Sequence record: DRR723986_4700
Direction: 5' to 3' (one strand)
Length of the DNA: 42,779 nucleotides
In this document: piece after piece, positions 1 to 42,779 of the stretch
How positions within the stretch are numbered: the stretch's first letter is position 1
How the letters are laid out: each line of letters opens with the position of its first letter
Translations under genes and position numbers: made by a program
The notes under the pieces: generated by a model
The model's input: the letters and a program-made list of their open reading frames with translations, nothing else
Databases searched by the model: none
What the model was told of the DNA's origin: nothing

Positions 1-739
1 CATCAACCGCGTGCGCAAGGTGATGGCGCCGCGCAACGGCTATTCAGACTGGGAGATCACCCAGATGCTCGCCAACGCCATGGGTGCAGGCTGGACCTAT
101 AGCCATCCGTCCGAAATCATGGCTGAAATCGCTGCAACCACGCCCTCCTTCGCCGGCGTGACCTACGATCTGCTGGAGGAAAAAGGGTCGGTTCAATGGC
201 CCTGCAACGAAGCTTCGCCGGACGGCACGCCGCTCATGCATGTCGATGGTTTCGTGCGTGGCAAGGGCCGGTTCATTGTCACCGAGTATGTGGCGACGGA
301 CGAGAAATCCGGGCCGCGCTTCCCGCTGCTTCTGACCACTGGCCGTATCCTGTCCCAGTACAATGTCGGTGCTCAGACCCGGCGAACCGACAACGTTATC
401 TGGCACGATCAGGATCTTCTGGAAATCCACCCGCATGACGCGGAAAACCGCGGACTGAAGGAAGGCGACTGGGTGAAGCTGGCATCGCGTTCCGGAGAAA
501 CCACCTTGCGGGCCCATCTCACCGACAGGGTCAGCCCCGGCGTCGTCTACACCACCTTCCACCATCCGGACACCCAGGCGAATGTCATCACGACCGACTT
601 CTCCGACTGGGCCACAAATTGTCCGGAATACAAGGTGACGGCGGTTCAGGTCAGCCTGTCCAACGGACCGACCAACTGGCAGGAAGACTATGCCGCCCAG
701 GCAGCTATGTCCCGGCGGATCCTGCCGGCTGCGGAGTAA
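1..739 (+). CDS. fdsA: Formate dehydrogenase alpha (molybdopterin) subunit, C-terminal part; 5' end outside the window
   Basis: Frame is open from the window edge. Molybdopterin dinucleotide-binding domain motifs LLTTGRILSQYNVGAQTRRT, EIHPHDAENRG and TNCPEYKVTAV. Followed by fdhD and fdsD. Confidence 0.93.
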   Translation, partial: INRVRKVMAPRNGYSDWEITQMLANAMGAGWTYSHPSEIMAEIAATTPSFAGVTYDLLEEKGSVQWPCNEASPDGTPLMHVDGFVRGKGRFIVTEYVATDEKSGPRFPLLLTTGRILSQYNVGAQTRRTDNVIWHDQDLLEIHPHDAENRGLKEGDWVKLASRSGETTLRAHLTDRVSPGVVYTTFHHPDTQANVITTDFSDWATNCPEYKVTAVQVSLSNGPTNWQEDYAAQAAMSRRILPAAE

Positions 740-745
740 CTGGTG

Positions 746-1564
746 ATGGATCGCCCGCTCTCCCGCTCCATGCCCGGCCGTGCCGTCCACGCGGACGGCC
801 AGGTGGCGGTTGCGAGAAGCCTTCCGGAGGAAAGCCCTGTAGCGCTCGTCTTCGATGGCACCACGCAGGCGGTGATGATGGCAACGCCGGGCGATATTGC
901 CGACTTCGCCGTCGGTTTTGCCCTGAGCGAAGGCATCATCAGCTCGATCACCGAAATCGAAGCCTTCGAGGAGGTCTCTCATGACCGCGGCATAGAGGCT
1001 CGACTTTGGTTACGCGCAGACCGCTCGAAACGGCTTCTTGCCCGCCGCCGTGCCATGGCCGGTCCGGTTGGTTGCGGCTTGTGTGGCATCGAAAGTCTGG
1101 ATCAGGCTCTGCGGCCTTTGCCGAAGGTCGACGCAACAACAGTCCTGTCCCGCCTGGATGTGGCCAGAGCGACCGATGCGCTCAGCCGGCTGCAGCCGCT
1201 TCGGGACCAGACGCGCGCCACCCACGCCGCCGGTTTCCTCCAACCGGGCAAGGGCGTGGTCGTGGCGCGCGAGGATGTTGGCCGCCACAATGCGCTCGAC
1301 AAGCTGGTCGGCGCCCTTGCCCAAGCCGGGACCGACCCTGCAACCGGCGCTTTCGTCCTCACCAGCAGGCTGTCGGTGGAACTGGTGCAGAAATGCGCCT
1401 TTGCCGGTTGCCCGGCCCTGATTGCCGCCTCGGCCCCGACGTCGACCGCACTCCGCCTCGCCGACGAGGCCGGCATAACGGTCGCCGCATTTTCAAGGGA
1501 CGGCGGCTTTGATCTTTACGCGCATCCAGAGCGCGTCTTATCCGGAGTTGCAGATGTCGCCTGA
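746..1564 (+). CDS. fdhD: Formate dehydrogenase accessory sulfurtransferase FdhD/FdsC
   Basis: VMMATP, GCGLCG, HAAG and REDVGRHNALDKL motifs of the FdhD family. Start is either GTG 743 or ATG 746. Confidence 0.93.
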   Translation: MDRPLSRSMPGRAVHADGQVAVARSLPEESPVALVFDGTTQAVMMATPGDIADFAVGFALSEGIISSITEIEAFEEVSHDRGIEARLWLRADRSKRLLARRRAMAGPVGCGLCGIESLDQALRPLPKVDATTVLSRLDVARATDALSRLQPLRDQTRATHAAGFLQPGKGVVVAREDVGRHNALDKLVGALAQAGTDPATGAFVLTSRLSVELVQKCAFAGCPALIAASAPTSTALRLADEAGITVAAFSRDGGFDLYAHPERVLSGVADVA

Positions 1565-1757
1565 AAAGATGGTCTATATGGCCAACCAGATCGCCACCTT
1601 CTTCAAGACCCAGCCAGGCATTGACCAGGCGGAGAAGGTTGCCAGTCACCTGAAGGATTTTTGGGAACCGCGCATGCGCGACCAGTTGAGAGCCCATGTG
1701 GAAGCCGGCGGTGCAGGTCTCGACGAGGTCGTCCTGGAAAGCGTGCGCAGGCTCTGA
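1554..1757 (+). CDS. fdsD: NAD-dependent formate dehydrogenase delta subunit (67 aa)
   Basis: MSPEKMVYMANQIATFF...VASHLKDFWEPRMR is the FdsD signature. GGAG precedes ATG 1554; overlaps the fdhD stop. Confidence 0.9.
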   Translation: MSPEKMVYMANQIATFFKTQPGIDQAEKVASHLKDFWEPRMRDQLRAHVEAGGAGLDEVVLESVRRL

Positions 1758-1814
1758 CGGGAGGGTTTCCCTCTTCTTCGCCACGATACTGAAATTCGGA
1801 AAATCTGCCGCTGC

Positions 1815-1954
1815 GAATCTGCGGCCCATCCTTCGAGACGGCCCTGATGGTCCTCCTCAGGATGAGGTCGAAAGAGAGATTTCGGCCTCGCAACAAATAC
1901 AACCTCATCCTGAGGAAGCGCAAAGCGCTGTCTCGAAGGATGGGCCACAAATTC
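1815..1954. repeat. REP-like inverted-repeat doublet between convergent fdsD and qhpE
   Basis: Arm 1823-1868 reverse-complements to ACCTCATCCTGAGGAG-gaccatcagggcc-GTCTCGAAGGATGGGCC. Arm 1902-1946 reads ACCTCATCCTGAGGAA-gcgcaaagcgct-GTCTCGAAGGATGGGCC. Outer parts are conserved and the inner hairpins differ. Confidence 0.85.
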
Positions 1955-1974
1955 CGGCCTCTTTTCAAATAAGA

Positions 1975-2652
1975 CTACCCGCCGGCAGATAACCCGGCCG
2001 CTCCGCTGCCCGCAAGCGTCCCATCCCCGCGCCGTTCCCGCCCCCGGTATCGGACAAAGGTCTCCAGCCCGACCAGGGCATTCCTTTCAGACCACTGAAC
2101 CGATCTCGCCAGCAGTCCGGCGAGATGCGCTGCCGCCGCGCTGGCGCCGCGAATATCCTCTCGTCCCGCCGCGATCGGGCAAGCGCCATACGTTGCTTGC
2201 GGCAGGTCCAGCCGTGATAGGTCATTCGGCCTGCAGCGGGCATCCCCCTGCACTGACAGGACGCCTGTAATTGCCGCCGGATAGGCGTTCCCACCGCGCG
2301 CCGGAGCAGAACCGACAATCAGACTGCCCGCCTGCTGTAGTCGAGCCACTGCCACGGACATCTCAACAGAAGATCGCGCCATGCCGAAGGCACACAGGAC
2401 AATGTCGGGTGGATCCTCAGCCAGCCAGCTCAAGGCAGCGCAGATAGCGTCAAGCGTGGTCGAAAGCTGCCCCGGAAACACAACGGCGTTGAGAAGCAAA
2501 ACATCTTCCGCATGAGTGCACACGGTCTGCGCCATCGCCTCCGCATGCCCTGAGGCAAGTTCAGCGCCGTCCGGCCTGCAGAACCATTCCTGTCCAGCCA
2601 GGCCCGGCCAGTCACCCGGCAAGGCACCGTCTATCAGCCCGACCCTTATCAA
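1975..2652 (-). CDS. qhpE: Subtilisin-like serine protease QhpE (removes the QhpC leader)
   Basis: S8-like triad contexts GLIDG, SGHAEAM and RGASAAAA, plus YPAA and VQGDARC. TTG start overlaps the qhpF stop. Last gene of the qhp cluster. Confidence 0.85.
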   Translation of the reverse strand: MIRVGLIDGALPGDWPGLAGQEWFCRPDGAELASGHAEAMAQTVCTHAEDVLLLNAVVFPGQLSTTLDAICAALSWLAEDPPDIVLCAFGMARSSVEMSVAVARLQQAGSLIVGSAPARGGNAYPAAITGVLSVQGDARCRPNDLSRLDLPQATYGACPIAAGREDIRGASAAAAHLAGLLARSVQWSERNALVGLETFVRYRGRERRGDGTLAGSGAAGLSAGG

Positions 2653-4391
2653 ACCCCGACCTCTCTAGCTTGCAGCACCAGCTCACTGTCAAAGGTCCCA
2701 TACCGTTCCGCGTCCCCATGCGTGACGACAAGGCGGGTACGATCACCAAACCGGGTATCGATCCGGGTCATGATCCGTGCCACCCGGTCCGCATCAACCT
2801 CCGAAAGGCTTTCATCCAGGATCAGCACTTGGAATGGCTGCAACAGGGCGCGGGCAAGGCACAGCCGCTGACGTTCTCCGCCGGAAAGATCAAGCCCCCC
2901 CTCGCCAAGAGCCGTTTCAAGTCCCTTGCCAGAAAACCGGTCCTCCAACTCCACGAATTGCAGAACGGCATACATGTCTTCCTCGGCTGCCTCAGAAGAC
3001 CCGAGACAGAGATTGTCCGCCACCGTTCCGGAAAAGACATGCCCCTTTTGCGGCACGAGGGCGACAACCGTGCGGAGATCTTGAAGAGAGAGATGACGTA
3101 AGTCCGTACCATCCAGAAGGATCGTTCCGGCCTTCGGGTCGTCATGGCGTTGAAGCAGCGACAGAAGCGACGTCTTGCCGATGCCGGAAGGACCGCTCAG
3201 CCGGATTTTCTGTCCTTTTGGGACGATGAGGCTAACATTCTCAAACAACGGCACGCCGCCATCCGGTGCATAGGCAACACCTGCCAGCACCAATTCACCA
3301 CCACCGGCAGTCAGTGGCACAGGTGATACCGGGTCCTGGACATCCGGTACGGCACTCATGATCCGGTCGAGCCGGTCGAGCGCCGCTTTCATGCGCGCCT
3401 GTCCGTGCCAGAGGGAAATGAGCGACTGCATCGGCCCGATCAGGAAGGCGAGATAGGCGGTGAAGGCGATCAGGGACCCGAGCGGCATGGTGCCGTCGAT
3501 CACCGCGAGCCCGCCAACTAGAAAAACCGCACCACGCAGGATCGCCGTCAGCACCATCGGCACCGCGCGCGTTACTTCGTTCCACATCTGCGCAGACATC
3601 AATGCTGCGACAAGGCCCTGTTGCCGTGCTTCGATCCGTTTTGCAGCAGCTCCGGTCGCATTTAACGCCCGCAGCGCGGAAAGCCCGGTGATCGTCTCCG
3701 CTAGCCCGGATGCGAGTACACCGCGCGCTTGCCGTACCTCAGTTGCCTTCGCCTGGGTGACGGGTCGGGCGCGCGCGAAAAACAACAGTTCGACCGGTGC
3801 CAGCGCCAGTGCAAGAAGAGCCAGCTTGGGCGCCAGCACAAACAACATGACCAGGCCGCCGACCAGTCTCAACAGGCTGCCACCGCCGTTCACCAGCACG
3901 GCAAACGTGAATTGCTGTACTTCCCCGGCATCGCCATCAAGGCGGCTCATGAGTTCGCCGATGGATTGTTTGGCCTGCCAGCGGGGCGACTGGGCAAGGA
4001 TCCTGTCGACGGCCGAACGGCGCAGGTCCTTCAGCAGCCTTGCCGAAAACCTCAGGTGCAGCAAGGAATTCAGTGCGCCCAGCGCCAGTGCCGCCAAGCC
4101 AACCCCAAAAAGGATGGCCACAAAAACCACAAGTGCGTGCTTGTCGCCGGCCATCAGGCCCCGGTCGATGACAAGCTTGGTCAGGTAAGGCGGCACAAGC
4201 GCCGCACCTGCCGCCACAAGGGACAACAGGAACAGCATTGCCAGCGGCCAGCGGTATGGCGCGACCAGCGGCACCAGCCACGCCGCCTCACGGGTACCGA
4301 AGACCCGGTTGAACAACCCACGCAGCAGCGAAGGCCGGGTCGACATGGTCCCGGCCCGGTCTGCTCCTCTCAAGGAAACTGCCTGTTTCAT
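2649..4391 (-). CDS. qhpF: Fused ABC exporter QhpF (TMD plus NBD)
   Basis: Multi-TM N-terminal domain, Walker A GPSGIGKT, signature LSGGERQR, Walker B LILDE. AAGGAA upstream of the ATG. qhp context. Confidence 0.88.
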   Translation of the reverse strand: MKQAVSLRGADRAGTMSTRPSLLRGLFNRVFGTREAAWLVPLVAPYRWPLAMLFLLSLVAAGAALVPPYLTKLVIDRGLMAGDKHALVVFVAILFGVGLAALALGALNSLLHLRFSARLLKDLRRSAVDRILAQSPRWQAKQSIGELMSRLDGDAGEVQQFTFAVLVNGGGSLLRLVGGLVMLFVLAPKLALLALALAPVELLFFARARPVTQAKATEVRQARGVLASGLAETITGLSALRALNATGAAAKRIEARQQGLVAALMSAQMWNEVTRAVPMVLTAILRGAVFLVGGLAVIDGTMPLGSLIAFTAYLAFLIGPMQSLISLWHGQARMKAALDRLDRIMSAVPDVQDPVSPVPLTAGGGELVLAGVAYAPDGGVPLFENVSLIVPKGQKIRLSGPSGIGKTSLLSLLQRHDDPKAGTILLDGTDLRHLSLQDLRTVVALVPQKGHVFSGTVADNLCLGSSEAAEEDMYAVLQFVELEDRFSGKGLETALGEGGLDLSGGERQRLCLARALLQPFQVLILDESLSEVDADRVARIMTRIDTRFGDRTRLVVTHGDAERYGTFDSELVLQAREVGV

Positions 4392-4418
4392 CCGTGTTCC
4401 TTGTTTGCAACCTCCCCA

Positions 4419-4537
4419 TTGTCATCCCCGCGAAATCGGGTACCCCGTAATCGCTGACAATGAGACAGGAGTGCTTCAGTCGCCACCGGGAATACCGGGT
4501 CCCGATTTGCCGCTGATGCGGCAAATCGGGACGACAA
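4419..4537. repeat. REP/REPIN-like doublet inside the qhp operon (between qhpB and qhpF)
   Basis: TTGTCATCCCCGCGAAATCGGGTACCCC at 4419-4446. Perfect 15-bp stem GTCCCGATTTGCCGC-tgat-GCGGCAAATCGGGAC at 4499-4532. Outer ends TTGTC...GACAA are inverted. Confidence 0.75.
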
Positions 4538-4565
4538 CCGAGGGTCTGGCAGGTTCGGTTCTCTC

Positions 4566-5657
4566 CTAGCTTCCGGTGCTGATCACCTGCATCGTACCGG
4601 CGGCCATGTCGCCGCCCGAAGGCAGGAGGATTTCGCCGATACGTTCCAGGGTTTCCGCATCGTAGACGCCAATGTCGTCATTGGTGCCGCCGACATAGAT
4701 CTCCTTGCCGTCGGACGAGATGTTCACACAGTAATAGGTGTGTGGCAGGTCGACCCGCTTGATCAGCTCTTTCTTCTCGACATCATGCTTGGAAAGCTGG
4801 GTGTAGACACCGTAAAGCTTGCTCTTGTCGTTGGGGTCACGCACCGCGGAGAACATGATCACTTCCAGGCTGGCGAAATCCTGGATATCGCTTTCCCCAG
4901 TCGTCAGATCGACCGACTGGTACCCCCAGACGAAATCGGCAATCTCGCTCATCGACTCGTCGGTGAACTTGGCGGCCGAATAAAGCAGCATGAACTCGTC
5001 TGCCTGTGTACCGATAGGCCAGAAGGCAAGGACGTCCGGCGGAGAATAGGTCGGCCGGTCCCAGGTGGCATTCTTGATCTTGATGGAGATTTCGCCGGTC
5101 TTCGGGTCAATCGCATAGATCTCATGCCCGGCGGCATAGAGCATGCCGTCACGCCCGGTTGCCATCACCGTCATGCGGCGGGGACTCGGGAAAGTGCGGG
5201 CCGGTTTGGCGTCAAGACCGGCTGCTGTCTCATAGACCGCGATTTCCGGTTCAAGAACCTCGTATCGGTCGGCAAGCAGCCGAACCGGATTGCGCACCGT
5301 GTAGACCTCCTTGCCATCCTTGGAGACGGCCAGCGAGGCGATCGACTTGCGCCGGATGTCGCTTTCTGACTGATGCGCGGAAAACACCGTCTCGCAGGTG
5401 GATAGGTCAATACCGAACACATCCTCCCAGCGATTGCCGAGGATATAGGCGATCTTGTTGTCCGGCGAGACGACAATGACACCGGGGATCAGGTTGAAGT
5501 CGAGCTTGCAGTCGGTCTCTATCGTCCGTGCCTTGGCGTCGATCACGTAAAGCCGGTCGGGCTTTGCGGCCGTGACAATCAGATCCTTGGCGAGGGCTGG
5601 CAGAGCGGTAATGCTCAAGGCCAGGGCTGCGCTTGCCGCAGCAATAAGGTTTCGCAT
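4566..5657 (-). CDS. qhpB: Quinohemoprotein amine dehydrogenase beta subunit (beta-propeller)
   Basis: Sec signal ending ALA-K. KPDRLYVID, PRRMT, PDVLAFW, LPHTYYCVNISSDGKEIYVGG and GGDM match the QHNDH beta subunit. Confidence 0.92.
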   Translation of the reverse strand: MRNLIAAASAALALSITALPALAKDLIVTAAKPDRLYVIDAKARTIETDCKLDFNLIPGVIVVSPDNKIAYILGNRWEDVFGIDLSTCETVFSAHQSESDIRRKSIASLAVSKDGKEVYTVRNPVRLLADRYEVLEPEIAVYETAAGLDAKPARTFPSPRRMTVMATGRDGMLYAAGHEIYAIDPKTGEISIKIKNATWDRPTYSPPDVLAFWPIGTQADEFMLLYSAAKFTDESMSEIADFVWGYQSVDLTTGESDIQDFASLEVIMFSAVRDPNDKSKLYGVYTQLSKHDVEKKELIKRVDLPHTYYCVNISSDGKEIYVGGTNDDIGVYDAETLERIGEILLPSGGDMAAGTMQVISTGS

Positions 5658-5693
5658 CGGGTTTCTCCGAATATCTTGAAGGGCGTCTGCCGG

Positions 5694-6026
5694 TCAGGTT
5701 TCGCTGTCGGACGGGAAAACCGTTCCGAGCGAGCGCCAGTCCTTGCCGGCATTGTCGGCATCGGCGTTCCAGTCCCGATAGGAATTGATGGTGTCCGGCA
5801 CCTGGGCCGGCCACCAGCAAGGGTCCGAGCAGCCGTAAAGATCGGCCTCCATCGGTTGGCACAGGGCGGCGACACCGCCGAACGGGTCGACTTCCCAGCC
5901 GGGATCGAGGGTCGATGTGCAGCCAACCACAACGGTCTGCATGGCCCGCACTTCGTCCATCTTGTCGGTTTCGACCGCAGTGACGACGCGGTCGGCTTTC
6001 TGGTTCAGGGGTTTCAAGTGTCTCAT
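5694..6026 (-). CDS. qhpC: QHNDH gamma subunit precursor QhpC (28-aa leader plus core with CTQ and three Cys-Asp/Glu thioethers), 110 aa
   Basis: Real start ATG 6026 (ATGA overlap with the qhpD stop). Core [13 protein letters not shown]...[24 protein letters not shown] keeps all four Cys, the acceptor Glu/Asp residues and the CTQ Trp. Confidence 0.95.
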
Positions 6027-7459
6027 TTGCCGAATGCCCTCCGAGGCATGATGTGATCCGAAAAGAAAGCCGGAGCGCCGGCGATCAACTCGCCATAGAC
6101 GCCGATGCCGAAATCCACCCAGTCGCGCATGAGGTCGCAATAGTGGTAGGTCGGCTTCATCGGATCGGAGAAATGGGCGTAACTCTCGTGGTAGCAGCCA
6201 CCCGCGCAGATGTTGCGGATGCGGCAGGTGGAGCAGCCCTTGTCGGTGCGATCCGCCCGGTCCTCGATGAAACGGGCGAGCTTCTGCTTTTCGATGCCGC
6301 CGTCGACCGTGCCATAGGTCTCCATGTCGGACCCGGTGAACCGATGGCAGAGATTGAGACCGCCCTCGTGATCAACCGCCAGCATGCCGAGCCCTGCCCC
6401 GCAAGGCAGTGCCTTTGACCGGCCTTCGTAAAGGTCGTTCATGAGCTGGTGCATGTTGGAAAAGCCGATGTTGCGGCCAAGAAGCGCTTCATCGCGGTAG
6501 TGCCGTCCAAGACGTTTCATCTCGTCGAACACTGTCTGAAGCTCGTCGCCGGTCAGATTGAACGGCGCGATGGGACCGGAGGTAACCGGCGAGAAGCCGA
6601 CTTCATGAAAGCCGATTTCGTTTTTCAGGTGATCCCAGATCTCGTAGACGGCAGTCACGCCATGGGTCAGCGTCACTCGCCCGCCGACCGGGCGGGAAGT
6701 GTAGCGTTCCAGCAGCATCCTGGTCTTGGAGGCAACGACGTTGTAGGTGCCCTTGCCACCGACTGTCTTGCGGTTCTTGTCGTGAAGCGCCTTCGGCCCG
6801 TCCATCGAAACGGTCAGACCGAACCGGTGGGCATTGAGCCAGTCGACGATCTCCTCGGTCAGAAGCGTCGCGTTGGTCGTCAGGGTAAAGTCGACACGCT
6901 TGCCGAGATTGCCGAAGCGGTCTTCTGCGTAGGCAACGACTTCCTTGATCAGGGCCAGGTTGCTGAGCGGTTCGCCGCCGAAGAAGACAACATTGTAGCT
7001 GTCCCGGTCGGGGCTTTCCGCCAGCAATAGTTCGATCGAGCGCTTCGCCGTTTCGAACGCCATGCGCCGGCCCTTGGACGGCGTATCCAGATCTTCCTTG
7101 TAGCAATAGGTGCAGGAGAGATTGCAGCCCGTGTTGACGTTGAGAACGATCGTCGTCAGCGGGAAGTTCTGGATATGGATAGGCGGCCGTTCCGCCCGTG
7201 GCGGGCGGCCGTCGGTGATGATGTCGAGATCGAGAAACGAACGGATCCGTTCTGTTACCTCGAGCGGATCGACCCGGCCGCTGAACCGTTCCCGGACATC
7301 GGCTTCGGAAACCCTGGTCCGGTCTCTGAAGAGGTCGATCACGTCATTATCGAGCCGGTCGATCTCGAACAGAGATGTCGTCGGCACGTGGAAGAGCAGA
7401 TGGCGTCCGTCCACTTCGACCCGGTGCGCATTCTGCGGCTGAAAAAAGAGATATCCCAT
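6023..7459 (-). CDS. qhpD: Radical SAM/SPASM thioether-forming maturase QhpD
   Basis: CNLSCTYC radical SAM motif, [12 protein letters not shown] cysteines ([31 protein letters not shown]) and an N-terminal RRE-like region. Confidence 0.94.
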
Positions 7460-7476
7460 GATTACAAACTCCTGTT

Positions 7477-9042
7477 TCAGCGGATCGGGGGATCGTTCCA
7501 GCGCTGCACCGTGACGATGAGCTGACCTTCGCCGGTCGCCTCGCCGCTGGTTGCCAGCACCTTCAGATTGCCCGCATTGTTGGTGGAGAACGGGCGCTCG
7601 ATATTCGGACCTGCAACGCCAGGCATGAAGATGCCGAGCGTTTCATCCATCACGCCTGCATATTCCGTATCTTTCAGGTGCTCCGCCTCTTCGTTGAAGG
7701 GCGCAACCGACCAGGATGCCGGCACGGAGCCGATGCGGATATCGTCCTCGGTCCCCGGCTGACCGTCCGGACCATTCCAGTAACCGACCGCATCGAAGCG
7801 GGCGGGAACCTTGCCGGCAGACCCGCCACCGCCGCCGACACGGGCAACGGCAAAGGCCGGCTCCACCTTCAGGCTGTCGACATGGCTATAGACCGCCAGC
7901 GTCTCATCCGTGGTGGCGTCTCCGGACGCAACCGTGATCAGGCCATCGGTATCCGCCGCGGGAGAGACTTCAATTGCGGATCCATAGGCGTTGGTAGCGC
8001 CGCCGGTGGCTTCAAGCGCACCGCTGAGGGCAACATCGCCAAGCCCTGTGCCGACGATCTGGACCGTAGCGCTGCTACCGGCCGGAACCGTGGACGGAAC
8101 GACGCCGACGATCGCAGGAGCACCGCCAGCCCTGGCCGCCTTGAACGCGCCACCTAGGCTGTCTTCAGCATGCAGGAACTGGCGGCCGCTCAGGCTGCTG
8201 CCATCTTCGGAGATCGCCAGGATCTGCCGGTACTTCGTTCCGCCAATGTCCAGGTTGGCGCGCCATTCGTAGCCGGTATAGACGTTCAGCTTGCCCTCAA
8301 GGGTCAGCTCCTCGCCGCCGACGGTCATCAGCGTACCGGAAACCGTATAGGGCTGGCTGTCACCGGAAACCTCAAGCGTGCCATAGGCCTGGCCCTTCTC
8401 CGGCAGGCTGGTTGCGAACACCCAGCTTCCAGCGGCCTCCGGCTTCTGTGCCTCCAGCCACGTGTTCCAGGCGTCGGACTCGAGCGGATAGCGCTCAGCC
8501 AATAGCGGCACCACTTCCTCGCGGGCCAGTTTCAGCCATTCACGATCACGCCCGAGCGCCTGATATTCCAGGGTTGGCCATTGACCGACATGGAAATCGA
8601 TATGGAGCGCCCATTCCTCCTGGGTGCGCCGCTGAAGCTTGAAACGAGCGGCTGAATGGCAACGGGAGCACATTTCGCCGAGCGGAGCCTCGACCTCTTC
8701 CATATGCGCAGGTTCACGTTCCAGAACGTAACGCAGCCCTTCAGTCTCGCTGGGGGCAAGACCTTGCGTGTCCGATAGGTAGTGCACCAGTTCGCTCTGC
8801 ACGGCAGGCTCTATTTCCATGCCATGGAAGAGCCGCATGCGCACGATGGTCATCAACCAGCCTTCCGGCGTCTTTCGCTGACCGCTGATGCGGCTGAGCG
8901 CACCGTTGTCGTCGGCCATGTGACAGCCGCTGCAATTTTCTTCCAGAAGCGTGGCACCGTCCTGCGCCCCCGCCGGAAGAGGCATCAGAAGCATGAGCCC
9001 GGCAAGGCCGGCCAGATGCCCCTTTCGCATTCGTTTGATCAT
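7477..9042 (-). CDS. qhpA: QHNDH alpha subunit (di-heme cytochrome c)
   Basis: Signal peptide, two heme motifs CSGCH and CSRCH, RISGQRKTPEGWLMTIVRM, C-terminal TNNAGNL...LIVTVQRWNDPPIR. Confidence 0.95.
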   Translation of the reverse strand: MIKRMRKGHLAGLAGLMLLMPLPAGAQDGATLLEENCSGCHMADDNGALSRISGQRKTPEGWLMTIVRMRLFHGMEIEPAVQSELVHYLSDTQGLAPSETEGLRYVLEREPAHMEEVEAPLGEMCSRCHSAARFKLQRRTQEEWALHIDFHVGQWPTLEYQALGRDREWLKLAREEVVPLLAERYPLESDAWNTWLEAQKPEAAGSWVFATSLPEKGQAYGTLEVSGDSQPYTVSGTLMTVGGEELTLEGKLNVYTGYEWRANLDIGGTKYRQILAISEDGSSLSGRQFLHAEDSLGGAFKAARAGGAPAIVGVVPSTVPAGSSATVQIVGTGLGDVALSGALEATGGATNAYGSAIEVSPAADTDGLITVASGDATTDETLAVYSHVDSLKVEPAFAVARVGGGGGSAGKVPARFDAVGYWNGPDGQPGTEDDIRIGSVPASWSVAPFNEEAEHLKDTEYAGVMDETLGIFMPGVAGPNIERPFSTNNAGNLKVLATSGEATGEGQLIVTVQRWNDPPIR

Positions 9043-10388
9043 GCTGTTTCCCTCGTTTTGGTCTGCTGTTGTTTTGTGCGGCTCAGCGAGCCATGCAGTA
9101 GTCCGCGACTCTCGAGCCAGCCGAAGGCGGCCTTGAGCGCGGGAGACGGTGCGCCTGGCGGCGGCTGCGCCAAGGCTGAAGACGGAAAGAAAGGCTTCAG
9201 GTCGCCCACTGGAATGCCCGCGACATAAGCAACGCCGCCGGGATCCTGCGGCGTCACCAGCACGTCGCGCTCGACCAGGCGGTTACTTTCGACAACAACG
9301 CGCTTGTGCAGGCTGGTCTCGTACACGATCGGATGGGACGGTTCGTCATCCGGCCATGAGACCCGTTCCGCCCAGAAAGGATTGCCGGAAAGGTCTGTTT
9401 CCAACCGGTAGAAATCGCGCCCGGTTCGTGCCTGACGCCAGAAGGTTTCCACGACGCGGTCCCGGTAGAACCGGGTGGCAAGATGGCTTCCTTTCTCCAC
9501 GTTCTCGAGAATGGTCAACACGCTCGGCACCGCAGAAAGTGCGGACGACAGGGCCCAGAACAGGCCGTGACCGGACAAGGGATCGATAGCAACCGCGGCA
9601 TCGCCAACCGGGATGACCGGCAGCTTCAACCGGGGAGCTGCCAGAACAAGACCGGCCGAGCGGGCAATCAATGGATCCTGGAAGACGAGGTCAGAGAACC
9701 GGCCAGCAAGTTGGTCCTGGGAAAGGAACCGGGCCATTCGTTCCCGCAAGGCTGCTTGTCCGGCTCCAACGAGATCATCCGCGCCAACGGAAATCTGCAG
9801 CCAGCGGCCAAAACCCGGATCTTCCGCCACCCAGAGCCAGCCTTCAGGGGTGGCCTCCACATGGGTGCCGGCGGCGCCTGCAGCTTGCGTGGCCAGTCCT
9901 GCAATTGCCAGGGTCTGTGGTCCCTTGAGGCGCTGGGCGGTAGAAGTCTGCCGTCCGCGTGCGTCGATCAACAGGCGTGCGCGAACCTCCTCACCAGTCG
10001 TAAGCTTCAACACGACGCCCTGCTGTTCGTCGGATTTCAGGATCCGGCCAAGGCGCGCCTGCCGGGTCTGTGCGCCTGCCTCAATGGCTGCACGCCTCAG
10101 GGCCTCATCGAAGACATGACGTCGAACCAGCCGCTCGCCATTGGCCGTTCCGGTGAGGCCAGCCCATGTCACGTGTCGGGGTAAGGGGTCGCTGGCAGCA
10201 CCCAGCGTGTTGCCAAGTCCCTTGGCAACAAGAAGCTGCGCCACCCGCTCACCGAGGCCTTCCAGCCTGGGCCGGCAGGTTGCCGGGTCGATCAGGAGCA
10301 CGCTGAGCCCGGCACAGGCCAGCTCACGCGCTGTGAATGCACCGGCGGGTCCACCGCCGGCCACTGCCACATCGATGCAGGTCACCAA
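9039..10388 (-). CDS. qhpG: FAD-dependent monooxygenase QhpG (Trp hydroxylation for CTQ)
   Basis: GGGPAG FAD motif, LIDARGR and VGDAAVAIDPLSGHGLFWALSSA. Stop overlaps the qhpA start (ATGA). Confidence 0.9.
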   Translation of the reverse strand: MVTCIDVAVAGGGPAGAFTARELACAGLSVLLIDPATCRPRLEGLGERVAQLLVAKGLGNTLGAASDPLPRHVTWAGLTGTANGERLVRRHVFDEALRRAAIEAGAQTRQARLGRILKSDEQQGVVLKLTTGEEVRARLLIDARGRQTSTAQRLKGPQTLAIAGLATQAAGAAGTHVEATPEGWLWVAEDPGFGRWLQISVGADDLVGAGQAALRERMARFLSQDQLAGRFSDLVFQDPLIARSAGLVLAAPRLKLPVIPVGDAAVAIDPLSGHGLFWALSSALSAVPSVLTILENVEKGSHLATRFYRDRVVETFWRQARTGRDFYRLETDLSGNPFWAERVSWPDDEPSHPIVYETSLHKRVVVESNRLVERDVLVTPQDPGGVAYVAGIPVGDLKPFFPSSALAQPPPGAPSPALKAAFGWLESRGLLHGSLSRTKQQQTKTRETA

Positions 10389-10627
10389 ATCTGTTCCCTC
10401 GTCCGGACGCCCAAGTTTTCAAGGTGCTGAACCGGATCTCTCTGTACCTGCCATTAGAGAGAGGGCTTTTTCGTACTTCTCGACAATTTCGGCCAATCTT
10501 TGCCGGCCTATTGAAATCCCGAACTGGTCAATTGCAACAACTCCGGAACTCTGCTGTAGTTGAAGCTTCCACTTGCCGTTTACTGCGGCAGGTGGGCCAA
10601 GCGGGACTTTCGGGAGAGGCGGGGGTC

Positions 10628-11653
10628 ATGCCAACAGGTGCCACGATCATCGCAGGTGCCTTGAGCGGTCTGCAGTCAATGCTGATCGACAAGGGGCTGG
10701 AGCCGGCAGCTCTGGGACGCCAGAGCGGCGTGCCTGTCGACGCCTGGCAGGACGCAAACTTCGAAATCCCGCTTTATGCGTTTGTCGAGATCTACGAGCA
10801 CGGCGCCGCCATGCTTGGCCAACCCGGCATCGGCTGGCAATCTGGCCCCAGGCTCAACCTTCACGACCTAGGCGAACTGGGCGAAGCCCTTCTGACTGCG
10901 TCCACCGTCGGTTCTGCTTTGCGCACGTTCGAACGCTTCATCAAATTTATCCAGAGCGAGACGGATCTGCAGCTGACCGTCGAAGACGGCGTTGCCACCC
11001 TCACCTACCGTATCCTCAATCCGGATATCTGGCCGCGCAGGCAGGATGCGGAATTCACGCTTTCCGTCCTGACAGAGCTCATCCGGCGTGGTGCCGGACC
11101 CAACTGGCAACCGGACCTCATCTGCTTCGAACACACGGCGGCGCGCCCGCTATCGATCTGGGCGGAAACCGCGGGCAGCTTCTGCCTGTTCGACTGTGAA
11201 ACGAACGCGCTCAGTTTTCCAGAAAAGGTCCTGTCCGCCTCAATGCCACGCGACAGTGGCGGTGGCCATCGCAACGCCCTTGCCAGCTTGAGCGAGGCAC
11301 TAGCCAACAAGGCCCGCACCAAGTCTTTGACCGCACGCACACGCACAGCCATCTACGAAGGGCTCGGCGCCGGGACGTCCGACCAGGAAGCCGTTGCCCG
11401 GCGCCTCGGCCTGTCGCGCCGCAGTCTGCACAGGCACCTGGGTGAGGAAGGCTTGCGCTTCTCCACGCTTCTGGACGATTGCCGCTACCGCATAGCCCGC
11501 CATGCCCTTGTCGACACCAGTCATTCCCTGGCGCAGATCGCTTTCGAACTGGACTATTCCGACCAGACCGCCTTCGAGCGGGCGTTCAAGCGCAAGACCG
11601 GCATGACGCCGAAGCAGTATCGGCAAAGCTACGGCCGAACGCCTGCGCGGTAG
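10628..11653 (+). CDS. qhpR: AraC-family activator QhpR (VirS-like)
   Basis: YRILNPDIWPRRQDAEFTL and C-terminal double HTH (LDYSDQTAFERAFKRKTGMTP). Divergent from qhpG. ATG 10628 follows GGGAGAGG. Confidence 0.85.
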   Translation: MPTGATIIAGALSGLQSMLIDKGLEPAALGRQSGVPVDAWQDANFEIPLYAFVEIYEHGAAMLGQPGIGWQSGPRLNLHDLGELGEALLTASTVGSALRTFERFIKFIQSETDLQLTVEDGVATLTYRILNPDIWPRRQDAEFTLSVLTELIRRGAGPNWQPDLICFEHTAARPLSIWAETAGSFCLFDCETNALSFPEKVLSASMPRDSGGGHRNALASLSEALANKARTKSLTARTRTAIYEGLGAGTSDQEAVARRLGLSRRSLHRHLGEEGLRFSTLLDDCRYRIARHALVDTSHSLAQIAFELDYSDQTAFERAFKRKTGMTPKQYRQSYGRTPAR

Positions 11654-11702
11654 CTGACGCCTGAAAGACAGACCTACAACACGTATCTCGCCTCCACGCC
11701 AC

Positions 11703-12743
11703 TTACAGCGCCCCTGCAAGTTCGGGATGCGAATAGGCCTGCGGATAAGGCATTGGCCGGAACGGCCCTAGCGGCACGACGTTGTTCCAGGAGCGCCCGA
11801 AATACCCCTGCCTGCAATGGACCAGCGAAGAACTGTCGGCAACACCCGGCAAGGCATGCACCCGGCACAGCCAGTGCCAGAGATTGGGATAGTCCAGGAT
11901 CCGCGCGCCGTTCAACTTCATGCGCACAAAATAGACCGGGTCGTGCCGATAAAGCGTCGGAAACAGCCTCAGGTCGGCTTCCGTAAAGCACTCCCCGGTG
12001 AGAAACGGTCCACCATTCGCTGCCAGCCGGTCTTCCAGCTCTGCCAGCATGGTGAAGTAACTTTCGTATGCTGCCGCATAGACGCTCTGGTCGGAAGAAA
12101 AACCGGCCTTGTAGGCGCCATTGTTTATGCGTGTGTAGATTGCCTCGTTCAGGGCATCGATCTCCGACTGCAAATCCACATCGTTCGGATAAAGGTCAGG
12201 CCTTTTTTCCTGAACTATCGTACTGCCCAGCACCCCGGCATGCGCGTTGAGCATGCGGATGATCTCGGCGCTTTCGTTGTTGACGATGCGCTGTTGCTTC
12301 TTGTCGTAAAGAACCGGGACGGATCGTTCGTCAGACCCTTCGGCGCGGTATATCTGTTGCACCAGGCGCAGCCCCTTGCCCGTCGCCGTTTCCTCAGTGC
12401 ATTCCGGCAAGGGCGCACCCGTCAGGCTCGCAATCCGTCCGGGGTTGAATTCCCAAAGGTTCTCCCCTGCCGGATCGTCTTTTTCAGTCCGGCCCGGAAA
12501 GGCGACATCCATGGAAACACCGGACTGAAGCCCGAGGATGTTTCGGGCAAGGGTTACACGGTGGCACCAGGGGCAATTGAGTGCGACAAAGAGATGATAT
12601 CTCCCGGGTTCGGCCGGGAAATCCGCATCGCCGATAGCAGACCGAAAGCCGCTGACACCGCGCACGAACTCTCCTTGCGCACGTCGGCCGGCCGCATCAG
12701 ACTGGTTTTCTTCCTTGGACAAATCGGCATTCGGCTTGGGCAT
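11703..12743 (-). CDS. Glutathionyl-hydroquinone reductase (xi-class GST, YqjG/ECM4 family)
   Basis: GRYHLFVALNCPWCHR, SVPVLYDKK, IVNNESAEIIRM, INNGAYKAGF and TEADLRLFPTL motifs. Confidence 0.88.
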   Translation of the reverse strand: MPKPNADLSKEENQSDAAGRRAQGEFVRGVSGFRSAIGDADFPAEPGRYHLFVALNCPWCHRVTLARNILGLQSGVSMDVAFPGRTEKDDPAGENLWEFNPGRIASLTGAPLPECTEETATGKGLRLVQQIYRAEGSDERSVPVLYDKKQQRIVNNESAEIIRMLNAHAGVLGSTIVQEKRPDLYPNDVDLQSEIDALNEAIYTRINNGAYKAGFSSDQSVYAAAYESYFTMLAELEDRLAANGGPFLTGECFTEADLRLFPTLYRHDPVYFVRMKLNGARILDYPNLWHWLCRVHALPGVADSSSLVHCRQGYFGRSWNNVVPLGPFRPMPYPQAYSHPELAGAL

Positions 12744-12818
12744 CGTCTTCCTCCGGGGCTGTCAGTCTAGAACCAACTAGCCGCCGGGAGCAAAACCGCA
12801 CCCGGCCGCTAGTTGCTG

Positions 12819-13385
12819 TTATCCGCGCAGGCGATGGTGAAGAATGATCGGCACTGCCAATTCCTCTTCATCACTCAGGTGGCGCGCCAGCAGGCTTTCA
12901 ATCGTCCCGGTTACCGGCTGCAGCTTGCCGGCTTCCTCGCGCGCCTGCTCTTCGTCCAGCTGGACCAGCTTGATGGCGCGATTGGCGGTTCGCGAGAGCT
13001 GGAACAGCATCGCGTCCAGCGCCTCGTGGTCCTTCTCCAGGATCTCCAGTCCCTTCTCGAAACGCAGGTCGGCCTCACAGAGTTCCGGAAAGTAGCTCCT
13101 GTCTTCCCAGGTGTGGTGGCCATGGAGATTGCGTACCAGCAGATCGCCGTAACGAGAGAGCCTGGCAGCAAAATCTCCCGGGTCTCTCAGCTTCTCCAGA
13201 TAGGCTTCCGTTTCGAGACGAACCAGTTCCGCCAACTGCCGGAACATCACATGTGCCCCCAGCCAGTTGCTGGTTTTCTCCCTGAAACCGGGATGTGCCT
13301 CCCAGGTATCGCGCGGATACGCATCCAGCAGAATGCGCATGTCCGCGGGCATTTCCGTGGTGCGAATTTCAATATCTGCGATCAT
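12819..13385 (-). CDS. Hemerythrin/HHE cation-binding domain protein
   Basis: WLGAHVMFR, LHGHHTWED...YFP, LEKDHEAL and HLSDEEELAVP His/Glu pattern. Confidence 0.82.
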   Translation of the reverse strand: MIADIEIRTTEMPADMRILLDAYPRDTWEAHPGFREKTSNWLGAHVMFRQLAELVRLETEAYLEKLRDPGDFAARLSRYGDLLVRNLHGHHTWEDRSYFPELCEADLRFEKGLEILEKDHEALDAMLFQLSRTANRAIKLVQLDEEQAREEAGKLQPVTGTIESLLARHLSDEEELAVPIILHHRLRG

Positions 13386-13534
13386 GACGTTTCCAATCTG
13401 ATTATTGGCGGGCCGGATAAGAAGGCACCTGGCGTGAAACGGTCCGGCACTTCAGGTCTTGCCACAGATAGGAAGTTGCAATTTTCATAACCAGATATCA
13501 AAATCAGAGATCAACGTTCTGATTTGGAGAACAC

Positions 13535-14455
13535 TTGGGACAGATAGAAGACCTGCGCCTGTTCGTTCAGGTGGTTGCCAGCGGCAGCATCTCCAAAGCC
13601 GCTGGAGAACTCGGCATTGCCAAGTCGGCCGTCAGCCGTCGCCTGTCCCTCCTGGAAGATCGCTATGGGACACGTCTCGTCGACCGCTCGCCCGGCCATT
13701 GGGACCTGACCGAGCCCGGGCGCGAACTCTTTCAGCGCGCGAGCCGCGTCGTCAGCGATGTCGACGACATCGAGGACGATTTCCTGAGCAGCGGAACAGC
13801 CCCTTCCGGACCCTTGCCGATTTCGATACCCAGAGATTTCGGCCACGGTTTCCTCAATGCGGCGCTGATCGATTTCCAGGCTCGTCACCCGGATATCCAG
13901 CTGACTGTGGATTTCGATGACCGGCTGGTCGATCTGGCCAGAGAGAACTACGACTTTGCGATCCGTATCACCGAAACGCGGCCCGAAGATGCCATCACGC
14001 TGAAACTGGGTACCGTGGAGCATTGCCTCTTTGCCAGCCCCGACTACTTGCGCCAGAACCCTGCGCCGCAATCGATCGAAGATCTGCAGCAGCACCGGCT
14101 TCTTCATTTCGGCTGGGCCAGGCGGACCGTTTGGGAGTTCCAAACGCAAAAAGGAAAGCGCCAGCAACTTGAGTTTCAGCCCGCACTTAATTCCAACAGT
14201 GGCGCGTTCCTGCTGGATGCAACCCTAAAGGGGCATGGCATCAGCCGGCTGCCGGATTTCATCGTGACGGGCGCACTGGCAGCCGGAAAGCTGGTGCCCC
14301 TGCTACCGGACATCGCTGTGCCGGCATGGGGCATCTATCTGCTCCACGCCCGCGAACGTCGTCTCAACCGTCGCATGCGCCTGTTTGCGGAGGAGGTTCG
14401 GGTGGCTTGTCTTTCCGGCCTTGGCAACGAGCCGCAAGTCCCTGCCCCGGACTGA
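13535..14455 (+). CDS. LysR-family regulator (CrgA/DmlR-like)
   Basis: N-terminal HTH GSISKAAGELGIAKSAVSRRLSLLE; VDLARENYDFAIRI. TTG start after GGAG. Divergent from the hemerythrin/GST genes. Confidence 0.92.
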   Translation: MGQIEDLRLFVQVVASGSISKAAGELGIAKSAVSRRLSLLEDRYGTRLVDRSPGHWDLTEPGRELFQRASRVVSDVDDIEDDFLSSGTAPSGPLPISIPRDFGHGFLNAALIDFQARHPDIQLTVDFDDRLVDLARENYDFAIRITETRPEDAITLKLGTVEHCLFASPDYLRQNPAPQSIEDLQQHRLLHFGWARRTVWEFQTQKGKRQQLEFQPALNSNSGAFLLDATLKGHGISRLPDFIVTGALAAGKLVPLLPDIAVPAWGIYLLHARERRLNRRMRLFAEEVRVACLSGLGNEPQVPAPD

Positions 14456-14478
14456 AACCCTTCCGGACTGAACCCCTT
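14447..14478. repeat. 16-bp tandem direct repeat across the LysR stop codon
   Basis: CCGGACTGAAACCCTT followed by CCGGACTGAACCCCTT (1 mismatch). Confidence 0.7.
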
Positions 14479-14495
14479 GCAACGCGAAGTCTAGA

Positions 14496-15272
14496 TCAGC
14501 CACGCCCCACGAACGGCATGCCGGTTGCCATCACCGTCAACGTCAGCACATTGGCATCCAGCGGCAGGCTGGCCATGTAAGTGACGGCATTGGCGACGTG
14601 GGCCGGATCAATGGTCGGCTCGGAAGCGGTTTCGCCATTTGCCTGCAGCACACCACCGCTCATCTTGGCCGTCATGTCACTGGCCGCGTTGCCGATGTCG
14701 ATCTGGCCACAGGCAATATCGAAGGGACGTCCATCCAGTGCGGCCGATTTCGTCAGGCCGGTAATGGCATGTTTGGTCGAGGTGTAGGGAGCCGAATTCG
14801 GTCTTGGCGTCGTGGCCGAAATCGAACCGTTGTTGATGATGCGCCCGCCTCTTGGTTCCTGCGCCTTCATCACCCGGAAGGCCTGCTGGGTGCACAGGAA
14901 GGCACCAGTCAGGTTTGCTGCCACGACAGCGCTCCATTCCTCGAAAGAAATATCTTCCAGTGGAACGGACGAATTCGAAATCCCTGCGTTGTTGACCAGG
15001 AGATCGAGCCTGCCGAAAGTCTTCGCGATCTCCTCAAAGAGCGCCTTCACAGATGCCGGGTCACCGACATCCGCGGCAATCCAAGAGACTTCATTGCCGC
15101 TGTTGCGGGAGAGTTCGGTCGCAGTCTTTTCCAGGACATCCTTGCGGCGGCCAGTGATCAGAACCCGCCAGCCGGCGCGGCTCAAACCAGCGGCAACTGC
15201 CTTGCCTACCCCCGTGCCGCCACCGGTCACAAGCGCGATCCTTCCCTTCACGTCAAATCCGTCTGCGGTCAT
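14496..15272 (-). CDS. Short-chain dehydrogenase/reductase
   Basis: [18 protein letters not shown] and YTSTK catalytic motif. ATGA overlap with denD. Confidence 0.92.
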
Positions 15273-16255
15273 GGATTTCTGCCTTCCAGTTCATCTTCGA
15301 TATGTATGCGGATGATGTCGTCAAAGCTTGCTTCCGCCTGGAACCCAAGCTCCAGAGCACGCCTGGCATCGAAATTCCTCGGCCAGCCCTCAACGATCCG
15401 TGCAATAGCCTCATCCGGTTCCCGGCGGATCAGCCTGACAGCCTTTTCCCCCGCGACCCGCCGCAAGGCCTCGATCTGCTCCCCGACAGTGGCGGAAAGC
15501 CCCGGCAGGGTGACCGTTCTACGTGGACCGATCCCAACAGCGTCCATCCGTGCGGCATGAACGAAAAAGCCGACCGCGGCACGTGGGCTGGCAAACCAGT
15601 GGCGTACGCTGTCATCCACCGGCAGAACAGCCTCCTGCCCGGCAAGCGGCTCGCGCATGATGTTGGAGAAGAACCCCGAGGCCGCCTTGTTTGGCCTGCC
15701 CGGGCGAATGCAGATGGTTGGCAGGCGCAGGCCAATGCCGTCAAAAAAGCCCTTGCGGGAATAGTCGGCCAGCAGAAGCTCGGTGATCGCCTTTTGCGTG
15801 CCGTAGCTTGTCAGCGGCGTTGTAAAGAATTCATCGCCGATCTTTTCGGGAAACGGCTGACCAAACACTGCAATCGACGATGCGAAGATCACCTTCGGAA
15901 AATACGGCTCCCGTGCGCCTTCGATCCGGATCGCCTCAAACAATTCGCGGCTGCCGTCGAGATTGACCGCATAGCCCTTTTCAAACTCCTGCTCCGCTTC
16001 GCCGGAGACGATGGCCGCCAGGTGAAAGATGACATCGGGGCGCGAAGCGATCAGCGTCCGGGCGGCTCCTGCCTTCGAAAGATCCACGGTGACCGCCTCG
16101 GCAATACCGGGCAGCGCCGCTGGTGCGGTTGGCGAAACAGCATCGGCCAGCGTCAGTCGGGATACTTCAAAACCAAGAACCTCCGGCTGCGCAGCCAGCT
16201 TTTCAACCAGCTTGCGGCCAACCATACCGGCAGCGCCGATGACGAGAACATGCAT
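15269..16255 (-). CDS. denD: D-erythronate dehydrogenase-like extended SDR
   Basis: Start [55 protein letters not shown] and HWFASPR are typical of DenD. Confidence 0.8.
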
Positions 16256-16459
16256 GGAGGGTCTCCGCGGAACTTGATGGCAGGAACGTTCCTCGGGAGA
16301 CTTGCGGAGATTGGACGGAAGGGCAAGGCGGATTAAGCGGAAAGGTGTTCTCCCGGCCGAAGTACAACCTGAAAGCTTCAACATTCGGCCAGTGAACGGC
16401 CCGCAATAAAAGGGATCCCCCTGAGCCGCTTGCGCAGATCAGGGGGACAACGCGGTGGC

Positions 16460-17386
16460 TCAACCCGCCTTGATGAAGTTTTCCAATTTGCCCAATGTCT
16501 GCTGTCCAAGTTCCACAGCGCCAAAGCCCTTGGCTTCCTGGAATTCCGCAGCAGTGCTGAAGACCATGCCGAGCGTGACCTTCGTTGCGCCGTCTTCTTC
16601 CTCGAACGAGGCCCAGGCGTCTGCATGCTTCGGGCCATTCTCGCCCCAGAGCAGCGTATAGCTGAGCCGTTCGTTTGGCCGGACGTCCGTATAGAGATGG
16701 TGGTTCGGAAAAACCGTTCCGTCAGGTGCGATCATGTCGAACACCCACTCGCCGCCCGCGCGCAGATCAATCCGGGTGGTGCGGCAGGAAAAGCCGTCCG
16801 GCCCCCACCATTGCGGCAGGGTTTCGGGGTTCATCCAGGCGCCCCAGACAACGGACCGTGGTGCGCGGATCACCCGCTGCAAGATCATCGTGCGCTCGGC
16901 AGCGCCTGCCAGATTGTCCAGGCCCGCATTGAAGCCGTCCCGATATCCGCCTTCCATATTCGCGGCCAGCGAGGAAAGCTGCACGGTCACGGACAAGCGG
17001 CTGCTTTCACCCAGATCCGCGATCGACGCCGTAACCAGCGCGATGGACTGAGTTTCTCCTTCGCACGAAATCACCTCGTAATTCACGCTGCGCAGAGGTG
17101 GCTGAAGGTCCAGCCAACCGCATTCGCAGCGCATATCCGGCTGACCATCCACCTTGCAGAGCGAAATTTTGCGTCCGCCCACCCTGGTATCGGCTTCGAG
17201 AAATTCCACGGTAACGGCAGGTGACGGTGCCGCCCAGACTGCCCTTGCCGCCGGAGCGGTCCAGGCCTGCCAGAGGGTTTCGGCAGGGGCGGCCATGTCG
17301 CGCTCGAAGAAAAGCGTCGCAAATCCGTTTCTTCCCTCGCCAGCCGCGTTGGAGGCAGTGTTGTTCAGAACCACGCTCTGCGTCAT
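16460..17386 (-). CDS. Tandem SRPBCC/AHSA1 (Aha1/START-like) domain protein
   Basis: Two repeats: APAETLWQAWT...W...DTRVGG and APRSVVWGAWMNPE...WWGP...DLRAGG. ATGA overlap with ArsR. Confidence 0.87.
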   Translation of the reverse strand: MTQSVVLNNTASNAAGEGRNGFATLFFERDMAAPAETLWQAWTAPAARAVWAAPSPAVTVEFLEADTRVGGRKISLCKVDGQPDMRCECGWLDLQPPLRSVNYEVISCEGETQSIALVTASIADLGESSRLSVTVQLSSLAANMEGGYRDGFNAGLDNLAGAAERTMILQRVIRAPRSVVWGAWMNPETLPQWWGPDGFSCRTTRIDLRAGGEWVFDMIAPDGTVFPNHHLYTDVRPNERLSYTLLWGENGPKHADAWASFEEEDGATKVTLGMVFSTAAEFQEAKGFGAVELGQQTLGKLENFIKAG

Positions 17387-17724
17387 TCTCCGTTCTCCTT
17401 CATCACGTTCATTACAAACGCATCCAACCTGTCGAGGCGAGCCTCCCAGATGGCGCGCTGTTCATCGATCCATGTCCGCACCGGCTCCATGGCCTCCGGA
17501 ACGATGGCGCAGGTGCGTATGCGTCCATCCTTGGCGGTGGTGATGAAACCTGCCTCCTCCAGCACGGAAAGGTGCCTCATGACCGTCGGCAGCTTCAGTC
17601 CGGTCGGCTCCGCAAGGTCCGTCACCCGCGCCGGGCCACTTGCGAGCCTTGTCAACATCGCGCGGCGCGTCGGGTCTGACAGCGCGTGGAACAACAGGGA
17701 GAGATCAGGATCATGCTTAGCCAT
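17383..17724 (-). CDS. ArsR/SmtB-family regulator
   Basis: LFHALSDPTRRAML...VMRHLSVLEEAG...KDGRIRTC. Classic ArsR-SRPBCC pair. Confidence 0.9.
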   Translation of the reverse strand: MAKHDPDLSLLFHALSDPTRRAMLTRLASGPARVTDLAEPTGLKLPTVMRHLSVLEEAGFITTAKDGRIRTCAIVPEAMEPVRTWIDEQRAIWEARLDRLDAFVMNVMKENGE

Positions 17725-17786
17725 GTTGCTAAGTATTTCGAAATCCACATCAGGCGCAAGAAAAAACTTCGTCAATTGGCTAAGTT
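17714..17786. promoter_or_regulatory. Two candidate ArsR operators (CTTAGC-N6-GCTAAG)
   Basis: TGCTTAGCCATGTTGCTAAGTA at 17714-17735 spans the ArsR start codon. AACTTCGTCAATTGGCTAAGTT at 17765-17786 is a second near-palindrome with the same half-site. Confidence 0.65.
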
Positions 17787-17933
17787 TTAGCCTGAAACAG
17801 TCAGCGCGACTGAAAGAAAAGTCTTTTAAATCTTATAGTTAGAATAGAACTCTAAAAACTAGCCGCAAGGACGAAACTGGCAATTCTGCGGTCCATCCCC
17901 GTGAATATAGAAGCCAACGTGCTTCGCACCCCG

Positions 17934-18701
17934 TCATCCCATCAGCAAAACCCGAGCCGGCATCCACAGCCCCATGGCCGTCATCATCAGGCTTTCGGTC
18001 AATGAAACAAAGCCGAGCGGAACGGAGGAACTGCCGCCAACGCAGGCGCATTTCAGCTCCCGTTTCTCCAGATAGACCGCCTTGAATATGCTGATAGCGC
18101 CGATCAGGCCAATAAAGAAGGAAACCGGGGCCGACAGCCAGACCAATGCACCGGCCGTCATCAGGATCCCCGCGAAGGCCTCTGCGTAGGGATAGATCCT
18201 GGAATAGGGAACCCAGCGGCGGGCCAGCAGATCGTAGTTCAGAAACATCGTGGAGAAACTCTCCACGTCCTGCAGCTTCTGGATCGCCAGGATCGACATC
18301 GAAAGCGACACGAACCATTCCACGGCCCGCAAGCTGAGCATCGTTCCATATTGATGCCAGGAGAGGCCAAGCGCCAGAAGCAGGGCCACTGAAAAGATGG
18401 CGATCACGGGCCGATAGGTCGTGTCGCTACGCTCTTCCTCTGGCGGATCAAGTTTGAAATAGACGCGCAAGGAGTCATAGCCCCCGATCCGCTTGTTGCC
18501 GACGAAGGTTTGTGGGGTCGTCTCGACGCCGTGTTTTTCCATGAAGGCGTCTGTCTCCTCACGGGTAGTGAGGTGATGATCTTCAACCTCGAAGCCCTGC
18601 CGTTCCAGAAGGTCCTTCGATTTCAGGCCATAGGGACAGATGTGCCCGGGCATGACCATTCGGTAAAGCCTGGCGGTCTTTTGCTCGTCAGTACCGTTCA
18701 T
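17934..18701 (-). CDS. Glutaredoxin-MauE/DoxX fusion membrane protein
   Basis: N-terminal Grx fold (CPYG, TTPQTF, IGGYD). C-terminal TM region with FLNYDLLA and LKCACVG of the MauE-like family. Confidence 0.82.
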   Translation of the reverse strand: MNGTDEQKTARLYRMVMPGHICPYGLKSKDLLERQGFEVEDHHLTTREETDAFMEKHGVETTPQTFVGNKRIGGYDSLRVYFKLDPPEEERSDTTYRPVIAIFSVALLLALGLSWHQYGTMLSLRAVEWFVSLSMSILAIQKLQDVESFSTMFLNYDLLARRWVPYSRIYPYAEAFAGILMTAGALVWLSAPVSFFIGLIGAISIFKAVYLEKRELKCACVGGSSSVPLGFVSLTESLMMTAMGLWMPARVLLMG

Positions 18702-18849
18702 CGGAAAAGCTCCTCAGTCAAACGGGATCCGACCGGGAAACGACCACTCACTTCGACATGATATTGATTGCGCGAGCATGCCTGTTCCGCACCGGCCGGC
18801 TGAAGTTTTCTGACAGGCAAACGCGGCGAGCCACGGATGGTTGCGAGGC

Positions 18850-20241
18850 TCAGCCACCACCTGGATACATCGCGCTTTCCAGCACGTCATAAACCTGGCC
18901 CTCGCCCATCTGGCTGACATTGAACCTCAGGAACCCGGTCATCGTCTGCGAAACACTGAAGACGTTGCCGGGGGCGAGCACGACGTTCCGGCGCAGCGCC
19001 GAGCGGGCAATGGCGGCTGCATCCCGGCCGTCCGGCAGACTGCACCAGAGGTAAAAGCCACCCTTGGGGCTGAGCCAGGGCGTTATACCAAGCCGCTCCA
19101 GCCTGCCGGCAACCTCACGCCGCTTCTTCGCAAGGCGCACCCGCAAGGCTTCCATGTGCTTGCGATAACTGCCGTCGCTCAGGACGCCATAGACAAGATC
19201 GCTCGCAACCGGTCCCGGGCCACCGAAATTGGTGGCCACTTGCAGGTCAACAAGAGCCTCGATCCAGTCCGTTCGAGCGGTAATGTAACCGCAGCGCACG
19301 GAGGCAGACAGGGTCTTGGAAAAGCTGCCGATGCGGATGACACGCTCCAGTCCATCGAGAACGGCGAGGCTCGGCAGGGGGTCTGGCGCAAAGCTGCCGA
19401 AAATATCGTCTTCTATCACCACCAGGCCGTGGGCTGTCACAAGGTTCAGGACCTTGTGCGCAACCTGGGGCGAGATCGTCGCGCCGGTGGGATTGTGAAG
19501 GCCGGAATTGGTGATGTAGAGCTTGGGCTTGTGCCGGGTCAGCGCTTCTTCGAACAGCTCGGTATCCGGTCCGCTGCGCGTGAACGGCACACCGGCAACC
19601 TCCACCCTGTGCGCCTTCAACAGCGCCTGAAAGTTGAAGTAACACGGGTCATCGACCAGAACCGTGTCGCTCGGCTGCAAAAAGAAGCGGCAAATGAGGT
19701 CGATGGCCTGTGTTCCCGATGGTGTGAGCAGCACCTGCCCCGGGTTCACCTCAAGGCCTTCCTCCGAGAACTGCCGGGCAAGCAGGTGGCGCAGGTTCAA
19801 AGCACCCCGTGTTTCGCCATAGTCGAACAGGTGACCACCGCCGGTACGCGCCAGCGCTCGCAAGCCACGCTGCATGGCCTCGCTTGGCATCCAGTCCGCC
19901 GGCAGCCAGCCGCAGCCGGGTTTCAGAACATCCGGCCCGGCATCGAGCGACTGGCGCGACACCCAGAACGGGTCGATTTCCCGGTCAAGCTGCGGTCCGA
20001 CGTCGGCGACCGAGAACGGACGGGCGGCATCGGCAACATAAAAGCCGGAGCCTCGACGGGCATAAATGATGCCCTCTGCCGCCAGCCTGTCGTATGCGGT
20101 CACGACTGTTGACGGCGACACCCGCATGGTCGCGGCAAATCCGCGGATGGACGGCAACTTTTCACCCGGTTGCAGCAAACGGCTGGCGATCTTCCGCTTG
20201 ACGGCTTCCATTACCGTGGCCGTCCGTGTGTCCTGTTCCAT
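18850..20241 (-). CDS. MocR/GabR-type GntR regulator with PLP aminotransferase domain
   Basis: wHTH KLPSIR...VSPSTVVTAYDRL...RRGSGFYV; HNPTG, IEDDIF and GSFSKTLS. Confidence 0.92.
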   Translation of the reverse strand: MEQDTRTATVMEAVKRKIASRLLQPGEKLPSIRGFAATMRVSPSTVVTAYDRLAAEGIIYARRGSGFYVADAARPFSVADVGPQLDREIDPFWVSRQSLDAGPDVLKPGCGWLPADWMPSEAMQRGLRALARTGGGHLFDYGETRGALNLRHLLARQFSEEGLEVNPGQVLLTPSGTQAIDLICRFFLQPSDTVLVDDPCYFNFQALLKAHRVEVAGVPFTRSGPDTELFEEALTRHKPKLYITNSGLHNPTGATISPQVAHKVLNLVTAHGLVVIEDDIFGSFAPDPLPSLAVLDGLERVIRIGSFSKTLSASVRCGYITARTDWIEALVDLQVATNFGGPGPVASDLVYGVLSDGSYRKHMEALRVRLAKKRREVAGRLERLGITPWLSPKGGFYLWCSLPDGRDAAAIARSALRRNVVLAPGNVFSVSQTMTGFLRFNVSQMGEGQVYDVLESAMYPGGG

Positions 20242-20267
20242 TCGTTTGTCCGCTGAAGTGTATGGCA

Positions 20268-20312
20268 AGTGTGTACAGTACAGTTTTGCAAAATTGTATT
20301 GCACTGTCTCTG
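20268..20312. promoter_or_regulatory. Possible MocR-type operator region
   Basis: AT-rich stretch with repeated TGTAC/GTACAG/TGTA(T) units (GTGTACAGTACAGTTTTGCAAAATTGTATTGCACTGT) just upstream of the regulator start, between divergent genes. Confidence 0.45.
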
Positions 20313-20501
20313 TCCTGACCAGCCCCTCCGGATTATTCCTGCCCCTTGCAACGTGTTGTCATGGACGTTCAGGAAGGGGCTACGTTCGGCAAGCCTCGCT
20401 TTGTCTGCCGTCCTCTCGGCTTCGCAAGAGAGCAGGACGGATGCCGCAGCCTCCCTGACACGCCAGGAACCTTGAAAAACAAGACAGCAGAAAGACCAGA
20501 T

Positions 20502-21362
20502 ATGCAGGCATCGATGGCAGGATGGGGCAGCGGGCTCTTGGGCGTCCTCATTTTCAGTGGCTCCCTGCCGGCAACACGGGTTGCGCTCAGTGGTTTCAAT
20601 CCGATGTTCCTGACGTCCGCCCGTGCCGTTGTTGCGGCGCTCCTTGGCATCGCCTTGCTGCTAGTGCTGCGGCAGGCCCGGCCGGAGCGGCACGACGTGA
20701 TCTCACTGCTGATTGTTGCGGCCGGTGTCGTGGTCGGCTTTCCGCTGCTGACGGCACTTGCCCTGCAACATGTCACTGCGGCCCATTCGATTGTCTTCAT
20801 TGGCCTTCTGCCCTTGGCAACCGCCCTGTTCGGCATGTTGCGCGGGATGGAGCACCCAAAGCCCCTGTTCTGGGTATTCTCCTGTACAGGCAGTGCGGCT
20901 GTTGGCGCCTATGCGCTGTCACAAAGTGCGGACCTTTCACTCAAGGGCGATCTCCTGATGCTGGCGGCGGTCATTGTCTGCGGCTTCGGTTATGCAGAAG
21001 GTGGCGCCCTCTCCCGCCGTCTTGGTGGCTGGCAAGTCATTTCCTGGGCGCTTACCCTTTCGCTTCCCGTCATGGGTACGCTCGCAGTGCTGACATGGCC
21101 GGACAGTTTGACAGGCATCGAAATGCCCGCCTGGGTCGGGCTCGGCTACGTCTCGATTTTCTCGATGCTTGTGGGCTTCATCTTCTGGTACCGGGGCCTC
21201 GCCATCGGCGGCATCGCAGGTGTTGGCCAGTTGCAACTGCTGCAGCCCTTCTTCGGGCTGATGCTGGCCAGCCTGTTGCTGCATGAACCAGTGTCTTCAA
21301 CCATGCTCCTCGTCACCACCCTGGTGGTGGGCTGCGTTGCCGGCGCCAAGCGCTTCGCCTGA
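20502..21362 (+). CDS. DMT/EamA-family transporter
   Basis: About 10 TM segments; FSGSLPATR, GYAEGG, GWQVISWAL and QLQLLQPFFG. Divergent from MocR. Confidence 0.9.
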   Translation: MQASMAGWGSGLLGVLIFSGSLPATRVALSGFNPMFLTSARAVVAALLGIALLLVLRQARPERHDVISLLIVAAGVVVGFPLLTALALQHVTAAHSIVFIGLLPLATALFGMLRGMEHPKPLFWVFSCTGSAAVGAYALSQSADLSLKGDLLMLAAVIVCGFGYAEGGALSRRLGGWQVISWALTLSLPVMGTLAVLTWPDSLTGIEMPAWVGLGYVSIFSMLVGFIFWYRGLAIGGIAGVGQLQLLQPFFGLMLASLLLHEPVSSTMLLVTTLVVGCVAGAKRFA

Positions 21363-21516
21363 AGCCTCTTCTTTCCGGCCCGCCGCACACGTCTTGCCCA
21401 ACCGGAATTCGCTTCCGCCCCCCGGAGAATTTTGCAATATGGTTCCGTATCGTGAAATTGCCTCCACCGGGGCGTACCGGCGGATTTCGGCTGAATTGAC
21501 TTGAAGGAAAAATGAC

Positions 21517-21951
21517 ATGGGTTTCTTTGATTTCGTGAAGGATGCGGGAAAGAAGCTGTTCGGCGATGACGAAGCGCCGGAAGCAAGCGCTGGAGCCATC
21601 GAAAAGGAAGTTGCCGACCTCGGTCTCGATGGCGACGTCAAGGTTGAAGTCAGCGGCGACACCGTCAAGATCGCAGGCGCCGCCCCCACCCAGGAAGCCC
21701 GTGAAAAGCTGATCCTTGCCGTCGGCAACGTGCTTGGCATTTCCAAGGTCGAGGAAGAAATCACCGTCGAGAGCAGCGAACCGGAAGCCAAGTTCCACAC
21801 GGTGGTCAAGGGCGATACGCTCTGGAAGGTTGCCGAGGCGGCCTATGGCAACGGCGCAAAGTACCAGGCGATCTTTGAAGCCAACAAGCCGATGTTGTCC
21901 GATCCGGACAAGATCTATCCGGGTCAGGTGCTGCGCATCCCCGCGCTCTAA
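21517..21951 (+). CDS. BON-LysM protein (YgaU/Kbp family)
   Basis: MGFFDFVKDAGKKLF, EKLILAVGNV, HTVVKGDTLWKVA...IFEANKPMLSDPDKIYPGQVLRIP. Confidence 0.92.
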   Translation: MGFFDFVKDAGKKLFGDDEAPEASAGAIEKEVADLGLDGDVKVEVSGDTVKIAGAAPTQEAREKLILAVGNVLGISKVEEEITVESSEPEAKFHTVVKGDTLWKVAEAAYGNGAKYQAIFEANKPMLSDPDKIYPGQVLRIPAL

Positions 21952-21963
21952 GACCGAATTTCC

Positions 21964-21999
21964 GCAAGCCACGGCGTCCCCGTGGCTTGCCTCCTTTTC
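21964..21999 (+). terminator. Intrinsic terminator after the BON-LysM gene
   Basis: 11-bp stem GCAAGCCACGG/CCGTGGCTTGC followed by CTCCTTTT. Confidence 0.7.
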
Positions 22000-22278
22000 C
22001 CGCCGTTACCCGTTGCGCTCCATGTCCGCCCGCGGGGCTGGCACCGCTCAGAACCTCTCTCCAGGTATATTTTCCGAGACGCCCGGTCCCCATTCGTCTG
22101 GGGCAATCTTGCAGCTGCGCCCTCGACTTTTCCGCTTTTCAAATGGCAGTACAAAACTGCCGAATAGAAATCTGAGTATTTTTTTCAAGTTTTTTACAAA
22201 CCAGCCTCGACACCACCCGTAAAATTATGATTATAAAGCTCAAGTTTTCTCATTCAGTGGATTTGGGGCGGTTTTCGG

Positions 22279-23217
22279 ATGGTGCGCCGGCTGAGCCACA
22301 GGCTTGTCCAATCGGTAATACTGCTGTTCCTGGTGTCCGTTGCCGGCTTCGCCCTGTTGCGCCTGTTGCCGGGGGATTTTGCTGAAGTACTGCTATTGTC
22401 CCAGATGGACGGCACCTTGCCGGATGCGGCTGCGGTCGACAGATTTTCAGCCGAAAACGGCTTTGACGATCCCCTGCCCGTTCAATACCTGCGCTGGCTT
22501 GGCAATGTGCTGACAGGGGATCTCGGCACTTCCTTCGTTACCGGAGAAAGCGTTTCCGCCGATATCCTGCTGCGGATACGCCAGTCACTGATCCTGGCAC
22601 TGCTGTCGATCGGCCTTGCCCTTGTCCTTGCAGTGCCGATCGGCTGTTTTTGTGCCTATCACGCCGGCGGCCTTGCGGATCGTCTATTGGCGGCGGCAAG
22701 CGTTGCCGGCCTGTCCATTCCCAATTTCTGGTACGCGCTGCTGCTGGCGCTTCTGTTCTCGCTTACGCTCGGCTGGCTGCCGAGCTCGGGCCACGGCACG
22801 ATTGCACATGCGGTGCTGCCGACGCTGGTCATCGCGACCACCATGACCGGCGTGATTGCGCGCTTCGTGCGGGCCAGGCTTTTGGACGAGTTCCACCATG
22901 CCTACATCCGCACGGCCAAGGCCAAGGGCCTCAGCCAGACGCGGATCCTGCTGCATCACGCCCTGCCCAACATCCTGCCTTCGCTCCTGACCCTGACCGG
23001 GTTGCAATTCGCCCGCGCCTTCGACGGCATGATCATCGTGGAAACGATCTTCGCCTGGCCGGGCATCGGCAGCCTGCTGGTCGCTTCGCTGCTGAACCGT
23101 GACTACCCGCTGATCCAGATCTGCTTCCTGGTAATCGCCTGCGGCTACATCATCATCAATCTCCTGGTCGATTACCTGGTGACGCTGGCTGACCCGCGCG
23201 TGCAGGAGGCGATCTGA
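22279..23217 (+). CDS. ABC importer permease, DppB/NikB type
   Basis: LPGD, PLPVQYLRWL...GDLGTS, IPNFW, YIRTAKAKGL, VETIFAWPGIG and NRDYP. Confidence 0.93.
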   Translation: MVRRLSHRLVQSVILLFLVSVAGFALLRLLPGDFAEVLLLSQMDGTLPDAAAVDRFSAENGFDDPLPVQYLRWLGNVLTGDLGTSFVTGESVSADILLRIRQSLILALLSIGLALVLAVPIGCFCAYHAGGLADRLLAAASVAGLSIPNFWYALLLALLFSLTLGWLPSSGHGTIAHAVLPTLVIATTMTGVIARFVRARLLDEFHHAYIRTAKAKGLSQTRILLHHALPNILPSLLTLTGLQFARAFDGMIIVETIFAWPGIGSLLVASLLNRDYPLIQICFLVIACGYIIINLLVDYLVTLADPRVQEAI

Positions 23218-24096
23218 ATGGCAAGATCCCGACGCCTGTTTCAGACAAGACCTGATGCACAGAGCCGAGAAACGCGTGCAGGACTGCTGGCCCTTCTCAT
23301 ACTTCTGATCGTGATGGCACCGCTCGCAGCGCCCTACCCGCCAGACCAGATAGACATCCTGAACCGTCTTGCGCCTCCGGGATGGCAGCATTTTCTGGGC
23401 ACAGACCAGATGGGCCGCGACGTCTTTTCCCGCCTACTTTACGCCGGCCGCCTCACAACCGGCGCGGCCCTGCTTGTGGTGCTGGCGTCCGCGCTCACCG
23501 GCACGCTGCTCGGCTGCATCGCCGGCTATCTCGGCGGCTGGCCGGATCAGCTTCTGATGCGATTTTGCGAGGGACTTTCTGTCCTGCCAGCACTGGCGAT
23601 TGCCATGATCATCGCCGGTGTCATGGGTCTTGGCCTTGCCGTCGTGCTTCTGGCGCTCACTGCTGTGCACTGGACCGAATATGCCCGGCTGGTGCGCAAC
23701 ATGATCCTGGTGGAACGGGCCAAACTTTATGTGCAGGCGGCTGAAGCGCTCGGTTCGTCGCGCAAACGCATTATCCATCGCCATCTGCTGCCGAACATTA
23801 CGGCGCCTCTCCTGACCATGGCCGCCTATTCGCTCTCCTGGGTCATCCTCGCCTTTGCCGGGCTCAGCTTCCTTGGCCTTGGCGTGGAACCTGGAACAGC
23901 CGAATGGGGCCGGATGATCGCCGATGCGCGCAACCACATGCGCAGCCATCCGCATCTCGTCCTCGCCCCGGGCCTGACGATCACCGCCTTCGTCATGCTG
24001 GTGAACCTGCTGGGCGACGGCATCGGCGACCGGATGCGCGCCCGCCACACCAACCTTTTGACCTTTCGAAAAACAATCCTCAAACCAAGGAGCTGA
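23218..24096 (+). CDS. ABC importer permease, DppC/NikC type
   Basis: HFLGTDQMGRDVFSRL, YVQAAEALG, HLLPN, GLSFLGLG...EWG and NLLGDG. Confidence 0.93.
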   Translation: MARSRRLFQTRPDAQSRETRAGLLALLILLIVMAPLAAPYPPDQIDILNRLAPPGWQHFLGTDQMGRDVFSRLLYAGRLTTGAALLVVLASALTGTLLGCIAGYLGGWPDQLLMRFCEGLSVLPALAIAMIIAGVMGLGLAVVLLALTAVHWTEYARLVRNMILVERAKLYVQAAEALGSSRKRIIHRHLLPNITAPLLTMAAYSLSWVILAFAGLSFLGLGVEPGTAEWGRMIADARNHMRSHPHLVLAPGLTITAFVMLVNLLGDGIGDRMRARHTNLLTFRKTILKPRS

Positions 24097-24101
24097 TCCT
24101 C

Positions 24102-25643
24102 ATGATCTCCCGCAGAACCCTGGGCCGTCTTGCCGTTTCCGTGGCAACGGCCGCCATGCTGAGCCTGCCGCACGTGCCGGCGCAGGCCGAAGGCAGTTCA
24201 ACACTGACCGTTGCCACCATGTGGGAAGCCCTGCCGCTGTCGATGAAACCGCGCCGCAGCCGGTTCTTCAACGAAAGCGAGATACTGGACACTCTGGTAA
24301 AACTCGATTTCGACATGAAGCTTGTGCCCGGTCTTGCCACGTCCTGGGAACGCGTTTCACCCAATGTCTGGCGCTTCCAACTGCGTGACGGCGTCACCTT
24401 CCATGACGGCAGTGCTTTCGACGCGGAAGCCGCAAAGTTCTCGCTGGAGCGTGTGATCGCGTTGCTGCCCTATGCATCCGACCTGCTCAACATCAAGGAA
24501 ATCCGCGCCGTATCCGGCCTTGAACTGGAAATCGAGACCAACGAACCTTTCACAGCCCTGCCAAACCAGCTGACCGACGCCATCACCGTCATCTACGCCA
24601 AGGCCTCATTCGACGAGAACGGCGAGTTCGTGAAGCCTGTCGGCACCGGTCCCTGGGTATTCAAGGAGTACCAGAAGCAGGACCGCACCACCGTTGTACG
24701 CAACGATGACTATTGGGGCGAAGCACCCAAGCTGGAAGAAATCGTCTACCGCTACATCCCGGACCACAATGCCCGCGCGCTGGCGCTGGAAACCGGCGAG
24801 GTCGACTTCGTCGTCCACCTGTTGCCTTCCGATGTGGAACGCATGAAGGCCAACGAGAAATTCGAAGTCTATGCCGAGCCGAGCGCCGGTCTTTATTACG
24901 GCGCTTTCAATGCCGGCGAAAACAGCGTGCTGCATGATCCGAAGGTCCGCCAAGCGGTCAACCTGATGGTTGACCGGGAAATCCTGGTCAAAGGGGCGCT
25001 CGACGGCATCGGCAAGCCGGCCTGGACTTTCTTTCCGCCGGAATTCCCGTGGGCCGCACCAGAGCTTTCAGCCTATTCCTTCAACCCGGAAAAAGCAGCC
25101 GGGCTTCTGACCGAGGCCGGTTACGAGAAAGACGGCACCACCTGGCAGAAGGACGGCGAGCCTTTGAGCCTGCGTATCCTCAGCTATTCCAGCCGCGCCG
25201 AAATGGCCACGATCAGCGAGACAATGGCTGCGCTTCTGCAGCAGCAGGGCATTTCCACGAAGCTGGAAATGTACACCTGGGAAGGCATGCTCGATCTCGT
25301 CAAGCAGAGCGACTATGACGTTTCCGTCGTCTTCTGGACCCCGGAAATGACCGGTCATCCGGATCTGCACCTGAAGTCGCAGTTCCATTCCAAGGCGGGC
25401 CTCAACTACCAAAACTGGGCGAACCCGGAATTCGACGCGCTTGTCGACAAGGGCCGCACGCTGGAAGAAGGTCCGGAAGCTCTGGAAACCTACGCCAAGG
25501 CACAGGAAATCCTGCAGACCGACGCGCCGATTATCCCGCTGGTTCACAAGATCTATGTAGCTGCCTCTAGCGAGAACGTCAGTGGGTACAAGGTCCATCC
25601 TTCCGGCTTCTTCTACAATTTCAAGGCCGTCAGCAAACAGTAA
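24102..25643 (+). CDS. ABC substrate-binding protein, family 5 (NikA/DppA/CntA-like), possible Tat signal
   Basis: AAGGAG then MISRRTLGRL...AQA. PGLATSW, LRDGVTFHDG, PVGTGPW and APIIPL. Confidence 0.9.
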   Translation: MISRRTLGRLAVSVATAAMLSLPHVPAQAEGSSTLTVATMWEALPLSMKPRRSRFFNESEILDTLVKLDFDMKLVPGLATSWERVSPNVWRFQLRDGVTFHDGSAFDAEAAKFSLERVIALLPYASDLLNIKEIRAVSGLELEIETNEPFTALPNQLTDAITVIYAKASFDENGEFVKPVGTGPWVFKEYQKQDRTTVVRNDDYWGEAPKLEEIVYRYIPDHNARALALETGEVDFVVHLLPSDVERMKANEKFEVYAEPSAGLYYGAFNAGENSVLHDPKVRQAVNLMVDREILVKGALDGIGKPAWTFFPPEFPWAAPELSAYSFNPEKAAGLLTEAGYEKDGTTWQKDGEPLSLRILSYSSRAEMATISETMAALLQQQGISTKLEMYTWEGMLDLVKQSDYDVSVVFWTPEMTGHPDLHLKSQFHSKAGLNYQNWANPEFDALVDKGRTLEEGPEALETYAKAQEILQTDAPIIPLVHKIYVAASSENVSGYKVHPSGFFYNFKAVSKQ

Positions 25644-25699
25644 CTGCGCCTGACCTTTGCCCGGACGGTAATCCGTCCGGGCCTTTCCGGGAGACCCGA

Positions 25700-26311
25700 A
25701 TGGCATCCTGCCTTTTTCTGAAACCGATCAAGGGCGCCGGCAACGACCTGCCCGATGTTGGCGATTATGTGCCAGATATCGATGTGATCGGCCATTACGA
25801 CCTCGAAGCCGCAGACCTGGCGCGCTATCCCGCGCTCTGCCTGCCGGCCCATCTCGACCAGCGTTTTTTCGGCAACCTGACAGCGAAGATCGAACAGTTT
25901 CTGGATGCTGGCGGCACGCTGGTATTCAACGGCCATGTTGCCTGGCCAATGCTGCCCGAATTCCAGCCTTTCGTTCCCCTGAACCGCTTCTCGCTGGAAG
26001 ACCTGCAAATCCACCGGTTGACCGACCACCCGGTGTTCGAAGGCGTTTCAACCGAGGAATTGACCTATCGGCGGGGCGTTGCCGGCTTCTACGCCCGCGG
26101 TTTCAACCCGCCGCCGGAAGGTGCTGTTAGCCTCCACGGTGTCGGTCCGGACCGCCTGCCCTGCGACTGGGTCTATGAGCGCCCGTCCGGCGGTCGCATC
26201 TTCATGCATGCCGGTAATGATCTTTGGATGTACGTCGGATCCAGCGACACAACGGCGCGCATTGCCCCGCAGCTCTGCGCCTGGGCCAGCGGAAAAGGAC
26301 CCCAGCAATGA
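25700..26311 (+). CDS. Uncharacterised protein, possibly class I glutamine amidotransferase-like fold
   Basis: GGGAG RBS, coding-like codon usage. FLDAGGTLVFNG, DHPVFEGV and GGRIFMHAGNDL. ATGA overlap with the next gene. Confidence 0.75.
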   Translation: MASCLFLKPIKGAGNDLPDVGDYVPDIDVIGHYDLEAADLARYPALCLPAHLDQRFFGNLTAKIEQFLDAGGTLVFNGHVAWPMLPEFQPFVPLNRFSLEDLQIHRLTDHPVFEGVSTEELTYRRGVAGFYARGFNPPPEGAVSLHGVGPDRLPCDWVYERPSGGRIFMHAGNDLWMYVGSSDTTARIAPQLCAWASGKGPQQ

Positions 26312-26931
26312 CCACGCTCGCAGTGCTCGACGCCGGCACCTACTACCATCATCGCACCATTTACGAGCCACGCTACCGCGACTTTTTCGACGAGATCATC
26401 TACACGCGCGAGCTGCCGGAAGCAGATCTGTCCGGCGTCGACACCCTGCTTGTTTCCTGCCGCACAGATCCTTCGGTGCTGCGCCCCCGGCGCGAACAGA
26501 TCGCCGACTTTCTGGCAAGCGGCAAGACCGTTGTCGCCATGGGCTCCACCGGCCATCCGGACTGGTTGCCCAATGTGAACTGGACGGACACACCGACCAA
26601 TTTCTGGTGGTGGAAGGAAGGCGGCGAGATCGGCCTGAAGTTGGCAACACCCGACCATCCCCTCTTCAACCAACTCTCCCTGGCCGACGTCACCTGGCAC
26701 TATCACGGTTATTTCCAGGTGCCAGACGGGGCGCAGTCGCTGGTCGATGTCGGAGATCTCGGCTCGATCTTCTACGAGGACACGGTTTCCACCCCCGGCC
26801 GCCTGCTGATCACGTCCCTCGACCCGATGTACCATCACGGCAGCCACTTCATGCCGGCGACAACCCGGTTTCTGGACGGGTTCCTGCCGTATCTGAAAGG
26901 GACTACCGCAGAGCTTGCGAAAACGACATAG
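26308..26931 (+). CDS. Uncharacterised His-rich protein, paralogous to 25700-26311
   Basis: Start ATG 26308 (MTTLAVLDAGTYYHH) after AAGGA. FLASGKTVVAMG, DHPLFNQL, WHYHGYF and GRLLITSLDPMYHHGSHFMP. Confidence 0.78.
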   Translation: MTTLAVLDAGTYYHHRTIYEPRYRDFFDEIIYTRELPEADLSGVDTLLVSCRTDPSVLRPRREQIADFLASGKTVVAMGSTGHPDWLPNVNWTDTPTNFWWWKEGGEIGLKLATPDHPLFNQLSLADVTWHYHGYFQVPDGAQSLVDVGDLGSIFYEDTVSTPGRLLITSLDPMYHHGSHFMPATTRFLDGFLPYLKGTTAELAKTT

Positions 26932-27389
26932 GCCTCCTGCGCACAGCCCTTTCCGCTGCGTTCCCGATGCGCTTCAAGTGAAGCGGCATTGTCAGAATTC
27001 GTCATGATTGTTCAGAATTGGTAGGTGGAACCAGCCAGACGATCCCCGGTATTTTCGAATATGTTGAGCGGCACACGCCTGTGTCGACGAAGTACGTCAG
27101 GAACATACCGAGGAGTGGCGGCAGAGAAATTGGTTTCCGGCAATACCCAAGTCGCAGCTGGAAAAGACCATTCTCGTCCCCCCCCACACGCAGTTTCTGC
27201 GCTTAGACCGCCTCTCTTTTCCTGACGCTCTGACGATGGCGCTTGTGTCCCACGCCGCTCTGGCCGGCGACGCACTGCCAACTGGCGGTGCGTTCGCTGC
27301 CGGCACGGGCCGTTCGTGGATCTCCCACCTCGTCACAGGGTAAGCCCGCGGTCCGCACCACCCTGTCTCGCTAGCGGATACGGCCAGAC

Positions 27390-27995
27390 CTAGTCTGCCA
27401 AACCTTCGCGCTTCAGCGTATCGCGGACGGACTGTCTCCCAGCAACGTCATCGGAATGTCGTTGCAAGGCTGGCCAGTCCGCAATCGAAAGCTTCTGATC
27501 GTCAAGCCAACGGCAAACGGTAAACAGATAGGCGTCGGTCAGAGAAAAGGCTGGGCCCGTCAGGTATCTGTGCTGTTGGAGATGCCGCTCAATCACATTC
27601 AGCCGCAGCGACAAGTGCGCGCGGCCTGGAGACAGAAATGCTTCCGGCGTCTTCGGGCGAAACAGCGGGCTGAAGCTTTTGTGAACCTCGGTTGCAATGT
27701 AATTCAGCCATTCCAGGGCTCTCAGGCGCTCCAGTGCGGCGTCCGGCAACAGGTGTGCCTCGGGACGGATCATGTCGATATATTGCAGGATCACAGGGAC
27801 TTCGGTCAGAAGTTGGCCCTCCTTCAGTTCGAGTGCCGGAACGTACCCTTTGGGATTGATCTGGCGAAAGTCGTCCCCTTCTTCAGTCCGCCGTGATTTG
27901 TAATCGACTTTTATCAAACGAAATTGCAGATCGGCCTCACGCAGAGCGATATGCGGTGCCAGCGAGCAGGCTCCCGGCATGAAATAGAGTTTCAT
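27390..27995 (-). CDS. Glutathione S-transferase, beta class (GstA-like)
   Basis: MKLYFMPGACSLAPHIAL, INPKGYVPAL, WLNYIATEVHKSF and DAYLFTV. Confidence 0.92.
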   Translation of the reverse strand: MKLYFMPGACSLAPHIALREADLQFRLIKVDYKSRRTEEGDDFRQINPKGYVPALELKEGQLLTEVPVILQYIDMIRPEAHLLPDAALERLRALEWLNYIATEVHKSFSPLFRPKTPEAFLSPGRAHLSLRLNVIERHLQQHRYLTGPAFSLTDAYLFTVCRWLDDQKLSIADWPALQRHSDDVAGRQSVRDTLKREGLAD

Positions 27996-28396
27996 TCCGA
28001 CTGCCCTCCGGACCCCATGTCAGGAATGCCATTCAGCAGGACGAGTGCAACGTCATAAGCCCGGCCGTTCGCTTCCTCCATCCTGTGTCCCGAGCCATGC
28101 AGGTCAGCAGCCAGGAACTGATCGCCGGGTGAAAGCAGCCGTGTGTCTCCATCGCTCGTTTCAATGCGGACCAAGCCAGCAAGAACGGTTCCAAGAACAG
28201 GTGCAGGCGCGCAATGCCATTCGTCCTTGTAACCGGGGGGGTGATGCATCATGAGAACGCCGGTTGCACCTATGGTTTCGGTGACACTGTAGCCCTTTGG
28301 CGAAGGCGGCGTGAAATCACCCTCCGAAAGCGTCCAGAACTCATCCGAAAAATGGGAGCCGCCGTTTGCGAATGCGCAGATTTTGACGAATTTCAT
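27992..28396 (-). CDS. Cupin-fold small protein (134 aa)
   Basis: Start MKFVKICAFANGGSHF. EWHCAP, IETSDGDTRLLSPGD and DLHGSGH cupin motifs. ATGA overlap with the GST. Confidence 0.8.
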   Translation of the reverse strand: MKFVKICAFANGGSHFSDEFWTLSEGDFTPPSPKGYSVTETIGATGVLMMHHPPGYKDEWHCAPAPVLGTVLAGLVRIETSDGDTRLLSPGDQFLAADLHGSGHRMEEANGRAYDVALVLLNGIPDMGSGGQSE

Positions 28397-28483
28397 TCTC
28401 TTGGTTCCTGTTCGAAACGTGTTGCGCCCGTTGCAGCCCGGGTTACCGACATGCCGGGCTTGCACCGGCCCCGGGCGGCTACA

Positions 28484-29704
28484 TCAAGCGGTTGCGTTTG
28501 CAGGGACGGACCGTCCATTGTCGGCATGAACCTTCCGCGCTCCGTGGTCGTCAGAAGGCACGCCACGCGTCGTATCAGCGGCGATCCCGGCGGCAATCCT
28601 GTTGGCTGCGATCCCGGCGGCATCAAAGTAACCAGTGAAAATCGGCTTAAACCCGGTGAACCAGAGACCGGGATTTTCCGGGTCACACTCACCCATCGGG
28701 TAGTGCGGCACCCCATTGGTGTCGAGCACGCCGAGATGTCCCAGCAGCGGTTCCAGCCCCGTGCGATAGCCTGTTGCCGCGATGACAACGTCAGGTGCGC
28801 AGCTTGAGCCATCCGTGAGGATGACGTTATCCCCCTCGAAGCGGTCAACACCGGGAACGACCCGGAACCGCCCGGCCTTCAGGGCGGCCACAAATCCGTC
28901 ATCGATCGCAAAGGTGACACCGTCCCGCAGAAGCCGGGTCCCGCCTCCTTCTGGATGGGTGCTCAGCCCGTATCGGCGAAGATTGCCAAGAAAAACCCGC
29001 TCGGTCAGACGAAAGGCCGGATCCAGGACCCAGGCCGGAAGGGCCGCGAAGACCCGGGCCAGTCGGTGCAGCGGAAACCCGAAGATACGCTGTGGTACGA
29101 CTGCAGGCCCGTATCGGACAGACACGATGACCTCTGCCGGACCGTGCCGCGCGAGATGGTTGAGCGCGTCAGTGCCCGAATTCCCGGCGCCAACGACCAG
29201 AACGCGCTTGCCGTCGAAGCGGGACACATCACCGAGGTTCGCCGTGTGCAGAAACTCGCCCGAAAACCGGTCGCGCCCCGGCCAGTCCGGAATGTGCGCA
29301 ATGTTTTCGCGGCCCGTCGCGATTACCAGATTGTCTGCCTGATAGTCACCGGTCGCGGTGGAGACATGCCACCCGTCTGGCGTACGGGCGACACTGGTTA
29401 CCTTGCCACTGTATCGGACATGTGTGTCCAGTCCCGCTACATAGGCTTCAAGAAATTCCACTACGGTGTCACGCTTCAGAAAGACGCCGTCGGTCTTGGG
29501 CGCCTTCTGGCCGGGCAGGCTGGCAAACTTGCGGTGTATGTTGAGCCGAAGCGCCGGATGCCGCGCCCGCCAGGGTTCAGCAACCCGGTCCCGTGCTTCC
29601 AGCACGGTGACAGGCAGGCCACCATCGGAAAGAGAGCGTGCCACGGCAAGACCCGAAAGTCCTGCTCCGATGACAAGCGTGTTTCTGTATTGTTGGGACT
29701 TCAT
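28484..29704 (-). CDS. Flavin-containing monooxygenase (class B, CzcO/YUCCA-like)
   Basis: GAGLSG, ATG, FSGEFLHTANL (FMO fingerprint variant), GAGNSG and ATGY. Confidence 0.9.
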   Translation of the reverse strand: MKSQQYRNTLVIGAGLSGLAVARSLSDGGLPVTVLEARDRVAEPWRARHPALRLNIHRKFASLPGQKAPKTDGVFLKRDTVVEFLEAYVAGLDTHVRYSGKVTSVARTPDGWHVSTATGDYQADNLVIATGRENIAHIPDWPGRDRFSGEFLHTANLGDVSRFDGKRVLVVGAGNSGTDALNHLARHGPAEVIVSVRYGPAVVPQRIFGFPLHRLARVFAALPAWVLDPAFRLTERVFLGNLRRYGLSTHPEGGGTRLLRDGVTFAIDDGFVAALKAGRFRVVPGVDRFEGDNVILTDGSSCAPDVVIAATGYRTGLEPLLGHLGVLDTNGVPHYPMGECDPENPGLWFTGFKPIFTGYFDAAGIAANRIAAGIAADTTRGVPSDDHGARKVHADNGRSVPANATA

Positions 29705-29706
29705 GA

Positions 29707-29940
29707 TCAGTCCTTTCGGTGTCTTCTCAGCAAATGCTGAGGAAATTCGGGGTCACGCAGATGTGCGTATTGTTCGAGGCCCAAATCCTGCAGGAGATGG
29801 TCCGAAAGCCGCGAGAGGTCTCCGAAATTCCGGCGAAAGCGTCGTTGTTCACGCGCTTCTCTGATCCGTTGCCAAAGGCTCTTCACGCGACTTGAGACAG
29901 TCCTGTGCACTCCGTCGACGAACGGCAATATCATCGTCAT
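29707..29940 (-). CDS. DUF1127 (YjiS-like) small Arg-rich protein, 77 aa
   Basis: WQRIREAREQRRFRRNFGDLSRLSDHLLQDLGL fits the DUF1127 L..LSD..L.D.G motif. AAGGA upstream. Fills the gap between the methyltransferase and the FMO. Confidence 0.78.
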   Translation of the reverse strand: MTMILPFVDGVHRTVSSRVKSLWQRIREAREQRRFRRNFGDLSRLSDHLLQDLGLEQYAHLRDPEFPQHLLRRHRKD

Positions 29941-29965
29941 GTCATGTATCCTTGTCGGTGCCCGG

Positions 29966-31048
29966 TCAGATCCGGGCTGTGAAATACGCGTTGATGGGAT
30001 CGTGCGGCAGCCGGTGGGTTTCGACCGATGCGAAGCCGGTTTCGGCGAGGTACTCTTCGGCCGTCTCCACTCCCCACATCGCCCCCAGACCCGGACCACC
30101 CTGGCCGATGGAGACGGGTGTGCAGTGCATGCTCGAGATCGTGTACAAGAGCGGCGCGAAGGGATTTGCGATGTTCTTTTCAAGATCGCGCGACCCACCG
30201 ATATCCTGCATCAGGAAGACGCCGCCCGGCCGCATTGACTGCCGCACGAGCCGCAGAAACGCCTTGGGATCCGCCTGGTCGTGAACCGCGTCGAAGGCGG
30301 TTACCAGATCGAACCGGCCCAACTCGTTTGCAGTCGACAGATCACGCACTTCGAAGTGCAGGTTCTTCAAACCTTTGGTTCTGGCTTCAGCGGCCGTCTG
30401 TGCGAAAGCGTCCTCGCAAAGATCGAAACCGTGAAAGCGACTGTTTGGATAAACGCTCGCCAGCGCCATCATCGCCAGGCCTCGTCCGCAGCCGAAATCG
30501 GCCACGTCGATGCCGTCCTCCAACCGCTGGGTCAGGCCCGGGACCACCGGCAGAATAGCGCTCACAAGGTTGGAGACGACCAACTGCGCACTGTCCTCGG
30601 CCATCACCTCGTGAAAGCGATCGAAATGGTGGTAGCAAAGGCCCTCGCCACTGCGGAACCGCTCCAGTAGTTCGTTTTCGATGGACGCCGCGATGCTGAT
30701 GAACTGGGTCGTGACGGCCATGTTGTCCGGGCTGGCGCTACGGGTCAGAAACGCGGCATGCTCCGGCGGCAACGTGTAGCTTCTCGCCCGCGGGTCATAG
30801 TCGACGACACCCGCCGTCACCATCACGCCGAGCCATTCACGCAGGTAGCGTTCGTTGACAGCGGCCTTCTGCGAAAGCACCTGCGAATTGAGGCCGGGGT
30901 TGGCCCCAAGCGCATCGAACAGTCCAGCACGGTGTCCGAGAGAGGTCATGATCGCGAGTGCCGCTTCGTTCAGCGTACCGACAAAGCGTTCGGCGAAGGC
31001 TTCGGCTTTCGCTTCGTTGAATGCAAGATTTGGGTTCTGGTAGGTCAT
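29966..31048 (-). CDS. Class I SAM-dependent methyltransferase with N-terminal winged helix (Rv2258c-like)
   Basis: AGGAG then MTYQNP. GHRAGLF, NERYLREWL, ADFGCGRG, FDAVHDQ, SSMHCTPVS and LGAMWG. Confidence 0.9.
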   Translation of the reverse strand: MTYQNPNLAFNEAKAEAFAERFVGTLNEAALAIMTSLGHRAGLFDALGANPGLNSQVLSQKAAVNERYLREWLGVMVTAGVVDYDPRARSYTLPPEHAAFLTRSASPDNMAVTTQFISIAASIENELLERFRSGEGLCYHHFDRFHEVMAEDSAQLVVSNLVSAILPVVPGLTQRLEDGIDVADFGCGRGLAMMALASVYPNSRFHGFDLCEDAFAQTAAEARTKGLKNLHFEVRDLSTANELGRFDLVTAFDAVHDQADPKAFLRLVRQSMRPGGVFLMQDIGGSRDLEKNIANPFAPLLYTISSMHCTPVSIGQGGPGLGAMWGVETAEEYLAETGFASVETHRLPHDPINAYFTARI

Positions 31049-31189
31049 CCGATGCTCCTGAGGTGGTAATGTGCAGCACGATCTGCCGCTGTCCTGACCA
31101 TGGAGATGGACCAAATACGCCAACTGCGTTAGAAGAGAAGAAGAATGAAACGGTGATAATAAGACTTTAATTGAGGGGTTTTGCGCAAC

Positions 31190-32200
31190 ATGAGCTTGAA
31201 CACGACCGTTATAGGAACACGCTTGACCGGAACGTCCGTGCTGTTCTCGATCCTTGACGTTCTGGCCTCCGTGGGCCGCGATTGGGAAATGTTGCACGGC
31301 TTGCCTGCGCAATCGCCGGTGTTTCAGGTCAGCCTCAGAACCCTCGATGGCGCACCTTATTGGGACGTGAACGGGCGCAAGATCACACCTGACGGGATGC
31401 TGACCGAAGCGCCGGAACCCGACTTGATTATCGTGTCCGATTTGCACCTCGACCCAAATGGCCACCTGCCGGAAGAGTTTAACCCGGTCGCGGACTGGCT
31501 CAGTGAAGCCTACGCACGCGGCGCGATTGTCACCTCCGTCTGCTCTGGCTCAATCCTTCTGGGTGCAGCAGGATTGTTGGACGGCAAGGAAGCGACGACG
31601 CATTGGGGCTATGCGGATATGCTTGGACGAAACTTCCCGAAGGTGAGGGTTTGCCGTGAACGCATTCTCGTCGCGGCGGGGGACGGTCACCAGGTGGTCA
31701 CCGCAGGAGGTGCCTCGGCGTGGGCTGATCTCATGTTGTATCTGATCGGACGGTTCGCCGGTACAGAAGAAGCCCGCAGGATCGCGAAGATCTATTTGAT
31801 CGATCCACATGACCAGGGCCAGCTGACATACGCATCCCTTGCCTCCGGGCGACAACATGACGACCAGCTGATTGCAGAAGCGCAGGTCTGGGCCGCACGA
31901 AATTACCACAGATCAAGTCCCGTAACCGCCATGGCGGTAATGGCCCAAATGACCGAGCGCGGGTTTCTGCGTCGCTTCAGGAAGGCGACCGGACAGGCTC
32001 CAGCCGACTATGTGCAGACTTTGCGTGTCGAGGAAGCCAAACAGCTGCTGGAGACGACGGCGATGTCGATCGAGGAAATCTCAGCCGAGGTCGGATATAC
32101 CGAACCCTCGAGTTTCCGATCGGCATTCCGAAAGCGCGTCGGGACCTCGGCGTCGGCTTATCGAAAGAAATGGCAAGCGTTGGTTCCGGTTTCATCCTGA
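31190..32200 (+). CDS. GlxA/FtrA-type AraC regulator (DJ-1 domain plus HTH)
   Basis: SVCSGS...AGLLDGKEATTHW, VTAGG and FLRRFRKATG...LRVEEAKQLLE. Divergent from the methyltransferase operon. Confidence 0.92.
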   Translation: MSLNTTVIGTRLTGTSVLFSILDVLASVGRDWEMLHGLPAQSPVFQVSLRTLDGAPYWDVNGRKITPDGMLTEAPEPDLIIVSDLHLDPNGHLPEEFNPVADWLSEAYARGAIVTSVCSGSILLGAAGLLDGKEATTHWGYADMLGRNFPKVRVCRERILVAAGDGHQVVTAGGASAWADLMLYLIGRFAGTEEARRIAKIYLIDPHDQGQLTYASLASGRQHDDQLIAEAQVWAARNYHRSSPVTAMAVMAQMTERGFLRRFRKATGQAPADYVQTLRVEEAKQLLETTAMSIEEISAEVGYTEPSSFRSAFRKRVGTSASAYRKKWQALVPVSS

Positions 32201-32373
32201 GTTTGGTCCCCCTCCCTTACGAGTTGGGCCACCAGGTTTGCATCGCCGTCTCTGCTGTTCCAGGCAACTGCCGTTCATGCGCACCGCAGCACGTGGCGAA
32301 ATAGGCGAAGCAGTCCTTCGCTGCGAAGAACGCCAACGGTCTGTCTGGCTCGGGAACCCGTCGTCAGGCGGCC

Positions 32374-32493
32374 TGCGGCAGCAGGCAGGCGGCGGGGTTG
32401 GAGGGCAGCTAGCCGTTCGGCCACCAGCTGAAACAGCGCGACGACACCGGCTTCCTGATCGCCATCCGGGCTGCCGTCTTGCTGACCGTCAAG
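32374..32493 (+). pseudogene. Decayed 40-codon fragment paralogous to 38596-38715
   Basis: Translates CGSRQAAGLEGS*PFGHQLKQRDDTGFLIAIRAAVLLTVK versus CGSKDAVGLDGSDLIGHRLELRDDTGFLIGIWAAAFLIVK. Gap-free, 95/120 nt identical by hand count, TAG at 32410-32412. Confidence 0.85.
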
Positions 32494-32596
32494 GCTAGTG
32501 GCTTTTCTTGATGTCTTGTCAAATATTGACGTAACGGAAGTTATCGAATAAGTTGTAGATATAAGATTTATATCGTTTTTAAATATGGAGTTCGAG

Positions 32597-32710
32597 ATGA
32601 CGTGGAATATGCACACGTTTTTTGCAGTACTCTTTACCGCGACGATCGCCTTCACGACCATGTCTACGGTTCCGGCTGAAGCCTGCAACCCGAGATATCA
32701 GCGCTGTTAG
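32597..32710 (+). CDS. Small putative secreted peptide precursor, 37 aa (MTWNMHTFFAVLFTATIAFTTMSTVPAEA-CNPRYQRC)
   Basis: GGAG at 32587-32590, AT-rich upstream region, hydrophobic core, Pro then A-E-A SPase I site, 8-aa mature part with terminal Cys. Below the ORF-track cutoff. Confidence 0.6.
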   Translation: MTWNMHTFFAVLFTATIAFTTMSTVPAEACNPRYQRC

Positions 32711-32785
32711 AACAGCTGGTCTGGAGCCTTGTCCGTTTCATAGGTTCGGCACGTTCAAGGCTTTCTCGAACTGGTGAGGTAAGGC

Positions 32786-33268
32786 GTGTCGTTCTGGTCG
32801 GGAAAGAAAGAGTCGCTCAATCAAAGCCTGGTGGAGATCACCTTCAGAGCGGTGCTCTCCGGCCTTGTGATCGTGTTTTTCGCGCAATTCCTGATCGCCA
32901 GGGTCGACAACCAAATCGAAGTCGCGTCGAAACGCGATGCGCTGAACACCTTCAGGAACAGCCATTTATCCAAGCTGACCACGCGGTTGTCAGACGCTTT
33001 TCTGGCCCTTGATTGTACGCGAAGCGTTAGCACCCTTTCGACGAATGCCTGCAAAAACGATATCGCGACCTTCCTGACGGAGTTGAATACGATTTCCCTC
33101 GAACTAAAGGCGGTCTACCCGAGTTCCGCGTTCCCGAAATTGGTCGAGCTGCAAGACCAGGCAGAACTGATGTACTCAACACCGTCGCAAGTGAGCCAGC
33201 AGAACGTAGACGGTTTCGCTGCCACCTTTGGAGCGTCGCTGCACGAGATGGCGCAGAACTTCAGATAA
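32786..33268 (+). CDS. Hypothetical single-TM protein (160 aa)
   Basis: GAGGTAAGG before GTG. One hydrophobic segment (AVLSGLVIVFFAQFLIA), then a helical domain with a Cys pair (CTRSVSTLSTNAC). Confidence 0.7.
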   Translation: MSFWSGKKESLNQSLVEITFRAVLSGLVIVFFAQFLIARVDNQIEVASKRDALNTFRNSHLSKLTTRLSDAFLALDCTRSVSTLSTNACKNDIATFLTELNTISLELKAVYPSSAFPKLVELQDQAELMYSTPSQVSQQNVDGFAATFGASLHEMAQNFR

Positions 33269-33284
33269 GAAAGGATGCCTGATC

Positions 33285-34586
33285 ATGAAATGTATGTTTC
33301 ACAGCTTGCTTTTTATCTGCTCAATTTCTGTCGCATGGGCTCAAGACCCGACCGGCGATATCCCCGATGGAGCGCGCTGGGTCGTTGGCGGCACATTCGC
33401 CCTGTCCAAAATTGGCGACAACGAGCTCAGAGGCAGCAAGAGTTATTCGGGCGCGGAAAAGGAGGCAAACAGACTTGCGACTTTCCTGCCCGGAATGACC
33501 ATCATGTTCAATCTGGAAAGAAGCACGGTACCGGGACGATCAGAGTACCTTGAGGGTACGACACACTACGGGATCCCCGTAGCGGTTCTGGCCCGCGACA
33601 TATCGGCAAACGACTTTGGAAACCGCGACACGACAGATGTGGTCACGCATCAATCCTATACGGGATGCCGGGATCTTGCCTGTACGCTGGAGGCTGAAGT
33701 CGGCATTGGCTATTCCTTCAAGATTGAAGAAGAAGACGATGAAAGGCTGGTTCTGTACAACCCGCAATCTGAACTGCGGATCATACACACTCTGGACGCC
33801 TTCGATCAGAATGAAGCGCGGGGATATTCCACACGCGTCAAGGACCGAGTGCACCCGCGCCTGAAGGTTCACGACGGATATGCTTCAGAGATTTCAACCG
33901 GTTGCGGGCTGACACGCCCGGTTCAACCGCTGATCAAGGTGCCGAAAGATCAATACGATACTCTGCCTTTGACCTGGGACGTCAACAGCCTGAACTGGTC
34001 GTTGAAAGCGCTGGAGCTGTTTGATGTCGGCAAGGTCGAGTTGAACGCGGAAGGTACGCACTACGTCGGACGGCTGAATTCCGAGCTCGGGGTCGGTACC
34101 GAGTCCGATGAGGGTCCCGTGGCGCTTGACTTCACTGTCTTTGCCTATCGCGATTCCGAATGGACAAATCCGGACTTCTACAAATTTGGCGGATTGGCGC
34201 AGACCGTTACCTGCCGCAAACGCAACCCGATCGCCGGTCAACCACTGCCGCGCTACGTCAAGAACGCCTTTCTCTATTTCGATATTCAGGAAGGCGAGCA
34301 ACCCCAAGACTTTCCGCTGGACCCGGTCCAGTTGCCTGACCAGTTCAAGGACAACAAGGAACTACAGGACGAACTGCGAACCTATCTGCCCCGCGCCTTT
34401 TTCTACAGCGTGAACAACGCGAGGCAGTACAAAGAACTGTTTGAATACATCGTGGAAGACACAAACATCGCCTTCCCGTCGGCAGTTGCCAACGTGATCG
34501 CGCGGCTGAACGCCACCTGCGGACCTCAGAGCCGTGCCGAATGCGCAGATATCGTGGATCGTGTCGGCGCTTTGAGAAACGACTAG
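33285..34586 (+). CDS. Hypothetical secreted protein (433 aa)
   Basis: AAGGA RBS. Signal peptide MKCMFHSLLFICSISVAWA-Q. Long acidic ORF with 6 Cys in the mature part. No family recognised. Confidence 0.8.
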   Translation: MKCMFHSLLFICSISVAWAQDPTGDIPDGARWVVGGTFALSKIGDNELRGSKSYSGAEKEANRLATFLPGMTIMFNLERSTVPGRSEYLEGTTHYGIPVAVLARDISANDFGNRDTTDVVTHQSYTGCRDLACTLEAEVGIGYSFKIEEEDDERLVLYNPQSELRIIHTLDAFDQNEARGYSTRVKDRVHPRLKVHDGYASEISTGCGLTRPVQPLIKVPKDQYDTLPLTWDVNSLNWSLKALELFDVGKVELNAEGTHYVGRLNSELGVGTESDEGPVALDFTVFAYRDSEWTNPDFYKFGGLAQTVTCRKRNPIAGQPLPRYVKNAFLYFDIQEGEQPQDFPLDPVQLPDQFKDNKELQDELRTYLPRAFFYSVNNARQYKELFEYIVEDTNIAFPSAVANVIARLNATCGPQSRAECADIVDRVGALRND

Positions 34587-34630
34587 CAAGACATACCGCC
34601 GCAAGATTTTCACCTGGATCGTTCAGTAGG

Positions 34631-35527
34631 TCACGGCAATCGATGCCGAAGTGCATCCAGGACCAGCTTGAAGACGGGAAGGTTCTGTCGCCGGGTCGGG
34701 TAGTAGAGAAAGTAACCGTCGAAATACGGAGACCAGTCGTCGAGAAGCAATCTCAGATCACCAGACTCAACGTGTGGATCTGCAAGACTGTTCGGAACAA
34801 AGGCGACCCCCAAGCCATTTAGCACGGCGTCCATCATGGCGTAGGAATTGTTGAAGGTGAGTTGGCCGTCAACACGAACATTCACTTCCTGCCCCTCCTT
34901 CTCGAACTCCCAAGCATAAAGTCCGCCACGTGTTTCGTGCCGCATGTTGATGCAGTCATGATCGAGCAGATCACGCGGATGTTCCGGGCTTTTCCGCGAT
35001 GCCAGATAAGCGGGAGAAGCCACGGCGACCATGCGCCAGTCAGGGCCGATGCGCGCGGCAATCATGTCTCTCTCCACACTTTCGCCCAAGCGCACTCCAG
35101 CATCAAAACCGTCCTCCACGATATTGCGAAAACCACTATCCAGACTGAACTCGATCCTGATGTCGGGATGGTGGTGAAGGAACGGCTTCAGCTTTGGCCA
35201 GACGACCGTTTGAAACGCGTGATCAGAAAGCGTCAGCCGGATTGATCCGGACGGCTTTTCACGCAAGGCCAGCAGCGCTGCAACTTCGTCCTCGATCTCG
35301 TCCAGTCGCGGCGCAACGGTTGCCAGCAGACGTTCGCCGGCGGGTGTGGTCGCGACATTGCGCGTCGTGCGGTTCAAGAGGCGCAGACCCAGGTTGGTCT
35401 CCAACCGCTTGATGGTGTGGCTCAATGTCGATTGCGCCACGCCGATCCTTGCGGCGGCCTTGGTAAAGCTACGCTCTTCCGCAACGATGCGGAACCACAT
35501 CAGATCATTGAAATCGGTTCCTGACAT
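34631..35527 (-). CDS. LysR-family regulator (PgrR/YcaN-like)
   Basis: ERSFTKAAARIGVAQSTLSHTIKRLE, GFDAGVRLGE, YAWEFEK and GYFLYYPTRRQ. Confidence 0.93.
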   Translation of the reverse strand: MSGTDFNDLMWFRIVAEERSFTKAAARIGVAQSTLSHTIKRLETNLGLRLLNRTTRNVATTPAGERLLATVAPRLDEIEDEVAALLALREKPSGSIRLTLSDHAFQTVVWPKLKPFLHHHPDIRIEFSLDSGFRNIVEDGFDAGVRLGESVERDMIAARIGPDWRMVAVASPAYLASRKSPEHPRDLLDHDCINMRHETRGGLYAWEFEKEGQEVNVRVDGQLTFNNSYAMMDAVLNGLGVAFVPNSLADPHVESGDLRLLLDDWSPYFDGYFLYYPTRRQNLPVFKLVLDALRHRLP

Positions 35528-35638
35528 GGTGGCATCATTAATCGATTTGATCGATTAGTCCATGCCGTTTGTGACGGCTAATCACATAGATCGTTCGTCT
35601 CTATCTTTCCGGCAACACAAGAGACCGGAGAACCTAAA

Positions 35639-36838
35639 TTGAGCGATGCGAGTGTCACCACGTCCCAAAGCCAGCCTCTTGCAGCCTGGGGTGCGGTCCT
35701 GTCCATGGCGCTTTGTGTTGCCATGCTGATCGCGTCGGAATTCATGCCGGTCAGTCTCCTGACGCTGATGGCGGAAGGACTGGGCTCGAGTGAAGGCCAG
35801 ACGGGTCAGGCGATTTCGATTAGCGGATTATTCGCCGTAGGTGCGAGCTTGCTGATCACGACCACCGCAGGCCGTTTGAACCGCAAATGGGTGATGGTCG
35901 CACTGACCGGGCTGATGTTGATATCGCTGGTGATGGTTGCCATGGCACAGAGCTTTGCTGCGCTGATGTTCGCCCGCGCCCTTTTGGGTATTTGCATCGG
36001 TGGTTTCTGGGCCCTGGCAACTGCTGTCGTCATGCGGCTGGTTCCCGAAGCAGACGTTCCGCGTGCACTTTCGCTGATGTATGGAGGACAGGCAATCGCC
36101 GCGGCCTTCGCAGCCCCGCTTGGCAGCTACCTGGGAGATATCATCGGCTGGCGTAACGTCTTCTGGTCGCTGACACCCGCCGTCGCCATCAACCTGATCT
36201 GGCAACTGGTAGCGCTTCCTTCATTGCCTGCGCGCCGCAGCCGGAGTTTTGGAGCCCTGGTCGCGGTGTTGCGCCGCCGCTATTTTCTACGCGGCATCTT
36301 GGCGGCGATGCTGTCCTGGGGCGCAGCCTTCACCATGTTCACCTACCTGCGCCCGTATCTGGAACAGGTAACGCGGGTCGATGTGACCGCTTTGTCGATC
36401 CTTCTTCTGTTGCTGGGGAGCGCGGGCTTCGTCGGAACCTGGGCGGCGGGTCGTTTCATCGCGGGCAACGTGGCGCCGCAATTGAAGTACCCGGCACTTA
36501 TCATGGGCACAGTTACATTTGGCCTCCTGTTCACGGGAAGCTCGTCACTTCTGACCGGAATTCTGCTCTTCATCTGGGGCGCGATGAACACCGCCATGTC
36601 TGTCATCTTCATGACCTGGATGGCGCAGAACGTCGATGATGCCCCGGAAGAGGGCGGCAGCCTGATGGTAGCCGCGATCCAGGCCTCGATCCTGCTGGGC
36701 GCAGTCGTCGGTGGGGCGTTGCTGGACAGCTGGTCGATCACCGCAACTTTCGCCGGCAGTGTCACCCTGTCCGTCGCTGCTATCGCCGTGATTGGCAACG
36801 GTCATCTCCTGCTCAAGCCCCGATCGGAAAAGCAATGA
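35639..36838 (+). CDS. MFS transporter (NepI/DHA1-like)
   Basis: SEFMPVSLL, GQAISIS, RALLGICIGGFW, GWRNVF and FTYLRPYLE. About 12 TM. GGAG then TTG start. Confidence 0.9.
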   Translation: MSDASVTTSQSQPLAAWGAVLSMALCVAMLIASEFMPVSLLTLMAEGLGSSEGQTGQAISISGLFAVGASLLITTTAGRLNRKWVMVALTGLMLISLVMVAMAQSFAALMFARALLGICIGGFWALATAVVMRLVPEADVPRALSLMYGGQAIAAAFAAPLGSYLGDIIGWRNVFWSLTPAVAINLIWQLVALPSLPARRSRSFGALVAVLRRRYFLRGILAAMLSWGAAFTMFTYLRPYLEQVTRVDVTALSILLLLLGSAGFVGTWAAGRFIAGNVAPQLKYPALIMGTVTFGLLFTGSSSLLTGILLFIWGAMNTAMSVIFMTWMAQNVDDAPEEGGSLMVAAIQASILLGAVVGGALLDSWSITATFAGSVTLSVAAIAVIGNGHLLLKPRSEKQ

Positions 36839-36854
36839 ACCAACCGGAGAAAAA

Positions 36855-37943
36855 ATGACCGACAAATCCAACGAACGGACCGCCGGCACGACGCTCGGCC
36901 GTCGTGCCATGCTGAAGATGACTGGCGCGGGTGTCGCCGCCATCGGCATGGCTTCAGCAATCAACATTTCAATAGCAAGGGCACAGACCATGACAGAAGT
37001 TTGGGACAAGACCTTCCCGCAAAGCGACCGTGTCGATCATGAAAAGGTTCGCTTTACCAACCGCTACGGCATCACCCTGACCGGTGATCTCTACTTACCC
37101 AAGGACCGTGCAAAGAGCGGCCTGCCAGCCCTGGCCATCAGCGGTCCGTTTGGCGCCGTCAAGGAGCAGTCCTCAGGCCTCTACGCCTAGACCATGGCCG
37201 AGCGTGGCTTCGTAACCTTGGCGTTTGATCCGTCTTACACCGGCGAGAGCGGCGGCGAACCGCGCAACGTCGCCTCGCCCGACATCAATACCGAAGATTT
37301 CATGGCAGCGGTCGATTACCTTGGCCTGCATGGTTCAGTGGACCGCGAGCGGATCGGTGTTATCGGCATCTGCGGCTGGGGCGGCATGGCTCTGAATGCC
37401 GTCGCGGCTGACAAGCGTGTCAAGGCAGTCGTGGCCAGCACCATGTATGACATGACCCGTGTCATGTCCAAGGGCTACAATGACAGCGTGACCGCTGAAC
37501 AGCGTGCGGCAACGCTGGAACAGCTGAGCCGCCAGCGTTGGGAAGATGCTGAAAACGGTGTCCCGGCAATGCAGCCGGCATACAACGAGCTACATGGTGG
37601 CGAGGCGCAGTTCATGGTCGATTACCACGACTATTACATGACATCGCGCGGCTACCATGAACGTGCGGTCAATTCCGGTAACTCCTGGACAATCACGACG
37701 CCGCTGTCCTTCATGAACATGCCGATCCTCAGCTATATCGCAGAGATCGCGCCGCGTCCGGTCCTGTTCATCCACGGCGAGAATGCCCATTCGCGCTATT
37801 TCAGCGAAACCGCCTATGAAGCAGCAGCCGAACCGAAGGAGCTGCTGATCGTTCCTGGAGCTAACCACACGGATCTCTACGACAAGGTGGATGTAATTCC
37901 CTTTGACCGGATCGAGACCTTTTTTGAACAGGCACTCGCCTGA
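36855..37943 (+). pseudogene. Tat-signal alpha/beta hydrolase (YcjY-like) interrupted by an in-frame TAG
   Basis: One frame from ATG 36855 (GRRAMLK signal) through GPFGAVKEQSSGLYA-TAG(37188-37190)-TMAERGF, then GICGWGG nucleophile elbow and HTDLYD. A CAG-to-TAG change would restore Gln. Confidence 0.85.
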
Positions 37944-38262
37944 TAGAGGGTCAGCCTCGCCACGGAATATCCGGGCGGGGCAGATCTTTGCCTTGTGCTG
38001 ACACTCATCATCATCGCTGGTTCAGATTTTCAAGCTCTAACAGGTCCTTTTTTGCTCAGGACTTGCAGGTCAACTCCGGGCCGGTATTGCCGCTGCCTCC
38101 AGCACCGACAAATGTCAGCTACGCCATGACCGAACCCGCAAGCAGGCAACCCGCTCCCGGGTCTTTTCAGCATCGCCCCTCGTCATACCCGTGCCGCCCC
38201 TGTACCCTACCCTTCATCCTCTAAACGGGATGATCCGGTAACGCCCACCACGGGAGGCGGTC

Positions 38263-38826
38263 GTGATTCAGCTTGCTTCGGTTTTTGCAAAGCCTCTTTT
38301 GGGGAAACTTGGTGTCAGTGATGAGGCCAGGGAGAGGTTTGTGGCGTTACAGAAGGCCGTGACAGGGGAAACGGGCACGGCCTGGATCCCGCTGTCCCGA
38401 CCTTCCGCAACACTCGATTTTTCCACGCACCGGCAGATGGCGTCCGACATCCACAACACCGGTGAAATCGGCCCGGAAAAGGAACCGGTCACCTGGAAGG
38501 AGTTCGTCTGGACGTCGGACCAGACAATCAAGGACTGTGTCCTGCACAAGATCTCCTGGCGGTTCTACGAGAACGGGCTGATTTGCCTGGAGGTTTGTGG
38601 CAGCAAGGATGCGGTGGGGCTGGATGGCAGTGACCTGATCGGCCACCGGCTGGAGCTGCGCGACGACACCGGTTTTCTGATCGGCATCTGGGCCGCTGCC
38701 TTCCTGATCGTCAAGGACACCGAGCGGCGCAGTTTCCAGACGTCGACCGAGGATGACCACAAGCTGTTGAAACTGCATTTCGGCAAGCTGGCCGAACAGC
38801 AGACCGGCATCGCTTTCCGCATCTGA
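38263..38826 (+). CDS. Hypothetical protein (187 aa); C-terminal beta domain tentatively DUF6294-like
   Basis: GGGAGG RBS before GTG, high GC3 in the 3' half. The FVW...DC...WRFYENG...LRDDTG pattern is only a recalled resemblance. Confidence 0.75.
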   Translation: MIQLASVFAKPLLGKLGVSDEARERFVALQKAVTGETGTAWIPLSRPSATLDFSTHRQMASDIHNTGEIGPEKEPVTWKEFVWTSDQTIKDCVLHKISWRFYENGLICLEVCGSKDAVGLDGSDLIGHRLELRDDTGFLIGIWAAAFLIVKDTERRSFQTSTEDDHKLLKLHFGKLAEQQTGIAFRI

Positions 38827-38869
38827 TGCCTGCCAGAAACTCGACCGGTCTGTCCCGCCAAACGCTTCC

Positions 38870-39442
38870 TCAGGCGGGGATCAGCGTTTCGGCGATGGCC
38901 CTTGCGGTTCTGGAGGCGGCCGGCATGCCGCGCACCTGTGCGGTGGCGATGGCGCCTTCCTTCAAAAGGGCAAGCTGTTCGGCAAGGGCTGCCGGGTCTT
39001 CAGCGCCCGCCTGACGACACAGTGGCTCAAGGTAATCGACGATCCGCTGTTTGTGCTCGGCCGCCGTGCGGTGGATCGGGTGCTGATGGTCGCCGAATTC
39101 GCTCGCCGCGTTGATGAAGGCGCAGCCGTTGAAGCCGAGCCCCTTGAAGGCACGGCCGTTGAACCAGTCCTCCAGCGCGTCGAACATGGCCAGAAGCCGT
39201 TCTCGCGGCCGCGGCGAGGCTTTTTCCATTTCGCCCATCAGCCAGTTGCGGAACTGCTCGTCCCGGCGGTTGAGCGCGGCCAGAATAAGCTCCTCCTTCG
39301 AGCGGAAGTGCTTGTAGAGCGTCATCTTGGCCACCCCCGCCTCGGCGAGGATCTTGTCTATTCCGGTCGCATTGAACCCGCGGGTGTAGAACAGCCTGAG
39401 CGCTGTATCCACGAGTTCGTCTCGGCGTGATTGCACCATCAT
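38870..39442 (-). CDS. TetR-family regulator (NemR/YxaF-like)
   Basis: GFNATGIDKILAEAGVAKMTLYKHFRSKEELI and GCAFINAASEF. Start uncertain among 39439, 39442 and 39448. Confidence 0.92.
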   Translation of the reverse strand: MMVQSRRDELVDTALRLFYTRGFNATGIDKILAEAGVAKMTLYKHFRSKEELILAALNRRDEQFRNWLMGEMEKASPRPRERLLAMFDALEDWFNGRAFKGLGFNGCAFINAASEFGDHQHPIHRTAAEHKQRIVDYLEPLCRQAGAEDPAALAEQLALLKEGAIATAQVRGMPAASRTARAIAETLIPA

Positions 39443-39447
39443 CTCCA

Positions 39448-39553
39448 TATACAGACAGGTTTGTCTACTTTACTATCCTGTTCGCCCCCTTCTCGTCCAT
39501 CCTCACACGAGGTTATCACGGCTTATTGACATATAGACAGACCTGTCTGTATA
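39448..39553. promoter_or_regulatory. Pair of candidate TetR operators in the divergent promoter region
   Basis: TATACAGACAGGTTTGTCTA (39448-39467) and TAGACAGACCTGTCTGTATA (39534-39553) are inverted copies (19/20). Each is internally palindromic (AGACA-N4-TGTCT). Confidence 0.8.
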
Positions 39554-39595
39554 AATTTCCTCAACGTCACGTTTTCGATCAGGAAGGCGGTAGTC

Positions 39596-39769
39596 ATGTC
39601 CGGAAGTCAGATTGCGGTTCACATTCATGCAGACACCGGCGTTTGTTCCGGGAAACGGTCTCACTGGAACTACGTGGCTCTTGCCAGCTGGTCTGTATCC
39701 GGTGCGCGCTCTGAACTGGCGCAAGGTCAAGCCCCTTTCCCGACGTACCGTGCAGCAAGAGGGGTCTGA
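39596..39769 (+). CDS. Possible 57-aa small ORF preceding the AraC gene
   Basis: AGGAAGG RBS, ATG 39596, TGA ending 39769, 2 nt before the AraC ATG. No recognisable motif. Confidence 0.35.
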   Translation: MSGSQIAVHIHADTGVCSGKRSHWNYVALASWSVSGARSELAQGQAPFPTYRAARGV

Positions 39770-39771
39770 CG

Positions 39772-40782
39772 ATGGCCAGTGTCATTGCCGCCTTTGCGCA
39801 CACCATGGCCGCTACCGCAGGACTGACCATGACCAGCGACGGCAAGCTGGTCGCAGCAGATGGAACCGTGCGCCATGAGGTGCGCACCGAGGACGGCCGC
39901 ATACCGGACACAGCCCACTTCGAGCTGCTCGACTGGATACGCAGCTGGTATCCGGATGAAACAGGTCTGGTATTTGCCTATGCGCAGAATATCAAACCGG
40001 ATGATCTCGGCGTTCTGGGCCTTGCCATCAAAACCGCGCCCACTCTTCGCACCACACTGCAATTGATCGAGCGCTACTTCCGGCTGGTGACCGACACCGC
40101 AGTATATTGCCTTGAGGAAGATGGACCACTTGCTGTGTTCTCCATTGCCGGGCAGACCTCCCCTCAGCCGATCCTGCATCTTCGTAACGAATGCGCCCTT
40201 GCAGGCTTTGCTCATAATCTGGCGTCTCAAGTCGGTCCGCGCCTGAAAATTGAGGCCGTCACATTTCGCCATCCCTGCCGGGGCGATGCAGAGCGCTACG
40301 CGGCGTTTTTCGGCTGTCCGGTCCGCTTCGGTGAAGCGCAAGACGCAATTATAATGACCCAGTCGATGCTGGACCTGCCAAACCGGCTTGGAGATCAAGG
40401 CGTCTGCACTTTCCTGACCGATCATCTGGAGACGGAAATCGACGCCCTGCCTGCCGGCAGCGCGTTGACGCGCGACCTTCTGAACCGCCTGACGAAAACA
40501 CTCAGCAGCGGCGTACCTTCCGCGGCTGCCGTCGCGCGTGATCTCGGCATGAGCGAGCGCACCCTCTATCGCCGCCTGGCGGAGGAAGGGCTGACTTACC
40601 GCGACATGCTGCGCGAGGCACAGACGAAGCTGGCCCGGGAGCTGCTGGCAGGCAGCAGCTGTTCCATTGCAGAAATTGCCTTCCTCACAGGCTTCTCCGA
40701 ACAGAGCACCTTCACCCGCGCGTTCAAGCGCTGGGTCGGCCAGCCACCGGCGCAATTCCGGCAACACAGCGCAACCGTCTGA
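39772..40782 (+). CDS. AraC-family regulator (VirS/QhpR-like)
   Basis: DLGVLGLAIKTAPTLR, FFGCPVRF, LGMSERTLYRRLAEEG and GFSEQSTFTRAFKRWVG. Confidence 0.92.
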   Translation: MASVIAAFAHTMAATAGLTMTSDGKLVAADGTVRHEVRTEDGRIPDTAHFELLDWIRSWYPDETGLVFAYAQNIKPDDLGVLGLAIKTAPTLRTTLQLIERYFRLVTDTAVYCLEEDGPLAVFSIAGQTSPQPILHLRNECALAGFAHNLASQVGPRLKIEAVTFRHPCRGDAERYAAFFGCPVRFGEAQDAIIMTQSMLDLPNRLGDQGVCTFLTDHLETEIDALPAGSALTRDLLNRLTKTLSSGVPSAAAVARDLGMSERTLYRRLAEEGLTYRDMLREAQTKLARELLAGSSCSIAEIAFLTGFSEQSTFTRAFKRWVGQPPAQFRQHSATV

Positions 40783-40864
40783 GAACACACCCGCCCGACG
40801 CGCTGGCTCACTGCAACCGTCGCGGCCAGATCTGGCAAAACCCGAAACATTCGCAAATCCCGGA

Positions 40865-40901
40865 TGAGCCCGGCCAAACATGGCCGGGCTCAACCTGTTT
40901 T
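40865..40901 (+). terminator. Hairpin, probable terminator after the AraC gene
   Basis: 12-bp stem TGAGCCCGGCCA-aaca-TGGCCGGGCTCA, then ACCTGTTTT. Confidence 0.55.
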
Positions 40902-41073
40902 GCTGCCTTCTGGCGGGTCCGAACTGGCTTGGCAGATAGGGCCAAAACAGTGGCAGGCCCGGCCGATACCAAGAAGGCACTCCCGGCGTATTCAAAGGTC
41001 ATCGAACGACGGAGCGGTCATCACCGGGCACCTTCCCGCAGCGCTCCAGGGCTTTTGAGACAAGGAGCGCCAC

Positions 41074-41949
41074 ATGATTATCGAACAGATCACGGCCCGC
41101 AGTCCGGCCAGGCATGACCATGCACCTTCGACCTTTCCGGCAGCACTGCCGCATTCGGACAACGTGGCCGACAGCAACGCCTATGGCAGGACGCTCTCCA
41201 TCGTCGCCCACGACCTGCGCGGTCCCCTTGCCAACCTCTCGCTTTTGATCGAGCACATTGCCCAATGCGCAACCTGGGAAGGTCAGCCCGCCATTGCGGA
41301 TAACGCCGCAAAGGCCGACCGTATCCTCCAGCACCTGACCGGTAGTCTCAGCGCCCTGGTCAAGCGCGGCAAGGAGGGACGGGATCCGCTCTCCTGTGTG
41401 ATGCGGCCAGTTGATCTGGCCGAGGTTCTGGCATTGGCGGTCGCCGTCAACCAACCGCTGGCTCGCCGTCATGCGGTCAGTCTGGAAATTGTGTCCCTAT
41501 CCCCCTGTCTGATCTGCGGCGATGCGGAGCTGTTGTTCGAAGCCTTCGACAATCTCATCGGCAATGCGGTGCGCCACAGCCCGGACGAAGGTACCGTTCT
41601 TTGCGCTATCGCCCGGGAAGATGACGGTAATGTCTCCGTGCGTATCAGCGACCAAGGCCAGGGCTTCACCGCTGCCGATCTTGCCCGGGCCTTCCGTCCC
41701 TTCACCCAGCTTTCCGCAAAGGCCGCCCGGCCTGGGCCGTCCTCGGGACTTGGCCTCTGGATTGCCCGGCTGATCGCCGAACGCCATGGCGGCAAGATTG
41801 CGGCTCAGAACGGAGGCGGAAGCAGCAATAGAGGCGCGGTTCTGACCGTGCGCCTGCCGACCTTACCCGCAAATGATGCGAAACCGGCTTCAGTCCGCCG
41901 GAAGGTTCCAGAGCGTGCCAGCAAGGCACCGGACCACGCAACTATCTGA
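41074..41949 (+). CDS. Histidine kinase (HisKA plus HATPase_c) without sensor or TM domain
   Basis: AAGGAG RBS. H-box IVAHDLRGPL, N-box DNLIGNAVRHS, G1 DQGQG, F-box FRPF, G2 GLGLWI. Confidence 0.88.
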   Translation: MIIEQITARSPARHDHAPSTFPAALPHSDNVADSNAYGRTLSIVAHDLRGPLANLSLLIEHIAQCATWEGQPAIADNAAKADRILQHLTGSLSALVKRGKEGRDPLSCVMRPVDLAEVLALAVAVNQPLARRHAVSLEIVSLSPCLICGDAELLFEAFDNLIGNAVRHSPDEGTVLCAIAREDDGNVSVRISDQGQGFTAADLARAFRPFTQLSAKAARPGPSSGLGLWIARLIAERHGGKIAAQNGGGSSNRGAVLTVRLPTLPANDAKPASVRRKVPERASKAPDHATI

Positions 41950-41995
41950 CCTCAGTTTTCTGACCTCAGCTTTCTGGCACCGGCATGCCGGTGCC
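41945..41995. repeat. 14-bp tandem repeat plus 20-bp perfect palindrome after the kinase stop
   Basis: TCTGACCTCAGTTT TCTGACCTCAGCTT TCTG, then GGCACCGGCATGCCGGTGCC at 41976-41995. Confidence 0.7.
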
Positions 41996-42158
41996 GCCCC
42001 CATGGAACGTGGCCAAATCCGACGCCAACCCGGCCCTGCGCCGGGAACGGGAGAGCCGTGCCTTCAGGCACCCGGTGATTGGCCGCGAACCTGACAGCGT
42101 TTCAAGTTGATGCGCTGCCCATCGCAACCCTGTCCAACACAAGCAATGGAGACTTCAT

Positions 42159-42779
42159 ATGGACAACGAACATGACAAGACCTGCGCCTGCTGCGTAACA
42201 CCGGAAACGGTTGATCACGCCCGCCGCCGCCTGCTTGCCGGGGCAGCCGGTGCGGCAACCGTGGGTGCCGTCGCCATGGCCACCGGTTCCGCCACCGCCG
42301 CAACAGAAGAAGCCCGTGCGTTCTATGCCGATCCGGAAAAACCGGGCCTGCCGCAGATCGACATGGAGATCGAGGCCGGCCGCACCGCGCTTGTCGTCAC
42401 CGATCCGCAGATCGACTTCCTGTCCGAAGACGGCGTCACCTGGGGTGTCGTTGGCGAAAGCGTCACCGAGCAAGGCACCGTCGACAACATCGAACGCCTG
42501 TTCAAGGCGGCCAAGGCTGCCGCGATGCCGGTGTTCATCTCGCCCCACTACTATTATCCGCACGACCACAAGTGGCAGTTCGAAGGCACCTTGGAAAAGA
42601 CCATGCATTCCATCGGCATGTTCGATCGCCCGGGCCCGCTCTCCCTGGAGAATTTCGAAGGGTCCGGCGCCGACTGGATGCCGCAGTACAAGAAATACAT
42701 CGAGGACGGCGAAACCGTCATCTGCTCACCGCACAAGGTCTACAGCCCGGCGCAGAACGATCTGAACCTGCAGCTGCGC
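42159..42779 (+). CDS. Cysteine hydrolase/isochorismatase family protein with Tat-like signal; runs off the window end (absent from the ORF track)
   Basis: GGAG RBS, ATG 42159. MDNEHDKTCACCVTPETVDHARRRLLAGAAG..., then RTALVVTDPQIDFLSEDG, PVFISPHYYYPHD, GSGADW and SPHKVY. No stop before 42779. Confidence 0.88.
   Translation, partial: MDNEHDKTCACCVTPETVDHARRRLLAGAAGAATVGAVAMATGSATAATEEARAFYADPEKPGLPQIDMEIEAGRTALVVTDPQIDFLSEDGVTWGVVGESVTEQGTVDNIERLFKAAKAAAMPVFISPHYYYPHDHKWQFEGTLEKTMHSIGMFDRPGPLSLENFEGSGADWMPQYKKYIEDGETVICSPHKVYSPAQNDLNLQLR

Follow-up and report, generated by a model that had tools for sequence, protein, structure and literature searches.

A conserved three-gene cassette of Alphaproteobacteria points to an undescribed Cys-loop peptide system

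The window analyzed here, a 42,779-nucleotide stretch of DNA (record DRR723986_4700), carries a conserved three-gene cassette that points to an undescribed peptide system, made up of a small open reading frame (sORF) and the genes for two proteins, p160 and p433 (Table 1). We consider it very probable that the sORF encodes a real, exported Cys-loop peptide. Its translation is MTWNMHTFFAVLFTATIAFTTMSTVPAEA followed by CNPRYQRC, and the predicted mature product is a C-x6-C disulfide loop with a computed mass of 1036.43 Da when oxidised. An earlier note on this DNA had described an ORF at 32597-32710, preceded by GGAG and encoding a signal followed only by CNPRYQRC and a stop, and all of these elements were found there. 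The note also called the sORF hidden, which is true in that related genes are mostly unannotated; its product is nevertheless contained in seven protein clusters of a 5.8-billion-protein collection, where the single named cluster is a "hypothetical protein" and none has a functional name.

The three products had not been recognized in the earlier note, and database searches agree. No family in Pfam, NCBIfam, PADLOC, or PHROGs matched any of them, the sORF leader giving a sub-threshold Pfam match to 8xMP. The Pfam scan of p160 and p433 returned no family at E <= 1, and PDB sequence profiles gave 0 matches with two p433 alignments and only 12 chance-level rows (E >= 0.34) with the p160 alignment. 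A literature search with five core peptide strings retrieved no paper containing any of them, and general literature searches returned plant or animal peptide papers only.

Table 1. Coordinates of the cassette and its predicted features in the window
Feature	Position	Strand	Description or basis
Whole cassette	32473..34586	+	Bounds from near-identical strains
Proposed sigma-70-type promoter, -35 TTGACG (32526-32531), 17-nt spacer, -10 TAAGTT (32549-32554)	32526..32554	+	
Shine-Dalgarno GGAG	32587..32590	+	6 nt 5' of sORF ATG
sORF, 37 codons	32597..32710	+	ATG at 32597, stop 32708-32710
sORF signal-peptide part, 29 codons, ending VPAEA	32597..32683	+	Hydrophobic core, Ala at -3 and -1
Core octapeptide CNPRYQRC and TAG stop	32684..32710	+	Motif conservation across related loci
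p160, 160 aa, GTG start	32786..33268	+	One N-terminal hydrophobic helix, Cys77 and Cys89
p433, 433 aa, secreted	33285..34586	+	Signal peptide ending AWA; CRDLAC and CGPQSRAEC loops

Conservation of the sORF and its core

The sORF lies just 5' of the p160 homologue in the window and in all 21 of the 21 related loci for which upstream DNA is available. The related ORFs span 34-43 codons, and each encodes a Sec-type signal, a signal-peptidase site of the (-3,-1) type, and a core with the consensus C-N-[P/S]-x-[Y/I/V]-Q-x-C, after which the frame stops at once or after 1-3 extra residues. A GGAG, GGGAG, or GGAGG stands 6-9 nt 5' of the chosen ATG in most of these loci. A six-frame search for CN[PS].[YVI]Q.C found 22 occurrences in the 424,258 residues of the window and 23 loci: the motif occurs once in every locus with upstream DNA, in the same place before the p160 homologue, and nowhere else, and the two loci without it (L018 and L021) are both without upstream DNA. 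This recurrence is far beyond chance.

The 14 distinct precursor sequences reveal what is conserved. The C, N, Q, and C residues of the core are invariant, while their codons vary (TGC/TGT, AAC/AAT, and CAG/CAA), giving 162 synonymous and 0 non-synonymous differences at these codons when summed over sequence pairs. The stop follows the second Cys directly in 10 sequences, and 4 extend for 1-3 residues. The core has a pooled pN/pS of 0.28; that of the leader, 0.73, indicates that only its general character is retained. In close pairs all three cassette genes are under purifying selection. The variable core positions can differ between close relatives, since positions 3, 4, and 7 distinguish CNSIYQDC of L010 from CNPNYQYC of L022, two loci whose p433 proteins are identical at 385 of 425 residues.

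These comparisons bear on two other ways of reading the sORF. The earlier note had allowed that it might be a truncated remnant; we rejected this because no homologue extends into a longer protein and the ORFs keep to 34-43 codons. A conserved DNA or RNA element was likewise rejected, because the core codons vary synonymously. Three of the four outcomes that the note had named as refuting its reading (absence of the sORF from homologous loci, loss of the Cys pair and stop, and extension of homologues into a longer protein) were examined, and none refuted it. On this comparative record the sORF is a genuine gene whose conservation is at the level of protein sequence.

Export signal, promoter, and transcripts

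The Sec-like signal proposed in the earlier note gains support from the whole set of precursors. The first eight residues have a net positive charge in 13 of the 14, the best 10-residue hydropathy ranges from 2.3 to 3.5 in all, and a site obeying the (-3,-1) rule lies 0-3 residues before the first Cys in all 14. In the most distant clade the cleavage site is shifted to 1-2 residues upstream of the Cys, yet is present. Between 8 and 14 residues follow the predicted signal. Because the leader is weakly and the core strongly conserved, a generic Sec signal fits better than a leader recognized by a maturase. Taken with the linkage in 21 of 21 loci and the selection on the core, these leader features support the reading of the sORF as a gene for an exported pre-peptide. 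The nearest genome has 8 matches to the DsbA family and 5 to S26 signal peptidases.

The leader in the window itself has no K or R in its n-region and a net charge of 0, and is a weak Sec signal for lack of these residues. At 34-43 residues, the precursors are also at the very short end for Sec substrates; export is known for small lipoprotein precursors of about 40 residues. A lipoprotein reading of the peptide was rejected because the lipobox rule is not followed: on inspection of the 14 sequences against [LVI][ASTVI][GAS]C, only L010 (LSAC) fits fully, the residues before the Cys being mostly A-E-A-C, A-H-A-C, or V-Y-A-C and, in the distant clade, AGPC or AGEC, with Pro or Glu at -1.

The AT-rich, promoter-like tract of the earlier note stands as far as composition goes, the 130 nt 5' of the sORF ATG having 39% G+C against about 60% in the flanks, but a generic scan of the + strand found no sigma-70 promoter at the cassette. 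The putative promoter in Table 1 is proposed from a TTGACG box that recurs at a similar distance in the five closest kinds of locus (the window, L014, L003, L005, and L004); an imperfect palindrome, TGTCAA-ATA-TTGACG (32517-32531), overlaps the -35 box. A generic terminator scan found terminator-like sites no more frequent than in shuffles, and Rfam gave 0 matches over 32200-34900. The spacer between the sORF and p160 is 28-167 nt long among loci; in the window its RNA fold has z = 0.13, and the consensus of five loci has an energy of -1.8 kcal/mol, which argues against a conserved RNA fold there.

Contigs from four RNA libraries cover the cassette, with possible DNA carry-over. The shortest of them, a 548-nt metatranscriptome contig, spans 32631-33177 and takes in most of p160 as well as the spacer and a portion of the sORF; the remaining three, of 4.7-59 kb, may be DNA carry-over. 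The first 34 nt of the sORF have no coverage in the metatranscriptome run. Contigs of this kind reveal neither transcript starts nor strand, nor whether a single transcript is made, and we did not count them as proof of transcription.

Partner proteins and spread of the cassette

Both downstream proteins look extracytoplasmic and have conserved short-range Cys pairs. The single-transmembrane protein with a Cys pair that the earlier note had seen corresponds to p160, in which a short N-terminal stretch and one transmembrane helix precede a predicted periplasmic four-helix bundle (AF2 model, pLDDT 83), and Cys77 and Cys89 are invariant in the alignment of homologues. Its structural matches are generic helical bundles only, many of them unrelated, with Z from 9 up to 11.9, in a range (below about 13) where helical bundles commonly score. 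Compared with 4HB_MCP/TorS-like sensors, p160 has the predicted bundle but, in the alignment and AF2 model of its 160 residues, neither a second transmembrane helix nor a cytoplasmic domain; being nearly without a cytoplasmic part, it would have no visible output for a signalling role. Its 25 homologous clusters are all hypothetical where named, and the ESM Atlas gave only unnamed clusters for it (0.94).

The 433-residue secreted protein of the earlier note is also borne out, with its signal peptide and both short Cys loops. The AF2 model of p433 (pLDDT 88.3) has SH3b-like beta-barrel parts at about 28-190 and a beta-sheet domain at about 191-349, and it ends in a helical region. Structural comparison by Foldseek (E about 0.01) and VIA (Z 5.5) matched only SH3b parts of NlpC/P60 proteins, with 66-189 positions aligned. 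For the NlpC/P60 catalytic domain, which carries a Cys-His dyad, Pfam gave no match (NLPC_P60). Six Cys are invariant in the close family and invariant or nearly so in the wider superfamily, which besides them keeps one Thr, one Pro, one Ser, two Asn, and a few Gly/Pro/Ser; His122 is not retained in distant relatives. The ESM Atlas holds p433 in unnamed clusters only (best 0.90, with recognition under the usual mark). There are about 100 more distant p433-like proteins: 19 compared with Pfam gave no real domain, and of 10 looked up by name, the two named ones are each a "hypothetical protein."

The cassette behaves as a unit. Blocks of blastn identity start at 32473 and end at 34586 in strains with differing flanks, loose ends of the RNA-library contigs coincide with the same bounds, and the sORF, p160, and p433 are the only genes that the loci share, the flanking genes being different. 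The G+C content of the cassette is below that of its flanks. The flanks often contain IS elements, a relaxase, or phage lysis genes; IS3 and IS1595 transposases, a relaxase, a LydA-type holin, and a GH108 muramidase are among the neighbors identified at other loci. Clades of the p433 tree agree with the core variants. The hosts are marine and plant-associated Alphaproteobacteria (Roseibium, Ruegeria, Phaeobacter, Rhizobium, and Sinorhizobium), among which the cassette is rare, being present in 2 of 37 genomes of the genus and in 1 of 401 genomes in each of the class and phylum samples; the phylum sample was searched with a p433 profile that included distant relatives, and the sole match in both samples is the nearest genome. 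Plasmid, phage, and IMG/VR collections contained no p433 relative that we could find, and no outer-membrane export component is linked to the cassette among its shared genes and its neighbors across loci.

Proposed role and competing explanations

We propose that the pre-peptide leaves the cytoplasm by the general Sec pathway, that signal peptidase I would cut it after VPAEA, and that housekeeping Dsb proteins would oxidise it to a cyclic CNPRYQRC of about 1 kDa with a Cys1-Cys8 bridge, no leader-dependent maturase being needed. The sORF is co-inherited, and is probably co-transcribed, with p160 and p433, and within the envelope one or both of these proteins may have the peptide as their specific ligand, be it activator, inhibitor, or cofactor, the three genes forming a self-contained accessory cassette that would move horizontally. 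We infer export, cleavage, the disulfide, partner binding, and a biological role of the peptide, as we do translation of the sORF and the absence of further modification by p433. Taken as a whole, a Sec/signal peptidase I/Dsb cyclic peptide working with p160 and p433 in a mobile cassette is the best explanation, to which we give slightly better than an even chance; that the peptide is a ligand of its partner proteins is plausible, if somewhat short of even. The fold matches are silent on activity, and p433 could be a periplasmic modifying enzyme, so that a maturase-free route is not established.

Among known systems, STa-type peptides also combine an N-terminal Sec signal, housekeeping signal peptidase and DsbA, and a very small Cys-bridged product. 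As generally described, they resemble the sORF product in being ribosomal Sec-signal peptides with no dedicated maturase and an Asn-Pro turn between cysteines. The STa pre-pro precursor is about 70 residues long with six Cys, and its gene has no conserved partners, whereas the cassette precursor is 34-43 residues long, contains two Cys, lacks a pro-region, and comes linked to p160 and p433 in every case; membership of the ST family, with six Cys in three disulfides, is not indicated by two Cys and a Pfam match to 8xMP alone that is below threshold. Bufferins, as presented in PMC11626156, are periplasmic metallophore RiPPs modified by MNIO enzymes, with cores of 60-70 residues, and need an MNIO (DUF692) enzyme and a DUF2063 partner. 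Like the predicted sORF product, they are rare bacterial precursors with Cys residues and a Sec signal peptide, are located in the periplasm, and are encoded in a small operon (PMC11626156). By comparison with that account, the cassette core has 8 residues, and DUF692 and DUF2063 are absent from the cassette, as judged from the Pfam scan of p160 and p433 and the three shared genes. The precursor has a Sec-like signal and matches no Pfam or NCBIfam model, including DUF2282 or a related Cys-rich precursor.

Other explanations differ mainly in the role given to the peptide. The cassette might be a bacteriocin-like module for competition or protection, in which p433 would be an exported envelope toxin or lytic protein, p160 an anchored periplasmic immunity protein, and the peptide a co-factor, a release factor, or an inhibitor that silences p433 in the producer; this is compatible with the same Sec/signal peptidase I/Dsb biogenesis. 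Sporadic occurrence, low G+C, the transposase, relaxase, holin, and muramidase neighbors, and the restriction of p433 structural matches to SH3b parts of cell-wall peptidases all suit such a module, as do the facts that colicin operons have three genes including one for a small product with a signal peptide and that some immunity proteins are periplasmic, N-terminally anchored, and bear a disulfide. The likeness to colicin-like three-gene modules, a compact mobile cassette with a small signal-peptide product, a small membrane-anchored protein, and a larger one, ends at the gene order, which differs, and at p433 having its own signal peptide; moreover, p433 lacks a recognizable toxin domain, whether catalytic or pore-forming, little beyond the six Cys is conserved across its superfamily, plasmid, phage, and IMG/VR collections gave no match, and the peptide has no lipobox and is not a lipoprotein, unlike colicin lysis proteins. 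We rate this module unlikely. An outward-directed bioactive peptide (a hormone or toxin mimic, or a metal or redox binder), with p160 and p433 serving handling or self-protection, would have its target in a host or neighbor. It accords with the marine and plant-associated hosts, with the differing core positions of L010 and L022 against their similar p433 proteins, and with heat-stable enterotoxins, which take the same Sec and Dsb route and have an Asn-Pro turn between cysteines, but the lack of a linked outer-membrane export component, of a Pfam match to the enterotoxin or any peptide family, and of six rather than two Cys makes it very unlikely.

Two further explanations concern the sORF product itself. 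Regulation of membrane complexes is a common task of small membrane proteins 30-50 residues long, and the 37-residue product could stay uncleaved, its hydrophobic stretch acting as a signal anchor that leaves it inserted in the inner membrane with the Cys loop facing the periplasm, and serve p160 as a small subunit or regulator. In favor of this, the hydrophobic segment has the length needed to cross a membrane, the single p160 helix is a possible pairing partner, and the window leader has no charged n-region. We find this quite unlikely, given that all 14 precursors retain a (-3,-1) site with a Pro or Gly close by, despite leader drift and even in the most distant clade, and that selection is focused on the eight C-terminal residues and not on the helix. 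Least probable, and far so, is a cis-acting leader peptide that would control translation of p160 and p433 by ribosome stalling. The sORF is directly 5' of the two genes across its spacer, and an N-terminal topogenic signal with a conserved C-terminal motif is the layout of Sec/YidC monitoring substrates (PMC7897499; PMC10987492), the likeness to SecM, MifM, VemP, and ApdP extending to a position directly upstream of the accompanied genes. As PMC7897499 describes them, such substrates are 80-200 residues long, more than 40 of which separate the signal from the arrest site and so put the signal beyond the ribosome tunnel, and their genes precede sec or yidC, whereas the sORF product is 34-43 residues long with 8-14 past the predicted signal, and the genes that follow it are neither sec nor yidC and have no Pfam or NCBIfam match. 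No conserved RNA fold is present in the spacer, the stop lies 0-3 codons past the motif, so that termination stalling is not a fixed feature, and the invariant Cys pair suits a disulfide better than contact with the tunnel.

Returning to the exported cyclic peptide, to our knowledge the exported ribosomal peptides of Gram-negatives are few, and nearly all need dedicated maturases or exporters. In its fullest form, which we regard as doubtful, our proposal is that these are a new class of maturase-free cyclic octapeptides in Gram-negatives, whose loop would be the specific ligand of a p160/p433 periplasmic receptor or effector, that peptide and partners co-diversify, and that horizontal transfer carries the cassette between marine and plant-associated Alphaproteobacteria, in which it would work as an envelope switch under peptide control, for signalling or for control of a toxin. 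The case illustrates that gene callers and family libraries miss sORFs this small despite conservation across several alphaproteobacterial families. It offers a cheap and direct experimental entry, consisting of one synthetic cyclic peptide, two recombinant proteins, and one deletion. Of the eight residues that the mature product would have, four are seen to be under strong selection from comparative data alone. Its partners belong to two protein families that have neither annotation nor a known fold assignment, and this entry could open a new envelope function; if the proposal is true, the approximately 100 distant p433-like proteins could mark a much larger hidden family of peptide systems.

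Conservation of the short ORF and its peptide core

The features of the cassette (the 37-codon sORF with the genes for p160, a 160-aa membrane-anchored protein, and p433, a 433-aa secreted protein) are collected in the table below; the earlier note's sequence description of the three ORFs matches the window. The 130 nt located 5' of the sORF ATG have a G+C content of 39% compared to approximately 60% in the flanks. The start chosen for the sORF is supported by a GGAG-like box placed 6-9 nt 5' of the ATG in most loci, and the ATG at 33285 was taken as the p433 start because the homologues support it.

Features of the cassette and its surroundings in the window
Feature	Position	Strand	Remarks
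Flavin monooxygenase-like gene	28484-29704	-	followed by a GST gene
Winged-HTH/methyltransferase fusion gene (Rv2258c-like)	29966-31465	-
AraC/DJ-1-type regulator gene	31181-32200	+	flank
221-bp stretch	32252-32472		between AraC-type gene and cassette
Imperfect palindrome	32517-32531		TGTCAA-ATA-TTGACG; overlaps proposed -35 box
TTGACG box	32526-32531		conserved; part of proposed promoter
GGAG	32587-32590	+	5' of sORF ATG
sORF, 37 codons	32597-32710	+	encodes MTWNMHTFFAVLFTATIAFTTMSTVPAEA, then CNPRYQRC and stop
p160 ORF, 160 codons	32786-33268	+	GTG start; 75 nt after sORF
p433 ORF, 433 codons	33285-34586	+	16 nt after p160 ORF
3.6-kb segment	34587-38178		LysR regulator, MFS transporter and alpha/beta-hydrolase (S9-like) genes
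LysR-type regulator gene	34631-35527	-	flank

Using p433 as a handle, we gathered 23 homologous loci. In a collection of 5.8 billion proteins p433 has 30 homologous clusters, coming from Roseibium, Pelagibius, Paracoccaceae, Ruegeria, Rhizobium, Sinorhizobium and one Halioglobus bin. All 21 loci that retain upstream DNA carry, 28-167 nt before the p160 homologue, a short ORF in the same orientation that encodes C-N-[P/S]-x-[Y/I/V]-Q-x-C; L018 and L021 lack this DNA. Translated in six frames, the window and all loci together (424,258 residues) contain the motif 22 times, once per locus with upstream DNA and invariably at that one position before p160. The degenerate DNA version of the motif had a single match in the nearest whole genome, at the cassette, and one further match in a second genome, with an in-frame stop within it. 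The peptide is present in seven clusters of the protein collection, the sole named one being a 37-aa 'hypothetical protein'; the sORF is rarely called and never functionally named.

Some loci are redundant (L001 = L023; L002 and L008 are the same place; L013-L017 are near-identical strains), and the evolutionary analysis drew on the window plus 13 divergent loci, 14 distinct sequences in all. Four core residues (Cys, Asn, Gln and the second Cys) are unchanged in 14/14, while their codons vary synonymously (first Cys, TGC 8/TGT 6; Asn, AAC 6/AAT 8; Gln, CAG 11/CAA 3; second Cys, TGC 11/TGT 3). Summed over sequence pairs, these four columns hold 162 synonymous and 0 non-synonymous differences, and pooled pN/pS was 0.28 in the eight core codons compared to 0.73 in the leader; both are descriptive figures rather than a test, as related pairs are not independent. 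This codon pattern shows selection on the predicted peptide. A conserved DNA or RNA element at the sORF was ruled out by the synonymous variation at invariant residues. The homologues have 34-43 codons (n = 14), with the stop right after the second Cys in 10 and with G, GG, AGH or EGS appended in 4. The earlier suggestion that the sORF could be a truncated remnant fails, because no homologue is part of a longer protein.

The leader and the predicted mature peptide

The 14 leaders were scored by a script applying standard signal-peptide rules. Net positive charge within the first eight residues was found in 13/14; the window's own leader has none in its n-region, which is weak in this strain. 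The best 10-residue Kyte-Doolittle mean was 2.3-3.5 across all 14, and in every leader position -1 is small and position -3 small or aliphatic, relative to a site lying 0-3 residues before the first Cys, usually with Pro or Gly a few residues upstream. The predicted site abuts the Cys in ten sequences (AEA|C, ADA|C, LSA|C, IWA|C, AHA|C, VYA|C) and may lie three residues earlier in L004; in the most distant clade A-x-A is shifted upstream by one or two residues, so that G-P, G-S or G-E precedes the Cys. A lipoprotein was rejected, since the lipobox is not conserved: many sequences have Glu at -2, or else Pro or Glu at -1. The leader sequence drifts with its signal-peptide grammar kept and selection holds the core, the reverse of the pattern in leader-guided RiPPs, which fits a generic export signal before a putatively functional mature peptide. 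The nearest genome has 8 DsbA-family and 5 S26 signal-peptidase matches, so it encodes the necessary housekeeping machinery. In its oxidised form, the mature peptide predicted for the window has a mass of 1036.43 Da. Together, these sequence comparisons show a protein-coding sORF with purifying selection on its eight-residue C-terminal core and a conserved signal-peptide grammar, which always travels with two predicted extracytoplasmic proteins.

The partner proteins p160 and p433

Family libraries gave no name for any of the three cassette products, and the functional clues are confined to folds and context. p160 has 25 homologous clusters, the named ones all 'hypothetical', in the same kinds of organisms as p433, and Cys77 and Cys89 are invariant (13 sequences). 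Its AF2 model (pLDDT 83) has one long membrane-spanning helix running on into a four-helix bundle, with the Cys pair around a loop at the far end; there is no cytoplasmic domain. The structural matches are generic bundles (Z up to 11.9, a value common for helical bundles) and include CheA P1, TorS, NarQ and chemoreceptor ligand-binding domains.

p433 carries a signal peptide, and six of its Cys (128, 133, 207, 310, 412 and 420) are invariant among 26 sequences. Its AF2 model is confident (pLDDT 88.3, pTM 0.86) and had no Foldseek match at E <= 0.001; SH3b domains of NlpC/P60 peptidases account for the top Foldseek rows (E about 0.01) and for the top VIA row (Z 5.5, 66 residues), and residues 191-349 gave weak beta-sheet matches only (Z <= 4.7). 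Against 1.84 billion representative proteins the p433 profile found 121 at E <= 0.001, 20 of them at <= 1e-30, with a tail of proteins mostly of 350-460 aa scoring approximately 1e-23 to 1e-4. Pfam scans of 19 distant relatives from this tail gave no real domain. In a joint alignment with distant relatives the six Cys are invariant or nearly so and a few Thr, Pro, Ser, Asn and Gly positions are kept; His122 is not kept and no catalytic signature was seen, and p433 therefore seems closer to a binding scaffold than to an enzyme. Approximately 100 clusters of secreted, distantly related proteins, mostly of 350-460 aa (P0045-P0142), largely keep the six Cys; in one of 818 aa, P0050, four stretches match the profile, which may reflect a tandem duplication. 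Short-range Cys pairs occur in all three cassette products, as expected of proteins oxidised in the periplasm.

Unit boundaries, distribution and proposed role

An all-against-all ORF comparison of ten loci and the window revealed nothing common to the loci beyond p160, p433 and the sORF; the remaining ORF clusters are p433 antisense shadows or common to at most two loci. The block common to near-identical strains is exactly 32473 to 34586. The 3.6-kb segment is present in the window, L014 and L015 and absent in L001 (nearest genome), L013, L016 and L017, in which the p433 stop is followed directly by the sequence that starts at window 38179, a junction exactly at the cassette end. The left edge is also an indel junction, since the 221-bp stretch is missing in L014, L015 and L001. 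The minus-strand genes upstream in the window, with the GST gene, are ordinary accessory metabolism and not common to other cassette loci. The palindrome, whose core TCAAATATTGA is conserved in the closely related strain L014, may be an operator; no regulator gene is conserved together with the cassette.

Elsewhere, the immediate neighbours include IS3 and IS1595 transposases, a relaxase, a LydA-type holin, a GH108 muramidase, an MFS transporter and a sugar dehydrogenase. The phage holin gene directly 3' of the L007 cassette (6325-6675, -) and the MobA/VirD2-type relaxase-helicase gene 3' of that in L022 (6077-8788, -) hint at prophage or conjugative-element cargo. The cassette is rare (2/37 genomes of the genus, 1/401 sampled from the class and 1/401 from the phylum), with 10 loci in a species-representative genome collection, and absent from the plasmid, phage and IMG/VR collections searched. 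The p433 tree has four groups matching core variants: CN[PS][RK]YQ[RF]C, CN[PS][IN]YQ[DY]C, CN[PS][RH][IV]Q[QSR]C and G-x-CNPA[VI]Q[RT]C. Two cassettes with p433 identical at 385/425 positions have cores that differ at 3/8. A second, very divergent type occurs in the same genus (L008 4235-6206, Roseibium aggregatum IAM 12614; L002 in genome G004), with p433 37% identical, the core G-P-CNPAVQTC and an adjoining GH108 muramidase gene; the window's type is the sole one in the nearest genome.

We propose that a promoter with the TTGACG box would drive one transcript, and that the pre-peptide would be exported post-translationally via Sec, with SPase I cleaving it and DsbA closing a C-x6-C loop that would meet p433 and p160 in the periplasm. 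An uncleaved micro-membrane protein is possible but disfavoured, as the cleavage grammar is conserved and the helix drifts. The product could instead act outward as a hormone or toxin mimic; the biogenesis and Asn-Pro turn of heat-stable enterotoxin presumably resemble those of the sORF peptide. The layout is also like that of a secretion-monitoring arrest peptide, but the ORFs do not fit the published definition (80-200 residues, >40 of them beyond the signal, and a location 5' of sec or yidC; PMC7897499): just 8-14 residues follow the predicted signal, which would therefore not yet have left the ribosome as the motif is translated, and the sORF-p160 spacer has no conserved fold. A Bufferin-type RiPP, which has a Sec signal in common with the sORF (PMC11626156), was rejected, the MNIO and DUF2063 genes being missing. 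The leading alternative is a role of the trio in competition or protection, because the cassette is mobile and sporadic and p433 has SH3b-like parts.

That the peptide is a specific ligand of p160, p433 or both is a tentative reading, plausible yet short of probable, and is suggested by the strict co-inheritance, by selection that falls mainly on the core, by co-divergence clade by clade, and by partner folds of a binding type. The literature searched contained none of five core strings. Small peptides made by Sec and Dsb follow a known biogenesis route, which matches the one proposed here; what is not described is the combination of a mature product of eight residues, four of them invariant, with two dedicated partner families whose fold class and function are unassigned. 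There is a real possibility, though less likely than not, that the cassette represents a new kind of peptide-controlled envelope system.
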